Part shown: positions 1-64,000 of the stretch, in pieces | How positions within the stretch are numbered: the stretch's first letter is position 1 | Layout of the letters: each line of letters starts with the position of its first letter | IMG/VR virus record: IMGVR_UViG_3300032677_000006 | DNA length: 64,000 nucleotides | Strand: one strand, 5' to 3' | Source of the DNA: a virus | Notes under the pieces: generated by a model | Database searches by the model: none | Told to the model about the DNA's origin: nothing | What the model saw: only the letters and a program-made list of their open reading frames with translations | Position numbers and translations under genes: made by a program

Positions 1-1
1 C

Positions 2-298
2 GAGGATGATGTAAAGAACCTACTTGGGTCTGAGGTAGTTAGCCGCGAACGCTGCATCAACTGGATCAAGACGCACGCCACCACTGAGGCTACCCGGCGC
101 GTGGCGCTGGCCATCCAGCTGGAGGAGCTGACGGCGCTAATCCACGCTGTGTCGCATCGGCTGCTGGTTCGGCGACCCGAACCAGCAGCTAGAGCGCCGC
201 GAGCGCCACGCGCTTCGCTACCCTTGCGTCTTCGACTACGTGAATACCCTCGTCCGTCCTTGATTTTAGGTTTTTGGCTCTTTTCACTAAACCAGTAA
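2..298 (+). CDS. Hypothetical protein, 5'-truncated; similar to 324-572
   Basis: Frame open from base 2 (EDDVKNLLGSEVVSRERCINWIKTHAT...) to TAA at 298. Confidence 0.55.
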   Translation, partial: EDDVKNLLGSEVVSRERCINWIKTHATTEATRRVALAIQLEELTALIHAVSHRLLVRRPEPAARAPRAPRASLPLRLRLREYPRPSLILGFWLFSLNQ

Positions 299-323
299 AA
301 CCTGGGTTTTTCCTAAAACCAAG

Positions 324-572
324 CTAGTCAACAGTGCCGGTGAGCGAGCCGAACAGGGCGGCACCGAATTTGTCGACCTCGTAGTGAAGCTGGATGCGTT
401 TGACTGGAAGGTTCCGGATGGGGCCGCTGTCCAGCCACGCGCCGTGCCGGTGCGCCGCTTCGCTCCCGGTAGCGTGGTGGATGACCCAAGCGATACACTT
501 GGCTTGGGTGACGTTCTCGCTCAGCAGCACGGCCTTCACGCTATCCTCAGTTGGTTCAATCGCCTGGGTCAT
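324..572 (-). CDS. Hypothetical protein
   Basis: 82-aa ORF overlapping the end of 556-1035; segment EDSVKAVLLSENVTQAKCIAWVIHHAT resembles the ORF at 2-298. Confidence 0.65.
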   Translation of the reverse strand: MTQAIEPTEDSVKAVLLSENVTQAKCIAWVIHHATGSEAAHRHGAWLDSGPIRNLPVKRIQLHYEVDKFGAALFGSLTGTVD

Positions 573-1035
573 AAATCAATGGGCTGGCCAGTAGTTTCAG
601 AATCGACACGGAATCGTCCTTGGTCAGATTGCAGACCAGCCGTTCCACGAACACAGCGTACAGTTTCGGTCCCAACAGCTTCTTGAGCATGCCCAGGTTC
701 AGGTGGTTGATGTCCGCCCCTGGATGGATCACCTGGGTCAGCCACTCTGGTGGCAGGTTGCCGCCCTGCTCGTCCAGGATCATCTGCCACACGCGGTCGT
801 CCCAGGTGCCGCTAACCAGCACGCGCAGCCGGAACAAGGGCGTTCCGATCAGGGCTTTGACCTGCTCTTCGTTCATGTCCTCGGGCCAGACCAGTGGCTG
901 GCGGTTCCGGGGATCAATCTTTACGGTGACCGGCGCGGAGCGCAGCTGATACGTGCAGGCCACGTGACCATTCGCGGTCACTTCCTGGCTGCCGATAATT
1001 TCAGCATCCACTTCAAATGCAGGTGGTTCGTCCAT
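556..1035 (-). CDS. Hypothetical protein
   Basis: ATG at 1035 (MDEPPAFEV...); protein-like composition; GGTTCTT motif upstream. Confidence 0.7.
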   Translation of the reverse strand: MDEPPAFEVDAEIIGSQEVTANGHVACTYQLRSAPVTVKIDPRNRQPLVWPEDMNEEQVKALIGTPLFRLRVLVSGTWDDRVWQMILDEQGGNLPPEWLTQVIHPGADINHLNLGMLKKLLGPKLYAVFVERLVCNLTKDDSVSILKLLASPLIYDPGD

Positions 1036-1093
1036 ATTTGACCTGGTCAATGCCTGGTCACAAGAACCAGATTAGACGGTAAATGCGCCATAG

Positions 1094-1133
1094 TAAAATT
1101 TTTTGTTGACATTTCAACTAAGTCCTTTAGGAT
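1094..1133 (+). promoter_or_regulatory. Sigma70-like early promoter (TAAAATT..TTGACA-N16-TAGGAT)
   Basis: One of five copies of TAAAATT-N3-(T/G)GTTGAC upstream of small genes. Confidence 0.7.
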
Positions 1134-1145
1134 GATCTTACTGTT

Positions 1146-1655
1146 ATGAATAACAACCCGTCTACACTCACACCTGTGCCGGTCATTGAACCGGACATGC
1201 TCAAAGTAATCACCGAGGCCGCCAGCCGCCTGGCCAAGCGCGCCCATGCCGGGCAGAAACGCAACAAGTCCGGTAAGGACTACTTCACCCACCCCGAGGC
1301 CGTGGCCAACTTGGTGGAAGCTTACGACAAGCCCATCGCCTATCTGCACGACGTGCTGGAGGACACCAGCACCACGGCAGAGGACCTGCGCCTGACTTTC
1401 CCGGCTTGGATCGTCGACCGCGTGGTGCTGCTCACCCGGGAGAAGGGCGGTTCCTACTTCGATTACGTCATGGCCATCAGCTATGACGCTGCCGCCCTCC
1501 GCGTCAAAATGGCCGACCTGGAGCACAACCTCTCTGACCTGGAAGCGGGCAACCTGCGGGACAAGTACCTCTTCGCTTACACCCTGCTGAGCACGTACCG
1601 CCAGGTCAGCGGCCTGTACTTTAACCCCCGCCGCACCTTTACCGGAAAACCCTGA
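1146..1655 (+). CDS. RelA/SpoT-type HD-domain hydrolase (small alarmone hydrolase/MESH1-like)
   Basis: HAGQKR..SGKDYFTHPEAVA, AYLHDVLEDT, LLT and VKMADLEHN motifs of the HD_4 family. Confidence 0.85.
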   Translation: MNNNPSTLTPVPVIEPDMLKVITEAASRLAKRAHAGQKRNKSGKDYFTHPEAVANLVEAYDKPIAYLHDVLEDTSTTAEDLRLTFPAWIVDRVVLLTREKGGSYFDYVMAISYDAAALRVKMADLEHNLSDLEAGNLRDKYLFAYTLLSTYRQVSGLYFNPRRTFTGKP

Positions 1656-1710
1656 AAAGCAATGAGGCGATCCCCTACCAGGGACCGCCTCACATTGCTT
1701 TTGCCTTTTT
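1655..1710 (+). terminator. Long hairpin followed by T-runs; probable intrinsic terminator
   Basis: AAAAGCAATG-AGGCG...CGCCT-CA-CATTGCTTTT then GCCTTTTT. Confidence 0.6.
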
Positions 1711-1750
1711 GCCTACGCCATTACAATACCTGCAACCAGACTACAATACC

Positions 1751-2116
1751 ATGAAGAATAACGCAAGCGATAAATTCGAGAACGTGCTCGCCGCCGGGCT
1801 GGCCCACGTCCGGAAAGTCATCCAATTCAGCGCCGAGGGCCGCATCGCCTGGAAGGCCGATCAGCTGCCCGTGCCCGACGATGACCCCGACAAGGCGGCC
1901 AAGGTCAAGGCCGCCACCCGCCCGTTCGTGGGCACCGGCGAGGGCTACTGCGTCATGGTGCTCCAGGCCAACGTGACCATGACCGACGATCCGAACGAAA
2001 AACCCCGGGTCATCCACGACGGCATGCTCACCGCCAGCACCGCCCCGCACGCGGTCCGGCTCTCCGCCGAGCACGCCAGCACCCTCTGGCACCAGGCCGC
2101 CGCCAAATGCAACTAG
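1751..2116 (+). CDS. Hypothetical protein
   Basis: ATG at 1751 (MKNNASDKFE...), strong GC3 bias. Confidence 0.75.
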   Translation: MKNNASDKFENVLAAGLAHVRKVIQFSAEGRIAWKADQLPVPDDDPDKAAKVKAATRPFVGTGEGYCVMVLQANVTMTDDPNEKPRVIHDGMLTASTAPHAVRLSAEHASTLWHQAAAKCN

Positions 2117-2119
2117 GCC

Positions 2120-2821
2120 GTGAACCTGATCATGCCCTTTCTGCTTGAGCAGCTCGCGGCGGAGCACAACCGGCGCGTGGAGCGGCGGCGCGCCTACTAC
2201 CGGCAGTGGCGCGCGCGGCACCCTGACGCCAACAAGCGCTACATCGCCCGCGCCAAGGCCCGCAACCCGGCGGCCTTCCGCGAGAAGCATCGGCGCAACC
2301 AGGCGCTCTGGCGGGCCAAGCGGCCCGAGGCGTACCGGGCCTATCAGCGCCACTACCACCAGACCGCCCAGGGCCGCGCCGTCCGCCGCCAGCGCGCGGA
2401 GCTGCGCAAGCTGGTCACCTGCGTCGAGTGCGGCCAGCAGGTGACCCGGGAGCGGAGCACCGGCTTTCCCAACCCCGTGCGGCGCACGTACAGCCTCTGC
2501 TGCGACTGCCACACCCCGGCGCGCGAGCTGGACCCGGTCTTGGAGTACCGGCCCGTGCTGCCCGACGTGATCGCCGACGACTACGAGGACAAGCTCCGGC
2601 TGGAGGACCGGCTGGAGGCGCTGGAGACCTGCCTGGCCGAGATGTCCGAGAAGCGCCGGACGATCATCCACCAGCGCCTGCTGGGCCTGTCCTTTGACGA
2701 GATCGCGGAGCGCTACCGGGTGACCCGGCAGTACGTCTGCGCCGAGGAGCTGCGCGCCCGGCGGCAGATACGCCAGCGGCTGCGCTACCAGGCGGCGCTG
2801 GAAAACCTGTACGCGCCTTGA
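2120..2821 (+). CDS. Putative transcription regulator: Arg-rich N-terminus, CxxC..CxxC Zn finger, C-terminal sigma70 region-4-like HTH
   Basis: CVECG...CCDCH; CLAEMSEKRRTIIHQRLLGLSFDEIAERYRVTRQYV matches the sigma r4 pattern. Confidence 0.75.
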   Translation: MNLIMPFLLEQLAAEHNRRVERRRAYYRQWRARHPDANKRYIARAKARNPAAFREKHRRNQALWRAKRPEAYRAYQRHYHQTAQGRAVRRQRAELRKLVTCVECGQQVTRERSTGFPNPVRRTYSLCCDCHTPARELDPVLEYRPVLPDVIADDYEDKLRLEDRLEALETCLAEMSEKRRTIIHQRLLGLSFDEIAERYRVTRQYVCAEELRARRQIRQRLRYQAALENLYAP

Positions 2822-2825
2822 TTTT

Positions 2826-3188
2826 ATGAAAACCAAAGCTAAAACCGTGAAGCTCAATGTCACCGCCGAAGAGCGGAAACACATCAACAACGACCCTAAA
2901 TTCGTGCCCGCCCCGCCCGCACGGCCCAAGCTGCGCATCTGGTGGATTCCCCAGGTGCCCAAGCCCGCAGGCGCGGAGGGCTTCTATGTAGACGTAAACT
3001 CGCTCCGCGAGGCCAAGCTCCTGCTCGAAACCCTGGCCAAGTACGACCTGTACCAGTACCAGCACCGCATCAAGCCCGACTACGCCAACGCGGGCGGCCT
3101 GGAGGTCCAGGAACCCGACGGCGAGTGGTGCGACTGGTACAACGAGGAGGGCCAGGGCATTGATGACCTGGAGCTGAAAGACCTGTAA
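2826..3188 (+). CDS. P22 gp17-like protein (superinfection-exclusion-related family)
   Basis: LRIWWIPQVP...YDLYQYQHRIKPDYANAGGLEV...WCDWY resembles the P22 gp17 motifs as recalled. Confidence 0.75.
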   Translation: MKTKAKTVKLNVTAEERKHINNDPKFVPAPPARPKLRIWWIPQVPKPAGAEGFYVDVNSLREAKLLLETLAKYDLYQYQHRIKPDYANAGGLEVQEPDGEWCDWYNEEGQGIDDLELKDL

Positions 3189-3196
3189 TTTAAGCT

Positions 3197-3448
3197 ATGG
3201 CCATGACCGAAGAATCAGTCGAGGACTTCCGGCGCGAGACGCTGGAGCAGGTGGACGCGCTGCTGGCCGCAGGCTGGTACTACGAGCTGCCCGAGATCGT
3301 CAACTTCGACCGGCCCTCGCGCAATTTCAGCGAGCCGTGGCAGTGGTACTGGCGCGCCCCCGCCAAAGGGGGCCGCAAGCGGGGCCGCCGCTACCTCTCC
3401 ACCAGCCAGGCGTTCAACGCCATGTGCCGCCAGCTGGGCACGCGTTAA
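3197..3448 (+). CDS. Hypothetical protein
   Basis: 83-aa ORF in an operon-like array. Confidence 0.7.
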   Translation: MAMTEESVEDFRRETLEQVDALLAAGWYYELPEIVNFDRPSRNFSEPWQWYWRAPAKGGRKRGRRYLSTSQAFNAMCRQLGTR

Positions 3449-3454
3449 ATTGAT

Positions 3455-3495
3455 TAAAATTAAATGTTGACGAGATTCCGGATTTCGTCTACGCT
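3455..3495 (+). promoter_or_regulatory. Sigma70-like early promoter (TTGACG-N17-TACGCT), probably leaderless
   Basis: TAAAATTAAATGTTGACG; the -10 box ends 6 nt before ATG 3502. Confidence 0.75.
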
Positions 3496-3501
3496 CTCTG
3501 C

Positions 3502-3780
3502 ATGATGAAAACAGCACTGTCCGCCCAGCCCCTTACCGACGTCCACGGCCACACCGCCGAGGAGGCCCGCGCGCTCTTTAACGCCAACCACGTGAGCCAC
3601 CCCATTAACCTGCGCCACGGCGTCTGGTACGTCCGGGTCCTGACCAACCGCAACCACAAGGGCCACCGGGTGATGCCCTTCCCGGTCTACGTGGCCCTCG
3701 ACCAGCGCAGCCAGCTGGTCAGCAACGGCACGCTCCGCGACACCATTGAACTGGCCCGCAAACCCGCCACCCAACCCTGA
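3502..3780 (+). CDS. Hypothetical protein
   Basis: 92-aa ORF directly after promoter. Confidence 0.75.
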   Translation: MMKTALSAQPLTDVHGHTAEEARALFNANHVSHPINLRHGVWYVRVLTNRNHKGHRVMPFPVYVALDQRSQLVSNGTLRDTIELARKPATQP

Positions 3781-3783
3781 CCT

Positions 3784-4047
3784 ATGCCCATCAACAAGCA
3801 AGCCTGCGCCGAGCAGTTCGTCAGCGACCTGAGTGCCATGTCCAGCATGAGCCTGGCCCAGGCGTTCACCAACAACCTGTCCGAGAAGACCGCCCGCGAC
3901 CTGTACCACGGCCACCTGGTCAAGCTTAACGCCGCCCGGCTCCTGTACCTGACCGGCAACCTGACCGACGAAGTCTACACTGCCCAGTACGACAGCCTGC
4001 TCCAGAAGCTGGACGTGCTCAAGCCCATCATCTGGCCCGGCAAATAA
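3784..4047 (+). CDS. Hypothetical protein
   Basis: 87-aa ORF, 3-nt gap to the previous gene. Confidence 0.75.
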   Translation: MPINKQACAEQFVSDLSAMSSMSLAQAFTNNLSEKTARDLYHGHLVKLNAARLLYLTGNLTDEVYTAQYDSLLQKLDVLKPIIWPGK

Positions 4048-4051
4048 ATTT

Positions 4052-4567
4052 ATGAAAACTCAATACTACGCCAGCTCCAAGTCCCCTGAACTGTACTCCG
4101 TGCGCGGCGCGGTCGTGCGCCGCTGGTTCTCGGGACGCATCTGGAAACCTGTCATCGTCACGGTCGCAGACCTGGTCAAGTCTAACTTCAAGCCGGTCAC
4201 CGACGCTTACGTAGACAGCGCCATCAAGCCCAAGGCAGCCAAGCGGGTCAAGCCCGCCCTGCCTGCCGCCTGCCGCGTCACCGTTAACCGGCAGCCCGCT
4301 GGCATCTATGTCGCCCTGGCACTGTCAAACGGCCACCACGTGATCATCAAGCGCGCCAAGGCCAGCGCCTGGAGCACCCACCCCAAGTGGAGCGCCCAGT
4401 ACCAGGCCGAGATCAGCTGGAGCGGCGGCAACGGCAGCGAGTCCATCCCGCAGACGGGAGAAATGATCGAGCACCTGCGCTGGGCGGTGAGCATTGCCCG
4501 CAACCTGAACGTGCTCAACCCGGACAAGAGCACGGACGAAGAGCTGACCTGGCCCAAACGACTGTGA
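4052..4567 (+). CDS. Hypothetical protein
   Basis: 171-aa ORF, tightly packed. Confidence 0.75.
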   Translation: MKTQYYASSKSPELYSVRGAVVRRWFSGRIWKPVIVTVADLVKSNFKPVTDAYVDSAIKPKAAKRVKPALPAACRVTVNRQPAGIYVALALSNGHHVIIKRAKASAWSTHPKWSAQYQAEISWSGGNGSESIPQTGEMIEHLRWAVSIARNLNVLNPDKSTDEELTWPKRL

Positions 4568-4574
4568 TCCGATT

Positions 4575-4925
4575 ATGAAAAAGATCGACTGGTCCAAATC
4601 GAACCTGTTGGTGGACTCGTACCTGAACCACCTGCATAACCCGGACGAAATCCCAGGCAAGTTTGGACGCACCTGGATGGAATTCGAGGCCCAGCGCCTG
4701 GGCATCGTCGAGAGCGCGCGCGACTGGAAGTTCGGCGAGTCGCACGCCCTCTGGTACGCCTGCCTGATCCGCAACAACCGGGCCTACGAGGTCAACCGCG
4801 CCGAAAAGGCTGTGGGTCTCGTCAAGGGCCGCACCACGTTGGGCACGATCCGCCAGCTGCGCCGGGGCCGGATGCGGGACACGGTCACCGCCCGCATGCT
4901 CGAAGAAATGATGCTCCAGAAGTAA
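4575..4925 (+). CDS. Hypothetical protein
   Basis: 116-aa ORF, tightly packed. Confidence 0.75.
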   Translation: MKKIDWSKSNLLVDSYLNHLHNPDEIPGKFGRTWMEFEAQRLGIVESARDWKFGESHALWYACLIRNNRAYEVNRAEKAVGLVKGRTTLGTIRQLRRGRMRDTVTARMLEEMMLQK

Positions 4926-4981
4926 ATTTAAGTTCTAGTGTCCACGACAGCTTTCCGCTGTCCCCACTATTAACACATACC

Positions 4982-5878
4982 ATGCCTAAAATCTGTTATC
5001 GCGCCAAGAAGTTCTCCGAAGACCGGACGGACAAAATCAATAAAACAAACGCTATCATTGAGGAATACAAGGCTCAAGGCTACGAATTAACTTTGCGGCA
5101 ACTTTACTACCAATTTGTTAGCAGAAATTATATTCCAAATAATATGAGAGAGTACAAGAACCTGGGCGACATCGTCAACGATGCCCGCCTGGCTGGTCTG
5201 GTAGATTGGGAAGCTATCGTGGATTTGACCCGCGAGCTAAAAGCGCAGCCCTGCTGGGGATCACCGGCTGAAATCATCAGTGCCTGCGCCAGTCAATTCC
5301 GCATCGACAAGTGGGCACGGCAGCCTAACCGGGTGGAAGTCTGGATTGAAAAGGACAGCGTCAGCAACATCGTCAAGCCCACCTGCGAGGCCCTGGGCAT
5401 CGCCTACTTCTCCTGCCGTGGCTACACCAGCCAGAGCGAGATGTGGGAGGCCGCGCAGCGCCTGCGCCGGTACTCCGAGGGCGGCCAGCCGCCCATCGTG
5501 TTCCACCTGGGCGACCATGACCCCTCGGGCATTGACATGACCCGCGACATCCTGGCGCGCCTGGAGGAGTTCTCCGGCGTAGACATTGAACTGCAACGCC
5601 TGGCCCTGAACATGGACCAGATCACCCAGTACGGCCCGCCGCCCAACCCGGCCAAGCTGACCGACAGCCGGGCCGAGGGCTACATCGCCAAGCACGGAAA
5701 CGAGTCCTGGGAGCTGGACGCGCTCACGCCCGAGGTCATGTCCGGCATCATCAACAACGCCGTCATCGGCGTGCGCGACGCGGACCTCTGGGCCGAGGCC
5801 AAAGCCGAGGAGGAAATGCACCGGGTGCAGCTAGGCCAGGTGTCGGACAAATGGGACGAGATCACGGAGAATTTATGA
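4982..5878 (+). CDS. Winged-helix + TOPRIM protein (TopoVI-A/Spo11/JetD-like)
   Basis: LTLRQLYYQ, VEVWIEKD, LGDHDPSG (DxD) and WELDAL motifs. Confidence 0.8.
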   Translation: MPKICYRAKKFSEDRTDKINKTNAIIEEYKAQGYELTLRQLYYQFVSRNYIPNNMREYKNLGDIVNDARLAGLVDWEAIVDLTRELKAQPCWGSPAEIISACASQFRIDKWARQPNRVEVWIEKDSVSNIVKPTCEALGIAYFSCRGYTSQSEMWEAAQRLRRYSEGGQPPIVFHLGDHDPSGIDMTRDILARLEEFSGVDIELQRLALNMDQITQYGPPPNPAKLTDSRAEGYIAKHGNESWELDALTPEVMSGIINNAVIGVRDADLWAEAKAEEEMHRVQLGQVSDKWDEITENL

Positions 5879-6138
5879 CTTTTAAGTGTCCACGCTGTTC
5901 CTACACCGTTGAACTAAACAGTGACCTGTTTGGCGGCGACATAAAGGTTAGGTGCCCTGAATGCGGCGCAAAGTCAGAGGTGACTAAAGTCATTAAAGTC
6001 AACGCCATGGACCTTTATCGTACCGCCAAGACCGTGGAAGACAAGCGAACCGTGGCCCGGCTGCTAAAAGAAGTCTGCGTCCAAGCGCAAAACTTTGAAG
6101 CCGCCGCCAAGTTCCGAGACCTAGAAAAACAATCATGA
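5875..6138 (+). CDS. Zn-ribbon protein with C-terminal UVR (UvrB/C, ClpC/McsA-type) motif
   Basis: CPRC...CPEC; VQAQNFEAAAKFRDLEKQ; ATGA overlap with upstream stop. Confidence 0.7.
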   Translation: MTFKCPRCSYTVELNSDLFGGDIKVRCPECGAKSEVTKVIKVNAMDLYRTAKTVEDKRTVARLLKEVCVQAQNFEAAAKFRDLEKQS

Positions 6139-6959
6139 GCACCACCCTGGAAACACCCAAGCCTCCGACCGAGGTCAACATCCCTGACAACCCGTTCCTG
6201 GACGCCTACTGGCACCAGGAGCTGGAATTCCTGAACCTCCCGCCGGACAACCAGACCCAGGGCAAGGTGACCATCAACTGGACCAGCCTGGACGGGCGCT
6301 GCGATGACTATCTCAACGTCAACTTCCGGGTCAACAGCCCGGAATTCCCGCAGCTGATCCACGGCAACAAGCTGTGGATGTCCATCACCCCGATGGAAGT
6401 GCAGAGCGCCTACCTGGCGATCCACCGCGCCCACGGCACTGTGGTCAACGGCGGCCTGGGCCTGGGCTATTACGCCCTGCGCGCGGCGGCCAAGCCGGAG
6501 GTGGACCACGTGATTGTCTACGAGCTGGAGCCGGATGTGATCGCCTGGTTCCAGCGCGCGTACGCCGGACGCCCAGAGCTGGACAAGATCGAGATCGTCC
6601 AGGGCGACGCCACGGCGGTCAAAGGCTGCGAGGCTGACCTGGTGTTCATGGACATCTACGCGGACATGTGCCCGGACGCGGTCCTGACCCACATGCGCAA
6701 GTTCATGCGGAACAACAAGCCTGGGCGCTATCACTTCTGGGGCTGGGAGCGGGCGCTGGTCCACTACCTGCTCAGCCGCGACCTCAAGCGCAACCGCGAG
6801 AGCCTGTTCAAATACGGCGGCCCCGGCTGCTACATTGGCCGCGACTTCCTCAGCTGGTTCCACGCCTGGTCAACCACCAACACGCTGAGCTGGAGTCCGC
6901 TGGTGGATGATTTTTCCAAAAAGGCCGTGAACCTGATGTCCAACTACTTTCCGATATGA
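6135..6959 (+). CDS. Class I SAM-dependent methyltransferase-like (spermidine-synthase-like fold)
   Basis: VVNGGLGLGY, VIVYELEPDVI, IVQGDA, DLVFMDIY. Confidence 0.8.
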   Translation: MSTTLETPKPPTEVNIPDNPFLDAYWHQELEFLNLPPDNQTQGKVTINWTSLDGRCDDYLNVNFRVNSPEFPQLIHGNKLWMSITPMEVQSAYLAIHRAHGTVVNGGLGLGYYALRAAAKPEVDHVIVYELEPDVIAWFQRAYAGRPELDKIEIVQGDATAVKGCEADLVFMDIYADMCPDAVLTHMRKFMRNNKPGRYHFWGWERALVHYLLSRDLKRNRESLFKYGGPGCYIGRDFLSWFHAWSTTNTLSWSPLVDDFSKKAVNLMSNYFPI

Positions 6960-7342
6960 GCCTGACCTGCGCCGAGTGTCCCAAGCACTGCTGCGGCAAG
7001 TCCCACGTCGCGCCGCCCATCCTGCTCCCCTTCGAGGTCAGCGCCTACGCGCCCGAGGACAAATTCGTGGACCATGGCCTGTACCGCTTGAAGCGGTCGC
7101 CGGAAACGGGGAACTGCGTCCACCTCGGCCCCGGCCAACGGTGCCTCATTTACGGCTGGCGGCCCATGGAGTGCCGCCTCTACCCCTGGGTCATGAAGTA
7201 CGACGCGGCGACCAAGACCGTGGGGCTGCAACTGCACGAAAGCTGCCCGCAGCATGCCGCCGCTGAAAAGCCCGTCCTGTCCGATCTCGTCCAGGCGGCT
7301 CGCGAAAGCTTCTGGCTGGCCTATGAGCAGTGCGAGTGCTAG
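6956..7342 (+). CDS. YkgJ/FliB-family CxxCxxxCC cysteine-cluster protein
   Basis: CAECPKHCC...CVHL....CLIYGWRPMECRLYP. Confidence 0.85.
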   Translation: MSLTCAECPKHCCGKSHVAPPILLPFEVSAYAPEDKFVDHGLYRLKRSPETGNCVHLGPGQRCLIYGWRPMECRLYPWVMKYDAATKTVGLQLHESCPQHAAAEKPVLSDLVQAARESFWLAYEQCEC

Positions 7343-7353
7343 CTTTTCGTCTA

Positions 7354-7427
7354 CACGGTGACGCCGGGGTGGCATACGGCCAAGGGTCGCTCCCTTCACT
7401 TCGCTGGTTCGAGTCCAGCCGCCGCGC
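7354..7427 (+). ncRNA. tRNA-like cloverleaf with aberrant anticodon arm (pseudo-tRNA or tRNA mimic)
   Basis: Acceptor CACGGTG/CGCCGCG (1 mismatch, 1 GU), D stem GCCG/CGGC with TGG loop, stem AAGGG/CCCTT with 5-nt loop, perfect T arm GCTGG-TTCGAGT-CCAGC; 74 nt; no CCA. Confidence 0.55.
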
Positions 7428-7434
7428 TTTTTGT

Positions 7435-7475
7435 TAAAATTTATTGTTGACGGCGGCCCGGTGTTCGTATACATT
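7435..7475 (+). promoter_or_regulatory. Sigma70-like early promoter (TTGACG-N17-TACATT), probably leaderless
   Basis: TAAAATTTATTGTTGACG; the -10 box ends 6 nt before ATG 7482. Confidence 0.8.
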
Positions 7476-7481
7476 CATCCC

Positions 7482-8285
7482 ATGATGAACAACACCTCCG
7501 CCACCGGCCAGCTGAACGCCCTCCGGGCGCAGCAGGATAAAATCACCAACCGCCTCAACACCGCGATCCGCGACGCGGGCTTCCAGGTCGAACAGACCGC
7601 CTACACGCTGGAAGTCACCCACGCCGAGCTGCCCAACTGGAAGCAGAAGGTTAGCATTCACGCCTCGCGCGACCGCTACGGCTCGGCTCCCGCCGTGCCC
7701 AAGGGCCTCGAAGTCACCTACGGCGAGCGCTACCAAAACCACACACGGGTCCGGCGCTACACCCAGCTCGATGGCATCGAGACCAAGATCATCGACAACC
7801 TGCTGGTGGACTTGGCGCTCGGCAAAGCCAGCAACGTCGCCCGCACTGAAGCCCAGAAGCGCGATGCCCGTGTCGCCGAGGTCCGCCGCCAGGACCTGAA
7901 GGGCATCGTTGTGCCGCCCGGCATGCAGCTGGCCGGGGTGGAGCAGCCTGACGGTTCCGTCAAGTACGCCGCCAGCTTCAGCACGTACGGCGACACGTTG
8001 AGCAACGTCAAGCTGACCGCCGCCCAGGCCCGCGCCCTGGCCAGCCTGGTGGGCGAGTTCATGCAAGTCGACAACAAGACCGTCATCCTCGGCAAGAGCA
8101 CGGTCACCGAGGACACCGACTTTGTCCGCATGTTCGGGCACCACGGCTGGAACCACGTGCGGTCCGGGCACAGCACCTGGACGCTGGAACAGGCCGAGAA
8201 GATCATGGCCGAGAACCCGGACGTGCGGGGCTTCGTGGGCGAAGTCAAACTGCTCAGCTACGCCGAATTCGCCGCCATCAAATAA
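7482..8285 (+). CDS. Hypothetical protein
   Basis: ATG at 7482 (MMNNTSATG...) right after promoter; strong codon bias. Confidence 0.8.
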   Translation: MMNNTSATGQLNALRAQQDKITNRLNTAIRDAGFQVEQTAYTLEVTHAELPNWKQKVSIHASRDRYGSAPAVPKGLEVTYGERYQNHTRVRRYTQLDGIETKIIDNLLVDLALGKASNVARTEAQKRDARVAEVRRQDLKGIVVPPGMQLAGVEQPDGSVKYAASFSTYGDTLSNVKLTAAQARALASLVGEFMQVDNKTVILGKSTVTEDTDFVRMFGHHGWNHVRSGHSTWTLEQAEKIMAENPDVRGFVGEVKLLSYAEFAAIK

Positions 8286-8301
8286 TGGCCGTACTTAAAG
8301 C

Positions 8302-8445
8302 ATGAGCACGGCTCGCCAGCACCTCACCGTCACCATGACCCCCGACGAGGCCACCGGCTGGGCTTTCCGCCTGTCCAAATCCGCCGACGAGGCGCGCTGC
8401 GAAACCCTGACCGTCCGCAAGCAGTTGGCATCCCGCCCGGTTTGA
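8302..8445 (+). CDS. Small hypothetical protein (47 aa)
   Basis: MSTARQHLTVTMTPDEATGWAF...; GTACTTA motif 4 nt upstream; below the ORF-track cutoff. Confidence 0.5.
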   Translation: MSTARQHLTVTMTPDEATGWAFRLSKSADEARCETLTVRKQLASRPV

Positions 8446-8517
8446 GCGTAGACTGCCTGCGTAGCTAGGTAACCTGCGCGTGCAGGTTCACATAAACATT
8501 ATTACACAAAACAAACT

Positions 8518-9228
8518 ATGAAAAACATGCTAATGCTCAGTCTGGGCGTGGCGCTGCTGATTACGGCAGGCTGCGCGTCGGCTCCCCCTCCCACTCCCGC
8601 CAGCGCCTGGCAGCCCGTGCCGCCCATGCCGCCGATCCCGCCCACGCGCAGCGTGGAGGCGGTCCCGCGCCATTCATTTGCCGCCCAGCGGCTCAGCCCG
8701 CCGTCCATGGCATCGGCCATCCTGTCCTGGAACGCCAGCCCGGACACGGCGGTCGCCACCAACGGTGGCTACAACATCTACATGGGCACCAATTCCGGTG
8801 TCTACACCACTGAATTCAACCTGGGCAACGTCCTGACCTTTACGGTCTCCAATCTGACGCGCGGGGTGACCTACTACTTCGCCGCCACCGCCTGGGTGAC
8901 CAACACCGGCGGGACCAACCTCCTGGAGAGCGCCTACTCGAATGAAGCCAGCTATCAGCCCACCCTCGTGCCTGGGCCTCCCGGCAACCTCAACCTGATC
9001 ATCGTGGCCATGACCGCGCCGAGCGCAGACGGCCCCTGGTACGCGCGCAGCATCATGCCCGCGCCCAACGTCGGCGACACCGGCTATTACCGCCTGGCCG
9101 CCAGCTCCAGCGAAGCCATGACTCTCTGGGCGTCAGCTGTCCAAGGGCCGTGGCAACCCTGCCTGAACGGCCCCTCGTTTGACCAGCCCATGGGCTACAC
9201 CCGCCTTGACCTGCGCCACGCCTACTAA
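8518..9228 (+). CDS. Lipoprotein with fibronectin type III domain
   Basis: Signal peptide with lipobox-like ITAGC, Pro-rich linker, LSWNASPD..GYNIYMGTNSGVYT..VSNLTRGVTYYFAATA. Confidence 0.8.
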   Translation: MKNMLMLSLGVALLITAGCASAPPPTPASAWQPVPPMPPIPPTRSVEAVPRHSFAAQRLSPPSMASAILSWNASPDTAVATNGGYNIYMGTNSGVYTTEFNLGNVLTFTVSNLTRGVTYYFAATAWVTNTGGTNLLESAYSNEASYQPTLVPGPPGNLNLIIVAMTAPSADGPWYARSIMPAPNVGDTGYYRLAASSSEAMTLWASAVQGPWQPCLNGPSFDQPMGYTRLDLRHAY

Positions 9229-9743
9229 GGCTTGACCTGGTATTCCTTGCTGACCCCGATTTTCCGTGGATGGGTAGTCCCCGCCCACGGAAATTTTACG
9301 TAGCGCTGCTGTGTTTTTTCGTCGATCAGCGTCCCCTCCTTGATGTTGGCGTCAATCACCGTCAGCTTGCGCCCCTTCCAGACAATAGTGTCGCCCGGCT
9401 CGAAGGGAGCCTTGACCGGCGAACTCCAGCCACGCCACCGCTTGATGATCCGGTGGATGGACTGCTTGCGCATGCCGAAATTTGCGCCAATCTGGTCGTA
9501 GCGCTGGTGACCTGCCAGCTCCAGGATTTGAAGGTGCCGAACCGTCGGCTCAACCAGCCTGCGTCGGCCTCGCTGCCGCAGGTGCATGCCCGCCTTTTTA
9601 ACCCACACGGTGAGCGTCGCCGGGCAGACGTTGGCCAGCTTCGCGATCTCGTCGGTGGTCATGCTGCCCTCTTGGTAACGCGTTAAGGCCAATTCCACTT
9701 CCTCGGGGGAGGTGGAATCGGCTTTGATGTTTTTCAGTTTCAT
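9225..9743 (-). CDS. Double helix-turn-helix DNA-binding protein
   Basis: MTTDEIAKLANVCPATLTVWV and RYDQIGANFGMRKQSIHRII; C-terminal SH3-like strands. Confidence 0.7.
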   Translation of the reverse strand: MKLKNIKADSTSPEEVELALTRYQEGSMTTDEIAKLANVCPATLTVWVKKAGMHLRQRGRRRLVEPTVRHLQILELAGHQRYDQIGANFGMRKQSIHRIIKRWRGWSSPVKAPFEPGDTIVWKGRKLTVIDANIKEGTLIDEKTQQRYVKFPWAGTTHPRKIGVSKEYQVKP

Positions 9744-9824
9744 AGTCAGTCAATGGTCTTGTAATGGCTGACTAGAGCCGGGCGGCTGGTGGTAGGCCAG
9801 GCCGCCCGGTAAAACGGACGAAAA

Positions 9825-10550
9825 CTATTCTCCTTCTTCGGACTCGACGGGACGGATCGCCTCCAGGGCGATGCTGTTGGGCAGCGCGCCCAGCAGCGCC
9901 AGGTTGGCGTCCACGTCAAAGTCCTTGAACCGGCGCTCGTGGAAGTCTTCCTTGGGCACGAGCTTCTTGGTCAGGGACAAGGGCATGTCCACCTTGTGCT
10001 CCGCGCACACCGTCTTGAGCGCTTCCATGAACGCGTCGTAGCGCGCCTGCTGGAACTTTTTCTTTTTGGTCCGGGGGTCCTTCTCCATGAAGATGGAGGC
10101 GTCAAAAGCCGCCTCCAACTGCCACTCGCAATAGTCGTCCCACTTGGCTGGTAGACCGTCCTTGGTGGTGACCTGAAGGAACGCCGCCTTGACGGCCTCC
10201 GGGTCGTTCTTCAGGTTCTTGCGCGACCAGGTGAACTGGACCCGATCCACGGTTTCCTGATCCTCGGAATCCGCCTTGTCCACCAGGTTGACGGAGCTGA
10301 TCAGCTCGGTGGCCGAGGTCGCCTCGACATTGTGCTCGAAGACGTGGAGCAGCCCGGCCTCTTGCAGCACCGGGGCGCACTCAGCTTTGACGGCTTCGGC
10401 TTTCTTCTGGTCGTCGCACGCCTGGGCGTAGCGACTGACGGCGTTCCCTTTGACGGGAATGGTTTCGATGGTCGACGTTTCCTTTTTGGAGGACTTCGTC
10501 GGAATACTGTCTAGTGTAGTTTTGGCCATAAGCAATGTAACTTTGTTCAT
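9825..10550 (-). CDS. Hypothetical protein
   Basis: Protein-like only from ATG 10550 (or 10529); the upstream ORF extension overlaps the next gene and a promoter. Confidence 0.75.
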   Translation of the reverse strand: MNKVTLLMAKTTLDSIPTKSSKKETSTIETIPVKGNAVSRYAQACDDQKKAEAVKAECAPVLQEAGLLHVFEHNVEATSATELISSVNLVDKADSEDQETVDRVQFTWSRKNLKNDPEAVKAAFLQVTTKDGLPAKWDDYCEWQLEAAFDASIFMEKDPRTKKKKFQQARYDAFMEALKTVCAEHKVDMPLSLTKKLVPKEDFHERRFKDFDVDANLALLGALPNSIALEAIRPVESEEGE

Positions 10551-10554
10551 GACC

Positions 10555-10594
10555 AATCTAGCGTATCGCGCCGCCCAGTCAACACTTAATTTTA
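10555..10594 (-). promoter_or_regulatory. Sigma70-like early promoter (TTGACT-N16-TAGATT)
   Basis: Reverse strand reads TAAAATTAAGTGTTGACT...TAGATTggtcATG. Confidence 0.7.
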
Positions 10595-10612
10595 ATAAAA
10601 TAACGAGACCGT

Positions 10613-13600
10613 CTACGCGGTAATGTTGATATAGGGCACCCCGTAGGTGGCGGAAGCCCCGAACCGGTCCGTGACCGACACCAGCCCCTCGATGGTGTCG
10701 CCCGCCTGGTAATTCGTCGAATTCAGCACCACCTTGGGACCCCAGTACAGCCCGGGCGTGGGCATTCCGGACTCGGTGTTGTCCTGGGTGAACTGCCACA
10801 TGCCGGTCACCACGTCGCCGTTGGGGTCGGTGCCGGAGAAAGTGAAGACGATGTCCTTGGCCGCGCTCCGGCTGACGTCCTGGAAGGACGTGATCGGCAC
10901 CCCCTCCACTGTGGCCGAGATGATGTAGCTGGCCGAGCTGGAATCTGCCTCCAGCAGCACCGGAATGTCCACTTCCGTCACCCGCTTGACGCCCGTATAC
11001 TGGTTGGTGTCCACCACGTAGCACACCGCCGTGCAGAGCTTCACCGTGCCGTTAGTAACGGTCTCGTTGTCGATGGGCCGGTAGAGGGTGTTCTGGTACT
11101 CGCCGTCCGCCAGCACGGTCGTGTCACTGTTCGTCGGGTTGACCGGCTGGCCGGGGTCGTTCCAGCCGTTGGTCCCGTAGAACGCCCAGCCGAAGGTGCA
11201 GACACCCTCCACGTCGTCGGCGTAGACGGTGAACTCCACCGTCTGGCCGCTGCCGATGCGCTGCGTGGGCAGCGAGCTGGCGTCCGCCGTCGGACCGCTG
11301 CTGCTGCTCCCGATGGCCACCGGGTTGGCGGGCACAAAACCGCGCAGGTCAAAATTGACGTAGAGCAGGCCGCCGTCCTTGTCCGTCACCTGGCAGGTGA
11401 TCACCCGGTCACTGGCCACGGTGGTGGTGAACGTGTTCGTGTAGGCCGTGAGCACGATGTTCTGCGTGTAGCCGTTAACGGTCCAAGGCACGGTAATCGT
11501 AGACGGTCCGGACCAGGTGCCTAAACCCAGGGAAGTGGCCCCGTCGTACCATACCACGTTTCCGGAAGTACTCAGATCGTTGCTGTCCGGATCACAGACC
11601 GTGACCGACGCCGTCGTCTGATAGCTGAAATACTGGTCGTTGGCCGTCAGCGCCGCGCCCAGGTGGCTGCTGTTCGTGGTGATGGCTATCGGCCCGTTGT
11701 TTACCGCCAGGGTGCCGCGCAAAACCGTGGTGCTGCCGTCCACCGCCGTGGGATAGCAGGCCATCTGCAACCCCTGCGGACCGTACGGTCCCGGATTGCT
11801 GCCTTGGTTCAGTATCTTAGTAGCCGACGGCCCGGGCGTCGCGGTGCCAGTGCCGTCCCACCACTTCCAAACATAGGCAGCCACTCCGCTGGTGTCGCCG
11901 GTGGTCTGCGCCGTGAACGTCACCTCGTAGCCGGTCTGGTACTGGAAACCGAGGCCGTAGTCGGGCGTGAGAACCAGCCCGGTATAGGTGGGCAGTGTCC
12001 AGACAGTGCCGTCCACCAGTGTCGGAATCGTGCCGGTGCTGAAAATGTCCTCCATCCGGTCGTTGGTCAAACCCGTGAGCAGTGCGGACACCGGTGACGG
12101 GCTGGCCACGGTGTCGTTAGCCGGATAGTACGTGGACTCCTGCTGCGAGCTGGCCACCGTGCCGTAACTGTTCATCGCCGCCAGCCAGCCGCCCGGCGTG
12201 GTGCCGGTGTTAGTGGCGTCCAGGGCGAGCAGGATCGGCGTGCAGGGATTGGGGACGCAGAACTGCACCTCCCACGGCTCAGTGTGCATCCGCCGCAATG
12301 CGTAGCTGTAGATGATCAGCTGGCGCGAGGTGCCCCGGCTGGTGTCGCTCAGCGCATTGGTCAGCTCCACGCTGAACAGGTACGCGCCCGAGATGGTGGT
12401 AGGCACGTTGATCGTGAACACATCCGTACCTTGAATGTTGTAGCCGCTGCGCCCCTCCAGCAGCTTGTACGCGTAGACATTTGAACCCAGCGTCAGGTTG
12501 ACGACAAAGCCGTCGAAGTCCTGGTCCAGCAGCCCGACGCAGCCGCTCGTGATGGTCAGCTTGTACTGGCCTGCCGGGAGGCTGGTGCTGTTGCTGAACT
12601 CCAGGACGCCGTTCTCGCCGATGACCGGCTGCTTTAGGTTTCCGTCGAGGCCGACGATGCTGGGCATGTCTGTCGGGTCCACGCCGTTGTCCCCGGGCGT
12701 CAGCGAGTCCAGGTCCGTCCAGGCCGTGGCCGCCGGGTTGACGCTGGCGATGGCGCGACTCTCCAGGTACATGTAGATCGGCGTCAAGCCGGAATGGCCG
12801 TCGTAAGCGTGCGCACCGGTCAAAACGCTCAGCCGCAGCGGCAGCACGAACGCCCCGGCACGTTCATCGGTGGGCGCATAATTTAACGTGGGTGTGGACG
12901 CGGCGTGGGTCGCGTCCAGCCAGCCCACGTACAGCGGCTTGGTCGCCTGGTCGAGATCGCAAAACCAAATCTTGTCCCGAAACACGTTGGTCTGGGCCAT
13001 CAGCTCCGGCGCGGTCGAGCCGGTGATTGCCGACCAGAAGGTGTTGGTGCCGGGCAGGTACCCGTACTGGTTGCTGTACGCGTGCGTGCCGTAGGCCGTC
13101 ATCTCCAGCGTCTGCTGGCCCAGCGTGTACTGCGCGGGCGGCAGCCTGCCGCCGCCAAGGCCGGTCTCCTGGTAGCGGTCCTCGCCGGTGTAGACGCCCA
13201 TGCTGTCATAGCGCCGGACCAGGCCGAGATTCTCCGATTGATAGGACGCGGGCAGGTTGTCCAGCACCACCCAGCCGGAACCAAGCACGCGCAGCCCGTA
13301 GCGGTCCTGCCGGTCCAAGGTCAGCACCCGGCCCAGCGGGTACGGGCACAGGGTGGGCGTTGGCTGGTAGTTGAGCACCATGGCCAGGTCCGCCGCGCTC
13401 TTTTCGAGATTCCACAAGCGCAAGTCATGCAGCTTCAGGCTCGCCCCGGAGGCGGAGACCAGCAGGGATTGGTCCGTGTCGTCGGGACTGGTCAAAGGGA
13501 AGGAACCGGTCAGCGCCGTGGGCGAGACCAAGCCGCCAGAGACGGTCCCGTAGCCCAGGGTCGCCGTCTCGGCGTCCTTGGTCAGGTAGACAAAATACCA

Positions 13601-16516
13601 GTCTCCGTACGCAAACGCCGTGGTGGACCCGACCGAGACGTAGGTGCCGTCAAACCGGCGCACGTAGCCGATGACCGCGCGACCCGGCGTAAGCGTCAGC
13701 TTCAGCGGGCCGCAGCGCACGAAAACCTGCTCCGTCAGCGGAGCCACGGTCAGGTTAACCCAGAACGCAACGCTGGCTTCCTCCGCAATCTCCCGGAACT
13801 TGGTCTGTTGCAGCCAGGCGCTGGAGAGGGTCAGCACCCAGCCGAAATATGGATCGAACACGCGGTCGCTGGCCGTCAGCCCGACCCAGGTGCTGACATC
13901 CGCCTTGTAGCTGTGGTCCGCCATCAGCAGCTGGTCCTCGGGATGCTCGTCCAAGGGCAACCAGCACACCAGCCCGTCCCGGTGGTGGGAACCGTAGAAA
14001 GCGGGCAGGTCTGCCACCAGCACGCCCTGGCAAAGCCCGACGTGATAGAGGCTGTAGGTCCCGTTGAAAATGGTGTCGTAAACCGTGCGCGTGCAGCCGG
14101 GCGTGCTGCCCAGGCCGGGGTCCACCGGCTTGGGATCGCTGGTATCGTAAACCGTATACGCGGACAGGTCCCGAAACACACCCTGGTAGCCGATGGCCAG
14201 CTGGCCCGGCTGATAGGTCGAGTCCATGGGCCGGGTGTCATAGGTGTATCGGAAGGGCAGCGCCTGGCTGGTCACGCCGTAGACATTAAGCTCCGCCCCG
14301 CTCTGATCCCGGAACACGGTGTCCGTGCTGAGTATGTCGATGCCGACCTCCGTGCCCGCCAGATAGATGTCCAGGTCCGCCAGTTCGCCGCCCACCACCA
14401 GGGAGCGCCGCCAGGCAAAATCGTCGACCGCATACTTGAACGCATCCAGCGTGCCGTTGAGCGGATCATCCTCTTCATCCTCCGCGCGCAGCTGATAGGC
14501 CACTGTACCGGACTCCTTGTCGGCCAGGGACGGCTCGTTCCGGATGACTTCCGTGCTAAACGGCACCCAGTACACCACCACCTGGGCACCCGGCCAGTCG
14601 CTGGAGTTGACCCAGTGGTAGACGCCGGTGGCGGCGTTGAAGGTACCGGCGCTGATGTTGTCCGCGCCCTGGTAATAGCCCAGCTGCGGGTTGTTCGGGG
14701 ACGACTCAGCGGTAAAACTGAGCTGACCGCTGATCGGCACGATGTCCCAGTTTTGAATCCAGGTGAACGGCGAGGTGAACACCTCGATGCCGCCCGAGTT
14801 AATCCAGTCGCCCGCGAACGTCAACGAACACTTGGTCTGCGTGGCCAGCAGGCCACCGGCATATATCTGCGTCCAGTTGGTGGCCCGCGTGCCCAGCCAC
14901 CAAAAATCATAGCGGACGCCGATCACCCCGGTCCAGGTCATGTACACGTACGGAATGGGCGAGACGGACGCCAGCGCCACGCAGTCCGGCAGCACCGAGA
15001 TGGTGCCGTCGTAGACGGTCGTGCCCGCCGAGGCGGTGAACAGCAGGCTCTCTGTCCCGTACGCCGCGTAGGGCGCTTTGTCGTCGTTGAGGAAGCCCAC
15101 CTGGCTGCGCCGGGGCGACCGCGTGGCCGCCCGGGTCTCCTCCATGGCTTGCACCACTTGCACGCCCGCCGCCACCATGTAGCTCGTATTCAGCTGCCGC
15201 GTCAGCGCCGGGTTGGCTTCAGCGGGGTGGGTCACGGACGTGCCGTAGTCGGCCACGCTCAGCCAGTCAACCGACAGCGGGCTGTTGGCGTACGTGCCGC
15301 CGGTATAGGGCATGTACGGCGACACCGCCGTTCCGTAGACAGTCACCGGGTTGGCCGCCAGGTTGGCGTTGGTCGTCGTCGCCCGGCTGCCGAATAGCTC
15401 CTCGGCGTGGTCCATGTCCATGGTCAAGCCCAGGTCGAAGTAGCTGGACCGGTACTTGATCGCCGAGAGATTGTCCTCGATGCTGACCACGCACAGGCTG
15501 CCGGTCGTGGCGAAGTTCAGCACCACTCCGTTGAAGCTGTCCCCCTCGGCAATCGCCTGGAAGATCACGCCGCTGTTGGGATCGGTCGCCGACGCCCGCA
15601 GCTCCGGCAGGCCGCCCGCCAGGACCAGGCTGCCGCTGTAGGTGGTGGCCGGATCAGTGCCTGCGAATGGGTGCGTGATGGTGCCGTTGGCCACCGGCCC
15701 GACGATGCTGGTCTGCACCCATGGGTTCATGCCGTCGATGCTCTCCGGATAAAAGCCCGTGCTGCTCGTGCCGTTGCTGGCCGTGCCGCTCCAGCTGAAG
15801 AAGGCTCCGTCGCGGTAGGCGAACGGGTCATAAAACACCGAGATCGTCTGCGCCGGAAAGTACTCCGTCTGCGCGGAAAAATCCGCGTCGTTGGCCGGAT
15901 CACCCACGTCGTTGGGATTGCGCGGCGACAGGCGCGTCCAAAGCGGCGTGTACCGGACGTCGTCAAAACCCAGAATCCGGCCCAGCACCTCGAAGCTCTG
16001 TGCCGAGCCTTTGATCTTCAGCCGGGGAAACCAGGTGTTGACCAGCTGGATGTGCGCCTGCGACTGCCCGGCGGCGGTCAGGGCCTGGCTCTGGTGGAGC
16101 ACCGCGCCCAGCGTGGCCGCCAGGTAGGACAGGATGTTCGCGTCCACCTGGCGCAGCAGGTCCACGCCGTAGCGCACGTTGGCAATGCTGGACAGGGTGA
16201 GGCCCAGCTGGGACGCCGCCCAGGTTGAGAGGTACGGGCTGCCGTCCGGCGGGGTGGATGGATCAATGTCCAGGCTGCGGGTGTAGACCGTGCCCCATTG
16301 CCCGGTGATGTCCACCAGGACGGCGTTGTTGCCTGTTTCCGGCAACGTCCCGGGCGTCCAGAAATCGCCCATCTTCTTGGTATACGACCGCAGGTCGCTC
16401 AACCGGTCCTGAAACCCGCCAATCACCGCGCTGACGAGACCATTCTCGTCGCCGGTGACGACGGCGTTAGGCAGCTTGTTGTAAAGCAGACCTTCGATTA
16501 AATTGCCAATGCTCAC
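10613..16516 (-). CDS. Large baseplate wedge/tail protein: P2 gpI-like N-terminus, LamG/ConA-like domain, C-terminal PKD/Ig-like repeats
   Basis: LSYLAATLG..RLKIKGSAQSFEVLGRILGF (tail-I-like); GLVCWLPLDE..SVAFWV..WYFVYLT..DLRLWN (LamG); AYVWKWWDG; 1967 aa, S/T/G/Y-rich. Confidence 0.75.
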   Translation of the reverse strand: MSIGNLIEGLLYNKLPNAVVTGDENGLVSAVIGGFQDRLSDLRSYTKKMGDFWTPGTLPETGNNAVLVDITGQWGTVYTRSLDIDPSTPPDGSPYLSTWAASQLGLTLSSIANVRYGVDLLRQVDANILSYLAATLGAVLHQSQALTAAGQSQAHIQLVNTWFPRLKIKGSAQSFEVLGRILGFDDVRYTPLWTRLSPRNPNDVGDPANDADFSAQTEYFPAQTISVFYDPFAYRDGAFFSWSGTASNGTSSTGFYPESIDGMNPWVQTSIVGPVANGTITHPFAGTDPATTYSGSLVLAGGLPELRASATDPNSGVIFQAIAEGDSFNGVVLNFATTGSLCVVSIEDNLSAIKYRSSYFDLGLTMDMDHAEELFGSRATTTNANLAANPVTVYGTAVSPYMPYTGGTYANSPLSVDWLSVADYGTSVTHPAEANPALTRQLNTSYMVAAGVQVVQAMEETRAATRSPRRSQVGFLNDDKAPYAAYGTESLLFTASAGTTVYDGTISVLPDCVALASVSPIPYVYMTWTGVIGVRYDFWWLGTRATNWTQIYAGGLLATQTKCSLTFAGDWINSGGIEVFTSPFTWIQNWDIVPISGQLSFTAESSPNNPQLGYYQGADNISAGTFNAATGVYHWVNSSDWPGAQVVVYWVPFSTEVIRNEPSLADKESGTVAYQLRAEDEEDDPLNGTLDAFKYAVDDFAWRRSLVVGGELADLDIYLAGTEVGIDILSTDTVFRDQSGAELNVYGVTSQALPFRYTYDTRPMDSTYQPGQLAIGYQGVFRDLSAYTVYDTSDPKPVDPGLGSTPGCTRTVYDTIFNGTYSLYHVGLCQGVLVADLPAFYGSHHRDGLVCWLPLDEHPEDQLLMADHSYKADVSTWVGLTASDRVFDPYFGWVLTLSSAWLQQTKFREIAEEASVAFWVNLTVAPLTEQVFVRCGPLKLTLTPGRAVIGYVRRFDGTYVSVGSTTAFAYGDWYFVYLTKDAETATLGYGTVSGGLVSPTALTGSFPLTSPDDTDQSLLVSASGASLKLHDLRLWNLEKSAADLAMVLNYQPTPTLCPYPLGRVLTLDRQDRYGLRVLGSGWVVLDNLPASYQSENLGLVRRYDSMGVYTGEDRYQETGLGGGRLPPAQYTLGQQTLEMTAYGTHAYSNQYGYLPGTNTFWSAITGSTAPELMAQTNVFRDKIWFCDLDQATKPLYVGWLDATHAASTPTLNYAPTDERAGAFVLPLRLSVLTGAHAYDGHSGLTPIYMYLESRAIASVNPAATAWTDLDSLTPGDNGVDPTDMPSIVGLDGNLKQPVIGENGVLEFSNSTSLPAGQYKLTITSGCVGLLDQDFDGFVVNLTLGSNVYAYKLLEGRSGYNIQGTDVFTINVPTTISGAYLFSVELTNALSDTSRGTSRQLIIYSYALRRMHTEPWEVQFCVPNPCTPILLALDATNTGTTPGGWLAAMNSYGTVASSQQESTYYPANDTVASPSPVSALLTGLTNDRMEDIFSTGTIPTLVDGTVWTLPTYTGLVLTPDYGLGFQYQTGYEVTFTAQTTGDTSGVAAYVWKWWDGTGTATPGPSATKILNQGSNPGPYGPQGLQMACYPTAVDGSTTVLRGTLAVNNGPIAITTNSSHLGAALTANDQYFSYQTTASVTVCDPDSNDLSTSGNVVWYDGATSLGLGTWSGPSTITVPWTVNGYTQNIVLTAYTNTFTTTVASDRVITCQVTDKDGGLLYVNFDLRGFVPANPVAIGSSSSGPTADASSLPTQRIGSGQTVEFTVYADDVEGVCTFGWAFYGTNGWNDPGQPVNPTNSDTTVLADGEYQNTLYRPIDNETVTNGTVKLCTAVCYVVDTNQYTGVKRVTEVDIPVLLEADSSSASYIISATVEGVPITSFQDVSRSAAKDIVFTFSGTDPNGDVVTGMWQFTQDNTESGMPTPGLYWGPKVVLNSTNYQAGDTIEGLVSVTDRFGASATYGVPYINITA

Positions 16517-16543
16517 GACGTAACTATCCGCTTCGATCCTTTT

Positions 16544-18163
16544 TCAAAGAACCGGGCGGCTGGCCCGTTTCTTCTTCCGGTGCCGCATAAACCGGCTCAG
16601 GTCGTCGCTGCTGGCGGGAAAGGGCAAATCGGCGTACGGATCGGATTTGGCCGCGTGGTCAAATTTCACATTCTCGGGACCGTTTTCGGCCAGGGCTTCG
16701 GCCATGCGGCTGAACCGTTGATACCAGGTCCCCACGCCCAGCTGCGGATGCGCGTGGTAGGGCGCATAGCGCTCCAAGGCGTTGAACAGGTTAACCCAAG
16801 TTCCCGCGCTTCGGCTGTCCGGACCGGATAGCTGGGTCACTGTCGTGCCGTAGTACTTGATCAAGGCGTTCCTGCCGGTCGTTCCCGGCACCTCCTTGTA
16901 GGTCCAGGCGCTGGCGGGCAGCTCGTTCACGTAGCGCTGTGGATCAACGCTGTCCGCGCTCTCCTGCGCCGCCGCGCGACCGTGCTGCTGGATGTAGTCC
17001 GTGGCGTCCCGCACAAAGCGTTGAAACGTCTTGGGGTACCGCTGCCGGTTGTACCAGTACTTCTCGGCCATGCCCCAGTGGCCGTTGCGCAGCCGGGCCA
17101 GCATCTGCTCCGAGTTCAAGCCCTGCCGCCGCCAGGAGTCCACCATGCTGGCCGCCCAGGCCATGACCTCTTGCTTCTGCTGAAGATACCGGTCCTGGTC
17201 CAGGTGTCCCCTGGGCGTCACCCAGGCGGTGGCATCCGCTGTGACTTTAGCCGGATCGGACATGTTGGTGAGCTGATGCCCGTGGACCAGTTCGTGATAG
17301 ATCACCGGCGCGTATACGCGCGTCAGCTTCTGCTGGCGCAGCATGTACCGGTCCGGCACCCGCAGGTAGACGCCGGTGTCGGTCGCCATGCCGGGCGTGC
17401 CCGGACACAGGGCCATGTCCGGATGCTGCTCGAACTTAACGCCAAACTTGGACAGCTCGTCGTTGGCCAGCGTGACAAACACCCGGGGGTCGTCGTTGCA
17501 GCTGTCCTGCGCCTGCTGGATGATCTGGTTGATCTCCTCCATGTCCGCCTGGCTCGGTCCCACCGCCGCCTCGTGCATCAGCCCGTGCTGCTTGACCTTG
17601 GAAAAAAGCAGGACCTCCTGGTGCCGGGGTGCCTGGTCATCGTCGCCCGCGCCCTTCCAGACCATGCCGTAAGCCATCCACTCCGCGCCGTCCTCAAAGA
17701 TGTCCATGCCCTCCAGCTGGTCGCAGGTGCCTTTTTTCACGTAGGCGACGGTCAGGTGCGGGTGGTATTCCGGATGCCGGTCCTCGTTGGGCACCTCGCG
17801 GCTGATCTGGCTGTTGAGGTGGCGCAGCCAGTCCGACTCCACGTCGCACTTGACCACGTCAAACTTCTCGTTCCGGAAGAGGCTGACCTTGCCCACCGTG
17901 ATGGGGAAGGGCTGGGTCGTGTGCGCGATATTGTAGACGCTGGCCGTGGGAATCGGCTCGGTCATGCCGAACTTCACGGTGACGTGGGCCTCCAGCTCGC
18001 GCCCCATGTCGCCGTTGTCGCCGACGAACAGGACGTCGTCGGGGATGTTCAACTCGCCCCACTCCACCACCCGGTCGCCGATCTCCGTGGGCGCGTCGAT
18101 CATCAGGCAGGAGTAGCTGTACGCCTTCTCCAGCAGCAAATCAGTCAGTCTCGTTGCGTTCAT
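16544..18163 (-). CDS. Multidomain putative virion-internal protein: 2H phosphoesterase (gp57B/Acb1/LigT-like) + HExxH zincin-like domain + unknown domain
   Basis: Two HxT motifs (AHVTVKF, YHPHLTVAY); VIYHELVHGHQ with downstream E (QEVMAW); ATGA overlap supports start 18163. Confidence 0.8.
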   Translation of the reverse strand: MNATRLTDLLLEKAYSYSCLMIDAPTEIGDRVVEWGELNIPDDVLFVGDNGDMGRELEAHVTVKFGMTEPIPTASVYNIAHTTQPFPITVGKVSLFRNEKFDVVKCDVESDWLRHLNSQISREVPNEDRHPEYHPHLTVAYVKKGTCDQLEGMDIFEDGAEWMAYGMVWKGAGDDDQAPRHQEVLLFSKVKQHGLMHEAAVGPSQADMEEINQIIQQAQDSCNDDPRVFVTLANDELSKFGVKFEQHPDMALCPGTPGMATDTGVYLRVPDRYMLRQQKLTRVYAPVIYHELVHGHQLTNMSDPAKVTADATAWVTPRGHLDQDRYLQQKQEVMAWAASMVDSWRRQGLNSEQMLARLRNGHWGMAEKYWYNRQRYPKTFQRFVRDATDYIQQHGRAAAQESADSVDPQRYVNELPASAWTYKEVPGTTGRNALIKYYGTTVTQLSGPDSRSAGTWVNLFNALERYAPYHAHPQLGVGTWYQRFSRMAEALAENGPENVKFDHAAKSDPYADLPFPASSDDLSRFMRHRKKKRASRPVL

Positions 18164-21096
18164 TCCAGGCTCCAAAAGAACCGGGGATGCGCGCCGGTTG
18201 AGGTTTCGTCCAGGATCGCCGGTGACGTGTAGACGCCCTGCTGCGCCAGCAGGTTGAAGACCTCGCGGCCCACCGCCTCCTTAAGCGCCGCCTGGCCCGG
18301 CACCGTCAGCGCCGGTTCGGCGTCGCACTCCAGGGTGATCCGGTCGCCCAGGTCCGCCAGGTGGACGCTGTACAGTTCCGCGCCCACGCGCTCCGCCGCC
18401 GCTTCGAGCACCGGCTGAAGCTCGCGCAGCAGGCTGTCGCCCAGCTTGAGCTGCAACTGGTTGCGGTCCTCCGGGAACCGGGTCATTTCCAGCTCCAGCA
18501 GCGGCGTGCTACACTCTTCGCGATAATAGTCCGCCGACGAGTCCTTCTCGTCCGGCCACCCGCCGTCAGCTTCAATTCTCTCGGTGCTGATCGCCCCCTT
18601 GTGCGCCTCCAGCATCATGCTGGCCAGGTCGTTGTCGTATTCCAAGCCGTTGCCGTTATCCTCGGAGGCTTTCTCGAACGCCTCCGTCAGGCTCTTCCAG
18701 GGGACCAGAACCAGAAACACGTCTTTGCCGGTGCTGGTCGTGCCCCACTCACTCTTGATCGCATCCAATTCACTGAGGGCGAGCTTCGTGACCTTGGATT
18801 CCAGCTGATCCCGGGAAACCATGGAAAGCATGTTGGCCGCGCCGTTTTGCACGGCTTCGATGATGTCATCGTAGGTGCCTTGGGACTCCTCCTCGGGGTT
18901 GGGGTCTTTGACCCACTCCCACAGGTCCGAATCAGTGTACTCATTGAGCATGTCCCGGGTGACCACGACCCACGCGCCTTCGCCGGTGGGACCGCCCTCC
19001 GGGAAAAACACCTCCCGGTTGATCAGCAAATCACGGATATACGCGTACGCCTTGGGCGTAAGCCAGTCCAGGGCGTCGCCCAGGTCGGGCCGACTATGTT
19101 TGTCGTAATGATAATCAAACCAGTCGTACGTCTCGCCCTGGAACACGTCCGACGCCCAGTTTTCGTTGTCGAACAACACCGCCAAAGCCTCGTAGCCGTA
19201 ATAGCCCAGCCAGGCTCCGCGCGCCTCCAGCTTGGCTGTGTCCGGCTTGAGGTAGTCAGCCGCCGATTTCAGGTCGCCGCTCACCGCCGCCCGCAGCCCC
19301 AGGAATAGCCCAAACCGTTTCAACTCCCGCGCTATCGGATGCCGGGCGTACGACTTGATAAACCGCTGGACTTCCCCGTTGCCTCCCAGGATATTGAGAC
19401 AGGCCAGGGTGTTGCCGAATTCCCGGATGACTTTGTCGTTCTGATAGTCGTCGGTGGACCGCACGGTCGCCCGCCACTTGCCGCGCACGAGGGCGATCAA
19501 CCCACGGCGCGCGGACCTGCCGTACGCTTTATCCGCGCACACCTCCCAGACCTTTGTCCGGCTCATGCCGATAGGTTCGATCTGGCCGTCCTCGATGTTG
19601 AAGGCCCCCAGGCACCGGTTGGTGTCAGCGGTCAGCACGACCACGGGAAAGCCGTAGTACAGGTTCCCTGGATTCCGCTCAAATCCGTTTTGCGGCCTGC
19701 CTAGTTGCAGCGCATTCAGAGCTGGCATGTCCAAGGGCCGGACAATTCGGACCGAGTTGTCCCTCCATAGCTCCTGAATGCGCATGTCACCACCGCGACG
19801 CAACCAGGCTTCCGGGTCAAAATTGTCGTCCGGCGGCAGGTCATGGTCCGCTTCATTAAGGCTCAGCGCCGCGCGCTGGCTGCCCGTGGCCAAGCGCGCG
19901 GGCGCGCCGGGCATGGAATTACCCTCAAACAGCCTGCGGGCCTCCCCCAGAGGCAGCTGAGGGTGCTCCAGCGGCTCGTGGCGGTCCGCCTGGCGCAGCA
20001 CCTGAGCGGCTTCGGGCCGGTTGAGCAGGACCTTCATGCCGTCCTTGAAGTAATTCCGCCAGCTGCGGCCCAGCTTGTCGAAACCCATGGGGTCCGCCAT
20101 GGAGCACACCCAGTACGGGTCCTCACCGTAATCGTCCTTGACGGGAATCCAGCGCGGACGGGTGGTGTCGTGATATACGCCGTCCGGCGTCAGCCGGAGA
20201 AAGAAGCGGTACAGGTCCTCGTTGTCCATCTTGGCGTACGCTCGCTGACACTCCGGGTCCTGGGGCACTAACACTGACCGCACCAGTTCGTCGAAAACGT
20301 CTCCCTGGGTGCGCGCACCTGTCGGAGTATCCTCCGTGGACGGCGACTCCCAGAACTCCCGCTTGATCTGCTGCCACCGGCGCTGGAAGCCAGCCAGGTT
20401 GGGCAGCTGCTCCAGGAACCATTCCACGTGCTCCGGTTCCACGTGTTTTTCCACGTCCATGTACACGCTGGATTCACCGTCCCGCTCCGGCCAGGTTTGC
20501 ACCTCCTGACACCACTCCCAGAAAATCTTGGTGCTGCGCACCTGGCTGATCACGAAGGCCGTGAACGAATCCGCCGCCAGCGCCATCAGCGTTTTCTTCA
20601 GCTCGGGCATGCCGTCGCTTTCCGCCCAGCGCTGCTGCTCCTTCATTTCCAGCTCCTGCGCCTCGTCTTCGTCCAGGACCGGGTAGTCGCCGCAGAGCAC
20701 CTTCAGGTCTTCAATGAACTGATCCCAGTCGTCCGGGTCAACTGCCGCCAGATACCGCTCCAGATCGCCGTTGGATTCCTTGGCCTTGTCCGGATCAATC
20801 GCCAGACCGCTGTCCTGCTGATGCAACCATGGGTAGCTCTTCACCATGTGCTTGAGATTAGCCTGATCATCGAAGCTGGCATACTGGCCGTTACTGGCGT
20901 TGGGAATCCAGTAGTTGCCGTCCCGGTTGGGTTTGACCAGCTCTTCCAGCTGCTTGGCGCGTTCGTAGCCGATGCCGAAAATCTGCTTGATGAACTCCTC
21001 CGCCTTATCCAGGTTGAAGTCCTCGTCATCCGCCCAGGCGGTGTAGCCTTCCAGGTCAGCTTCCAGCAGGTAGTGTGGCAGCAGTTGAGCGCTCAT
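18160..21096 (-). CDS. Large acidic hypothetical protein, putative internal head/ejection protein
   Basis: 978 aa; N-terminal YLLEAD and internal LFE/LNEAD motifs. Confidence 0.8.
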   Translation of the reverse strand: MSAQLLPHYLLEADLEGYTAWADDEDFNLDKAEEFIKQIFGIGYERAKQLEELVKPNRDGNYWIPNASNGQYASFDDQANLKHMVKSYPWLHQQDSGLAIDPDKAKESNGDLERYLAAVDPDDWDQFIEDLKVLCGDYPVLDEDEAQELEMKEQQRWAESDGMPELKKTLMALAADSFTAFVISQVRSTKIFWEWCQEVQTWPERDGESSVYMDVEKHVEPEHVEWFLEQLPNLAGFQRRWQQIKREFWESPSTEDTPTGARTQGDVFDELVRSVLVPQDPECQRAYAKMDNEDLYRFFLRLTPDGVYHDTTRPRWIPVKDDYGEDPYWVCSMADPMGFDKLGRSWRNYFKDGMKVLLNRPEAAQVLRQADRHEPLEHPQLPLGEARRLFEGNSMPGAPARLATGSQRAALSLNEADHDLPPDDNFDPEAWLRRGGDMRIQELWRDNSVRIVRPLDMPALNALQLGRPQNGFERNPGNLYYGFPVVVLTADTNRCLGAFNIEDGQIEPIGMSRTKVWEVCADKAYGRSARRGLIALVRGKWRATVRSTDDYQNDKVIREFGNTLACLNILGGNGEVQRFIKSYARHPIARELKRFGLFLGLRAAVSGDLKSAADYLKPDTAKLEARGAWLGYYGYEALAVLFDNENWASDVFQGETYDWFDYHYDKHSRPDLGDALDWLTPKAYAYIRDLLINREVFFPEGGPTGEGAWVVVTRDMLNEYTDSDLWEWVKDPNPEEESQGTYDDIIEAVQNGAANMLSMVSRDQLESKVTKLALSELDAIKSEWGTTSTGKDVFLVLVPWKSLTEAFEKASEDNGNGLEYDNDLASMMLEAHKGAISTERIEADGGWPDEKDSSADYYREECSTPLLELEMTRFPEDRNQLQLKLGDSLLRELQPVLEAAAERVGAELYSVHLADLGDRITLECDAEPALTVPGQAALKEAVGREVFNLLAQQGVYTSPAILDETSTGAHPRFFWSLE

Positions 21097-21449
21097 GATG
21101 CTGGCTCAAAGCCGATGGTTTCCCCGGGTCCGTAGACGTCAGGCTTGTTCACGTTGCCCCACTTCTGGATGTAGTACGTCTTGATTGCCTGCAAGTCATC
21201 CACGTCGAACGGTCTCCAGTCGGAGTACTGGCTGCCCACGTCGCACAGAAACCTGGACTTGCTGTTGACGTAGCCAGGAACACTGTACGCCCACTGCATC
21301 CGTTCGATCAGGTCGTCCAGGTCAGCCACCCCTTCCCCGGTGAACACCGTCGAGTCTGAGTTGTCCGTCTGAACCTCGCCGATGTACACGTCAAAGTACC
21401 AGCACGCTTTGGCGGCCAGGTACTGCTGCTGTTGGACGGTCAATTTCAT
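21093..21449 (-). CDS. Hypothetical protein
   Basis: ATG 21449 (MKLTVQQQQYL...), GTAGTTA motif 5 nt upstream. Confidence 0.75.
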   Translation of the reverse strand: MKLTVQQQQYLAAKACWYFDVYIGEVQTDNSDSTVFTGEGVADLDDLIERMQWAYSVPGYVNSKSRFLCDVGSQYSDWRPFDVDDLQAIKTYYIQKWGNVNKPDVYGPGETIGFEPAS

Positions 21450-21639
21450 CGAGCTAACTACCGGTCGGGAACAGCTGCGGTTTCTCGACAGAGGGCGAAG
21501 CCGAACCGGCGGGAGTCGTCTCCCGCAGGGAGACACTCCCTTGTAGTGTTAGGCACCCGCTTTAGCGGGGCCGAAGCGGGACTGCGAAGCAGGCCAGCGA
21601 GGCGTAAGGTTACTGTTAGGCTTGTAAGGCTATTTCTTT

Positions 21640-21737
21640 CGGCAATTTCCTCCGTTATCCCGGCAATTTTCTCCGGTATGTTCGGCAATTTTCTCCAGTG
21701 ATCGGCAACTTTCTCCACCAGACCTGCAATTTTCTCC
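21640..21737. repeat. Five ~21-bp-spaced direct repeats (CGGCAATTTTCTCC consensus); iteron-like, candidate replication origin
   Basis: Copies start at 21640, 21661, 21683, 21703 and 21724; AT-rich stretch and Rep-like gene adjacent. Confidence 0.8.
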
Positions 21738-21869
21738 GAAACTAGCCTGTTTACAGAAAAAAACGCGCAAACAGACGCCAAAGACCAGGAAAACAGATTG
21801 CCTTCAGCGTATACGTTATAGCATAAAGTGTTCATAACCAGGTAGAAACGAATTGGTATTTTGATTTGT

Positions 21870-22859
21870 CTACAACCGAGCCAAATCCAGCTCAGCCGGA
21901 GCATAGAGCGCTTTGACGGTCCGGGTCGGACGACCCTGCGGATATAGCCGGGTGGCTTCAATCCGGGCCAGCTTCGTGGGATCGCGATACACCGCCGCTG
22001 CTGCTGATTTCGGGTAGGCGTCGGTCCACTTGATCCGGTCGGGCGTGAGCCGCTTGCTGTAGCGGTAGCGGTAGCCGGTGCGGCCTTCCCGCAGCCGGTT
22101 GTCGCACTTCTCCCGCTGTATGACGCCTTTTTCCCAAAGCTGCCGCAGCGTGAACCGGGCGTCCTCAGCGGACATCCAGGGCAGGCAGTGAGCCACGCGG
22201 CGGGGCGACATCACACACAGGCTCTGCGCCTCCACCGGCGCGGCGAGCAGGCTGTACACCAGGCAGCCGTTGATGCCCAGCAACCGGGCCAGGCGCAGAT
22301 CGTAATAGCCGTACACCTTGCGGTCGTCGTTCTCCTTGATCCCGGCGTACAAGTCGAACACCTCTTTCTTGGTGATCCAAAGCCCGAGGGCGTGGGAGGT
22401 TCGGTGATAATCCAGGAAGCCTGCCGCCTGCGCGGTTTGAATCAAGTTGAACAACTGGCGAATTTCGCAGCCAAGCTGACGGGCGAACCACTGTGCGTTC
22501 TGATGCCAGGCGGCCTTGACGCCCGTCAAGCCTTTGTCGTGCATGTGCTTGGTGTGGGCCGCCAGCAGCAGAACCAGGGCGGAGCCGCGAATGCCCAGCT
22601 GGGGGATGTACTTGACGAAAAACCGGGTGCGCCGCCGGATAAACTTTTGGTCGTGCTTCAGTATACTTTTACGTTCTGACTTGGGGCGCTCCGACCATTC
22701 CTTGGCCGTCTGCGGTTCGGAGATGTGCTTTAAGACCAGCTCCGCTCCCGCGTGATCGCCGCGCAGGAGCAGCTGATTGACCAGGTCCAACATGGCGTTG
22801 TTGGATACCGGCTTGGTTTTAGTTTCGTTAAAATCGGCGGTAACTTGTAATATAGGCAT
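21870..22859 (-). CDS. Putative replication initiator / tandem winged-helix DNA-binding protein
   Basis: Two wHTH-like units (QWFARQLGCEIRQLFNLIQTAQAAGFL; LARLLGINGCLVYSLL..PWMSAEDARFTLRQLWEKGVI); next to iterons and helicase. Confidence 0.6.
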   Translation of the reverse strand: MPILQVTADFNETKTKPVSNNAMLDLVNQLLLRGDHAGAELVLKHISEPQTAKEWSERPKSERKSILKHDQKFIRRRTRFFVKYIPQLGIRGSALVLLLAAHTKHMHDKGLTGVKAAWHQNAQWFARQLGCEIRQLFNLIQTAQAAGFLDYHRTSHALGLWITKKEVFDLYAGIKENDDRKVYGYYDLRLARLLGINGCLVYSLLAAPVEAQSLCVMSPRRVAHCLPWMSAEDARFTLRQLWEKGVIQREKCDNRLREGRTGYRYRYSKRLTPDRIKWTDAYPKSAAAAVYRDPTKLARIEATRLYPQGRPTRTVKALYAPAELDLARL

Positions 22860-22883
22860 ACTTTAGCTGCCTAGAACCAAAAA

Positions 22884-24635
22884 CTAAAGCAGCTTGCCTT
22901 GAACGGTCTCCGGACCGGCGCAGGGATGGTAGTACTGAAAGCCTTCTGTCTCCTCCAGCGTCTTCAAAAGCGCCCGGGAAGTCTTGAGCAGCTGCGGGTG
23001 CTGCCGCTCCGCGAACCAGACCACGTGCGCGCGGTTGTCCTTCTTTTTGGGGCGCATGGCGCGGCCAATGATCTGCCGGGCCACCTCGGGATCGGCCACG
23101 AAGTCGGCCACGACCATGCAGGAAATCTCATTGATGCTGATGCCCTCCTTGACCAGCGGCGTGATCAGCACTGCGCCGGGCGTGTCCTTGAACCACTGGA
23201 ACATCTCGTCCCGCTGAACCGGGCTGTCCTTTTCGTGGCCGGTCAGGATGCGCACGCGCTCCGGGTCCACGGACTTTTTCAGGAGCGCCTCCAGGATGTA
23301 TACATAAGCTGTGCGCGTGGCCACCACGACGGTGGACTTGCCCTTTTTGTGAAAGTAGCCGACCCAGGTGCGGATCATGTCATTGCGCTCGTTGAACTGG
23401 ATAACGGCCCGGTCCATCAGCCGGTCGAGCAGGCACCAGCGCGACTCCATTTCGTAGACCACCTCGTCGATCTCAATCTGGTGCAACCCGCCCACCAGGA
23501 CCGGACGGTCCTCGACGATGAAGTTGCCGTCGTCGTCCTGGTTGGCCGTCTTGTACTTGATGGTCTTGAGCTGGCCGGTCTTTTTGTCCACTTCGTAGAC
23601 CGGACCCCGGTACTTGCCCTCCACCCATTTGCCGTCCCAAAGCACGTAGGCTTTGCTGCCTGCGGCGGGCTTCAGCTTCACGTGGCTGTACCGGTTGGCC
23701 CAGCTGGGCATGTCCACGACGTAGATGTGCGGCGGAGCCAGCCGTCCTTCGCTGATCAAGGGGGCGCTGGTGACCTCCACCAGGCGCGGTCCAAACTGTC
23801 CCCGGATGGCGAAGTACTTGGCCGGGTCCTTGGCTTTGGCCGTGTCCGACGCGCCCAGCCGGAAGAAAGCCGGAATGACGTCGAGCACTTTCTGAGACGA
23901 CGGCGCGGACGCATGATGCACCTCGTCGTACAGCAGGGTGGAAAAGGTGTCGAACCAGCCGTCGCGGAGCAGGGTTTGAAAATTGCGGTGCAACACGCTC
24001 ACCGTGCAGACCACCATGTCCGCCGCGTCCTTTTCCTGCTTGCCGCCGCCGTACTGGCCGACTTCAAAGCTCGGCAGCAGCTTCGCCATGCGCTGGGAGG
24101 TCTGGCGCACCAGGCGCTCACTGGGCGTGATGTAAATGAACCGGGCCTTGTCGTACCACTCCTTGATCAAGGCCGCCGCCCCGGCCATGGTCTCGGTCTT
24201 GCCGCCGCCCACGCTCACCTTGCAGAAGCCCACGCCGTTGCGCAGCCATTCCAGGATGCAGAGGCGCTGCCGTTCATCCAGCTTGAATTCGCCCGCGATC
24301 AGGTCGTCCCGAACGTCGTCCAGCTCAATGTCCCGGAGCGGGTTCTCCATCAGCTCCCACTCCAGCTTGATCTTGTTTTCCTTGGCGTAGCGCTCCAGGT
24401 CCACCTTGCGGCCCCGGGGCAGCACGGCGCTCTCGCAGTAGTTGCGGCTGACCCGCCACAGCGGATAGATGTAGCCGTCCCAGCCCTCCTTGCCCTCAGT
24501 CAGGACGTGCTGCTGGTACTTGACGGAATGGAAGTAGCCGTTGGGGTGAAACCGAAACTCGTAGGCCAGGGTGGCCAGCTCGTCGGAGTCCCCTTCCAGG
24601 ATCAGCTTGATGGGCGTTTCGCGGACGTGGATCAT
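22884..24635 (-). CDS. Superfamily 2 DNA helicase (UvsW/XPB-like)
   Basis: Q motif RQ, VGGGKT, YDEVHH, GASDT, EGISI, RQIIGRAMR; start at MIHVRETP just after the upstream stop. Confidence 0.9.
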   Translation of the reverse strand: MIHVRETPIKLILEGDSDELATLAYEFRFHPNGYFHSVKYQQHVLTEGKEGWDGYIYPLWRVSRNYCESAVLPRGRKVDLERYAKENKIKLEWELMENPLRDIELDDVRDDLIAGEFKLDERQRLCILEWLRNGVGFCKVSVGGGKTETMAGAAALIKEWYDKARFIYITPSERLVRQTSQRMAKLLPSFEVGQYGGGKQEKDAADMVVCTVSVLHRNFQTLLRDGWFDTFSTLLYDEVHHASAPSSQKVLDVIPAFFRLGASDTAKAKDPAKYFAIRGQFGPRLVEVTSAPLISEGRLAPPHIYVVDMPSWANRYSHVKLKPAAGSKAYVLWDGKWVEGKYRGPVYEVDKKTGQLKTIKYKTANQDDDGNFIVEDRPVLVGGLHQIEIDEVVYEMESRWCLLDRLMDRAVIQFNERNDMIRTWVGYFHKKGKSTVVVATRTAYVYILEALLKKSVDPERVRILTGHEKDSPVQRDEMFQWFKDTPGAVLITPLVKEGISINEISCMVVADFVADPEVARQIIGRAMRPKKKDNRAHVVWFAERQHPQLLKTSRALLKTLEETEGFQYYHPCAGPETVQGKLL

Positions 24636-24637
24636 AG

Positions 24638-25015
24638 CTAGTTGCCGCAGCCACACCAGCGGGCACGCCGTCCGCCGACATCGACAGTATAGATTGTTGG
24701 CGTGTTGCACTTCTCGCAGGGTTCGGACGTGCGCTCGCTCTTCCAGGATGGCTCATTTAGAATGCGAGTGAAATTCTCTTTTCCTGTTTTGGGCAAATCG
24801 TAGACGTTCTGGCCGTCTTTCAGGGAATACACGTAGTTGGCTTTGGTGCGCCAGACGTGGCCGCAGCTGTGGCACTGGACGCTGGAATAATCCGAGCACT
24901 GCCTGCGATAGCCGTTGAAGGCCGAGCAGTTGGCGTTGCGTTGCAGCACCACCCAGCGGCGCACATCAAGCGGGCGGTTCCGTTCCGGACACTTACAGGC
25001 GATTCCTTGGCTCAT
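24638..25015 (-). CDS. Cys-rich Zn-finger hypothetical protein
   Basis: CKC, NCSAFNGY..SDYSSVQCHSCGHVWRT, CEKC. Confidence 0.7.
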   Translation of the reverse strand: MSQGIACKCPERNRPLDVRRWVVLQRNANCSAFNGYRRQCSDYSSVQCHSCGHVWRTKANYVYSLKDGQNVYDLPKTGKENFTRILNEPSWKSERTSEPCEKCNTPTIYTVDVGGRRARWCGCGN

Positions 25016-25019
25016 AAAA

Positions 25020-25199
25020 TCAGGCGGGTTTGAGGAGTTTGCGGAGGCGCTTGCCTTTGATCTCCGGGTGAAAGACAGCCATGAAGGCCGCCATCTCCAG
25101 GGCTTTGTCGTTTTCTCCGCTTCGGTTGCGGCGTGATTCCACGAAGCAGCCTACGGCGCGGGCGTGTTCACGGATGTCGGGCTGAGCGGCGCGTTTCAT
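25020..25199 (-). CDS. Small hypothetical protein
   Basis: ATG 25199 (MKRAAQPDIREH...) 7 nt after a -10 box. Confidence 0.6.
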   Translation of the reverse strand: MKRAAQPDIREHARAVGCFVESRRNRSGENDKALEMAAFMAVFHPEIKGKRLRKLLKPA

Positions 25200-25206
25200 G
25201 CCCTTG

Positions 25207-25247
25207 AATGTAGACAAAGGCTGACCAGGCGTCAACCTTAAATTTTA
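25207..25247 (-). promoter_or_regulatory. Sigma70-like early promoter (TTGACG-N17-TACATT), probably leaderless
   Basis: Reverse strand reads TAAAATTTAAGGTTGACG..TACATTcaagggcATG. Confidence 0.75.
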
Positions 25248-26378
25248 TCTAGCCACCTTTTTGACCAACTCGATGACCTCAGCGTGGCTGGCCGCCGCCA
25301 GTACGTCGCATACCGTGCGCCCCGGGCGCGGCGGGCAGTAGCGGGGGAAGGTGCCGCCGTAGGTGAAGCAAGGCGACTGCGGGCAGCACTCGGTGTGATG
25401 CACCGGGTAATGGTTTTTGTAGTACGTCACCCGCCGGTCCGGGGACATCGGACCCCACAGGCCGACGCAGGGTGTCCCGAACATACCGGCCACGTGCGCC
25501 ATCATGGAGTCGGGCGAGACCACGACGCTCACGTGCTCCGTCAGCGCCCACAGCTCGCGCAGATTCAGGGCCGTGAAGGCTTCGATGTTGGTCAGCTTGC
25601 GCCGGTTGACTTCTTCCAACAGCGCCCGGGTATACGCCTCCGGAACAAATTCGTCGTAGAGGCACAGCCAGTGCTGCTCCGGGCACGCCTCCGCCAGCTT
25701 GACGGCCATGAACACGCTGTCGTTGACCGGCAGTCCCCGCACCGGGTTGGCGCTGGTGAGCTGGTACAGGCCGATCCGGCGGTCGCGGTACTTGACCAGG
25801 GTGCCCAGTTCGCTGGGAGTGAAAGCCGGGCGGACGCATTTTTTGGCCGCAGGCACGCTGTCGGGGTCGACGCCGATCCGGCGAAACAGGGCGTCCAGCG
25901 GGTGCTCCTGGTCCTGATGCTCGTCCATGTTGACCACCGCCTCAAAGGCCACAAAGTGATCGAACATCTTGACGGTGGCCAGCGCCAGCGGGAACATGTT
26001 CACCGACGCCACAAACGGCAGGTTCCACCAGCACAGATTGTTGCCCGGATCGGTGGCCACATGCACCTGCGCCCCGTGCTCATGCAGGTACTGGGCCAGG
26101 GGCCAGGTCATGATCTGGTCGCCGTAGCCGCCCGAACCGTTGTAGACGAGCACCCTTTGGTTCTTCTTGAGGGCGGCGATGTGAAAGTTTGGGATGCGCG
26201 GGTTGAGCAGCGACACCCGCTGGGTCCGTTGCTGGACCTTGGGGTCCTTCATGATGTTCATCATCTGCGAATGGGTGAACACGTAGGGCCGGTTGGCCTC
26301 GAAGGTGAGCGTCACCCCACCGGCGCTCTTTTTGAAGCCCAGGGTCAAGGGTTCGTTAAACGTGACAAGCTGCATCAT
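25245..26378 (-). CDS. GT9-family (heptosyltransferase-like, GT-B) glycosyltransferase
   Basis: GGYGDQIM, VVVSPDSMMAHVAGMFGTPCVGLWGP, C-terminal Cys cluster. Confidence 0.85.
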   Translation of the reverse strand: MMQLVTFNEPLTLGFKKSAGGVTLTFEANRPYVFTHSQMMNIMKDPKVQQRTQRVSLLNPRIPNFHIAALKKNQRVLVYNGSGGYGDQIMTWPLAQYLHEHGAQVHVATDPGNNLCWWNLPFVASVNMFPLALATVKMFDHFVAFEAVVNMDEHQDQEHPLDALFRRIGVDPDSVPAAKKCVRPAFTPSELGTLVKYRDRRIGLYQLTSANPVRGLPVNDSVFMAVKLAEACPEQHWLCLYDEFVPEAYTRALLEEVNRRKLTNIEAFTALNLRELWALTEHVSVVVSPDSMMAHVAGMFGTPCVGLWGPMSPDRRVTYYKNHYPVHHTECCPQSPCFTYGGTFPRYCPPRPGRTVCDVLAAASHAEVIELVKKVAR

Positions 26379-26400
26379 AATGCCTGAAAGAACCGAATGC

Positions 26401-26407
26401 GTAGTTA
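26401..26407 (+). promoter_or_regulatory. GTAGTTA motif, putative late promoter element (one of ~18 GTANYTA copies)
   Basis: Recurs shortly upstream of virion-gene starts on both strands. Confidence 0.6.
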
Positions 26408-26428
26408 CGTGGACGGCGCAAATTTTGT

Positions 26429-27238
26429 ATGAAAAACACCAAGCGAATTTTTGAAGCTCCGATTCCCCTGGACGATCCGGCGGAAGCCCAAGACACTCCG
26501 CCGCCGCAGGCTGGCGGCGCAGACGACATGCCGTTGCCGGAACCGGAAGCGGAAGAACCTCCCGCCATGGACGCCCCGATGCCGGGCGGCGAAGGCGGCG
26601 GTGGCGAGCGCCCGCCGTACTACGATCCTGCGCAAACCGATGACCAGCCCGCCCCGGGCCTGGACGACCCGGACGCCGCCGAACAGCCGAAGGCCGCCGA
26701 AGGCACGGGAGCCATCACCGGCAAATACAATTCCAGCCCGGTGGGCGACATCAAGATGTCCAAGGCCAAAGGCACGTACAACACGTACAAGCTTGAAATG
26801 AGCATGGGCCAGCTGGAAGTGATCCGCACCGCCCTGGAGGGCAACCACGCGGACCCGGTCAGCGACGAGCTGCTGGCCACCCTGACCTACTACATGGACA
26901 AGCTGCCTGGACCGGGCGAGGAAGAGGAAGAAGCGGAAGCCCGCGTCAACCCCCAGGCTGCCGCCGCCAAGGCGGCCAAAGCCGCCGGTCTGCCGGGCGC
27001 GGAGACGCCGGACGCCGAAGAATCGGATTCGCCACTGCCCAAGCCGCCGGGAGCGCCCACCGCCGCCAAGGTCGGGGCCGCTGACATTTCTAAGCTGCCC
27101 AAGCCGCCCAAAGGCGGCGCGACTCCGGCCAAAGAGCGCCTGCTTCAAAACTCGCCCAACGCCCAACCCAGCGTGGGGCTGCCGGAGCCGGAAGATGTCG
27201 GCTCGGAGGCTCAGCTGCCGCCGCCCCCGCGTGAATGA
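26429..27238 (+). CDS. Pro/Glu-rich hypothetical protein, putative head scaffold/internal protein
   Basis: MKNTKRIFEAP N-terminus, disordered flanks around a small folded core. Confidence 0.75.
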   Translation: MKNTKRIFEAPIPLDDPAEAQDTPPPQAGGADDMPLPEPEAEEPPAMDAPMPGGEGGGGERPPYYDPAQTDDQPAPGLDDPDAAEQPKAAEGTGAITGKYNSSPVGDIKMSKAKGTYNTYKLEMSMGQLEVIRTALEGNHADPVSDELLATLTYYMDKLPGPGEEEEEAEARVNPQAAAAKAAKAAGLPGAETPDAEESDSPLPKPPGAPTAAKVGAADISKLPKPPKGGATPAKERLLQNSPNAQPSVGLPEPEDVGSEAQLPPPPRE

Positions 27239-28185
27239 ACACCAACGTCTCGCTTTTGACGTCCGTGGCCAGCCAGGTCACGGACAAACGCATCCTGGAC
27301 TACGAGGTCGCCGTTTTTGAACACATCAACGGCGACTGGAACGAACACTCGGAGCTGTGCGTCTACGGCATCCCGTTCCAGTCGTCCGGCGTGAGCGTGA
27401 CGACGGGCGTGTGCAACGTGGTCATCTACGGCTCCGCGACGGACAACGGCAGCGGCATCACCCTATCCGGGGAGCTGACCAGCTTCGCGTCGACCACCAT
27501 TAACTTCGGACCCGGCTGGAAACCCGTGTCCGGCGTCACCAAGTACGGAGCGGACGTGTCGGGAACGCTTAGTTGCACGAACGCCGCCACCTTTGACTTC
27601 AGTATGACGGCCAACATCAAAGCCTACCTGTTCGTTGATGGCAGCCTGGTGGGCCATGTCGGCGGAGGCAGCACCAACAACTCCCTCTCGGTGGCGCTGG
27701 GCGTCGGACTCCACAATTTCGAGATTCAGTACAAGGGCGGCGGCCATCTAGTACTGGCCATCCCCAACGGTCTGACGCTGGCGTCCACAGCCTTGACGCA
27801 CTCCCAGCTGGCCGACAACACGCTGCGCCTGGCAATGGACGTGGAAGACCCGTCGGCCCACTCGGCCACGTCCAAGGTCATCGCCGTTCCCTGTCTCACC
27901 GGGCTTGGCACGTTTACCGCCTCCCATCAGCCCATCATCATTGAACAGCCCAACACGCAGCAAGTCAAAGTGGGCAGCAGCGTCATTTTCTCCGTGGTCG
28001 CCATCTGCGATTACCAGATGGCCTACCAGTGGTACTTCAACAGTGAAGCCATCACGGGAGCCATCGCCTCGGTGTACAGCATCAACTCTACCGTCTACGC
28101 CAATGCGGGCAACTACACGGTGACCGTTTCCTCCGCCACGGCCAGCACCACCAGCCTGGTCGCACAATTAACCCTCGTCAGCTAA
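27235..28185 (+). CDS. Virion surface protein with PA14-like and C-terminal Ig-like domain
   Basis: LFVDGSLV..GLHNFEIQY; PIIIEQPNTQQVKVGSSVIFSVVA..YQWYFN..AGNYTVTVS. Confidence 0.75.
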   Translation: MNTNVSLLTSVASQVTDKRILDYEVAVFEHINGDWNEHSELCVYGIPFQSSGVSVTTGVCNVVIYGSATDNGSGITLSGELTSFASTTINFGPGWKPVSGVTKYGADVSGTLSCTNAATFDFSMTANIKAYLFVDGSLVGHVGGGSTNNSLSVALGVGLHNFEIQYKGGGHLVLAIPNGLTLASTALTHSQLADNTLRLAMDVEDPSAHSATSKVIAVPCLTGLGTFTASHQPIIIEQPNTQQVKVGSSVIFSVVAICDYQMAYQWYFNSEAITGAIASVYSINSTVYANAGNYTVTVSSATASTTSLVAQLTLVS

Positions 28186-29558
28186 TGGACAGCAGCATCA
28201 TCACCCAGAGCGTCCTGCAAGCCGTGCAGTTTTCACTGCAACAGGATACCGACAACCTGGCGGCGCACGCCAACATGCTAATGTCCCGGGCGCACGGCTG
28301 GAACCTGCTGTGGATCGCGTCCGGCACGACGGACAGCTTCGGCAATCCCATCGACAAATACTACGACGATCACGGCAACGCCATCGGCGATTACTCCCTG
28401 GTGATTCCGTGCCTGAACCCGGAAAATATCTTCTATGCCCCGGCGCTGGACTCCACGCTGCCAGCCCAAAACGCCTTCACCGGCATGGTAGACCCGGGCT
28501 ACGGGGTGCCGGTCAATGCCGGGGTTTCCCAGGACGCCTGGATCACCGAGCTGGACGAGTCAGCGGCTACGTCCGACACGATCAACGACACGTTGCTAGT
28601 TCCCCACTCCCGGCTGGGTATGTGGGAAGCCCACGGCGCAATCACCGTCTGGGTGCAGCCGACTTACGACTCCACCGGCAATCAGATCGGCACCCACGTC
28701 GCCAATTTTTATTTCAGCGGCCAGCAGTACCAGATTCCCTGCACGCCGCGCATCGGCGGCATGATGCGGTTGTTGCAGGTCGCACCCTGGAACTCCAACC
28801 AGGTGGCCCTGTCCATGAGCTGTACCAAGGACGGCAGCGCTCCGCTGGCCACCAACGCTACCCCGATCAACCACAACACCGTCACCGCCAGTTTCACCGG
28901 CACCTTTCCCATCACTTTGCAGTGGCAGTATCAAGGGGGCGGCGGCAACTGGACTAACTTTGATCCAAGCTCGCCCCATATCACGTGTACCAACAATCCA
29001 CTCGCGTCCTTTACCTGCGCCGTAACCGGGACTGACGGAATTACCTTTGGGATAACCTACATCTACGGAGCCTGGAATGAGGGCGACATCAACACGCTGA
29101 CGGTTCGATTCATAGTGACTGCTTCCGCGACCAACCAGACGGTTACCAGCCAGCCATTTACCTTTTCCTTGAACTACGTGGACGACGATGACGACACCTG
29201 GTTCTGCTCGGAAGCAAACCGGACGAAGCCTTTCAGCCCGGAAGAGTGGGCGCTGGTCCGGCAAATACGGGTCGCTTGTTTTAAGGCCGCTCCCCGCCTG
29301 ACGGCCAACTATATCCGGTTCGGCAAGGAGCTGGTGGCGCGCATGCGCCAAAATGGAGTTACTTCTGACGTGTACGTGCATTATGTCCAGGAATTGCTGA
29401 CGATTGCCCGGACTGAGGGTCTTGAAGCCGCCGCTCGTTACGACATCTGGTGGTGCCTGCAACAGGTCAACACTCACTGGCCGCTGGAAAGCGGCTCAAG
29501 TGAACTCTACCACCGCCGAATGGGCCTTAGCGCCAAGGAAGCCGCGCGCTTTAGCTGA
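28185..29558 (+). CDS. Putative tail-fibre/structural protein with internal repeat, Ig-like segment and helical C-terminal domain
   Basis: Two H-x6-AHG..DxxGNxIG..IPC units; ITLQWQYQ; DDDDDTWFC helical tail. Confidence 0.65.
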   Translation: MDSSIITQSVLQAVQFSLQQDTDNLAAHANMLMSRAHGWNLLWIASGTTDSFGNPIDKYYDDHGNAIGDYSLVIPCLNPENIFYAPALDSTLPAQNAFTGMVDPGYGVPVNAGVSQDAWITELDESAATSDTINDTLLVPHSRLGMWEAHGAITVWVQPTYDSTGNQIGTHVANFYFSGQQYQIPCTPRIGGMMRLLQVAPWNSNQVALSMSCTKDGSAPLATNATPINHNTVTASFTGTFPITLQWQYQGGGGNWTNFDPSSPHITCTNNPLASFTCAVTGTDGITFGITYIYGAWNEGDINTLTVRFIVTASATNQTVTSQPFTFSLNYVDDDDDTWFCSEANRTKPFSPEEWALVRQIRVACFKAAPRLTANYIRFGKELVARMRQNGVTSDVYVHYVQELLTIARTEGLEAAARYDIWWCLQQVNTHWPLESGSSELYHRRMGLSAKEAARFS

Positions 29559-30969
29559 TCATGGCCACACCGGCAACGACGAACTCCGCGACGATAGGTC
29601 CCTGGTTTTCGTTGATCACGTAAAACTCGTTCGTCACACTTTGGTTCGGACCGGCCATGAGAGTGTTAATCGTCAACGGACAGGCAAACACACTGGTTCC
29701 CGACAGTGTTCCCCAGTCGTAGAAAGTGCCCTGCGGAACCACCGAGACACCCGCATTGTAGAACGTATAATTGGCAAAGGCCCCGTCTACGATTGACGGC
29801 AGCTTGACCAGGCACGCGCCCTGGAAAGTCAGGCCAAATTTGGAATTCAAAATCGCCATCCCTTTGTACCAGGCAGGCCCAGCAGGTCCAGACTGGGCCG
29901 CCACGTCCAAAACCAGGCTCTCGTTGCAGGTAAACAAATACGTGCCGTTAGCGACGTAAAGGCCACCCTGATCAATGTCGTAGGCCGAGAAGTGATCCCC
30001 CACCACCGGCAGGGTATTGCGGTAACCAACGAAGGAAGACAACGTGATTAGCGTTCCATTTACAGTCTGCTGCCCAATGTACGGCTGCGTGCCGATCCCG
30101 GGCACGCCCTGCGAACCCTGAGCACCCGGCAAGCCACCTTCGGCCACCACGCTCCAGTAGGCTGAAGGGCCGCTGATTGTGTCGTCCGGGGATTGACCGG
30201 TGTTTGACTGAATGCAAATGAACGAGGAAACCGCCCCTGTCAGAGCGCCGTAGGTCCTCGTAAATTGAACGACGTCATTGGCGACATAGGCGGTCGTAGA
30301 CGACCAAACCCCGCGCCAGGTCATTCCGGCGGACCCGCTGGAAGCGTTGCCCGCAGGTCCAGGAGGACCGGGAGGCCCAGTCGGTCCAGGAGGCCCGGAC
30401 GGTCCAACCACGGCGGTGTTGCCCACCAGGAGCGAGCCAGTGGAGCCAACCGGGCGCATGGTCAGTAGGACGCTGGCGCTGATCTCCAAGGTCAGGGCAC
30501 CCCGGTTCTTGAGCGAGATGATGAACTCGCCGGACGGATGAAAGCTCGTCTCCCCGGTGAATTCCGCGCCCGAGGTCGTGGTCACGATGTCCGTGCCGGT
30601 GGAATTGCCGAAAGTGGTGTTGTAGTAGATGTCCAGCTGCGCGTCCGTGCTGGCGGGAGACGCTCCCACGGTGGCATTCAGCACGCGGGCCTCAAAGCCC
30701 AACGGAATCCGGTAGTTGCTGGCCAGGGTTTGATCCCCGGGAGCGACGATGGTGCGCATCACCGGCAACGGCACGAACTGCTCGTGGTTGTTCACCGTCT
30801 CAACCACCTCGTTCACCTTCTCCGCCAGGATATTGTCGCGCTGCGCCAGCTGCCGGGTGGGGTTGGACATGCCGGGTACGTCTACGGCGTCGCCCTGGGC
30901 GAAGTGGCGCACGTCGCCGCTGCCGTAGTCCTGGCCTGCTGCGGTCGGAAGATCAACTGGCTCTATCAT
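29551..30969 (-). CDS. Tail fibre protein with collagen-like repeat and CBM5/12-like module
   Basis: NPTRQLAQRD; GPSGPPGPTGPPGPPGPAG; WRGVWSSTTAYVANDVV..YWSVVA. Confidence 0.75.
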   Translation of the reverse strand: MIEPVDLPTAAGQDYGSGDVRHFAQGDAVDVPGMSNPTRQLAQRDNILAEKVNEVVETVNNHEQFVPLPVMRTIVAPGDQTLASNYRIPLGFEARVLNATVGASPASTDAQLDIYYNTTFGNSTGTDIVTTTSGAEFTGETSFHPSGEFIISLKNRGALTLEISASVLLTMRPVGSTGSLLVGNTAVVGPSGPPGPTGPPGPPGPAGNASSGSAGMTWRGVWSSTTAYVANDVVQFTRTYGALTGAVSSFICIQSNTGQSPDDTISGPSAYWSVVAEGGLPGAQGSQGVPGIGTQPYIGQQTVNGTLITLSSFVGYRNTLPVVGDHFSAYDIDQGGLYVANGTYLFTCNESLVLDVAAQSGPAGPAWYKGMAILNSKFGLTFQGACLVKLPSIVDGAFANYTFYNAGVSVVPQGTFYDWGTLSGTSVFACPLTINTLMAGPNQSVTNEFYVINENQGPIVAEFVVAGVAMIS

Positions 30970-31340
30970 GGTGCCTTAACTACGGTTGGTTCGGGGGACT
31001 CCTGGGTGTACCAATGCAGCTCGTGCTGCTCGATGAACTTGCGGTACAGCCGGAACTTGAAGTCGTAGCGGCCATCCATGAAGAAGGTGCGGTGAACCCG
31101 CTCCAGCACATTGCCGGGCTTGCGGCGAAAGTGCATATTGACCTCCCGGGGCGGCCTCCAGACTGGCATCAGTGCGCCCACGCGCCCGATGGTTACCCGG
31201 TTGCCGGTGACTATGGCGTCACAGAACACGCCGCACATGGCTTCGTACACCCGGGTGGCTTGGGTGTAGGACAGGCCACCCTCCCGCATGAAACGGTTGA
31301 CGAACGCGCGCCGCTCGTAGGTGCTCTTTTCTAATTTCAC
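30966..31340 (-). CDS. HU/IHF-like DNA-binding protein
   Basis: GLSYTQATRVYEAM..DAIVTGNRVTIGRVGAL..R.PR..FKFRLYRKF pattern. Confidence 0.75.
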   Translation of the reverse strand: MKLEKSTYERRAFVNRFMREGGLSYTQATRVYEAMCGVFCDAIVTGNRVTIGRVGALMPVWRPPREVNMHFRRKPGNVLERVHRTFFMDGRYDFKFRLYRKFIEQHELHWYTQESPEPTVVKAP

Positions 31341-32068
31341 GTAAAGGTCAAGTTCAACGAAAACGGCTCCTGGTTGAGCTTGCTCACAAAGTTGGCAACT
31401 ACCGTGTACTCCCGGTCGCCCGTTTTGGTTACGGACAAGAACTGCAAAGCCACCCTCGGCTCCCAGGCGGTCAAGGCGGTGGCGATCTCATGCTGGACCA
31501 TGTTTTCAATGCCCGTCGCCTCGAACTCGAACAGGATGGCCCGCAGGTTGGTGCCGTAGTCCGGCAGCATGACCCGCTCGCCCTTGTTGGTGGTGAGCAG
31601 CATCTTGACGGAGGACGCCAGGATGTCCAGGTCCGTGCTGCTGTTAAAGCTCCACTGCTCCGCGTTGGGGTAGCCCTCGTCCTTGGGCAGAATCGGACCG
31701 TAGACAATCGGCGTCGCCGTGTTGCCGCTGGTGGCCACCACCACCAGGAAGGGGAAGGTGGCCGCCGCCTGGTTGGGCGTAGGCAGGTTGTAGTCGGAGG
31801 CTTCCACCCGGACGCTGTAAAGTCCCGGGCCGACAAACCGGCTGGCTTGCACGTGGATCGTGCCGGTGGAAACGTAGACAACCGGCACCTGGCCGTCGTC
31901 AAAGTAAACCGTGCCGTTCAGCCGGTTGAACGTGTACGCCTCGTCCTCGCCGATCCAGCAGTCCACCGCCAGCTCCGCCTTTTCTCCGGCGACGGTGACA
32001 CGCAGGTTTTGCTCGGCAGGCGGAAAGGCCGTCAGGTCCAGACCGGCGGGGCTGTAGATGTGAAGCAT
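31337..32068 (-). CDS. Baseplate wedge protein, gp25-like C-terminus with N-terminal beta-sandwich
   Basis: SVKMLLTTNKGERVMLPDYGTNLRAILFE..ALTAWEPRV. Confidence 0.9.
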   Translation of the reverse strand: MLHIYSPAGLDLTAFPPAEQNLRVTVAGEKAELAVDCWIGEDEAYTFNRLNGTVYFDDGQVPVVYVSTGTIHVQASRFVGPGLYSVRVEASDYNLPTPNQAAATFPFLVVVATSGNTATPIVYGPILPKDEGYPNAEQWSFNSSTDLDILASSVKMLLTTNKGERVMLPDYGTNLRAILFEFEATGIENMVQHEIATALTAWEPRVALQFLSVTKTGDREYTVVANFVSKLNQEPFSLNLTFT

Positions 32069-32069
32069 A

Positions 32070-34055
32070 TCAGCCTACAAATTTGCGATACTTGTCCCAG
32101 TTGCCGTTCTCGCTGCCGCCGTCGGTGCCGAGACCGGCCACGGTGGTGGCGGTTTCCGCGAGGGGCGGCGTCGCGCCATCGTCGTCCCATTTGCCGGTAT
32201 GCTTGCCGTCGACCATGGCCTGGATGGTGCCGGTGTAATCCCCTTTTTCACCGGCGGATTCTTTGACGGAATTCTTGGGCCGTCGGAACGAAAACGGGTG
32301 GCGGCCAAAGCTGGACACGACCACGTCGTTTTCCTGCATGGGCGCGCGGGTCAGCACCTCCTGCCTGGTCCACTTGCGGGGCTTCGGTTCCTGGGCGGCG
32401 GTGCGGTCGCCACTGACGATCTCGCGCAGCTGGCGCATGCTCTCCAGGCCGCCGGGCATGTTCTTGATCGAATCGTGAATCTGGTTGAGCAGCTTGGCCG
32501 TAGTCGGTGCGGGCTTGCGCTGGAGGCTCTCCTCCTGCTCCTGGTCTACCTCCTTGGGCAGCGCCGTCAGGAACACGTTGACCACCTCGTCGGGCAGGTG
32601 CATGTACCGCTTGAACACAGTCTCGATCCAGGCTTCCTTCGGCAAATTGTACTGCTCCATCACGTCGCCGAGCTTGGCCATCACGTCAGCCTGCATGGAG
32701 AGCATCTCCATCTTCATCTGCTCCTCCAGGGAGCCGATGGGCGGCATCATCGCCTTGATGTCCAGCTCCTCCACGTTTTTGCCCTTGAGCACGGCGTGGA
32801 AGTACGCCAGCCACTGGTACGACGCGGTGATCGGGCGGCGGATGGACTTGATCTTGCGCAGGAACCGGATGTCCTGGGCCAGCAGGGCCTTGCCCGACGG
32901 AAAGTTTTCGCCGTCGCCCTGGCCGCCAAACCACGCCTTGGGCATGCCGATGATCGAGTAAAACAAGTCCGTCAACAACTCAATGTCGTAGACATCCGGC
33001 ACGTCCGGCGTACCGGGCAGCTTGGTGATGACGTTGTTGAAGCCCTTGGGCTGGGCCAGGTAAATGATCGTGTCCAGCGCCAGCGCGTTGTAGTAGCTGG
33101 TGAAGTCCGCCGCGCTGCTCAACTCGCCCGGGGTGCCTGCCGAGCCGAAGGCCAGCTTGCTGCGCAGCGCCTGCCGCCAGCGTTGCACCGTCTTCATCTG
33201 CTCGATGGGCGGCTGCTCCTGGACGTCGATGCTGATGGCGTACCGGTCCGGCTGGACCTGGGCGCGGCAGACGACCATCTGGTCGACGGCCATGCGTAGT
33301 TTCTTGTAGATGCCGTCGGCCTCGGCGAAAATCGGCTCGCCGTGCTCGCTGATGCGCATGCGGAACATGCGCCGGAAGTGCATAAAGTCCCAGGGATAGT
33401 AGAGGTCCTCGGTGTACTGCCCGGAGGCCAGGCTGACCCGCTCAACGGGCGTCCGGTTGTCGGGCATGACGAATACGTCCTCCTTGTTGGGCTTGTGGTT
33501 GAGCCAGCGGAACCCGATGCACTTGCGGTTGCGCTCCAGCCAGTACCGGCGCATGTCCATGGGGTGGACGAAGCTCATGCCCATCACGCCCTCCTGGGGC
33601 GCGTACTCCAGCTTTTCAAAGTGATTGCCGAGGCTGGCCACGTGCCAGACCTGGGACGGCAGGATGTGCTCCACCTCCAGGCGGACCAGCAGGTCGTTCA
33701 GCTCCTCCTCGAAGGCGGAATCGTTGCACTGGTACCACAGCGTGCCCGGGGAGCTGGAGTCAGCCTGGGTCGCTTCGTCTACAATTTCCACCAGGGCGGC
33801 GGCCAGCAAGTCCCACTGGCTCATTTCGTCCCACAGCTGAAGCATCGCCTCGAACGTGGTCGGGCGCTTCATCACGCTGTTGAATTTGGTCCAGATGTCC
33901 GGGTCCGCGATCTGACCGGCCTGCTGGAACTCGCTCCAGAGCCGCTGGTCGGCGTCCGGGGTTTGGGCGCGCGGGACCAAGGAGCCGGTCCGCACCCCGC
34001 TGGTGCCGATCAGGCCCATGTATTTCAGCAACCCGCTGGTTTGTGTGTTCGCCAT
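32070..34055 (-). CDS. Portal protein (T4 gp20-like)
   Basis: ALVEIVDEAT, PWDFMHFR, KKLRMAVDQMVVCRAQVQPDRYAISIDV, ITKLPG..DIELL..GMPKAW, LLAQDIRFLRKI; start MANTQ after GTAGTTA. Confidence 0.9.
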   Translation of the reverse strand: MANTQTSGLLKYMGLIGTSGVRTGSLVPRAQTPDADQRLWSEFQQAGQIADPDIWTKFNSVMKRPTTFEAMLQLWDEMSQWDLLAAALVEIVDEATQADSSSPGTLWYQCNDSAFEEELNDLLVRLEVEHILPSQVWHVASLGNHFEKLEYAPQEGVMGMSFVHPMDMRRYWLERNRKCIGFRWLNHKPNKEDVFVMPDNRTPVERVSLASGQYTEDLYYPWDFMHFRRMFRMRISEHGEPIFAEADGIYKKLRMAVDQMVVCRAQVQPDRYAISIDVQEQPPIEQMKTVQRWRQALRSKLAFGSAGTPGELSSAADFTSYYNALALDTIIYLAQPKGFNNVITKLPGTPDVPDVYDIELLTDLFYSIIGMPKAWFGGQGDGENFPSGKALLAQDIRFLRKIKSIRRPITASYQWLAYFHAVLKGKNVEELDIKAMMPPIGSLEEQMKMEMLSMQADVMAKLGDVMEQYNLPKEAWIETVFKRYMHLPDEVVNVFLTALPKEVDQEQEESLQRKPAPTTAKLLNQIHDSIKNMPGGLESMRQLREIVSGDRTAAQEPKPRKWTRQEVLTRAPMQENDVVVSSFGRHPFSFRRPKNSVKESAGEKGDYTGTIQAMVDGKHTGKWDDDGATPPLAETATTVAGLGTDGGSENGNWDKYRKFVG

Positions 34056-34124
34056 AGTCTTAACTACAGAAAAAGAACAAATTTCTCTGTCCAAGGCGCG
34101 CGCGATCCTGTTCTCTGTAGACGT

Positions 34125-34358
34125 ATGAAGAAAAAGAAAGTCCTTTTGAAATCAAACGTCATCAGCTTCCGCCTGACTACCGCCCAGAAAAAGAAACTGG
34201 AGGAGGTCTTCAAGCGCCAGCCGGTGTCGTACGTTAAGAGTGAAAAGAGCCTGTGCCGCAAGTGGGTCTGTGACTTCCTTGAGGGACGGCTCAAATTCGC
34301 CAATCCCAAGCACGCCCTGGTGGACCTGGACATTCACGCCGAAACCAGCGCAAGCTAG
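34125..34358 (+). CDS. Small basic ribbon-helix-helix-like DNA-binding protein
   Basis: MKKKKVLLKSNVISFRLTTAQKKKLEE. Confidence 0.65.
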   Translation: MKKKKVLLKSNVISFRLTTAQKKKLEEVFKRQPVSYVKSEKSLCRKWVCDFLEGRLKFANPKHALVDLDIHAETSAS

Positions 34359-34663
34359 TCTACGCGGCAGGCTTTCCCGGTTCGGGGGTCCAGCGTAAAG
34401 CGCACGTCCACCGGGAAAGTCTCCGCCGACTCGTGATCGCAGCAGCGACACGAGATGCGACAGTGCAGCCGGTCCGACTCCAGGCTCTCCACCAGCACCA
34501 GCGCCGGATCAAGCGGCTCCGCCTGCTCCTGGCAAAAGGTGCGCACCGAAGAGGCCAGGCGGCCTGTGCGGCAATTTTCCGTGGCCCAGGCCAAGGTAGC
34601 GGGCAGCTTGCTGGACTCGTCCGGCACGAAGGTTCCCGCCACTTTTTTAGCCAGCAGCGACAT
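34355..34663 (-). CDS. Hypothetical protein
   Basis: 102-aa ORF coupled to the upstream gene (1-nt overlap). Confidence 0.65.
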   Translation of the reverse strand: MSLLAKKVAGTFVPDESSKLPATLAWATENCRTGRLASSVRTFCQEQAEPLDPALVLVESLESDRLHCRISCRCCDHESAETFPVDVRFTLDPRTGKACRVD

Positions 34664-35031
34664 CAGTTGGAGTAGTCGTAAGCGCTGCCCGGCAGGTCCT
34701 GCGGTGATACTTCCACCTCCAGGCCGGTGCGCGCCTGCCCGTTTTTGACGTATTTCAGCAGCCGGTAGCCTTTGAAGTAGTCCACCGACAGGAGCTTTTC
34801 CAGCTCCGGGATGATCTCCTTGGGCAGCTTCAGGAAATCGAACTGAATCTTGACCTTGCCTTCCGGCCCGGGATCGCCCACGGAAAAGTCAACCAGGTGC
34901 GCCAGCAGAGAGGGAACCGACTGAATCTGAAGCAGCATGCGCGTCCCCAGAACACCGACTTTCTTGTCGAGTTTTCCGGTCTTTTGGGGCAAATCTTCAA
35001 TTAGCAGCCGTGCCAGTTGTGCTTCGTTCAT
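34663..35031 (-). CDS. Hypothetical protein, putative internal head protein
   Basis: MNEAQLARLLIED; GTATTTA motif 7 nt upstream. Confidence 0.75.
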   Translation of the reverse strand: MNEAQLARLLIEDLPQKTGKLDKKVGVLGTRMLLQIQSVPSLLAHLVDFSVGDPGPEGKVKIQFDFLKLPKEIIPELEKLLSVDYFKGYRLLKYVKNGQARTGLEVEVSPQDLPGSAYDYSN

Positions 35032-35200
35032 TCCAGCCTAAATACACGGTATCCTGTCGAAAGTGGCTCCGCCAGGCGCGCGTAACCAGGCCGCGCAGCC
35101 AGACTGGCGGCAACTTCGTAGCCAAGGGCATCCAGGGGCGGTCCACTGTGGACACCCGACAGACCTCTTTACCGTTTACCGACAGGGCGTACAGTGTCAT
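34997..35200 (-). CDS. Small hypothetical protein
   Basis: 67-aa ORF, GTTCTT motif upstream. Confidence 0.45.
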   Translation of the reverse strand: MTLYALSVNGKEVCRVSTVDRPWMPLATKLPPVWLRGLVTRAWRSHFRQDTVYLGWNERSTTGTAAN

Positions 35201-35302
35201 AGATTAACCATCACGCGAATAAGAACCAAACTGCGTAAAAGCCTGAAATGCCGCTCCGCCGGTTGATTTTCAATCAAACCTTGCCGCCACGTTCTTAGTC
35301 CC

Positions 35303-36328
35303 ATGCGCCTACTTGTTTACGCTGACCTGCAAGCCACCGACGGTTCCGACCTGTGCTACACCCAGCCGGACACGCCGCTGCAACACTACCGGATCGAGCG
35401 GTTCTACCGCGACCTGGTACGTGTCTACAAAGAGCACAAATGCGACGGGGTGGTCGATCTGGGCGACACCACCGACGACCGGTCCTCCCTGCCGGTGCCC
35501 ACCCTGGACGTGCTGTGCGCCGGTCTGGCCCAGCTGCCGAACGAGACCAACTACGCCTACAACTACAAGCTGATCGGCAACCACGAGCAGTTCATGCGAG
35601 ACACTACCATCAGCGTCTGGCGGCTGTTTGCCCCCTACTTCAACGTCACCCAGGACCGGGAAATCCTGACCGTCAACGGCTGCAAGCTCTTCTTTTGCTC
35701 CTACCCGGCGGACCACAAGGAGCTGGCCGCCTGGATCGCCGCCGAGTCCAGCAAGCATCGCGGACGCAAAATCCTGTTCGGCCATTTCCAGGTCAAGGGA
35801 GCCAAGCTGAACAACACGGAGGCGGCCACTGGCATCCCCAAGGACGCACTCACTGGCTTTGACTTGGTGCTGCTGGGCCACATCCACCAGCCCCAGAGCC
35901 TGACGGACCGGATACACTACGTCGGCAGCCCCTTTGAGCAGGACTGGGGCGAGCGCGGCCAGGCCAAGCGCTTGGCGATTGTAGACACCAAGGACTTCAG
36001 CGTCGAGTGGGTGCCTCTGCTCGGCTACCCGGAATACCGGGAAGTGACGCTCAAGCAGTTCCAGGCCCTGACGAGCACGCTGGACGAGCACCGCTACCGG
36101 GTCAACCTGACCTCGCACGAGGAGGCGGAGCAGTTTTTCGCCCACCCGGCTTTCAGTCGCGGCCTTGGCGTCTACAATTACGACACCCAGTCCGTGGAGC
36201 AGGTCGAAGAAAAGGACTGGAGCTTCGACGGCGTCCTGCGCCGCTATCTGGAGCTGGTCCCGGCGGAGGGTGTCGACCTGCCTGCGGACGAGCTGCTGGC
36301 CATGGGAAAGCTGCTGGCTGACATCTAA
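35303..36328 (+). CDS. Mre11/SbcD (T4 gp47-like) metallophosphoesterase nuclease
   Basis: ADLQ, DLGDTTD, GNHE, FGHF, LGHIH, YVGSP. Confidence 0.9.
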   Translation: MRLLVYADLQATDGSDLCYTQPDTPLQHYRIERFYRDLVRVYKEHKCDGVVDLGDTTDDRSSLPVPTLDVLCAGLAQLPNETNYAYNYKLIGNHEQFMRDTTISVWRLFAPYFNVTQDREILTVNGCKLFFCSYPADHKELAAWIAAESSKHRGRKILFGHFQVKGAKLNNTEAATGIPKDALTGFDLVLLGHIHQPQSLTDRIHYVGSPFEQDWGERGQAKRLAIVDTKDFSVEWVPLLGYPEYREVTLKQFQALTSTLDEHRYRVNLTSHEEAEQFFAHPAFSRGLGVYNYDTQSVEQVEEKDWSFDGVLRRYLELVPAEGVDLPADELLAMGKLLADI

Positions 36329-36459
36329 GCAAATTGCACTTCAATTTTAATAGCCGCAGTGGGGAGGACACAGGTGGTTATGGTGTGCAAATAAAGGCGC
36401 AATCCTCGCTGTAGCTAGGCTGAGCCTGAAACAATAACCAACAACCATAGGAAATAATT

Positions 36460-37020
36460 GTGAATCAAGTAAGCTCTGTCCCCTTCGGCACGGACGCCAC
36501 CCAGTTCCAGGGGTACGCCGAGTCGGCTAACGACCGTTTGGGCGCGATTGACTTCGTGTTCGAGAACACCGGTCCCAACTACGCGGTGATCCGCTTGGCC
36601 CAGTACGACGGCAAAACGTCGCCCTCCGGCTTCGCGACCATCGACACCACGTACGTCTCCAGCTCGGCGGGCGTGAACTACTCCCCGAACGCCTCCCAGC
36701 AGAACTTCCAAGGCTTCGTGGTGGCTCCCGGTGGCACAACCACCCGCCACTACGCGTTGCTGAACAAGCGCGTCTGCTTCTTCGGCTCCGGCAACACCAC
36801 GGTCAACATCTCCGCCGTGCTCCGCAACAAGAGCGATTTGCGCGGGGCGCAGATCGACATCGTCGCGGTGGGCCGTCGGAGCTGGGGCTACGATGACGGC
36901 TGGAATCGCAACGAACTGATCAAGAAGTGGGGTGGCTTTGCGGCCAACGTGTTGCCCAACACGGCGACGACCACGCAAGCCGGTTCCGGCCTGCTCGATC
37001 CGACCACGCCCACGCTCTAA
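36460..37020 (+). CDS. Putative virion structural protein
   Basis: Beta-rich 186 aa, upstream GTAGCTA motif and own terminator. Confidence 0.7.
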   Translation: MNQVSSVPFGTDATQFQGYAESANDRLGAIDFVFENTGPNYAVIRLAQYDGKTSPSGFATIDTTYVSSSAGVNYSPNASQQNFQGFVVAPGGTTTRHYALLNKRVCFFGSGNTTVNISAVLRNKSDLRGAQIDIVAVGRRSWGYDDGWNRNELIKKWGGFAANVLPNTATTTQAGSGLLDPTTPTL

Positions 37021-37041
37021 TTTGGTCTAGCCTCTGACATG

Positions 37042-37068
37042 GGCGCTCCCGCAAGGGAGCGCCTTTTT
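37042..37068 (+). terminator. Intrinsic terminator
   Basis: GGCGCTCCC-GCAA-GGGAGCGCC-TTTTT. Confidence 0.9.
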
Positions 37069-37072
37069 GTTG

Positions 37073-40000
37073 TCAGTCCGGGCTGATTGCCTCCGCTGTC
37101 ACCGCCGACGCGGACACCACGTTGTACGCCAGACCATAGTCCGGTGCCACGTAGCTGTACTGCGTGCCGTTCACGACCACCGAGTCCGACGTATTCTCCG
37201 CCGAGATCAACTGGCCCGCGCTGCTGCTGTAGCGACTCGGGCTGTGGCCAAAGCCGCCACTCAGCACGGTATACGCATTCCGGGTCGTGTCGGTGATGGC
37301 CGCCTGCATGGCCACGCCCGCGCTGTTCAGGGTGTGGTACTGTGTGTACAAAGTCGCGGGCACGCTGCCGCTGTAGCTGAACCAAGCGTCCATCTCGCCG
37401 TGCGCGCCGGTCGCGGACCTGCCGGTGTAAAAGTTGAACTGCACCCGCCCGCTCAGCAGCTGCCCGGCATACGCCGTCACGTTCGGCGGCATCGGCAGCC
37501 CAAAGTCGCCCGTGCCGGACATGGCCACCAGCAGGTATTCCGTGCCCTGGCTGACCACGGTCACCAGGCCGTCCGGATTTAGCAGCCCGGAGACTGGCTC
37601 GGTGGCGGGCAGGCTGTCGTAAAACGCGTAGGAAGCCTGCTCCGTATAGCCGCAAAATCCCAGGGCTTTCAGCGCGCTGGCAGAGGGCAGCCGGTAGATC
37701 ACCGAAGCATAGAGGCGCGGCAGCGTGATCTGCGGCGTCCAGCTTACGTCCACCGGCATGCCTCGGAACTGTCCAGTCATGCCGTTCTGGTCGGACAGCA
37801 CCAAGCTCACGGTATCGCTGGGAAACAAGGGCAAAACCTTGACCGTCGACACACCCAAGTTGTGGCTGATTTCGGTTCCGTTGTGGTCCACCACCAGCTC
37901 TTTGTAGACGCCCGGCAGTCCGACGTTTACGGCCATAGTGACCGTGCCGGTGGAGGTAAAAAGGTATGTCTCGTCCCCGTTGAAAACCGCCGTGGCCGAC
38001 CCAGCGGTCGCACCGACCAGGCCCTCGTCCAGCGCCGAGGCCGCCACGCCATACACCGGCAAGCCGACATCCAGGTGCGGGAAGCTGACTGAGACCGGCA
38101 CTCCGGTTTCCGCGTCGCGGTAGAGGTAGGTTGAACCCTGCGTCGTGCCGCTGTAGGCCGCGCCGTAACAATTCAGGCTGGGAGTCACGCTGCCTGCGCT
38201 GACCACCAGCTCGTAGCTGGACGGAAGCAAAGTGCCGGTGTAGCTGTAGTACCGATTGTTGTACTCCACCGCCGCGTGCGGGGACGAGCTGGGCGGATAA
38301 ATCACCAGCATCTGGGTGGGCGCAGGCTGGTACTCCAGGTCCGCTCCAGACTCGCTGGGATTGGGCACCGGGACCACCGGGCACTCCGTGTAGAGATACG
38401 GTGTTCCACATGGAACGCTGTTTGGGTACGCCACCAGCGCCGGACCGGTGCCGCTGTATTCGGAAAGGAACGACGACAGCCGGTAGCAGGAGTACGGCTG
38501 GGTGCCGTACGAGACGTAGGGCGCAGGAAAGCCCAGCGGCTGGATCAGCTGCACCGGCGCGCCCGCGCCATAGACCGGGGCGTAACAGTACAGCCCTTGC
38601 GGTCCGCACGCCGGGTCCTGGCAGCCTGTGACGACCACCACCGGCCCGCTCTGTCCGTCTACGAAGATAGGCACCGGCACCGGATTAGAATAGCAGGCTC
38701 CGTCAAAGGCGACGGTAGGATGGTAGGCCGTGGAGTACAAGGACGTGGCGCTGGTCACCGGCACCGGCACGGGCGACGGCAGCGCGGTTTGCACCGCCCC
38801 GGACTCGGACACGGCAAAGTCAATGACCACCCCCGTTTCGTCGAACTGGTAGTCGCTCAAGTTCACCGGGATCACCAGCGCCTGGGCAAACGTGGACGCG
38901 GTGTTCGCATACACCGTCACCGGCACCGTGCCGCTGAAGGTCGCGCTGGCGCTGGAGCCGGTTTTCCACACGGTGACAGTGACCACCGACCCGGCGTACA
39001 GCGCCCCGTCCACCAGGTAAACCACCAGACTGCCGTACAGACGCTTGACCCGGTTGCAGATAAGCGGGTAGCCGTCATAAGTCAGCAGCGAAAAATAGGC
39101 TGGCCGGATGCCTTCAATGCCTGCCACGGCCTTGGCGTATACATTCGGCTGGCCGTACGCCTCATAAATCGCGTAGTTGTTGCTGTCTGTGAAGAAAGTG
39201 TTCGTGTAATACGGCGTCGAGTTGGGGCTGCCTGCAACGTCCAGCGTCATCAGCGGAATGTTGGTGGTCAGCGGCGTCGAGTAGGAAATGATCGCATCGC
39301 CTGTGCCCAGCCGGTTTTTACCGTAGTTCACGTCCAGCTGCAAATCGGCGTTGGTGAACAGGGCCGCCAACCGGCGTGCCCGCAGCCCGGACCCGCCGGG
39401 ATAAGCGCTGTAGGGGCACCTGGTATACTGGTAAATGTTTGCCACTTGCCGGTAGCAGCTCAGGCGCACCCGAAAGTTAAACGCCAGCCAGCTGGCCGAC
39501 CCGGCGTCCGTGGCCCGGGGCAGCCAGGCGTCCACCGTGGACTGGACGCGGTAATCGGCGGGCGCGGGCACGGGCGGCATGCCGATGCCGTAATCGTAGC
39601 CGACATCCTCGCCTTGCAAGCCCGCCGGGAAGCCCAGCAGCGCCCAGTTGGCCGCCTTGGTCCGGAGCACCACTTCCGGCGGGATCGTGCCGTCCGCCAA
39701 GTTGACCACGGCGGCGGCATAGTGGGTGGTTCCCGGGAGCAAGTACGTGTCCTGGGTGTGCGAAATCAGCTGATAGGGGAAGTAGGTGGCCGTACCTGGA
39801 CCGCCGTTGAATTCGTCGCTGTAAACGTCACCCAGATAGACCAGCGAGGTGCTGGGGGCGGGCAGAGGAACGGCGGAGCGGTTCGTCACGGCTCCGGAGA
39901 CGGTCACGGCGCTGTCAAACGCCAGCACGGTGCCGTCAGAGCAAGTGGCCGTGCCCTGGAGGCGGTACAGCCCGCTTTCCATCGACTGGATGGAGACCCC

Positions 40001-40432
40001 GGGACCGTTGCCGGTCTGCACCTGGGTGTTGTTGAGCAGCAGCGTCCAGGAGAAGGTCCCTGCCGCCTGCCCGGAAGCGCTGGCGGCGACAATGGCCGCC
40101 TCGCCCGGGTCGCCCGGGTCGAAGCTGACCTTGCTCCAGGTCACGCCGACATAGGTGGAACCGACGGTCGAAGCGGCGTTGACGGTAAACACCGCGTTCT
40201 GGTAGCCGAACTCAACCGGCACTGTGACCGTGATCGTGTGCGGCAGCGCCTGTACGGGCGTGAAAACAATCGGGCTGCTGACGCCGGAAGCAAGCGTGGC
40301 GTTGTTGCACAGCACCAACCAGCGCTTCGGAACCACTTGGGCGTTGTTGACGAACGCCTTAAGCTCGTAGCGGTGCTGACAGACCAGGGTGGCAGGCAGG
40401 GGCCTGCTATTATAGCGCAGTTCAATGACCAC
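37073..40432 (-). CDS. Large virion structural protein (baseplate/fibre-associated)
   Basis: 1119 aa, S/T/Y/V/P-rich, central Cys-containing repeats, GTAGTTA 4 nt before GTG start. Confidence 0.75.
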   Translation of the reverse strand: MVIELRYNSRPLPATLVCQHRYELKAFVNNAQVVPKRWLVLCNNATLASGVSSPIVFTPVQALPHTITVTVPVEFGYQNAVFTVNAASTVGSTYVGVTWSKVSFDPGDPGEAAIVAASASGQAAGTFSWTLLLNNTQVQTGNGPGVSIQSMESGLYRLQGTATCSDGTVLAFDSAVTVSGAVTNRSAVPLPAPSTSLVYLGDVYSDEFNGGPGTATYFPYQLISHTQDTYLLPGTTHYAAAVVNLADGTIPPEVVLRTKAANWALLGFPAGLQGEDVGYDYGIGMPPVPAPADYRVQSTVDAWLPRATDAGSASWLAFNFRVRLSCYRQVANIYQYTRCPYSAYPGGSGLRARRLAALFTNADLQLDVNYGKNRLGTGDAIISYSTPLTTNIPLMTLDVAGSPNSTPYYTNTFFTDSNNYAIYEAYGQPNVYAKAVAGIEGIRPAYFSLLTYDGYPLICNRVKRLYGSLVVYLVDGALYAGSVVTVTVWKTGSSASATFSGTVPVTVYANTASTFAQALVIPVNLSDYQFDETGVVIDFAVSESGAVQTALPSPVPVPVTSATSLYSTAYHPTVAFDGACYSNPVPVPIFVDGQSGPVVVVTGCQDPACGPQGLYCYAPVYGAGAPVQLIQPLGFPAPYVSYGTQPYSCYRLSSFLSEYSGTGPALVAYPNSVPCGTPYLYTECPVVPVPNPSESGADLEYQPAPTQMLVIYPPSSSPHAAVEYNNRYYSYTGTLLPSSYELVVSAGSVTPSLNCYGAAYSGTTQGSTYLYRDAETGVPVSVSFPHLDVGLPVYGVAASALDEGLVGATAGSATAVFNGDETYLFTSTGTVTMAVNVGLPGVYKELVVDHNGTEISHNLGVSTVKVLPLFPSDTVSLVLSDQNGMTGQFRGMPVDVSWTPQITLPRLYASVIYRLPSASALKALGFCGYTEQASYAFYDSLPATEPVSGLLNPDGLVTVVSQGTEYLLVAMSGTGDFGLPMPPNVTAYAGQLLSGRVQFNFYTGRSATGAHGEMDAWFSYSGSVPATLYTQYHTLNSAGVAMQAAITDTTRNAYTVLSGGFGHSPSRYSSSAGQLISAENTSDSVVVNGTQYSYVAPDYGLAYNVVSASAVTAEAISPD

Positions 40433-40439
40433 GCCCTAA

Positions 40440-41054
40440 CTACGGTTCGGCGCTGTCTTTTATGACCTTGCCGTCCAGCCAGTCCTGGTGCGTGTAGCAG
40501 AACTCCTGATTGTTGGAAGTGCCGTCCTTCAGCCGCTCCACGAAGAAAATCGGAGTCAGCTTGCCGAGGTTGGCCACCACTTCGTCGCCCTCCTCCACCG
40601 GCTTGGTCACGGTCGACCCTTTCTTGAGCACCTTGAAGTAGATGAACTCCGGCGTGGACTGGCGCATGACATGTTCCGGCAGGATGATTGGTGAGCCGGA
40701 CTCGCGGAAAAAGTGCTTGAGCAGGACGTAGTCGCCCACCATCTCGAAATTTGGCAGCGTGACCTCGTCGCCGGTCAGCCGACCGATGATGTCGCCCTGG
40801 TGCAGATTCATGTAGTGCCTGCCGTCCAGCACGTACTTCTGCGTGTTCTCCATGACCGAGTTGATCTGGAACATCACGATGTCGCCGGGCTTGACGACCG
40901 ACGTCTTTTTGGGATCGGTGCCCACGGAGACCACTTTGCCCATCCGGTGCGTATCCGCCTGCTGGGCGGCGTCAGGCAGGATGATCTGCGACGAGGAGGA
41001 CTTGGGCCGGTAGTGTTCCACCAGGCAGCGAAAACCAAACATTTTTACATTCAT
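40440..41054 (-). CDS. groES: Co-chaperonin with two tandem GroES (Cpn10) domains
   Basis: RCLVE..IILPDAAQ..GKVVSVGT..VKPGDIVMF..LHQGDIIG, then GDYVLLK..IILPE..VEEGDEVV. Confidence 0.8.
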   Translation of the reverse strand: MNVKMFGFRCLVEHYRPKSSSSQIILPDAAQQADTHRMGKVVSVGTDPKKTSVVKPGDIVMFQINSVMENTQKYVLDGRHYMNLHQGDIIGRLTGDEVTLPNFEMVGDYVLLKHFFRESGSPIILPEHVMRQSTPEFIYFKVLKKGSTVTKPVEEGDEVVANLGKLTPIFFVERLKDGTSNNQEFCYTHQDWLDGKVIKDSAEP

Positions 41055-42130
41055 ACCGGTATAGAACCGATTCGGAGCTTGGTTATGTCACAGGCTTGCT
41101 TCATGGCCCGGAGCGGGTCCACGGTGACCAGATTGCCCGTCACCGCCGCCGCGCTGTAGCGCTTGCGGTTGCGGATGGCGTCCCAGGCGGCGTCTACATC
41201 ATCGTTGGCATCGGCCTTCTTGTTGCCCTCCAGCTGCGGCATTTCCGCAATCGTCACCCGGGTCAGGTTGCTAAACGCGGCCACCGACTTCCAGGTCAGG
41301 GCGATGGCGTCGTGGTCGAACAGCAGGCAGAACTCCTCCGCGCCGCAGAGCAGCAGCTTCTGCACTTGCACCTGGCTGACAAAGTGCTTGAACACGCACA
41401 CCGGCACGTACTTGTGCTCCAGGTGGAGCGCGCGCAGCTTGCGCTTCAGCGACAGGACGTTCAGGATGGATTCCACCATGATGATGACATTGGGCTTGAC
41501 CGTCCGCACCTCGTCGATGTTGTACACCCAGTAGGACGCACCGTAGGTCACGTCCTTGCGGTTGGGGAAACGCTTGGTCGGCTCGCCCGGCACGTCCACG
41601 TACGTGCGGCCCTGATAGTAGACGGGCATCTTGGAATCGTAGACGGGAAAAATGCAGTACGGCTCCCACAGGCCCTGCTCCGTGAAGCCCGCGCCCGCCT
41701 CGATGAACGCTTTCAGGTCCAGATTTTTTCGCTTGGCCATGCGGCGGATCAGCTCCGTGTAGGCGCTGTCGGGGTCATCCTCCAGCCGGGTGAAGCCCAC
41801 CGGCAGGTCCACCGGCTTGAGCACCGGCATCTTGGTCCTGACCGCTGGCGGATTGTTCAGCAGCTCCTCCAGCGGCACGTTGCTGTAGCCGTTGTCGGAG
41901 TTCAGGAACTGGTAGCCCAGGGCCTTGGACCAGGCCATGAAATTGCCCTTGTTGTGCGCGCCCTTGTTGCACCGGAAGCAAAAGGTGAAGCCGGTGCGCA
42001 GGTTCACCGACCGGTGGCCGGAATGGTCGCCGCATTCCGGACAAAGGAACACCAGTTCCTCGGCGGAGGACTTGTCCGCCACCACCGTAAACATGCTTTC
42101 GATCTCTCGTTTTAACAATGGTCCGATCAT
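41051..42130 (-). CDS. DNA primase (Zn finger + TOPRIM, DnaG/gp61-like)
   Basis: CPECG..CFRC, CIFPVY..YYQGR, IMVESILN, LLFDHDA, KADAND. Confidence 0.85.
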   Translation of the reverse strand: MIGPLLKREIESMFTVVADKSSAEELVFLCPECGDHSGHRSVNLRTGFTFCFRCNKGAHNKGNFMAWSKALGYQFLNSDNGYSNVPLEELLNNPPAVRTKMPVLKPVDLPVGFTRLEDDPDSAYTELIRRMAKRKNLDLKAFIEAGAGFTEQGLWEPYCIFPVYDSKMPVYYQGRTYVDVPGEPTKRFPNRKDVTYGASYWVYNIDEVRTVKPNVIIMVESILNVLSLKRKLRALHLEHKYVPVCVFKHFVSQVQVQKLLLCGAEEFCLLFDHDAIALTWKSVAAFSNLTRVTIAEMPQLEGNKKADANDDVDAAWDAIRNRKRYSAAAVTGNLVTVDPLRAMKQACDITKLRIGSIPV

Positions 42131-42160
42131 AATCTGATCCTACTCTGTTGTATTTAGGCC

Positions 42161-42349
42161 ATGGACTTGAATAAATCTATAGCGACGGCTCAGCAGTTCA
42201 CCGCGCCCAGGCCGGACGGGCTGCCGGTGATCGACCGCTCCGCCCAGGCTGACTTCGGTCTGGACATGGCCCGCCGCGCCGCCCAGCGCAGCCAGCAGCC
42301 GGTGGACGCGCCCAAGCCGATGCCGCCCATCGTGCCGATGGCCAGTTAA
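42161..42349 (+). CDS. Small hypothetical protein
   Basis: 62 aa; GTATTTA 4 nt upstream. Confidence 0.6.
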   Translation: MDLNKSIATAQQFTAPRPDGLPVIDRSAQADFGLDMARRAAQRSQQPVDAPKPMPPIVPMAS

Positions 42350-43086
42350 ACCCCAAGAACGGCAGCTGGTCTGACTTCCAGCTTCGGATTCTGAAAAAAG
42401 TTTGGGCTGTCGAGTATGGCCAGCGACCGTTCGCGCTCCCAGGCGCAGTAGATGTTGGACCGAACCCGGGCCAGCAGCGAAGGCCGAACTCCGTCGTACC
42501 ACTTGAAATGGTGCGTATCTCCAAAATTAAGCGGTATTTCCATGCTGTTGTGGTGTCCCGACCGGATCGTCACGTCCCCTCGGTGCAGTCCAATCTTGTG
42601 GACATTTGCGCCGGACCATTTGGTCATGGAAGTCGCCCACGGGAATTGCGCATCCAGACTGACGTCCAGCTTCACCGGCGGCAGCGCCCCTTCCGGCGCA
42701 AACCGGTCCACAAACCGGCTGCGCACGACCTTATAGCCTTCCTGCTGGGCCTGGGCGGCCATGTCCGGAAAGGATTTGCCGCCGTAGTCGTGCAGTTCGT
42801 CCAGGTCGGCCACCAGAAACCATTCGTCAGCCGCCACGAACTCCCGGCGCGCCCGGTTGAGCGCCACTGTTTCGTCGGTTGAGTTGTACAGGTTGTACGT
42901 GCAAAACTGGTTTGGCCGCACGTGCCAGTCGAGTCCCTGGCTGTGTTTCGCCAGCTCAGCGTAGACGGGGCACTTAATCCCTCGCCACGCGGCGTACACG
43001 AACCGCGTCACTCCGCGCTGCTGGTAGTACTTCAGCAGGAACGGGAGCAGGTAGGTGCGGTCGTATACGGGTATTATCAGCGTCAT
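42346..43086 (-). CDS. GT-A glycosyltransferase (GT2-like, Glyco_tranf_2_4/GT92-type)
   Basis: LLPFLLKYYQQRGVTRF, WFLVADLDE (DxD), GHH, HHFKW. Confidence 0.85.
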   Translation of the reverse strand: MTLIIPVYDRTYLLPFLLKYYQQRGVTRFVYAAWRGIKCPVYAELAKHSQGLDWHVRPNQFCTYNLYNSTDETVALNRARREFVAADEWFLVADLDELHDYGGKSFPDMAAQAQQEGYKVVRSRFVDRFAPEGALPPVKLDVSLDAQFPWATSMTKWSGANVHKIGLHRGDVTIRSGHHNSMEIPLNFGDTHHFKWYDGVRPSLLARVRSNIYCAWERERSLAILDSPNFFQNPKLEVRPAAVLGV

Positions 43087-43832
43087 ACTCCTATTTGACT
43101 TGCCGGTTCACTTTTGCACTTTGGGTCGCTCAGGTAATCCGGTGTTTCCAGCAGGCTCAAGGCTTTAGCCTGCTCCCAGGCCCAGTTGATGTGCGCGGCC
43201 AGCTGGCGCTCGTGCCTGCTCTTCAAGATTTCCTTTATGCCGCTGACCCACTTAAAATGATGGGTATACCCAAACGGAAAGCTCACCTCGTCGCACTCAT
43301 GGTGACCGCTGCGGATGGGCAGGCCGCCCTGGCATAGACTAACCTTAAGGTAGCAGGCTCCCATCCAGCGGGTAAACTGGGTCATGGTCGGAAACTGCTC
43401 GTCTAACGTCCGCTCCGGCTGGATGACCGGCAGCGCGCCGTCAGCGGCAAACCGGTCCCTAAACTCGCCTTGAACGCAGCGAAAGCCCGCCCTCTCCGCC
43501 ATGGCCGCAGCCTCCGCCAGGCTTTTCCCGTCGTAATAATGAAATTCATCCGCATCCGCCAGCACGTACCATTCTTCCGGCTCGACAAATTCGCGCCTGA
43601 TTTCGTTGAGGCCATCCGTTTCGCTGTAAGCGTAGTCTGACTCGGAGCACAGCACGGTCGGTCGCACGTGCCAGTCCAGCGCGCCGCTGAGGGCGGCAAC
43701 CTGAGCGTACACCGGATGACGGATGCCGTTGCACAGCGCGTAGACAATTCGCGTTACGCCCATCCGCGTGTAGTACCGCAGCACGTACGGCACCAGCTCA
43801 ACCCGGTCGTGCAATGTCAGGATCAAGGTCAC
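43083..43832 (-). CDS. GT-A glycosyltransferase, tandem paralog of 42346-43086
   Basis: YVLRYYTRMGVTRI, WYVLADADE, SGHH, HHFKW; collinear with its neighbour. Confidence 0.85.
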   Translation of the reverse strand: MTLILTLHDRVELVPYVLRYYTRMGVTRIVYALCNGIRHPVYAQVAALSGALDWHVRPTVLCSESDYAYSETDGLNEIRREFVEPEEWYVLADADEFHYYDGKSLAEAAAMAERAGFRCVQGEFRDRFAADGALPVIQPERTLDEQFPTMTQFTRWMGACYLKVSLCQGGLPIRSGHHECDEVSFPFGYTHHFKWVSGIKEILKSRHERQLAAHINWAWEQAKALSLLETPDYLSDPKCKSEPASQIGV

Positions 43833-44659
43833 AGCAGGTACCCCTTGCTTTCGTACACGGCCCGGTTATCCGTCACCCAGCGCGGCAGCGGCGCGTCCGG
43901 CATCCGGTCGAAGATGAAGCCACCTTTAGGGTCCACCTGCCTGCCCAGCCGCCGCATGTCCACCGGCACGTCGCCTTGGAGGGCGTACAGGATCGGCAGC
44001 GTGTGCCGCCCGAAGCAGTGCGAGTAATTTTTGAGTTTGTACTGAACCCGGCCAGGACCTTCCGGACCCAACAAGTAGGAAAAGTGCCAGCCCGCGCGCT
44101 CCAAACGCTTGGCCAGCGGATAGGGGTCGCTCTTGTAGCTGAAGTGTTCAAACGGACGCAGCCGATGCACCGGATACTGGTTGTACAGCGACCCGGGTAC
44201 TAGATAAGGAGCCTTCCAGACTTTGTTGACGCACCCGTAATTCAGGTAGAAGTGAAAGAACGCCAGCTCCAGGCCGACTGCGCCGTCCCGAGGCCGGTAG
44301 TTTAGAATCGTCTGCGCGCTGATGATTTCGTCAGCGTCACAGATGCTAAACACGTCGAATTCCTTTAGCCTTGGCAGCACTTCCTTCAAGTAATCGCGCT
44401 GGTAGTTTTGGCGCGCCCAGGAGGCGGCCTGGGCATCTTCCGGCAGGTTGGGGCAGGGCGGCACCTCTATGTATACAATTTTATCGCGCCACTGCTCGAA
44501 CTCGTCGGCGTGCTCCTGGTAGCTGAGCCGCTTGGGCCTGCCCGCGAAGGTGACCCGGCTCTCCAGCACGTAGAAGCGGTCAACCACGCGGTACATCTCG
44601 TGCAGCCGCAGCTTGAGCAGCTCCAGCTCATTAAGCAGGATGGATGCGTTGATCACCAT
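43829..44659 (-). CDS. GT17-family glycosyltransferase (MGAT3-like beta-1,4-GlcNAc transferase)
   Basis: NELELLKLRLHEM..VDRFYVLES..TFAGRPK, WARQNYQRD, CDADEI, GWHFSY, KLKNYSH. Confidence 0.9.
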   Translation of the reverse strand: MVINASILLNELELLKLRLHEMYRVVDRFYVLESRVTFAGRPKRLSYQEHADEFEQWRDKIVYIEVPPCPNLPEDAQAASWARQNYQRDYLKEVLPRLKEFDVFSICDADEIISAQTILNYRPRDGAVGLELAFFHFYLNYGCVNKVWKAPYLVPGSLYNQYPVHRLRPFEHFSYKSDPYPLAKRLERAGWHFSYLLGPEGPGRVQYKLKNYSHCFGRHTLPILYALQGDVPVDMRRLGRQVDPKGGFIFDRMPDAPLPRWVTDNRAVYESKGYLL

Positions 44660-47379
44660 AGCGGCTCGTCGATCAAAGACAGATACTCGTTGGACCAGTA
44701 CGGGTACAGTCCACCGGCAAAAGCCAGTTCCAGGTTGCGCAGGCTGAAAAGTTTCACCAGCGGTCCTTCGGAGTCCTGGTGCAAGTGGCACGCCTGCGGG
44801 TACAGCCATTCACTCTCCACCTGGTTTATATCCACCAGCGTGGGCAGCATGATTTCCCTGGCGCTGGGGAAGTTAAGCACCACCACGCACTTAAGCCCCA
44901 GCGCGGAAGCCAGGTGCATTGGCCCGCTGACAATGCCTAAAAACCATTCACTGCCGGACATCAAGGCAATGGATTCATCCAGGCTGCGACCGGTGCGGTC
45001 CTCCACCCCGTTCAGGTTGTGGCAGGTCTGGCCTATCTCCACAAAGGACATGTCGGCGCGGTGGGCGTCCACAAACTCCTGGATCACCTTGAAAGTCGAC
45101 GGGTACACTTCGCGCGCCCGGCCATGCACGCGCCGCCGCTGCCACTGGGCGTGCGCCCCGGGTTCAAAATGCAGCACGCAGCGGCCCGGCACCTTGTCCT
45201 GGGGACAGACCACCGTGGCCCGGGGCAGCAAGTCGGCCCGATAGCCCCATGCCCGTTGCAGGCGCTGCATCAAATGGCCGTTGCCCAGGTCGAAGGTCTT
45301 TTGCAAAAAGTCGGAAGACACCGGCGGCCTGCCGTCGTACGGCTTGTACCAGGGGTTGTGCTTGATCAACGTCTCAAACTTGGCATCGGCGTGAAAGATA
45401 TGCGTATAGCCGCCCTGCTCCGTAGAGACCCGGGGCAGGGAGGACATGACCAACATGTCGCCGATGCCGCTCTGGTAATTGGACAGCGCGTAATTGGTCA
45501 AGTCAATGAGCGGCTCTTTCGGTGCCGCTTTCATCCGGCGATAGTAATTCCGGATGTGGTCCACTACTTCGCGGGATTTGCGCTTGTGGCTGGTCCGGCG
45601 CAAGCTGGACCTTGCAACGGTTTCCTGGCGGAACAGCCGGTACGCCAACAGGTCGGCGCTGGCGCAGTCCTCCGCCTCCATGAGCTGGCGAATGTCCACG
45701 TCCGCCGTTTCCAGCAGGCTGCGGTGCCGCTGCCACCAGCCGTAGGTGAAAGCGTAAAACTCCACCTCCGGGCTGGGCACAGAATTGCGCTCCAAATCCG
45801 CCGAGGTATGCGTTCCCGGCATGGCCACTTGTCGGCGCAGGCCATAGAAACAGTCTGCTTCGCACAGCTTGGCCCGCAGAATGCGCTCAACATCCGGCAC
45901 GAAATACGTGTCACCGGGCGTGTAGACAATAACATCAATCGGTTCTGCTGACGTCAGTTTGGCGATGTCCGCCAGTGTGTTGCTGCCTGACAGCTGCCAG
46001 GGCGGCCAGGTATTGGACGCCTGCTCGTTTACCACTTCCGGATGCACGTGCCAGAACAGGCGGAACATCACGCGATTAACGGCAGTGTCCAAGGCGTCCG
46101 TGTCCAAGGCGTCCGTGTAGCGAAAAGTCTTGGCCAGGTTACAGCAGGGCACGGTGGCGCTCCAGGAGCCTGCCAGGGTGTTCAAGTAGGCAATCACTGG
46201 AATCTTAACTGCCTGCGCCAGGTGGAGGAAGGCGGTGTCCACGGTTATCAACAGGTCAGCCGCGTCCATCAGGGTCAGGAAATCAGTCAGCGTGGACGCT
46301 TTGACGTCATCCAGCCAGACTACCGCCGATCCGTACTTGGTGGCGATCCATTCCCGCAGCCGGACGGCGTGCGGAAACGGGCTGGACTTGCCTTGCAGGG
46401 CCACCAGGATCGTGGGCGTGCGGTTGCGCAGGTGAAGCTTGGCCAGCTCCAGTTCGCCCGCCAGGTCACGGCCATCCAGCACCAGCGGCAGCTTTCCGCG
46501 CAAAGGCAGCAGGCCCAGCGCGGCCCAGGGTTCTTCACAGTAGCTCCGGCACCTGTAGTCCATCGTGAAATCACGGGTACAGGGCTGCATGACCACCACT
46601 TCGGTATACCGTGTCGACGCCCATTCCAGCGCCGGTTGCGTCAAGTCGAACTTACCGGGATAAATGACCGGATTCCAGTAGCTGACCCAGGCCGCCGCAT
46701 CCGCAAAGTCCTGGCTGATCACCACGTTGGGCTTTTCGCCGGTAGCGTCGAACAAATGCTTGAAGATCGGCAGCACGTTCAGCAAGTCACCGTACCGGCC
46801 TAAAACCAGGTAGCAGCGGATGCTGTACTTTATCTCTGGCGGGAAAGGCCCGACCTTGAACGGGTGAGTAATAAGTCCTATCCGGTAGCTTAAACGCTTC
46901 GTCTGAATCAGCGTAATCGAAGGCACAAACTGTTCCGCGAAGGTACGCTCATTTCCCTCAGCGTTGTAGCGGATCAGACCCAGCGCAGAGCGGAAAAAGG
47001 CGAAGCAGGCGGCATTGTCGTCCGGCTGCTCGACGCCGGAAGCGCTGCTGACCAGGTGGAGACTGTTGGTGACTGCCCGCATGTGAAAGTCGATGTAGTC
47101 GGGGTCGTACCAGTAGTTTGGCAGCCAGGGGAAGCACCACTCGGCCTGGGCCAGCTCCAGGGCGGCGTTCTTAAGCTCCTGGATGCTGCCGCCGGACTCC
47201 ACCACCTTTACCTCCGGCGGCAGGCTTATGGCGCGTCCGCTGCCGTTGATGACGATCAAGCTTTTGAGCGGCCAGGTTTGCCGGATAAAGCAGAAGGCCG
47301 CGTTCATTGCGTTTTCCTTCAGGTCATCCGGTCCGATGACCATGAGTCCGTTTACCGAGGGTTGTTCAGGCCACGCCAT
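44653..47379 (-). CDS. Multidomain glycosyltransferase: GT2-like + GT9-like + degenerate GT-A + second GT9-like
   Basis: CFIRQTWPLKSLIVIN; LGRYGDLLNVLP..LITVDTAFLHLA; VYTPGDTYF; GIGDMLVM..FLGIVSGPMHLASALG. Confidence 0.8.
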   Translation of the reverse strand: MAWPEQPSVNGLMVIGPDDLKENAMNAAFCFIRQTWPLKSLIVINGSGRAISLPPEVKVVESGGSIQELKNAALELAQAEWCFPWLPNYWYDPDYIDFHMRAVTNSLHLVSSASGVEQPDDNAACFAFFRSALGLIRYNAEGNERTFAEQFVPSITLIQTKRLSYRIGLITHPFKVGPFPPEIKYSIRCYLVLGRYGDLLNVLPIFKHLFDATGEKPNVVISQDFADAAAWVSYWNPVIYPGKFDLTQPALEWASTRYTEVVVMQPCTRDFTMDYRCRSYCEEPWAALGLLPLRGKLPLVLDGRDLAGELELAKLHLRNRTPTILVALQGKSSPFPHAVRLREWIATKYGSAVVWLDDVKASTLTDFLTLMDAADLLITVDTAFLHLAQAVKIPVIAYLNTLAGSWSATVPCCNLAKTFRYTDALDTDALDTAVNRVMFRLFWHVHPEVVNEQASNTWPPWQLSGSNTLADIAKLTSAEPIDVIVYTPGDTYFVPDVERILRAKLCEADCFYGLRRQVAMPGTHTSADLERNSVPSPEVEFYAFTYGWWQRHRSLLETADVDIRQLMEAEDCASADLLAYRLFRQETVARSSLRRTSHKRKSREVVDHIRNYYRRMKAAPKEPLIDLTNYALSNYQSGIGDMLVMSSLPRVSTEQGGYTHIFHADAKFETLIKHNPWYKPYDGRPPVSSDFLQKTFDLGNGHLMQRLQRAWGYRADLLPRATVVCPQDKVPGRCVLHFEPGAHAQWQRRRVHGRAREVYPSTFKVIQEFVDAHRADMSFVEIGQTCHNLNGVEDRTGRSLDESIALMSGSEWFLGIVSGPMHLASALGLKCVVVLNFPSAREIMLPTLVDINQVESEWLYPQACHLHQDSEGPLVKLFSLRNLELAFAGGLYPYWSNEYLSLIDEPLW

Positions 47380-47995
47380 AAGGGTATTCTCGCATCATGC
47401 TTAAACGCTGATTCTGGGTTAAGGCTCCGAAGTGGTGCAGCGGCTTTAGCCGCTCTGGATCGTACCACGGCATGTCTGCTATCCAGTTCGAGTCCAAAAA
47501 GGAAATCCGGCGGGCCACCGCAGGAAACTCGTTGAGCAGCCCCTTAATGGTGTTCTGCTCCCACTTAGGCCCTAAAGCCGCCCCGTAGCGGTCGTCGTCC
47601 TTGACGTCTCCGCACCGGCTAAGCGTAGGTAAAAACCAGTCGGTCCAGGCACACTTCTTAACCGCCAGCACGCAGGCGCACAGGCCGTTCCAGTCGGAGG
47701 CTCCCAGCAGGTCAAACTGAAGTTTGTCGCCCAAGTCGTCCACCAGCGCAAACGGACGAAGCAGCAGGCAGTCGGCGTCAATCCACACCGCCCAGTCCCC
47801 ATCCTGTAAATCCGACAGCGTCGTTTGGAGGGCGGCTATTTTGTTCCAGGACGGATGCACCCCTGGGTCCAATAACTCCGTGTATACGTCCAAGCCAACA
47901 CCCATGGCCGCCGCGTGCGTCCGCAGCGACTTGGCACACTGATCGCCCACCTGAGCGTAGCCCGCGTCGTATAGCGTAAGCAGCTTCACGTTCAT
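47366..47995 (-). CDS. GT34-like (GMA12/MNN10) glycosyltransferase
   Basis: HPSWNKI, WAVWIDADCL, DWNGLCACV, WEQNTI, HHFG. Confidence 0.8.
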   Translation of the reverse strand: MNVKLLTLYDAGYAQVGDQCAKSLRTHAAAMGVGLDVYTELLDPGVHPSWNKIAALQTTLSDLQDGDWAVWIDADCLLLRPFALVDDLGDKLQFDLLGASDWNGLCACVLAVKKCAWTDWFLPTLSRCGDVKDDDRYGAALGPKWEQNTIKGLLNEFPAVARRISFLDSNWIADMPWYDPERLKPLHHFGALTQNQRLSMMREYPYGVA

Positions 47996-48777
47996 AGCTC
48001 GGCAACTTCCGACCGAATAAGTCGGCTGCTGGCGCTTTCGTCCAGGTTGGTGTAGTCGCGGTGAATGCCTTCCCAGTAATCAAAGCGCATCTCCCGGCAC
48101 TTGGTGTAGACCGCCATGCCGCGCAGGGTATGGTCATCCTTGCCGTGGTCCATGAAAACAGCTTCACCAACCCGTTTACAGCCAAAGGACGCGAAAGTTT
48201 CGTCCAGCCCCCTCAGATTAAAGAAAGTGCAACTGGTCGCGTCCCACGGCGACGTCGTGACCGGGCAGTGGATCAGCGGCTCGTCATTTGGCCCGTAGAA
48301 TCCAGATTCCACGACAATGATGCCGCCGGTCTGGGTCGCGCCCACGACGGCAGATATGCCATTGATTGGATACCGCAGGTGGTACAGGACGCCCATGAAC
48401 AGCACGGTGCGGAACTGGTTGTCCCGATCCAAGCTATACACGGACTTTTCCCGGATCGTCAGCTTGGACCCGCGTAGTTCGCGCATCAGGCCAATGCCTT
48501 CGCTGATGTTGTTATCAATGCCGGTGACTGGCTCGATGCCGTTGTCCTCCAGCCAAAAACTGAACATGCCGTCGCGACAGCCTATGTCGAGGGCCGGACC
48601 TTTAAGCAGCTTGCGCGCGTGCAAATCGTTCAGCTGCTCCTTGATCCAGTTCCAGGATTTCTCCAGTCCGAGACTGTGGCCGTGGGTGACGATGCTGGTG
48701 CCCGGCACTTCCATGGTGTGGTACCACTTAACCTTGTTCACTCTGACCCGCAGGGCTTCTTCGTTTAGGGTGTCCAT
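47992..48777 (-). CDS. SAM-dependent methyltransferase (CmoB/DUF1698-like)
   Basis: KWYHTMEV, ALDIGCRDGMFSF, VTGID, VLFMGVLYHLRYP. Confidence 0.85.
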   Translation of the reverse strand: MDTLNEEALRVRVNKVKWYHTMEVPGTSIVTHGHSLGLEKSWNWIKEQLNDLHARKLLKGPALDIGCRDGMFSFWLEDNGIEPVTGIDNNISEGIGLMRELRGSKLTIREKSVYSLDRDNQFRTVLFMGVLYHLRYPINGISAVVGATQTGGIIVVESGFYGPNDEPLIHCPVTTSPWDATSCTFFNLRGLDETFASFGCKRVGEAVFMDHGKDDHTLRGMAVYTKCREMRFDYWEGIHRDYTNLDESASSRLIRSEVAEL

Positions 48778-50870
48778 GTGTCTTTAATGTTGTGTATTCC
48801 GGCGACCGCTCCGGCTACGAGCCTTCGCTTTTGGTAGTCGCGCTGGATAAAGCACTCGCCGTTAAAGGACAGCGCCTGGGTGACGGGCGAGAAGCGCTCC
48901 AGGTACTCCAGGCCGTAGGTCCGCGCCAGCTCCAGGCCGACGCGCATGTCCCAGGGCTTGTCGGTGTAGATTCCGCTTTTCCAGGCGGCAACCACTTCCT
49001 TGGTCCGGTAAATGGCGAAGCATCCGTTGGGAAACAGCGTCCACTGCTCGCGCGGCAGCCACTCGTCGCGCAGGGAGTAAATGTGGGCACCGGTCACCCG
49101 GTTATACTCGCGCACAATCAAGCGGCATATCGTGCGCACCCCGGGACCGGCAAATTGAGTGTGAAAGGGCACCGGGGTGCCTGCCAGCAAAAAGTCCGGG
49201 TTGTGGGCCAGCGCCTCGCGCAGCAGGCGCTCGTCCCAGGCCCCGCCTTTGACCCGGCAGTCGGGTTCAATGGGCATGAAAAACTCGGCGTCCAACTGTT
49301 CCGCCACTTTGATCACCTCGTTGAAAATACCAATGCCGGTAACGTGGGTGTTGGCTCCGCACCTGATCGGCTCGGCCAGCAGGTGCTGCGGCTGATAATC
49401 CGGGGTCTCGCTGACGTAATGCACCGGGAACGTCGGGGGATTGGCGCTTAAATTGCGGAAAAACACGTCATTGTGCCCGACTTCCGGCGGCGGCAGATAG
49501 CAGATACTGACCAGGCGCGGTTTACCGTGGATCAGGAGCGGAACGGAGGGCAGATCGGGCCGGGCCACGGAAAGGAAGGCTTCGCGGATGCTATTCTCCC
49601 ACAGCGTAAGCTCGATCCAGGGACAATGAAAGACCACGTTCTCCACCCGGCCCGAGCATTCCCACTTGGGCCTTCCGAAGTGTATGGACGGCGTGTTGGT
49701 CGCCCGGTTCAGGTGCAAAATGGCCGTGTCGGCACAGACTAGCAGTTTCGCATTTTCCAGCAGCAGCAGAAAATCCGCAAAGTTGTCCAACCGTACCTCA
49801 GAAATGTCTACAACCGACCAGCCCCATTCCCGGCAGAGTTCGGCCAGCAACTTTTGCACCCAGGCAGCCTCAGCATCGGTCGGCGGCGAGGAATGGCTTT
49901 TTAAGCAGGTGACCACGTACGGCGAGTCGGGGTTGAACCGGTCGAACACCGCCGTCTCGGCGGTCGCGTTTCGACGGTCAAACACCAGCGGCAGCTTGCC
50001 CCACTGCTCCAGGTAGCCAAGCTTCTCCCACTGGGCTTTCAGAAAGTTAGCGCCGGTCTTGCGATTTTTAGACGTTCCAAAAAACATGCAGTTGGTCGCC
50101 TTAAGCCCGGTGCCCTCGACTTCCTTTACCGCCGATTCGGCGTCGTGAAGGCTGCCTTGAAACAACACTGGCTCCACGTAGCTTACCCGTTCCAGTATGG
50201 CGGCAAACTCCGGGCAGACCATCATTTTGGGCGCGATGCCGCTGCGCAGAAAGAGCGCCCGGCAAACCGGCAGCACGTTAATGATGTCACCGATGCGCCC
50301 CAAATTTACGATTACTGAGCCGTCCGGCTTGGGCGACGCGACCGTCAGCTTGGGCGCTTCCGCGTCTCGGACCTTGGTCTCCGACTTAACGTGGTGGGCC
50401 AGGACGCGGTCGGAATGCACCGCTACCGGGGTTCCCAACTGACCCAGAAACAGGTGCTCGTAGCCGTGGTCGTCATAACGAATCTTGCCCAGAGCTGCCT
50501 TGGCGTAGCCGCAGAAGCGCCGGTCCTGGCCATACAGCAGCACGTTTGCGCCGTTGGCTTTGCCCAGCAGGGTGTCGAGGTATTCAGGCGCATACCAGGC
50601 GTCCGGCAGCCAGTTAAAAATCCACTCGCCAGTGGCCAGCGCCAGCGCCTGGTTGCGCAATTCGCCGTAGGGCAGAGGGAGACCGACCACTTCCTGAATA
50701 TCGGCGTTCGGCGGAGCCAGGGCGACACCGGTGCTGTTAACCACGATCAACTCTTTTACCGGCCAGGTCTGGCGAATAAAGCAGTAAATCGAGTTTAGCG
50801 CCGCGTCCCGTAAATCACAGGGGCGCACCACCATTACCGCCGAGACAAAACGATGTTCAGGCCATGCCAT
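48765..50870 (-). CDS. Multidomain glycosyltransferase: GT2-like + GT9-like + GT-A-like; paralog of 44653-47379
   Basis: MAWPE..CFIRQTWPVKELIVVN; LGRIGDIINVLP..LVCADTAILHL; FMPIEPDCRV..NGCFAIY..PWD. Confidence 0.8.
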   Translation of the reverse strand: MAWPEHRFVSAVMVVRPCDLRDAALNSIYCFIRQTWPVKELIVVNSTGVALAPPNADIQEVVGLPLPYGELRNQALALATGEWIFNWLPDAWYAPEYLDTLLGKANGANVLLYGQDRRFCGYAKAALGKIRYDDHGYEHLFLGQLGTPVAVHSDRVLAHHVKSETKVRDAEAPKLTVASPKPDGSVIVNLGRIGDIINVLPVCRALFLRSGIAPKMMVCPEFAAILERVSYVEPVLFQGSLHDAESAVKEVEGTGLKATNCMFFGTSKNRKTGANFLKAQWEKLGYLEQWGKLPLVFDRRNATAETAVFDRFNPDSPYVVTCLKSHSSPPTDAEAAWVQKLLAELCREWGWSVVDISEVRLDNFADFLLLLENAKLLVCADTAILHLNRATNTPSIHFGRPKWECSGRVENVVFHCPWIELTLWENSIREAFLSVARPDLPSVPLLIHGKPRLVSICYLPPPEVGHNDVFFRNLSANPPTFPVHYVSETPDYQPQHLLAEPIRCGANTHVTGIGIFNEVIKVAEQLDAEFFMPIEPDCRVKGGAWDERLLREALAHNPDFLLAGTPVPFHTQFAGPGVRTICRLIVREYNRVTGAHIYSLRDEWLPREQWTLFPNGCFAIYRTKEVVAAWKSGIYTDKPWDMRVGLELARTYGLEYLERFSPVTQALSFNGECFIQRDYQKRRLVAGAVAGIHNIKDTWTP

Positions 50871-50887
50871 GCAGCTTTAGAACTGAA

Positions 50888-52027
50888 TCAGCTGCCGGTT
50901 CGGAGTAGTTGCAGTCCCGACAGGTACCCATAGACCGCAAAGCTCATTTTTCCCGTGCTGTTGACCGCCGCCGAAACGGCCACGTAGTTCTGACCGGCTA
51001 CAAAAGACGTAGCTGCCGTGTTGTTGACCGTGTGCAAGACAGGAGCACCGCCATTAACTCCAATGTAGACGCTGCTGGTGCCCGAGGCGGCTGCCGAATA
51101 GACGTACAGGGTGTAGCTGCCGGGCGGGATGTTGCGCAGGTTGAACGTGTTGGGCACGGACGGACCGCCTGCGTACGTGTTCAACATGGGATCAAAAGTG
51201 CTCTGGGTGCCTGCCGCCGATGTCAGCGGCGCAACCCGTTCCAAATAAACGACGCTCAGGCTGCGGTCGTAATTCAGCAGCGGAATCAGCGGAGCACTGG
51301 AAAACACCCAACCATACCCGTATCCGTAGCCGCAGGTATGGTCCACCGTTGCCGTATAACTGGCGGGAGTGTAGACATTCCAGTAGTCGCTGGCGGTTTT
51401 GCCGACCTGAGCCGGACCCTGCTTGAGACCCGTGCCGTTAAAATCGACATTGACCAGCAGCTGCGTCGCGTCCGGCGTAAAATAGCGCTTCCCGCCGACC
51501 AGGGTGGCTGCCGTGCCACCACTCAGATCGCGCGGCAGGACGTCAGGAGCGAACCGGATCATGTCGTACTGGCCCAGGACCTCGGCCCCATCTTGCACCA
51601 AAAAGGTTGGATTTAGCCGCAGAGGGTCCAACGGGACGGTGCCGACGAGCACTCCCATCCAGATTTGGCTGGTTTTCGGCGGTCCAACCAGCGCCCCGCG
51701 CGTAACGGGCTGCCCCGTGACCAGCCCGGTGGAAGCCAGGCCACTAAGCGTCACCAGCACGCCCAGGCCGCAGTCAATGGTGACGTTGGTGGCGTACGTG
51801 GCCAGCAGCACCGGGTCTTCCGTGTAAAACTCCGGGAGCGACGTCCATATCCGGCTGACCGTCCCCGTGGCCGGAGCGATGGTGCTCTCTCCCGCCGCCA
51901 GCTGCACGGTGATGCCCAGGTTGACGCTGCCCTCGGCGGTGTACGCGTACAGCAGGGTGGCTGACCGGGAAAACGGCGGTCGAAACTGGGTGACCAGGTT
52001 GATGACCGACTGCGAAAGGTTGCTCAT
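50888..52027 (-). CDS. Virion protein with degenerate M23/LytM-like N-terminus and C-terminal beta-sandwich
   Basis: IAPATGTV..VTIDCGLG..SGLA..VTGQPVTRGALVG..PLDP without Zn ligands; LVNVDFNG..GPAQVG..DYWN..PGSYTLYVY. Confidence 0.65.
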   Translation of the reverse strand: MSNLSQSVINLVTQFRPPFSRSATLLYAYTAEGSVNLGITVQLAAGESTIAPATGTVSRIWTSLPEFYTEDPVLLATYATNVTIDCGLGVLVTLSGLASTGLVTGQPVTRGALVGPPKTSQIWMGVLVGTVPLDPLRLNPTFLVQDGAEVLGQYDMIRFAPDVLPRDLSGGTAATLVGGKRYFTPDATQLLVNVDFNGTGLKQGPAQVGKTASDYWNVYTPASYTATVDHTCGYGYGYGWVFSSAPLIPLLNYDRSLSVVYLERVAPLTSAAGTQSTFDPMLNTYAGGPSVPNTFNLRNIPPGSYTLYVYSAAASGTSSVYIGVNGGAPVLHTVNNTAATSFVAGQNYVAVSAAVNSTGKMSFAVYGYLSGLQLLRTGS

Positions 52028-52893
52028 GAGGGTATCGTCGGTGCGCCGTTAAAGTTGAGGGTGGACGTGTACCGTTCCACCGCTTCCGGGTAAAACGTGG
52101 CTTCCAGGGTCAGCAGCTGGGATTCGGTGTAATTCAGGTCCGACAGCTTGTACCCGGCGCACCAGCACTGCCGCAGCACCCACTTGGTGTGTTCCTCCAT
52201 CTGAGGCAGGGTGGCTGCCGCCGTGGCGGACGGTGCGCCCTGCGGACCAGCGGGCGTGCTGGTGGCCGCGCCCTGGTTCGACTGCCTGGCCGCCTGCTGC
52301 TTCAGCAGGCTGTTGTACTTGGCCACCGCAGCGAGCTGGGCACCGTTTACCTGGCCGGTGGTCGTCGTGCCGCTCAGCCCCTGGACGATATTCTGCATGT
52401 TGCCGCGCAGCAAGCTGACGTTGATGTCGAACCGGCAAGTCGTGCTAAAATTGCTGTCCAGGGTGAAATATCCCTGGGGACTGAGGCCCGCAAACCCGCC
52501 GTAGCGTGCCCCGCGCCCCGCCCGCGTCAGCGCCACCCAGGCGTCCAGCAGGTCCGCCGTGTCACTGCGGTCGGTGCCCTCCCAGGTGTCCACCACAAAG
52601 GTGATTTTAGCGGCTTCCACCGGGTCGTCCCAGTTGGGCATGTTGTACGGCACCGAGTCCCGGCGGAACACTTCCGCCTTGAGCCTGACTTCAGGCAGGC
52701 TGACGCTGCGCACAAACTGGCGCAGCTGCGCGTTGAGCTTGACGTTGGCGGCGCTCTGGATGCCGCCCGCCGCCAGGGTCAGGTCCACCAGGAACAAGTC
52801 CGAGCGCTGCGGTTCCAGCACGCTGGACGTGTTGGCGTCCGTCTGCCGTCCCCAAAGGTTAACCAGGTTCTTATTATCAGCGTCACGCGACAT
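52024..52893 (-). CDS. Tail tube-like protein (gp19/gp48/gp54 family), possible tube initiator
   Basis: EPQRSDLFLV, FVRSVSLP, LRQCW....SDLNY..LTLEATF; shares QRSDL with 58117-58737. Confidence 0.75.
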   Translation of the reverse strand: MSRDADNKNLVNLWGRQTDANTSSVLEPQRSDLFLVDLTLAAGGIQSAANVKLNAQLRQFVRSVSLPEVRLKAEVFRRDSVPYNMPNWDDPVEAAKITFVVDTWEGTDRSDTADLLDAWVALTRAGRGARYGGFAGLSPQGYFTLDSNFSTTCRFDINVSLLRGNMQNIVQGLSGTTTTGQVNGAQLAAVAKYNSLLKQQAARQSNQGAATSTPAGPQGAPSATAAATLPQMEEHTKWVLRQCWCAGYKLSDLNYTESQLLTLEATFYPEAVERYTSTLNFNGAPTIPS

Positions 52894-52912
52894 TTGAGTA
52901 ACTACCTTGAGC

Positions 52913-53890
52913 ATGAACCTTAACTTTACGTATGCCGGAACGGTGGAGCTAAACCAGGACCCGCTGAAACTTGGCCGGTTGAAGGTTCGCGTCCCGCACG
53001 TCTATGGCACCAGCGCCACCGGCTCGGGCTACATCGGCACCGGCGACCTGCCATGGGCCATGCCAGCAGGCATGCCTGCCGGTGGCAGTGCCCTGAGCGG
53101 GGGCTTCTCCCAGATACCGGAGCCGGGCGATCCCGTCTGGGTTCGCTTCCTGGATGGGGAGCCGGAAAAGCCCATCTGGGAGTGGGGCATGCAAACCATG
53201 AACGGGGCGCAGAAACTGAAGCTGCACACCTATGACATCGGCACGCCCGTGGGCAAGCCCAACCGCACCGTCTGGACCCGCTACAGCCACGCCATCGAGA
53301 TGAACGAGGGTTCGCTGATCGCCACCACCAGCGCCGGGTACCGCATTGTTCTGACCGACGACACCGAGGTCGGCTCTTCGGACGGCAACATCATGGTCAC
53401 GACGCCCAACGGCAACTACTGCCAGTTCGACGATCTGGACGACACGGTCAAGTTCAACGTGCTCCAGGACCTGTACTTCAATGTCTACGAAGGCGTGACC
53501 GGCATCTCCAACAGCTTTTCCTGGCAGACCCTGGCCGATGACTTCAGTGTAGACAGCGGCGGCGGCATCGCCCTGACCGCTTTCGACAACATTGACATTT
53601 CCACCGTCGGCGACATCACCATCGACAGCCTGAGCGACCTGAACCTGACCACCGTCGGGGAAATGGTGCTGGGCTTCACCAACCTGACGCTGGGCATTGG
53701 GGCTACCCAGCAGGCCGTTTTGGGCAATTACCTGGTGGAATGGATCAATTCCCTGTTCGTCTGGCTGGCCGTTCACACGCACACCAGCAGCAATCCAGGG
53801 AACCCGACGTCGCCGCCCACGCAGCCCACGTCCTCGATCACCCCGGAGGCCACGCAGCTGCTTTCGCAGACCGTCACCGTGGCAGACTGA
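52913..53890 (+). CDS. Baseplate central spike (gp5/gpV/VgrG OB-fold + beta-helix), no lysozyme domain
   Basis: DPLKLGRLKVRVP, LPWAMP, IPEPGDPVWVRFLDGEPEKPIW, C-terminal HTH (His-Thr-His) apex motif. Confidence 0.9.
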   Translation: MNLNFTYAGTVELNQDPLKLGRLKVRVPHVYGTSATGSGYIGTGDLPWAMPAGMPAGGSALSGGFSQIPEPGDPVWVRFLDGEPEKPIWEWGMQTMNGAQKLKLHTYDIGTPVGKPNRTVWTRYSHAIEMNEGSLIATTSAGYRIVLTDDTEVGSSDGNIMVTTPNGNYCQFDDLDDTVKFNVLQDLYFNVYEGVTGISNSFSWQTLADDFSVDSGGGIALTAFDNIDISTVGDITIDSLSDLNLTTVGEMVLGFTNLTLGIGATQQAVLGNYLVEWINSLFVWLAVHTHTSSNPGNPTSPPTQPTSSITPEATQLLSQTVTVAD

Positions 53891-53911
53891 GTTTTGCGTT
53901 CTTAGTGGCCT

Positions 53912-54676
53912 ATGGCTATTCGCACCAACCTGAAATCACTGGTCCCGCGCCGAGACGCGTACAAGCGGGAAATCACCCTGCTCTCGCGCGGCTACACCAG
54001 CCCCACGGCCTGGCCCGGCGGCAAATTGACCGTCTACCCCTGGGACAATGAAGTTGACGACTGGTTCGTGGAGAACGCCCGCAAGCTGACCAAGGAGGAG
54101 CTGATCTTTAGCCTGTTCGAGCGCTGCTGCAACCTCAACGGCGGCAGGCTGGACGATTTTGTCGCCGACGAGATCAACCTGATCCTGCTGGTGTCCCGGG
54201 CGCGCCTGGCCAACGACCATATTCGCTACACCTCCGTGTGTCCGCACTGCGGGGCCAAGAAGGACGAAACCATCGCCATTCCTGACGAGCTGGAGCCGGT
54301 GGGGGTCAAGGAGCCGGATTATCCCGGTTTCGATGTCATCACCCTGCCGGACGTCCAGGACGTCGTCAAGGTGCGCCCGCTGTTGGTCAAGGACGAGCGC
54401 GCCATCGTGGGCCGACCCACCGTGGAGCGCGCCCGGGTGCCTGACACACTGCTGCGCACCCTGATGCGGGTCGTCACCATCAACGACACCCGACCCGACG
54501 CGCTGGAAGAGCTGATCCAATGGTTTCGGGCGCTGTCGCCAGCGGATTCCAAATTTCTCGAAAAGGAGGGCCGCCGCATCACGCCGCATCTGAACACCGC
54601 CGTGCCACACAAGTGCGACGAGTGCCTGAAGACCTTCGACCACGTGCTGGACCTGGGTCAGGAGTTTTTTCGTTGA
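53912..54676 (+). CDS. Baseplate hub assembly protein (T4 gp26-like)
   Basis: LILLVSRA..CPHCG, VKVRPLLVKDE, HKCDEC..LGQEFFR. Confidence 0.75.
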   Translation: MAIRTNLKSLVPRRDAYKREITLLSRGYTSPTAWPGGKLTVYPWDNEVDDWFVENARKLTKEELIFSLFERCCNLNGGRLDDFVADEINLILLVSRARLANDHIRYTSVCPHCGAKKDETIAIPDELEPVGVKEPDYPGFDVITLPDVQDVVKVRPLLVKDERAIVGRPTVERARVPDTLLRTLMRVVTINDTRPDALEELIQWFRALSPADSKFLEKEGRRITPHLNTAVPHKCDECLKTFDHVLDLGQEFFR

Positions 54677-54851
54677 GGCGGCTTATATTAGCCGCCAAGA
54701 CCGCTGGAGAACCCTGTTTGAACTGGCCTGGGATGGCAAGGGCCTGACGCTGGAGCTAAGCCGCGTGCCCGACGACATCCTGCGCCAGATGGTCCACTGG
54801 CGCAACGAAAAAGTAGAGCAGGAAAACGAGAGAAACTCGAAATTGCGATGA
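54666..54851 (+). CDS. Start-less gp51-like ORF, probably reached by programmed frameshift from 53912-54676
   Basis: +1 frame FFVEAAYISRQDRWRTLFELAW..DDILRQMVHWRNEKVEQENERNSKLR*; no ATG/GTG/TTG in its first half; fills the gap exactly. Confidence 0.65.
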   Translation, partial: FFVEAAYISRQDRWRTLFELAWDGKGLTLELSRVPDDILRQMVHWRNEKVEQENERNSKLR

Positions 54852-55655
54852 TCAGCGCAGCCCGAGAAAATGAGCTGATATGTTGCGAATCCATGTTTTG
54901 AATTCGTCTACACTCATTGTGTTTTTGGCATAATTGCACACTTTGCACGCGGGCACGCAGTTGCTGACAGTGTAGCCAGAGCCAGAATCCAGACGATCAA
55001 TACCGTTGTATACAAAATCTACGATTGATGTACGAGTACGGTACGACTTTGACGGCGGCGCTCCGCAGTAAAAACATTTTTCAGCTACGACGCGCTTAAA
55101 TTCATCCGGGGTCAAAACCCACGCTATACCCCGGTTCACCGCCTGTCTTTTGACTTGACCGTAGACTGCGTTAAACGAGGCGGTACCAGGAGGTAACGAC
55201 CATGCTCGTTTTGCCGCCGCTACCCTGTTCTTGATCCCCACACAGCCGCAGCTGATGGTTCCTCCGCATTTTAACGATTTTACCGCTATTGACTTTTTCT
55301 TGCCGCACGCGCAGACACAGATGACGCGTCGTTCAACTGTACTTCCATTGCGCTGCGCAGTTTCAAAAGGTTTAATATCATAGCCAATCACCGTAAGCTG
55401 TCCGAACTTTAAGCCTGTTGGATACGTAGACTTGAACCTGTCAGTTGCGCACCCAGCAAAACTACAGCCGCAGCTTTTAACTGTTCGAGCCATGAGTCTG
55501 TGCGGCCTTTCCCTAATTATATTGCCGCAGTCACAGCGACAAACGAGCATCCAAAAATACGGAGGTTTGCCGTATTTTTCGTAGCCTTTGACGACTAGCT
55601 TTCCTGTTCTAGTGCCTGGTGGAAATTTATTTTTAAGCACCGTTAGCTTTTTCAT
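54852..55655 (-). mobile_element. Free-standing HNH homing endonuclease gene
   Basis: Two G(K/Q)L(V/T)V..CxCxCG..SCGC repeats; CFYCG..NGIDRLDSGSGYTVSNCVPACKVCNYAK; visibly AT-richer and antisense to neighbours. Confidence 0.85.
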
Positions 55656-55669
55656 ACCAGTACCTACAC

Positions 55670-56503
55670 ATGATAACAGCCTGCTTTGACGCAAATAGTA
55701 TTTTTGCCCGGTCCTGGTACGCCGCCGAGCGCAGCGGCGGGGAACCGCTGGACGCGGTCAGTCTGATGGTGCGCTCACTGCTGATCCTGCTGAATCCCGA
55801 CATCGACAAACTTGGGGTGTACGTAGACCGGACCCTGTTCGGCTGGGACCCCAAAAACATTTCCAGCAACAAGGGCCGAGAAACCAAACCAAAGGTATAT
55901 CATGACACCAAGGAAGCCGTTAAAGATGTTCTGGCGTTCCTCTTTGGCACTGTCAACTTTGAACACGACCAGTACGAGGCAGACAGTGTCGTGGCAACCG
56001 CCGCAGTACGCGCCGCCAAAACGGACGAAGTTTACGTGGTCTCGGGTGACAAGGACCTGCAACAGCTTCAGCGAGGGAACATCCATTACTATTGCCTGAA
56101 CACCAAGACCATCCTCTCGCCCGACTACATCCGGCGAAAATGGGGCGTGCCCCGGGCCAGCCAGGTGGCGCTGGTTCAGGCCATCACCGGCGACCCGGTG
56201 GACAACATCAAGGGCGTTCATGGCTGGGGTCCTAAAAAGTGCCGCGAGCTGTTCCGTAAGGTAAATCCAGACATGACGTTCGAGGAGGCCAAGGCGGCGC
56301 TGCTGAGCCAAATGCCGCCGGAGTGCCAGGAGCAGTTCCTGGCGTGCCTGGAGCTGACCCGCTTAAAAACCAACGTCCCGGACGTACCTGATCCGGGACG
56401 TTTGCAGCTGGCTTCCGTGGCGGAAGCCAAATCGCTCGGTATCCCCAACATCGGCCTGTTGTACAGCCGCGTCTACGAGGAGTACCAGACTAGACGGCGA
56501 TGA
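55670..56503 (+). CDS. 5'-3' exonuclease / flap endonuclease (T4 RNase H-like)
   Basis: FDANS, YEADSVV, VSGDKDLQQL, GDPVDNIKGVHGWGPKK. Confidence 0.9.
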   Translation: MITACFDANSIFARSWYAAERSGGEPLDAVSLMVRSLLILLNPDIDKLGVYVDRTLFGWDPKNISSNKGRETKPKVYHDTKEAVKDVLAFLFGTVNFEHDQYEADSVVATAAVRAAKTDEVYVVSGDKDLQQLQRGNIHYYCLNTKTILSPDYIRRKWGVPRASQVALVQAITGDPVDNIKGVHGWGPKKCRELFRKVNPDMTFEEAKAALLSQMPPECQEQFLACLELTRLKTNVPDVPDPGRLQLASVAEAKSLGIPNIGLLYSRVYEEYQTRRR

Positions 56504-56843
56504 GCGGCAGCGCTCCGCCGCTGGCCCGGTTGTAGTACCGGACCACCGTGAACTCCAACAGCGCGCCGCCGGAGGCGTTGCCTACCAGCTGAACCTGCGG
56601 ATACGTGGAGGTCACGATCAGCTGGATCACCTGGTTGGCCATCAGCGTGTTGTTGAGCAGGCTGCCCGGCGCGCCCAGGTCCGCCCAGGAGGTGCCGTTG
56701 AATTCCTGAAAATCATAATTCAGCGTGTTGACGCCGCTATTCTTCATCGTCACCATCAAGCTGGCCGGACCCTGCTGGATGACGCTGAACAGCGTAGACA
56801 AAGTCTCGCCGACGAATTGGCTGTCTGTGACGGTTGCAATCAT
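56490..56843 (-). CDS. Small virion structural protein
   Basis: Beta-rich; GTAGTTA 4 nt upstream. Confidence 0.7.
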   Translation of the reverse strand: MIATVTDSQFVGETLSTLFSVIQQGPASLMVTMKNSGVNTLNYDFQEFNGTSWADLGAPGSLLNNTLMANQVIQLIVTSTYPQVQLVGNASGGALLEFTVVRYYNRASGGALPLIAV

Positions 56844-56850
56844 ACGCTAA

Positions 56851-57177
56851 CTACTGTGCGTTGGGATTCCGGTAGTTGTACACGTCCCGGCTCTGGTGCA
56901 AGCCCAACATCCGGCTCGTTTCACTGCCGGGTTCCGCCTGCCTAAATAACCGCCTGAGCTGAGGCTCAATGCGTTGCCAGGCCGCTTCCGCCTGTTCACG
57001 GCTCACGGGACCAACAGCTTGGCCTGTTGTCGGGTCCTTGAAGCCATGAACTCGTTCCTCAACAAAGCGCTCACGAATTTGGGTCATAGCGCCATCCAGT
57101 TCTCCGGGTACTGCGCTGTGTTGCGTGGTGGCCTCGATGTCGGCCTCGCCGATAATTTTCTGGATAAGTTTGTTCAT
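56851..57177 (-). CDS. Hypothetical protein, putative internal head protein
   Basis: MNKLIQKIIGEADIE N-terminus. Confidence 0.7.
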   Translation of the reverse strand: MNKLIQKIIGEADIEATTQHSAVPGELDGAMTQIRERFVEERVHGFKDPTTGQAVGPVSREQAEAAWQRIEPQLRRLFRQAEPGSETSRMLGLHQSRDVYNYRNPNAQ

Positions 57178-57179
57178 AG

Positions 57180-57725
57180 CTAAAATCGAATTCTCCAGGT
57201 CAGCGTGGGCGCGTAATCTGAAGTCTTGTTGATGCTGGTGGCGCGGACCTTGCGGGTCACCAGCGCCTGGCCGCCCGTCAGCAAGCCCATCTCGCTAATC
57301 AGCGTGCCGTTGGCCTCGGTGGTGCCGATGGTGAAAGCTACGCGCACCACGAAAGGCGACATGTAGTCAATCGAGTCCACGGCCTTGTGGTACAGCGAGC
57401 TGGGGAACAGGATGGGCGCGGCCAGCGCCACGTCCGTCACCTGGGCCGCCGTCGTGCCGGTGCCGATGGCAAACAAACTGATGGCGTAGTTGACCGTCGG
57501 GCTGCGGCCCCCGAAAGCAAAAGCCATGGCCTGGCGGCCTTGGTCGAGGAATAGATTCTTGCCCACAGGCACCTCGTGGCGCTCCAGGCCCCAGCCAGCG
57601 GGCTGCCGCCCGGCGGGTGCCTTGATCCAGCCGTAGTCGACGGCCTGCTGCGTGGACAGCTCCTGGCCGTCCGCCAAGGTTATCTTGGAGATGGACACAA
57701 ACCCAACTGGACGCGGTAACATCAT
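57180..57725 (-). CDS. Tail-collar/fibre attachment protein (DUF3751-like)
   Basis: KNLFLDQGR, FAIGTG....TDVAL, EANG..ISEMGL, INKT....LTWRI. Confidence 0.75.
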   Translation of the reverse strand: MMLPRPVGFVSISKITLADGQELSTQQAVDYGWIKAPAGRQPAGWGLERHEVPVGKNLFLDQGRQAMAFAFGGRSPTVNYAISLFAIGTGTTAAQVTDVALAAPILFPSSLYHKAVDSIDYMSPFVVRVAFTIGTTEANGTLISEMGLLTGGQALVTRKVRATSINKTSDYAPTLTWRIRF

Positions 57726-58117
57726 AGCGGCAAATCCTCTTCCGGCTCAGCCACGCCTGCGGTATCCACAGCCAGCCGGAAAGCGGCGTAATCGTCCGGG
57801 TCCACCCCTTTGGGCGGCGTCGGGGACAGGGCCTCGTACCGTTTAATCTCACGCAGGCGGCTGGCCCGGCGCTCGGACAGCTTGCGGATCACCTGACGGG
57901 CCAGGGACTCCAGCTTGGGCGTAAAGATCGCCTGGCAGTCCGGACACGACGCTTGCTCACCCGCCTCGGACTCGGACACCAAGGCGTTCAGCTGGCCACA
58001 GCTCGGGCAGACGTGGGCGGTCCCCAAGTCAAACTCCGGCAGAGGGGCCACTTCGAGCAGTGGACGCTCAACCGGAGTACAGACCCGCAAGATGGCTTCT
58101 TTGTAGCGGTCGTACAT
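57722..58117 (-). CDS. Zn-ribbon hypothetical protein
   Basis: CPSCG...CPDC. Confidence 0.7.
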   Translation of the reverse strand: MYDRYKEAILRVCTPVERPLLEVAPLPEFDLGTAHVCPSCGQLNALVSESEAGEQASCPDCQAIFTPKLESLARQVIRKLSERRASRLREIKRYEALSPTPPKGVDPDDYAAFRLAVDTAGVAEPEEDLPL

Positions 58118-58737
58118 TACGTGGCGAGCACCGGCGTCGTCACCATGCTGTTGACGTCCACCGGATAGTACCGGTCAATCTGGAGGGAAAACATCATGTT
58201 CACGAAGCCGCTGGCGGTCATGTCGCCGTCGCTGAACTTCAGGCCCTTGGGCTGGCAGCCTTCCAGAACGTAGGTCAAGCCCGGGTCCATGGTGGACGCC
58301 CCCGGCTGGGCCTGGTTGTTGATGTCGTTGACCATGTTCTGCATGTTGGGCGTGTACCAAGTCATGCGACCCATGGCCTTCACCTGGGAGGTCAGGCCGA
58401 CCCCGCCGGTGCGCGGATTGGAACTCAGCCAGAACCACTTTTCCAGGGCTTCCGCCGCCCGGGTGGAGAAGGCGTAGCGCACCGGAATTTCGATGGCAGG
58501 CGTCGGCGTGTCCTTGCCGATCAGCAGGTTGGTCTGCTGCATGTATTTCACTTCGATCATCTCACGCTCCCGGTTCGGGAACGGAAACTTCTCCAGCAGG
58601 AATTGAACGTCATCCACCCACTGGTAACCCAGCACCTGGGGAAGGCTGATGTTTACCTTCCACAGATCGGAGCGCTGCAAGTCCAAGCTGGTCGCGCTGG
58701 TCTGCGCGCCAAAGGTGTTGTTGAATCCAATTTTCAT
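58117..58737 (-). CDS. Tail tube protein (gp19-like)
   Basis: Directly downstream of sheath; LQRSDLWKV, LEKWF, YVLEGCQP..DGDM..SLQIDR. Confidence 0.85.
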   Translation of the reverse strand: MKIGFNNTFGAQTSATSLDLQRSDLWKVNISLPQVLGYQWVDDVQFLLEKFPFPNREREMIEVKYMQQTNLLIGKDTPTPAIEIPVRYAFSTRAAEALEKWFWLSSNPRTGGVGLTSQVKAMGRMTWYTPNMQNMVNDINNQAQPGASTMDPGLTYVLEGCQPKGLKFSDGDMTASGFVNMMFSLQIDRYYPVDVNSMVTTPVLAT

Positions 58738-58743
58738 AGTCGA

Positions 58744-61038
58744 TTAAGAAATGCTGTTGATCACCGCCCCGCTCTCGTAGACCGTGGCGTTGATGTAGAT
58801 TTTCTCCGCCACGTCGGCGGGAATGAGCGCCAGGTTGCAGATCACCTGCCGGTTGTTCCGGTCGTCGGCGGACGCCGTGATGGACAGGTTGTAATCTTCC
58901 AGGCCCCGGTCGTTCTTGATCCGCGCCAGGAACTCGTTACCCGCCAGGTCCATGTTGGTGAGCAGCTCGGCGTCGTTCGGATCGAAGACAAACCGGCGGA
59001 ACACCTGCGCCAGGCCGTTGACGGTCCAGTTCACACAGATGACCGAGTGGATGGCCGTCAGCTTGCTTTCCAGCCGCTGCATCGTGCGCTCGCCGTACAG
59101 GAAAAAGTTCCCCTGCATGTTGAGGATCGGATTGACGCTGTTGCCGTTGCCGTACATGGCCTGAAGCGTGTCCTCCGACACGTCGTCGAACTGCACAGCT
59201 TCACAGTCCGGCAGGTAGCCCCGGGTCTCGCCCGCGATGGCGTACCAGGGTGCAAAGCTGTTGAAGGTGAAACCAGCGGCGCGCGCCCAGAACACCGACG
59301 GCGGCACGAGCTGGGTGACGCCAAAGCTGTTGGTGCGCTGACCCCAGTTCCAGAACACGGCCACGTTGTGGCTGTCCAGCTTGCCCGTTTGGTTGTTCTG
59401 GCCCTGGCCGTTGTGCCAGTCGATGGCCTGCCGGGCGTTAAGCCGGGAGGGCACGTCCGTGACGGCGATGGCGTTGATCGCAAAGCACGTGCTGGCCAGC
59501 TGGCTCAAGATCGCCAGCGAGACATTGTCCATCGGCAGGATGATGACGTTGACGTCCACCTTGCGCTTGTTCTCGAAAGCCCGGATGCCGGAGTATTTGT
59601 CCGTCACCGGGTCCAGGGTGCCGGTCCAGACCGCAGAGTCTGCCACCGGGTCCAAAGTTTCGCCGTCGGCTCCGTTGACAAACTGACCGCCCTTGGCGGT
59701 GACGACACCGTTGATGACCAGGGTGCCTGCGTTAATGGCACCGGCGGGCATCGGAACCGGCAAGCCGACCGTGGGCGTGCTGGTGTAAAAACGAGCATCC
59801 CACGGAGCCACCGTGTTGGCGGGCGTCCAGCCGTAATTGTTGCTGCCGATGATGTTGCTGACGTAGACGTATTTGCTGATGCCTTGTGCCAGCCGAACAT
59901 CCCAGTAATTGGCGTCGCCCGGAATGTTGGTGATGTTGTCGTGCGTCTCTTCCAGGGCCGAGTTCCAGTAAACTTCCAGCTTCTTGGTGCCCGGGCCGGA
60001 CCCGGGCCGGACTTTGACGTACAGGCCGGTCGCCGAATTGGTGCCGTTGGCCCAGCTGCCGGGACTGGCAGCGGACAGCCACATGAACGGCTGGGACCCG
60101 GTGGCGGCAAACACCTGCGCGCCTGCCGAATAGTTGTCCTGCAAAGGCAGCGCCTGGTAACCGATCTGCTGAATGCTGGCTGTTTCCAGGAAGACCGTGC
60201 CGCTGCCATCCGGATTGACCAGGCGGCTGGCCACACGCACTTCCAGGGTGGGAACGCGTTGCGGGCTGCTCTGCTGGATTTTGAGGACCATGCCCGGCGT
60301 GACGCTGGTGATGTTTGAGGAAACCGTGAACTGAAACGTGTTCTTGACCGCGTTGGAAATGGTGCCCAGCGAAAGCGCGTGATCCGCCGTGTTGGTTCCG
60401 CTGCCGTAGGTGTAGCAGGACACGACGCTTTCCGCCGTGAACGCGGCGGGGTTGTTCACGCTGTAGGAAATCTGACCCGCATCATAACTGTCCTGCAACG
60501 GCAGGCCCGATAGGATGGAAAGGGTGCCGTTGGAGGCGCTGGTCACCACGGCGTTGACCGTGGACTTCTTTCCAGGTTCCGTGACGCTGATGTACAGGGC
60601 GGATGTGGTTGAAGCGTTAAGAATGTCGTTCACCGCCGCGTAGCTGTCCGGGCAGTTGAGCACCAGGTTGTTGACCGTGCCCACGCCGTCGGCGGCGGGC
60701 AGTTCGGTGAAGGTCTTGCCGATGCGGATCACCGTCATCTGGTTGGTGTAGTCCGAACACGCGTCCACGGCATCGGCCATGAAATAGCCCGTCCCGTCGG
60801 ACGGCCCGATTAGGCCCGTGTCCGGGTCCGGCGTTTCAACGGTCGGAATCGGGTTGCCGAAATTTGCCACGAAGTCATTCAGCGACTGAATCTGAACGGG
60901 CGTGTTGAACGGTCCCTTGGTGGCCACTCCGATGAACCCCGGTTTGAACCGGCTGCTCGTCGGCGTAAAAAAGGACTTGTCAACAATCTGCGTGTAAACC
61001 CCGGGAAAGGTTTTTGGTGTAAAAGACGGTGTCGTCAT
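58744..61038 (-). CDS. Tail sheath protein (gp18-like)
   Basis: FPGVYTQIVDKS, GVATKGPFNTP, SPGSWAN, VPPS, PWYAIAGETRG, NPI, GERT, FVFDPND. Confidence 0.95.
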   Translation of the reverse strand: MTTPSFTPKTFPGVYTQIVDKSFFTPTSSRFKPGFIGVATKGPFNTPVQIQSLNDFVANFGNPIPTVETPDPDTGLIGPSDGTGYFMADAVDACSDYTNQMTVIRIGKTFTELPAADGVGTVNNLVLNCPDSYAAVNDILNASTTSALYISVTEPGKKSTVNAVVTSASNGTLSILSGLPLQDSYDAGQISYSVNNPAAFTAESVVSCYTYGSGTNTADHALSLGTISNAVKNTFQFTVSSNITSVTPGMVLKIQQSSPQRVPTLEVRVASRLVNPDGSGTVFLETASIQQIGYQALPLQDNYSAGAQVFAATGSQPFMWLSAASPGSWANGTNSATGLYVKVRPGSGPGTKKLEVYWNSALEETHDNITNIPGDANYWDVRLAQGISKYVYVSNIIGSNNYGWTPANTVAPWDARFYTSTPTVGLPVPMPAGAINAGTLVINGVVTAKGGQFVNGADGETLDPVADSAVWTGTLDPVTDKYSGIRAFENKRKVDVNVIILPMDNVSLAILSQLASTCFAINAIAVTDVPSRLNARQAIDWHNGQGQNNQTGKLDSHNVAVFWNWGQRTNSFGVTQLVPPSVFWARAAGFTFNSFAPWYAIAGETRGYLPDCEAVQFDDVSEDTLQAMYGNGNSVNPILNMQGNFFLYGERTMQRLESKLTAIHSVICVNWTVNGLAQVFRRFVFDPNDAELLTNMDLAGNEFLARIKNDRGLEDYNLSITASADDRNNRQVICNLALIPADVAEKIYINATVYESGAVINSIS

Positions 61039-61170
61039 AAGCTTTCGCTGTCTTAACTACGGGGGTGCCTCTGGGCACCTCCCTGGGTTTCTTTGGCTGT
61101 TCCGTTGTTCATTGCCTTAACTACCGATTGCCGCCCGTCTGCCGTTGTCCGTCAGCTGTAGACGCCTAGT

Positions 61171-62184
61171 TTAATCAAACACCTCCTGGCTTTCACCAGG
61201 TATGATCGCCGGGGCCGGGCTGGCCGTCGGCAGCGTGTTGTTCGTGTCCGGCTGGTACGTTCCGCAGGGCGGCATGTCCGAGGTGGCCGCCCGGTAAGCC
61301 ACGGTCGGGTTGGTGTCGCAGTCGCCGCGCAAATCCACGGGCGTAACGAAATCCATGTCGGACGTGAGCGTGAACGCCTGGACCACGGTCGCGGGCACGG
61401 CGGCCCCGCTGTTGAAGACCAGGCTCCAGAGCGTGGGATGCACCTTGTAGCGCAGGTCCACTTCGTAGCCCTCCATGACCACCGTCAAGCTGACGCGGAA
61501 CTCCACGTTTTTTCCCTCCTCGGGCGTCTCGGGCGTCATGTTCTCCACGTCCCCGTCAATGTAGACGCGCACCAGCTTGGGGCCGATGAGCGGGTAGGCG
61601 ACCATTGTCCAGGTCTGCAACTGCGTGCCGCCGGTCCGCCAGAATTCCCGAAACAGCTGGTTCAGGAAAAACGACTGGGTGTCGGGCCGGTTGCAGAAAA
61701 AGTCAATCTGGAACCGGTAGTCCAGGGCCATGGGGTACCGGGCCACAATGACATTGCCCAGATCGCCCCGGGTCAGGCCGGTGCCCTGCTGCGGCTTGCC
61801 CGGCACCGGAACCGTGTCATCCGAGACGGTCGGCCAGGCGATGTGCCGCATGTTGTGGATGGAAAAATTGTGGCTCTGGCGCAGCTTGTAATTTTTGCGG
61901 AAGACCGAGATCACCGGGTATCGGATGGGCGCGGGATACGGCTGGTACAGGGGATTGCCGTTTTCGTCCTTGGCATCCAGCAGGTACTTGTACGGATTCT
62001 TGTCCATGGCCCACAACCGGGTGAACTCCGAGAAGGCGTCCATGGGGCTGGACATGACCACCGGCATGGGCACACCCCAGCGCAGCGTCAAAATCCGGTT
62101 GAGCCACGCTTGCAGCGCCAGCTCGTGGTAGCGCATGCCGGTGCTGGCCAGCGCGCCGGAATCAAAATCTAGCACATTGCTCAC
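61171..62184 (-). CDS. Tail terminator / sheath stabiliser (gp15-like)
   Basis: PIRYPVISV, YPMALDYRFQIDF; lies between neck and sheath genes. Confidence 0.6.
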   Translation of the reverse strand: MSNVLDFDSGALASTGMRYHELALQAWLNRILTLRWGVPMPVVMSSPMDAFSEFTRLWAMDKNPYKYLLDAKDENGNPLYQPYPAPIRYPVISVFRKNYKLRQSHNFSIHNMRHIAWPTVSDDTVPVPGKPQQGTGLTRGDLGNVIVARYPMALDYRFQIDFFCNRPDTQSFFLNQLFREFWRTGGTQLQTWTMVAYPLIGPKLVRVYIDGDVENMTPETPEEGKNVEFRVSLTVVMEGYEVDLRYKVHPTLWSLVFNSGAAVPATVVQAFTLTSDMDFVTPVDLRGDCDTNPTVAYRAATSDMPPCGTYQPDTNNTLPTASPAPAIIPGESQEVFD

Positions 62185-62194
62185 GCCCTAAATA

Positions 62195-62233
62195 CAAAAC
62201 GGGGGTCGCTGCACAATGCAACAGCGACCCCCG
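62195..62233 (-). terminator. Intrinsic terminator after 62281-62538
   Basis: Reverse strand CGGGGGTCGCTG-N10-CAGCGACCCCCG-TTTTG, followed at once by a GTATTTA motif. Confidence 0.75.
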
Positions 62234-62280
62234 CCAGGGGCACTGCCGCGAACAGCGCGGCAGAGTTCACTAGAACTAGA

Positions 62281-62538
62281 TCAGATGGGGACCAACAGGG
62301 ACGTCTGCATGTTGTAGATCGTCCCGTTCTCCGACTCAATCTCGGCAAAGCCCGGGTTCGAGTCAGAAATCTTGCGGACCTTGCCCTTCAGGCCGGTCAT
62401 GCCTGAGATCGGATCGTCCACGACCGCGACGGTCTGGCCAGACTTCACGTCCTCGCCCAGGAGTTGGTTTACGGCTTCCTGGACATAGTTCCGGCTGCCG
62501 CTACTCACAGCCTCGGTGATTACGTTTTTGATGTTCAT
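62281..62538 (-). CDS. Small SH3/KOW-like protein, putative internal head protein
   Basis: VITEAV..VQEAV..LLGED, then GQTVAVV..GLKGKV..AEIE. Confidence 0.75.
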   Translation of the reverse strand: MNIKNVITEAVSSGSRNYVQEAVNQLLGEDVKSGQTVAVVDDPISGMTGLKGKVRKISDSNPGFAEIESENGTIYNMQTSLLVPI

Positions 62539-62541
62539 ACT

Positions 62542-62895
62542 TTAACTACGCTTTGGGCCTGCCAGCGCGGCGGCCACGATTATATGGTCAATGTCAGGCT
62601 CCGGGTCAAACCAGTCCGACCCAAGTCGAAACTGGCGGATCAGCGACTCAGCGGAACCTGCTGGCTTAACTACGAGGTTCCCGTGCTGAAACTCGACGGA
62701 TACCTCCTCCGCCAGGCGTTGCACCTGTTCCTGCATCTTCTGGACGCGCAGCGCCAGGTCAGGCACCGGCTTTTTGCGCAGTCCGGCAAACGCGGTCATC
62801 ACGGCCAGCACGATGCGCTGCCGGATTTCCGGGTCCCGCGTGCGCTCGGCCATGTGCTGCTGGAGCGCCTGTTCCATGAGGCTGCCGATGCTCAT
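62542..62895 (-). CDS. Hypothetical protein
   Basis: 117 aa, ATGA overlap with upstream gene. Confidence 0.7.
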   Translation of the reverse strand: MSIGSLMEQALQQHMAERTRDPEIRQRIVLAVMTAFAGLRKKPVPDLALRVQKMQEQVQRLAEEVSVEFQHGNLVVKPAGSAESLIRQFRLGSDWFDPEPDIDHIIVAAALAGPKRS

Positions 62896-63446
62896 AGTTC
62901 CGGCAGCGGCCTCGTTTGTATACGTTCCTGTGGCACGGGCACCGAGGGATCGAGCAGCGGCTTGGCATCGCCTTCCGCCGGGATGACCGTTTCGCAGATC
63001 AGGCCCAGCCAGACGTTGGTCTGCTGCCAGAATGCCTGCGGCTCCAGTACCACCTTCTGGATCATGTGCCGGTAGCCGTCGAAAAACATCATGTCGCCCT
63101 GGGCCGGAAACCAGTCAAACTCCTGTAGGTGCAGATTGGCCAGCCAGATTTTGTGCTTCTGCATGGGCGTCAGGCCCACCTTGGTGAGCCGCCAGTCGGG
63201 GCGCTCCTTGGTCACCAGCGCAGGCACCTTCAGCTCCCGGGAGAACACGGTGCGCTCGTCCAGCGGCATGTGCCACAGGTCGTCATACTTGGTCGACCGG
63301 CGATCCACTTCCAGGAACAGCGGCCCGGGGATGGGCGCGTGCTTGGCGATGTACTCCGCGTGGATTTTCAGCGCCGTGGTGACGTCCGGCCTGAGCCTGA
63401 AAATCTCGCCATCGTAGAGCCACTCTTTTCGCTCCGTGTATTTCAT
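62892..63446 (-). CDS. Neck / head-closure protein (gp14-like)
   Basis: YDDLWH, LTKVGL, FPAQGDMMFFDGYRHMIQKV. Confidence 0.6.
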   Translation of the reverse strand: MKYTERKEWLYDGEIFRLRPDVTTALKIHAEYIAKHAPIPGPLFLEVDRRSTKYDDLWHMPLDERTVFSRELKVPALVTKERPDWRLTKVGLTPMQKHKIWLANLHLQEFDWFPAQGDMMFFDGYRHMIQKVVLEPQAFWQQTNVWLGLICETVIPAEGDAKPLLDPSVPVPQERIQTRPLPEL

Positions 63447-63501
63447 TATGAGCTAAATACGCCCGGGTTTTCCGTTCTTGCGACGTACCTATCACTAGAA
63501 C

Positions 63502-63819
63502 ATGAAGAAACCAACGGCACTGGACGATCTGCTCCAAGAACTCCGCGACGACGGCACGATCCGGCGCAACCCGCACGTCAGCCCGGTGACGATGGCCAAC
63601 ATCTACCTGGACGGCATCGAGGAGTCTGATGAAACCGAGGCGATTCAGCTTAACTCCGAGGAGTGCGCCCTGATCCTGGCCAACGAGGACACCGTCGAGC
63701 GGCTGGCCGAAGCCTTGAACCACCCGAAGAACGCCAGTATCCACGTGCTGGACCTGGTCCTCAGCCCGCGCCTGATCGGATACCTGGAAGCCAACCAATT
63801 CACTGTAGACGAAATCTAA
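63502..63819 (+). CDS. Hypothetical protein
   Basis: 105 aa; GTACCTA motif 10 nt upstream. Confidence 0.7.
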   Translation: MKKPTALDDLLQELRDDGTIRRNPHVSPVTMANIYLDGIEESDETEAIQLNSEECALILANEDTVERLAEALNHPKNASIHVLDLVLSPRLIGYLEANQFTVDEI

Positions 63820-63825
63820 ACCCGT

Positions 63826-64000
63826 ATGGCCGCGCCCCTCCAACCCGGTGAAGGCTTCGCCCAGGTCCAGTACCAGATGGCGCTGCCCCAGCAACAGTTC
63901 CAGACCTTTGACCCGGAGCAGGTGTCCCTGGTCGAAGCCAACCTGCGCGATGACGTCTTCGGCGACGGCAGCTGCATCCACGTGTTTCAGAGCAACAACG
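63826..64000 (+). CDS. Hypothetical protein, 3'-truncated by the window edge
   Basis: ATG 63826 MAAPLQPGEGFAQVQYQ... open to the end. Confidence 0.6.
   Translation, partial: MAAPLQPGEGFAQVQYQMALPQQQFQTFDPEQVSLVEANLRDDVFGDGSCIHVFQSNN

What the first reader, a model, noticed from the sequence alone, without database searches (positions are those of the whole stretch)
42346..50870. Seven-gene, ~11-GT-domain glycan assembly operon embedded among virion genes
Seen: seven overlapping - strand genes: a GT2+GT9+GT-A fusion (701 aa), a methyltransferase, a GT34-like, a GT2+GT9+GT-A+GT9 fusion (908 aa), a GT17, and two tandem GT-A paralogs. None has an obvious signal or TM segment. No flippase, polymerase, nucleotide-sugar synthesis or base-hydroxymethylase gene is present in the window. 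Known: some actinophages and giant viruses glycosylate virions with their own GTs; DNA-hypermodifying GTs usually sit with base-modifying enzymes; serotype-converting Gtr systems are membrane-bound. Inference: a cytoplasmic, phage-encoded pathway building a complex, methyl-capped glycan on virion proteins (glycan shield or adhesion). This is the strongest candidate for an undescribed system here; DNA or host LPS modification remain alternatives.
Basis: partly seen in the sequence, partly recalled or inferred. Interest (0 to 1): 0.85.

Follow-up and report, generated by a model that had tools for sequence, protein, structure and literature searches.

The report
Variable sugar-building island in jumbo phage
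A large uncultured phage carries seven tightly packed genes with about ten sugar-transferring domains and a methyl-adding enzyme; all related phages examined have a differently filled island at the same spot, so it probably builds a methylated sugar chain, but what carries that chain (virus particle, host surface or DNA) is still unproven.

Summary
Seven minus-strand genes (42346-50870) overlap by 4-14 nt. They encode two paralogous multi-domain glycosyltransferase (GT) fusions, a SAM methyltransferase, a GT34-like enzyme, a GT17-like enzyme and two GT-A paralogs. That is 10-11 GT-type domains, and one (the N-terminal domain of the 908-aa protein) has lost a conserved Asp. g5 starts at 44659, not 44809.

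New here: all seven related jumbo-phage contigs that span this slot hold an island there, between a baseplate-side gene (up379) and the primase. Each island has a small GT2-like domain (N-dom), at least one methyltransferase and other GTs, but the content differs and two islands are inverted. The C-terminal module of the 908-aa protein belongs to a rare, unnamed GT9-like family (best fold match WaaC, Z 15.2). That family also occurs in bacterial glycan islands and in unrelated podoviruses, once directly before the portal and capsid genes.

No hydroxymethylase, TET, nucleotide-sugar or transporter genes were found.

The acceptor is unresolved: virion protein about 0.4, host envelope about 0.3, DNA about 0.07. 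GT-rich variable islands in T4-like phages are already described (PMC7029224), so this is a new variant of a known kind.

The parts
48765..50870 (-). g1, 701 aa. Three domains: N-dom (GT2-like, 50316-50870, keeps the conserved Asp90), a GT9-like GT-B (about 49581-50315, motifs GRIGD and DTAILHL) and a GT-A (about 48768-49553, motif EPD).
47992..48777 (-). g2, 261 aa. Class I SAM-dependent methyltransferase (CmoB-like core, motif LDIGCRDG).
47366..47995 (-). g3, 209 aa. GT34-like GT-A with a DAD motif.
44653..47379 (-). g4, 908 aa. Four parts: N-dom paralog (46840-47379, Asp replaced by Asn), a GT9-like GT-B (about 46045-46827), an unresolved middle domain (45580-46044) and the C-module, a divergent GT9-like GT-B (44656-45579).
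43829..44659 (-). g5, 276 aa from the corrected start. GT17-like, with a DADE motif.
43083..43832 (-). g6, 249 aa. GT-A (GT2/GT92-like), DADE motif. Paralog of g7.
42346..43086 (-). g7, 246 aa. GT-A of a phage-rich family, DLDE motif. 45% identical to g6.
50888..52027 (-). up379. Conserved flank gene 17 nt upstream of g1, with a degenerate M23-like N-terminal part and a beta-rich, Ser/Thr-rich C-terminal part. It served as the anchor of the island slot in relatives and is a candidate baseplate protein.
52024..52914 (-). up296. Conserved flank gene that overlaps up379 by 4 nt. No family match.
42161..42349 (+). Small conserved 62-aa ORF between g7 and the primase, on the opposite strand. It marks the other edge of the island and is co-directional with the inverted islands of L021 and L022.
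25245..26378 (-). Separate GT9-like gene (377 aa), 16 kb from the island, next to the helicase. A 59%-identical ortholog is in relative G013 and weaker homologs are in G012 and G010.

Best explanation
The seven genes form one translationally coupled operon of soluble enzymes. Using host nucleotide sugars and SAM, they assemble a methylated hetero-oligosaccharide in the cytoplasm of the infected cell.

The operon occupies a fixed, fast-evolving slot of a roughly 230-245 kb jumbo myophage lineage. The lineage-wide constant parts are the small GT2-like N-dom and a methyltransferase; I infer that N-dom is the step tied to the conserved acceptor. The GT9-like, GT4, GT34, GT17 and GT-A modules are swapped between relatives and would set the glycan's structure.

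Shown: the domain folds, the catalytic motifs, the synteny and the variability. Inferred: the most likely acceptor is one or more phage structural proteins (tail, baseplate or head), O-glycosylated before or during assembly. That would give each phage its own glycan coat, as in mycobacteriophage and chlorovirus virions. The donors (ADP-heptose for the GT9-type domains) are also inferred.
For: Operon anatomy:
- Gene overlaps are 4-14 nt, and only 17 nt separate baseplate-side up379 from g1.
- No TM segments.
- No transporter, initiating-transferase or nucleotide-sugar genes in the window, and no epimerase or SIS-type (GmhA-like) genes in five related phage records.

Lineage pattern:
- 7 of 7 syntenic relatives hold an island in the same slot, with N-dom plus at least one methyltransferase plus other GTs.
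- N-dom is a 34-cluster family found on contigs up to 246 kb. Asp90 is at least 90% conserved, and the domain has a GT2 fold.

C-module:
- It is a complete GT9-type GT-B with an invariant GLGD motif and an SGPMH motif.
- TibC, a protein heptosyltransferase, is the top Foldseek hit.
- In the SU10-like podovirus L009 the order is C-module, methyltransferase, portal, one gene, capsid.

Against a DNA target: no ThyS or TET partners.

Precedents for phage and giant-virus virion glycosylation by cytosolic viral GTs: Freeman 2023, as cited in PMC12619734; chlorovirus A064R-type GT/methyltransferase fusions (my own knowledge).
Against: - There is no direct evidence for any acceptor.
- The GT9 fold matches the LPS heptosyltransferases WaaC and WaaF slightly better than TibC (Z 15.2 and 13.7 against 12.7).
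- The acceptor lobe is strongly basic in 12 of 12 family members, as expected for anionic lipid or LPS, or for DNA.
- The island is inverted in L021 and L022, so coupling to baseplate genes is not conserved.
- The downstream neighbours are replication genes.
- No shared large neighbour protein was found across loci with the C-module.
- Bacterial homologs sit in low-GC3 glycan islands of unknown target.
Confidence: 0.4

Rival explanations
1. Host-envelope remodelling. The soluble GTs act at the cytoplasmic face of the inner membrane on the host's lipid A-core, on Und-PP-linked O-antigen intermediates or on a host surface protein. Host machinery then exports the altered glycan. The cell's receptor is changed, which blocks superinfection or stops progeny from sticking to debris.
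For: - Best structural matches are WaaC and WaaF.
- The acceptor lobe is basic.
- LPS-core GTs are peripheral enzymes that need no TM segment or local flippase (established knowledge).
- C-module homologs lie in bacterial low-GC3 islands with GT9, GT2, LicD, sulfotransferase-like and methyltransferase genes.
- GT-rich hypervariable islands in T4-like pelagimyophages and cyanomyophages were interpreted this way (PMC7029224).
- The island sits next to fast-evolving baseplate-side genes.
Against: - No integrase or other lysogeny gene was seen in the window, so this looks like a lytic jumbo phage with no lysogenic phase in which a serotype change would pay off.
- There is no ligase, flippase or ABC exporter in the window.
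- No ABC-2 permease or initiating phosphoglycosyltransferase lies next to the bacterial homologs.
- In small podoviruses the cassette lies among head genes.
- Methyl-capped O-antigen systems normally include Wzm/Wzt.
Confidence: 0.3
2. DNA hypermodification. The GTs build a glycan on a modified base of the phage genome to evade restriction and CRISPR.
For: - The island abuts the primase, and the extra GT9-like gene abuts the helicase.
- The basic acceptor lobe could bind DNA.
- Phage DNA can carry multi-sugar glycans (bioRxiv 10.1101/2023.12.21.572611).
Against: - No thymidylate-synthase-type hydroxymethylase, TET/JBP or C5-methyltransferase is in the window.
- None is in five phage records that carry the C-module, two of them at least 93% complete. 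The TET control search rang nowhere, so that half is weak.
- g2 is a small-molecule-type methyltransferase, not a DNA methyltransferase.
- None of the listed fold matches was T4 beta-GT or a base-J GT type.
- Ten or more GT domains exceed what I know of DNA glycan pathways.
Confidence: 0.07
3. The product is not attached to a macromolecule of phage or envelope. It is a free or small-molecule-linked methylated oligosaccharide (a cytoplasmic polymethylated polysaccharide or a glycosylated metabolite or peptide) that alters host physiology.
For: - The first GT-B domain (residues 186-505) also resembles natural-product GT1 enzymes.
- Related cassettes carry radical-SAM and B12-radical-SAM enzymes.
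- No acceptor gene is evident.
Against: - No scaffold or precursor genes are present.
- The island's fixed place beside structural genes and its strain-level variability fit a surface or recognition role better.
- I know of no precedent in phages.
Confidence: 0.1

Closest known systems
GT-rich hypervariable islands ('host recognition cluster') of T4-like pelagimyophages and cyanomyophages (PMC7029224)
   Same: T4-like myophages. A non-syntenic island inside or beside the structural module holds several GTs. The function is inferred only.
   Different: Here the island is small (4-8.5 kb), holds no tail-fibre genes and sits between baseplate-side genes and the primase. It is defined by two unnamed domain families (N-dom and the GT9-like C-module) plus an obligatory methyltransferase. 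It uses GT9, GT4, GT17 and GT34 types rather than GT8.
Mycobacteriophage virion glycosylation (Freeman et al. 2023, cited in PMC12619734)
   Same: Phage-encoded cytosolic GTs lie next to structural genes. The proposed result is a glycan coat on virion proteins.
   Different: By my recollection of that work (not checked here), those phages use two to four single-domain GTs in actinobacterial siphophages. Here there are 10-11 domains with fusions and methylation. No homology to them was found, and there are no glycoproteomic data.
Chlorovirus and giant-virus autonomous glycan machinery (e.g. PBCV-1 A064R, a GT-GT-methyltransferase fusion; my own knowledge)
   Same: Soluble multi-domain GT fusions plus a methyltransferase, and virus-specific methylated glycans made in the cytoplasm without lipid carriers.
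   Different: That is a eukaryotic virus. No sequence relationship was shown; giant-virus hits in BFVD are weak fold matches only.
GT9 heptosyltransferases WaaC and WaaF, and the protein heptosyltransferases TibC and Aah
   Same: GT-B fold (Z 12.7-15.2), an N-terminal G-x-G-D motif and a C-terminal (S/D)G-x-x-H-x-A motif.
   Different: Sequence identity is 8-14%. The C-module scores below the Pfam GT9 threshold on its own. It has its own invariant His- and Arg-rich motifs (GNGH, QRLQR, HPRAR, ESEW) and no invariant Cys for a TibC-type iron site. Donor and acceptor are unknown.
ABC-transporter-dependent O-antigen assembly with a methyl cap (WbdA/WbdD type; my own knowledge)
   Same: Soluble multi-domain GTs plus a terminating methyltransferase.
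   Different: There is no Wzm/Wzt, no kinase-methyltransferase terminator and no initiating transferase in the window or next to the bacterial homologs.

Membership tests
CAZy GT9 / Pfam PF01075 | GT-B fold of two Rossmann-like lobes that superposes on WaaC or WaaF | tested here: met
   VIA-align: residues 628-893 match WaaC at Z 15.2 (rmsd 3.4, 228 aligned) and WaaF at Z 13.7. Residues 185-437 match GT9-like PnsB1 at Z about 12.
CAZy GT9 / Pfam PF01075 | Profile score above the curated Pfam threshold (22 bits) | tested here: inconclusive
   Whole g4 scores 38 bits through its first GT-B domain. g1 scores 18.9-21.3 bits and the C-module alone 15.8 bits, both below the cut-off.
CAZy GT9 / Pfam PF01075 | Use of ADP-heptose (or a related donor) with inversion | not testable with these tools
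   Needs an enzyme assay. No heptose-pathway (SIS/GmhA) genes were found in the related phage records.
Bacterial autotransporter heptosyltransferases (TibC/Aah) | Structural similarity to TibC | tested here: met
   TibC is the top Foldseek hit (E 1.5e-5). VIA-align gives Z 12.7.
Bacterial autotransporter heptosyltransferases (TibC/Aah) | Conserved Cys cluster for the iron site (recalled from the TibC structure paper) | tested here: not met
   There is no invariant or near-invariant Cys among 12 C-module sequences.
Bacterial autotransporter heptosyltransferases (TibC/Aah) | Gene adjacent to its acceptor adhesin gene | tested here: not met
   No large neighbour protein is shared across loci that carry the C-module.
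Phage DNA glycan hypermodification clusters | GTs clustered with a 5-hydroxymethylpyrimidine source (a ThyS-type hydroxymethylase, or a C5-methyltransferase plus TET/5mYOX) | tested here: not met
   None is in the window. PF00303 is absent from five related phage records. PF12851 is also absent, but that search had no positive control. The rest of the window's own genome could not be searched.
Serotype-converting Gtr systems | Membrane proteins GtrA (flippase), GtrB and GtrC | tested here: not met
   No hydrophobic 19-residue window scores above 1.63 in any of the seven proteins.
Virion glycosylation systems (mycobacteriophage or chlorovirus type) | Virus-encoded cytosolic GTs located with structural genes | tested here: met
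   Baseplate genes lie immediately upstream. In L009 the order is C-module, methyltransferase, portal, one gene, capsid.
Virion glycosylation systems (mycobacteriophage or chlorovirus type) | Glycan demonstrably attached to capsid or tail proteins | not testable with these tools
   Needs glycoproteomics or glycan staining of virions or of co-expressed proteins.
GT2 (for N-dom) | GT-A nucleotide-binding fold with an acidic DxD-type motif | tested here: met
   Foldseek matches SpsA, CgT and TarP at E 3e-6 to 4e-5 over about 110 residues. Asp90 is at least 90% conserved in 33 sequences. It is lost in g4 (PN instead of PD). The acceptor half is modelled poorly.

The most novel reading that the evidence does not exclude
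A whole lineage of roughly 240-kb jumbo myophages, probably of Gram-negative soil or freshwater bacteria, carries an autonomous, modular virion-glycosylation system. A conserved small GT2-like initiator (N-dom) primes a conserved structural protein. Swappable GT9-like, GT4 and GT-A modules and methyltransferases then build a strain-specific methylated glycan coat. This would be a bacterial-virus counterpart of the chlorovirus and mimivirus glycan machinery, and the GT9-like C-module would be a new family of protein glycosyltransferases.
Probability: 0.35. Interest if true: 0.8.

Novelty: new variant of a known kind. Interest (0 to 1): 0.55.

Why it matters
Glycans on phage particles, or phage-made changes to the host surface, decide who can infect whom and how phages are recognised. 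Very few such systems have been worked out, and I know of none in phages of Gram-negative bacteria or in jumbo phages.

This island gives a compact, testable case:
- Two uncharacterised enzyme families: N-dom (34 clusters) and the GT9-like C-module (141 representative clusters among 1.8 billion).
- A fixed genomic slot with natural module swaps across relatives.
- A recurring need for methylation, met by unrelated methyltransferase families.

Expressing one island with candidate acceptors would show whether large lytic phages coat themselves, their DNA or their host with custom sugars.

Tried and rejected
- INPHARED phage genomes: tblastn with g4, g6 and g5 found nothing.
- PDB sequence searches with g1, g4, up379, up296, the 1119-aa protein, g3 and g5 gave nothing useful.
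- PHROGs gave no function for any of the seven proteins.
- Promoter and terminator scan: no more sites than in shuffled sequence.
- The T4 late-promoter word TATAAATA is absent.
- GTATTTAG occurs four times, each just before a start codon, but it is not conserved in relatives, so it could not be used for timing.
- A common large neighbour protein as acceptor: none is shared across loci.
- The 'moraphage' jumbo lineage with core GTs (PMC12619734) has predicted Bacteroidota hosts and showed no evident link to this lineage.
- ABC-2 permease and Bac_transf genes near the bacterial homologs: none adjacent.
- Nucleotide-sugar genes (epimerase, SIS) in related phage records: none.
The long contigs (up to 246 kb) that carry N-dom homologs could therefore not be fetched.
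- The window's own whole genome is not held.


Full report
**1. What is there**

The window comes from a GC-rich (about 61%) uncultured contractile-tailed jumbo phage with a T4-like mosaic layout. It encodes a T4-type portal, sheath, gp5-, gp26- and gp25-like baseplate proteins, a primase, a helicase, SbcD and a GroES-like protein. Earlier notes on the same genome agree.

The seven minus-strand ORFs of the finding exist as stated. They are packed with overlaps of 4-14 nt. Only 17 nt separate the first one from the upstream gene up379, which in turn overlaps up296 by 4 nt. g5 was listed with a 157-nt overlap, but its GT17 match starts at residue 50. An ATG at 44659 overlaps the g4 stop (ATGGTGA), so g5 is 276 aa. 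The island's GC3 (0.73-0.78) is lower than that of most neighbours (0.83-0.87).

**2. Domains**

- g2 is a class I SAM methyltransferase (PF08003, 1e-10). Its nearest solved structure is CmoB, matched over the Rossmann core only.
- g3 is GT34-like with a DAD motif.
- g5 is GT17-like (6e-23) with a DADE motif.
- g6 and g7 are 45% identical. They belong to a GT-A family that is common in tailed phages (Atlas TM up to 0.86).
- g1 and g4 share their first 400 residues or so at 32% identity.

An AF2 model of g4 (mean pLDDT 64.6; confident for residues 185-445 and 600-908) shows two GT-B domains. Residues 628-893 superpose on WaaC (Z 15.2), WaaF (13.7), a Veillonella GT9 (13.6) and TibC (12.7). Residues 185-437 superpose on the GT9-like NDH subunit PnsB1 and on generic GT-B enzymes at Z about 11-12.6. 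TibC is the top Foldseek hit.

The g1 C-terminus (residues 440-701) is a GT-A by the Atlas structure search (TM 0.52-0.62) and carries an EPD motif.

The shared N-terminal domain (N-dom) was folded separately. Residues 1-105 are modelled at pLDDT 76-89 and match the nucleotide-binding half of GT2 enzymes (CgT, SpsA, TarP, RmlT; E 3e-6 to 4e-5).

The g4 middle segment (residues 446-600) remained at low confidence, so its GT-A assignment is unproven.

Count: 10 supported GT-type domains plus one doubtful. None of the seven proteins has a TM-like hydrophobic stretch.

**3. The island is a lineage feature with variable content**

Two searches of IMG/VR fetched syntenic contigs, one with g4 and one with the flank gene up379. 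The contigs are L002, L010, L020-L022 and L025-L028. All share this order: sheath, tube, baseplate genes, up296, up379, [island], small ORF, primase, GroES-like gene, 1119-aa protein.

Every contig that spans the slot holds a 4.4-8.5 kb island, but with different genes:

| Contig | Island content |
|---|---|
| L010 | N-dom; GT4 fused to C-module; radical SAM; FkbM methyltransferase; GH130-like |
| L002 | N-dom; GT4 fused to C-module; Methyltransf_24; two GT34-like |
| L026 / L027 | N-dom; GT4; DUF5672-like GT-A; a methyltransferase-GT9-GT2-like fusion; Methyltransf_24 |
| L025 | N-dom; a GT2-FkbM-methyltransferase fusion; other ORFs. The island has low GC. |
| L021, L022 | Inverted islands: N-dom; a 554-577-aa protein with a methyltransferase domain; GT2 proteins |

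Sources.

So N-dom and at least one methyltransferase, drawn from several methyltransferase families, are present in 7 of 7 islands. The C-module is in 3 of 7.

N-dom is normally a stand-alone protein of 150-190 aa. There are 34 clusters of it, on contigs up to 246 kb. Only in the window phage and a few relatives is it fused. Its DxD-position Asp (g1 Asp90) is conserved in at least 90% of 33 sequences. g4 has Asn there, so the g4 copy is the degenerate paralog and the g1 copy is not.

**4. The C-module family**

A profile of 12 C-modules finds 141 representative clusters at E < 1e-30 among 1.84 billion representatives. They are stand-alone proteins (about 300 aa) or fusions to GT4, GT9 or other domains.

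Against the PDB by sequence, only GT9 entries appear, and weakly. The family keeps the GT9 N-terminal G-L-G-D and the C-terminal S-G-P-M-H-x-A motifs. It adds its own invariant His/Arg motifs. Its acceptor-side lobe is basic (+5 to +18) and its donor-side lobe acidic in all 12 members.

In bacteria (Verrucomicrobiota, Acidobacteriota and Alphaproteobacteria MAGs) it lies on large chromosomal contigs, in two cases inside low-GC3 islands. Its neighbours there are GT9, a GT2-methyltransferase fusion, FkbM, radical-SAM enzymes, a LicD-cytidylyltransferase, a sulfotransferase-like protein, a GT32-like protein and a g6/g7-like GT-A. In two related Verrucomicrobia it sits next to an RHS-repeat protein. 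No ABC-2 permease or initiating phosphoglycosyltransferase lies nearby.

In unrelated phages it again travels with methyltransferases and GT-A proteins. In the SU10-like podovirus L009 the order is C-module, Methyltransf_24, portal, one gene, major capsid protein. In L005 it lies 8 kb downstream of the capsid gene.

BFVD holds uncharacterised 'GT9', 'RfaF' and 'Aah/TibC' proteins of uncultured tailed phages and of some cyanophages.

**5. What the glycan is attached to**

*DNA* is unlikely. There is no thymidylate-synthase-type hydroxymethylase, TET/JBP or C5-methyltransferase in the window, and none in five phage records that carry the C-module, two of them at least 93% complete (the TET search had no positive control). 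Known DNA-glycan clusters keep these partners next to the GTs. g2 is not a DNA methyltransferase.

*A Gtr-type system* is excluded by the absence of membrane proteins.

Two serious candidates remain.

*Virion proteins.* For this reading:
- The pathway is wholly cytoplasmic.
- It sits beside baseplate genes, and beside portal and capsid genes in a podovirus.
- No lysogeny gene was seen in the window, so the phage looks lytic.
- Mycobacteriophages and giant viruses provide precedents.
- TibC shows that GT9-type enzymes can glycosylate proteins.

*Host envelope.* For this reading:
- The fold is closest to LPS heptosyltransferases.
- The acceptor lobe is basic.
- LPS-core GTs are likewise soluble.
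- The bacterial homologs lie in glycan islands.
- Published accounts read GT-rich variable islands in T4-like pelagimyophages and cyanomyophages as host O-chain modifiers.

Expression timing could not be inferred. The inversion of the island in two relatives shows that co-transcription with baseplate genes is not required.

I rate virion protein at about 0.4, host envelope about 0.3, a free or small-molecule glycan about 0.1 and DNA about 0.07.

**6. Novelty**

GT clusters in phages, and variable GT-rich islands in T4-like phages in particular, are known. No paper or database entry that I could search describes the following:
- this island type with its fixed slot;
- the N-dom family as its constant first gene;
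- the divergent GT9-like C-module family;
- the recurrent recruitment of unrelated methyltransferases;
- the unusually dense fusions of the window phage (three and four domains).

This is a new variant of a known kind, with real experimental promise but an unproven target.

**Limits**

Noticed in passing
window 25245-26378 (-): An eighth glycosyltransferase gene lies outside the cluster. It is a 377-aa GT9-like protein (PF01075, 5.9e-9) next to the helicase operon and divergent from an Ig-domain/tail-fibre-like operon. A 59%-identical ortholog is in relative G013, and 28-31% homologs are in G012 and G010.
   Followed up: partly
window 42161-42349 (+): A small 62-aa ORF lies antisense between g7 and the primase. 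It is conserved at 41-57% identity in relatives. In L021 and L022, where the island is inverted, it lies directly upstream of N-dom and is co-directional with it, so it marks the hinge of the inversion.
   Followed up: partly
window 35038-35045, 42150-42157, 62188-62195, 63453-63460: The word GTATTTAG occurs four times (0.3 expected), each time 3-8 nt before a start codon. It may be a promoter or leaderless-start signal of one gene class. It is not conserved at the matching places in related contigs.
   Followed up: partly
window 50888-52027 (-): up379 has an N-terminal region resembling a peptidase M23 barrel but without the His motifs. It also has a GYGYGYG tract that expands to a Tyr run in L002, and a Ser/Thr-rich beta-type C-terminus. 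It is among the less conserved syntenic genes (34-43% identity).
   Followed up: partly
L010 9986-10549 and 10458-12551; L002 9998-10513 and 10215-12494: In two relatives the N-dom ORF overlaps the following GT4/C-module ORF by 92-299 nt in another frame. These may be separate genes, a frameshift or an assembly error.
   Followed up: no
L012 934-6660 and L013 818-4111: In two Verrucomicrobia MAGs the GT9-like C-module cassette lies next to a large RHS-repeat protein. The two RHS proteins are 76% identical to each other.
   Followed up: no
window, gene not located: One window protein matches Pfam PF17420, 'superinfection exclusion gene product 17' (1.2e-17). Another matches the CxxCxxCC zinc/iron domain PF03692.
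   Followed up: no
window 52907-52914: The divergent genes up296 (-) and the gp5-like hub gene (+) overlap at their annotated 5' ends. Relatives align only from up296 residue 19 at the earliest, so its true start is probably further downstream.
   Followed up: no
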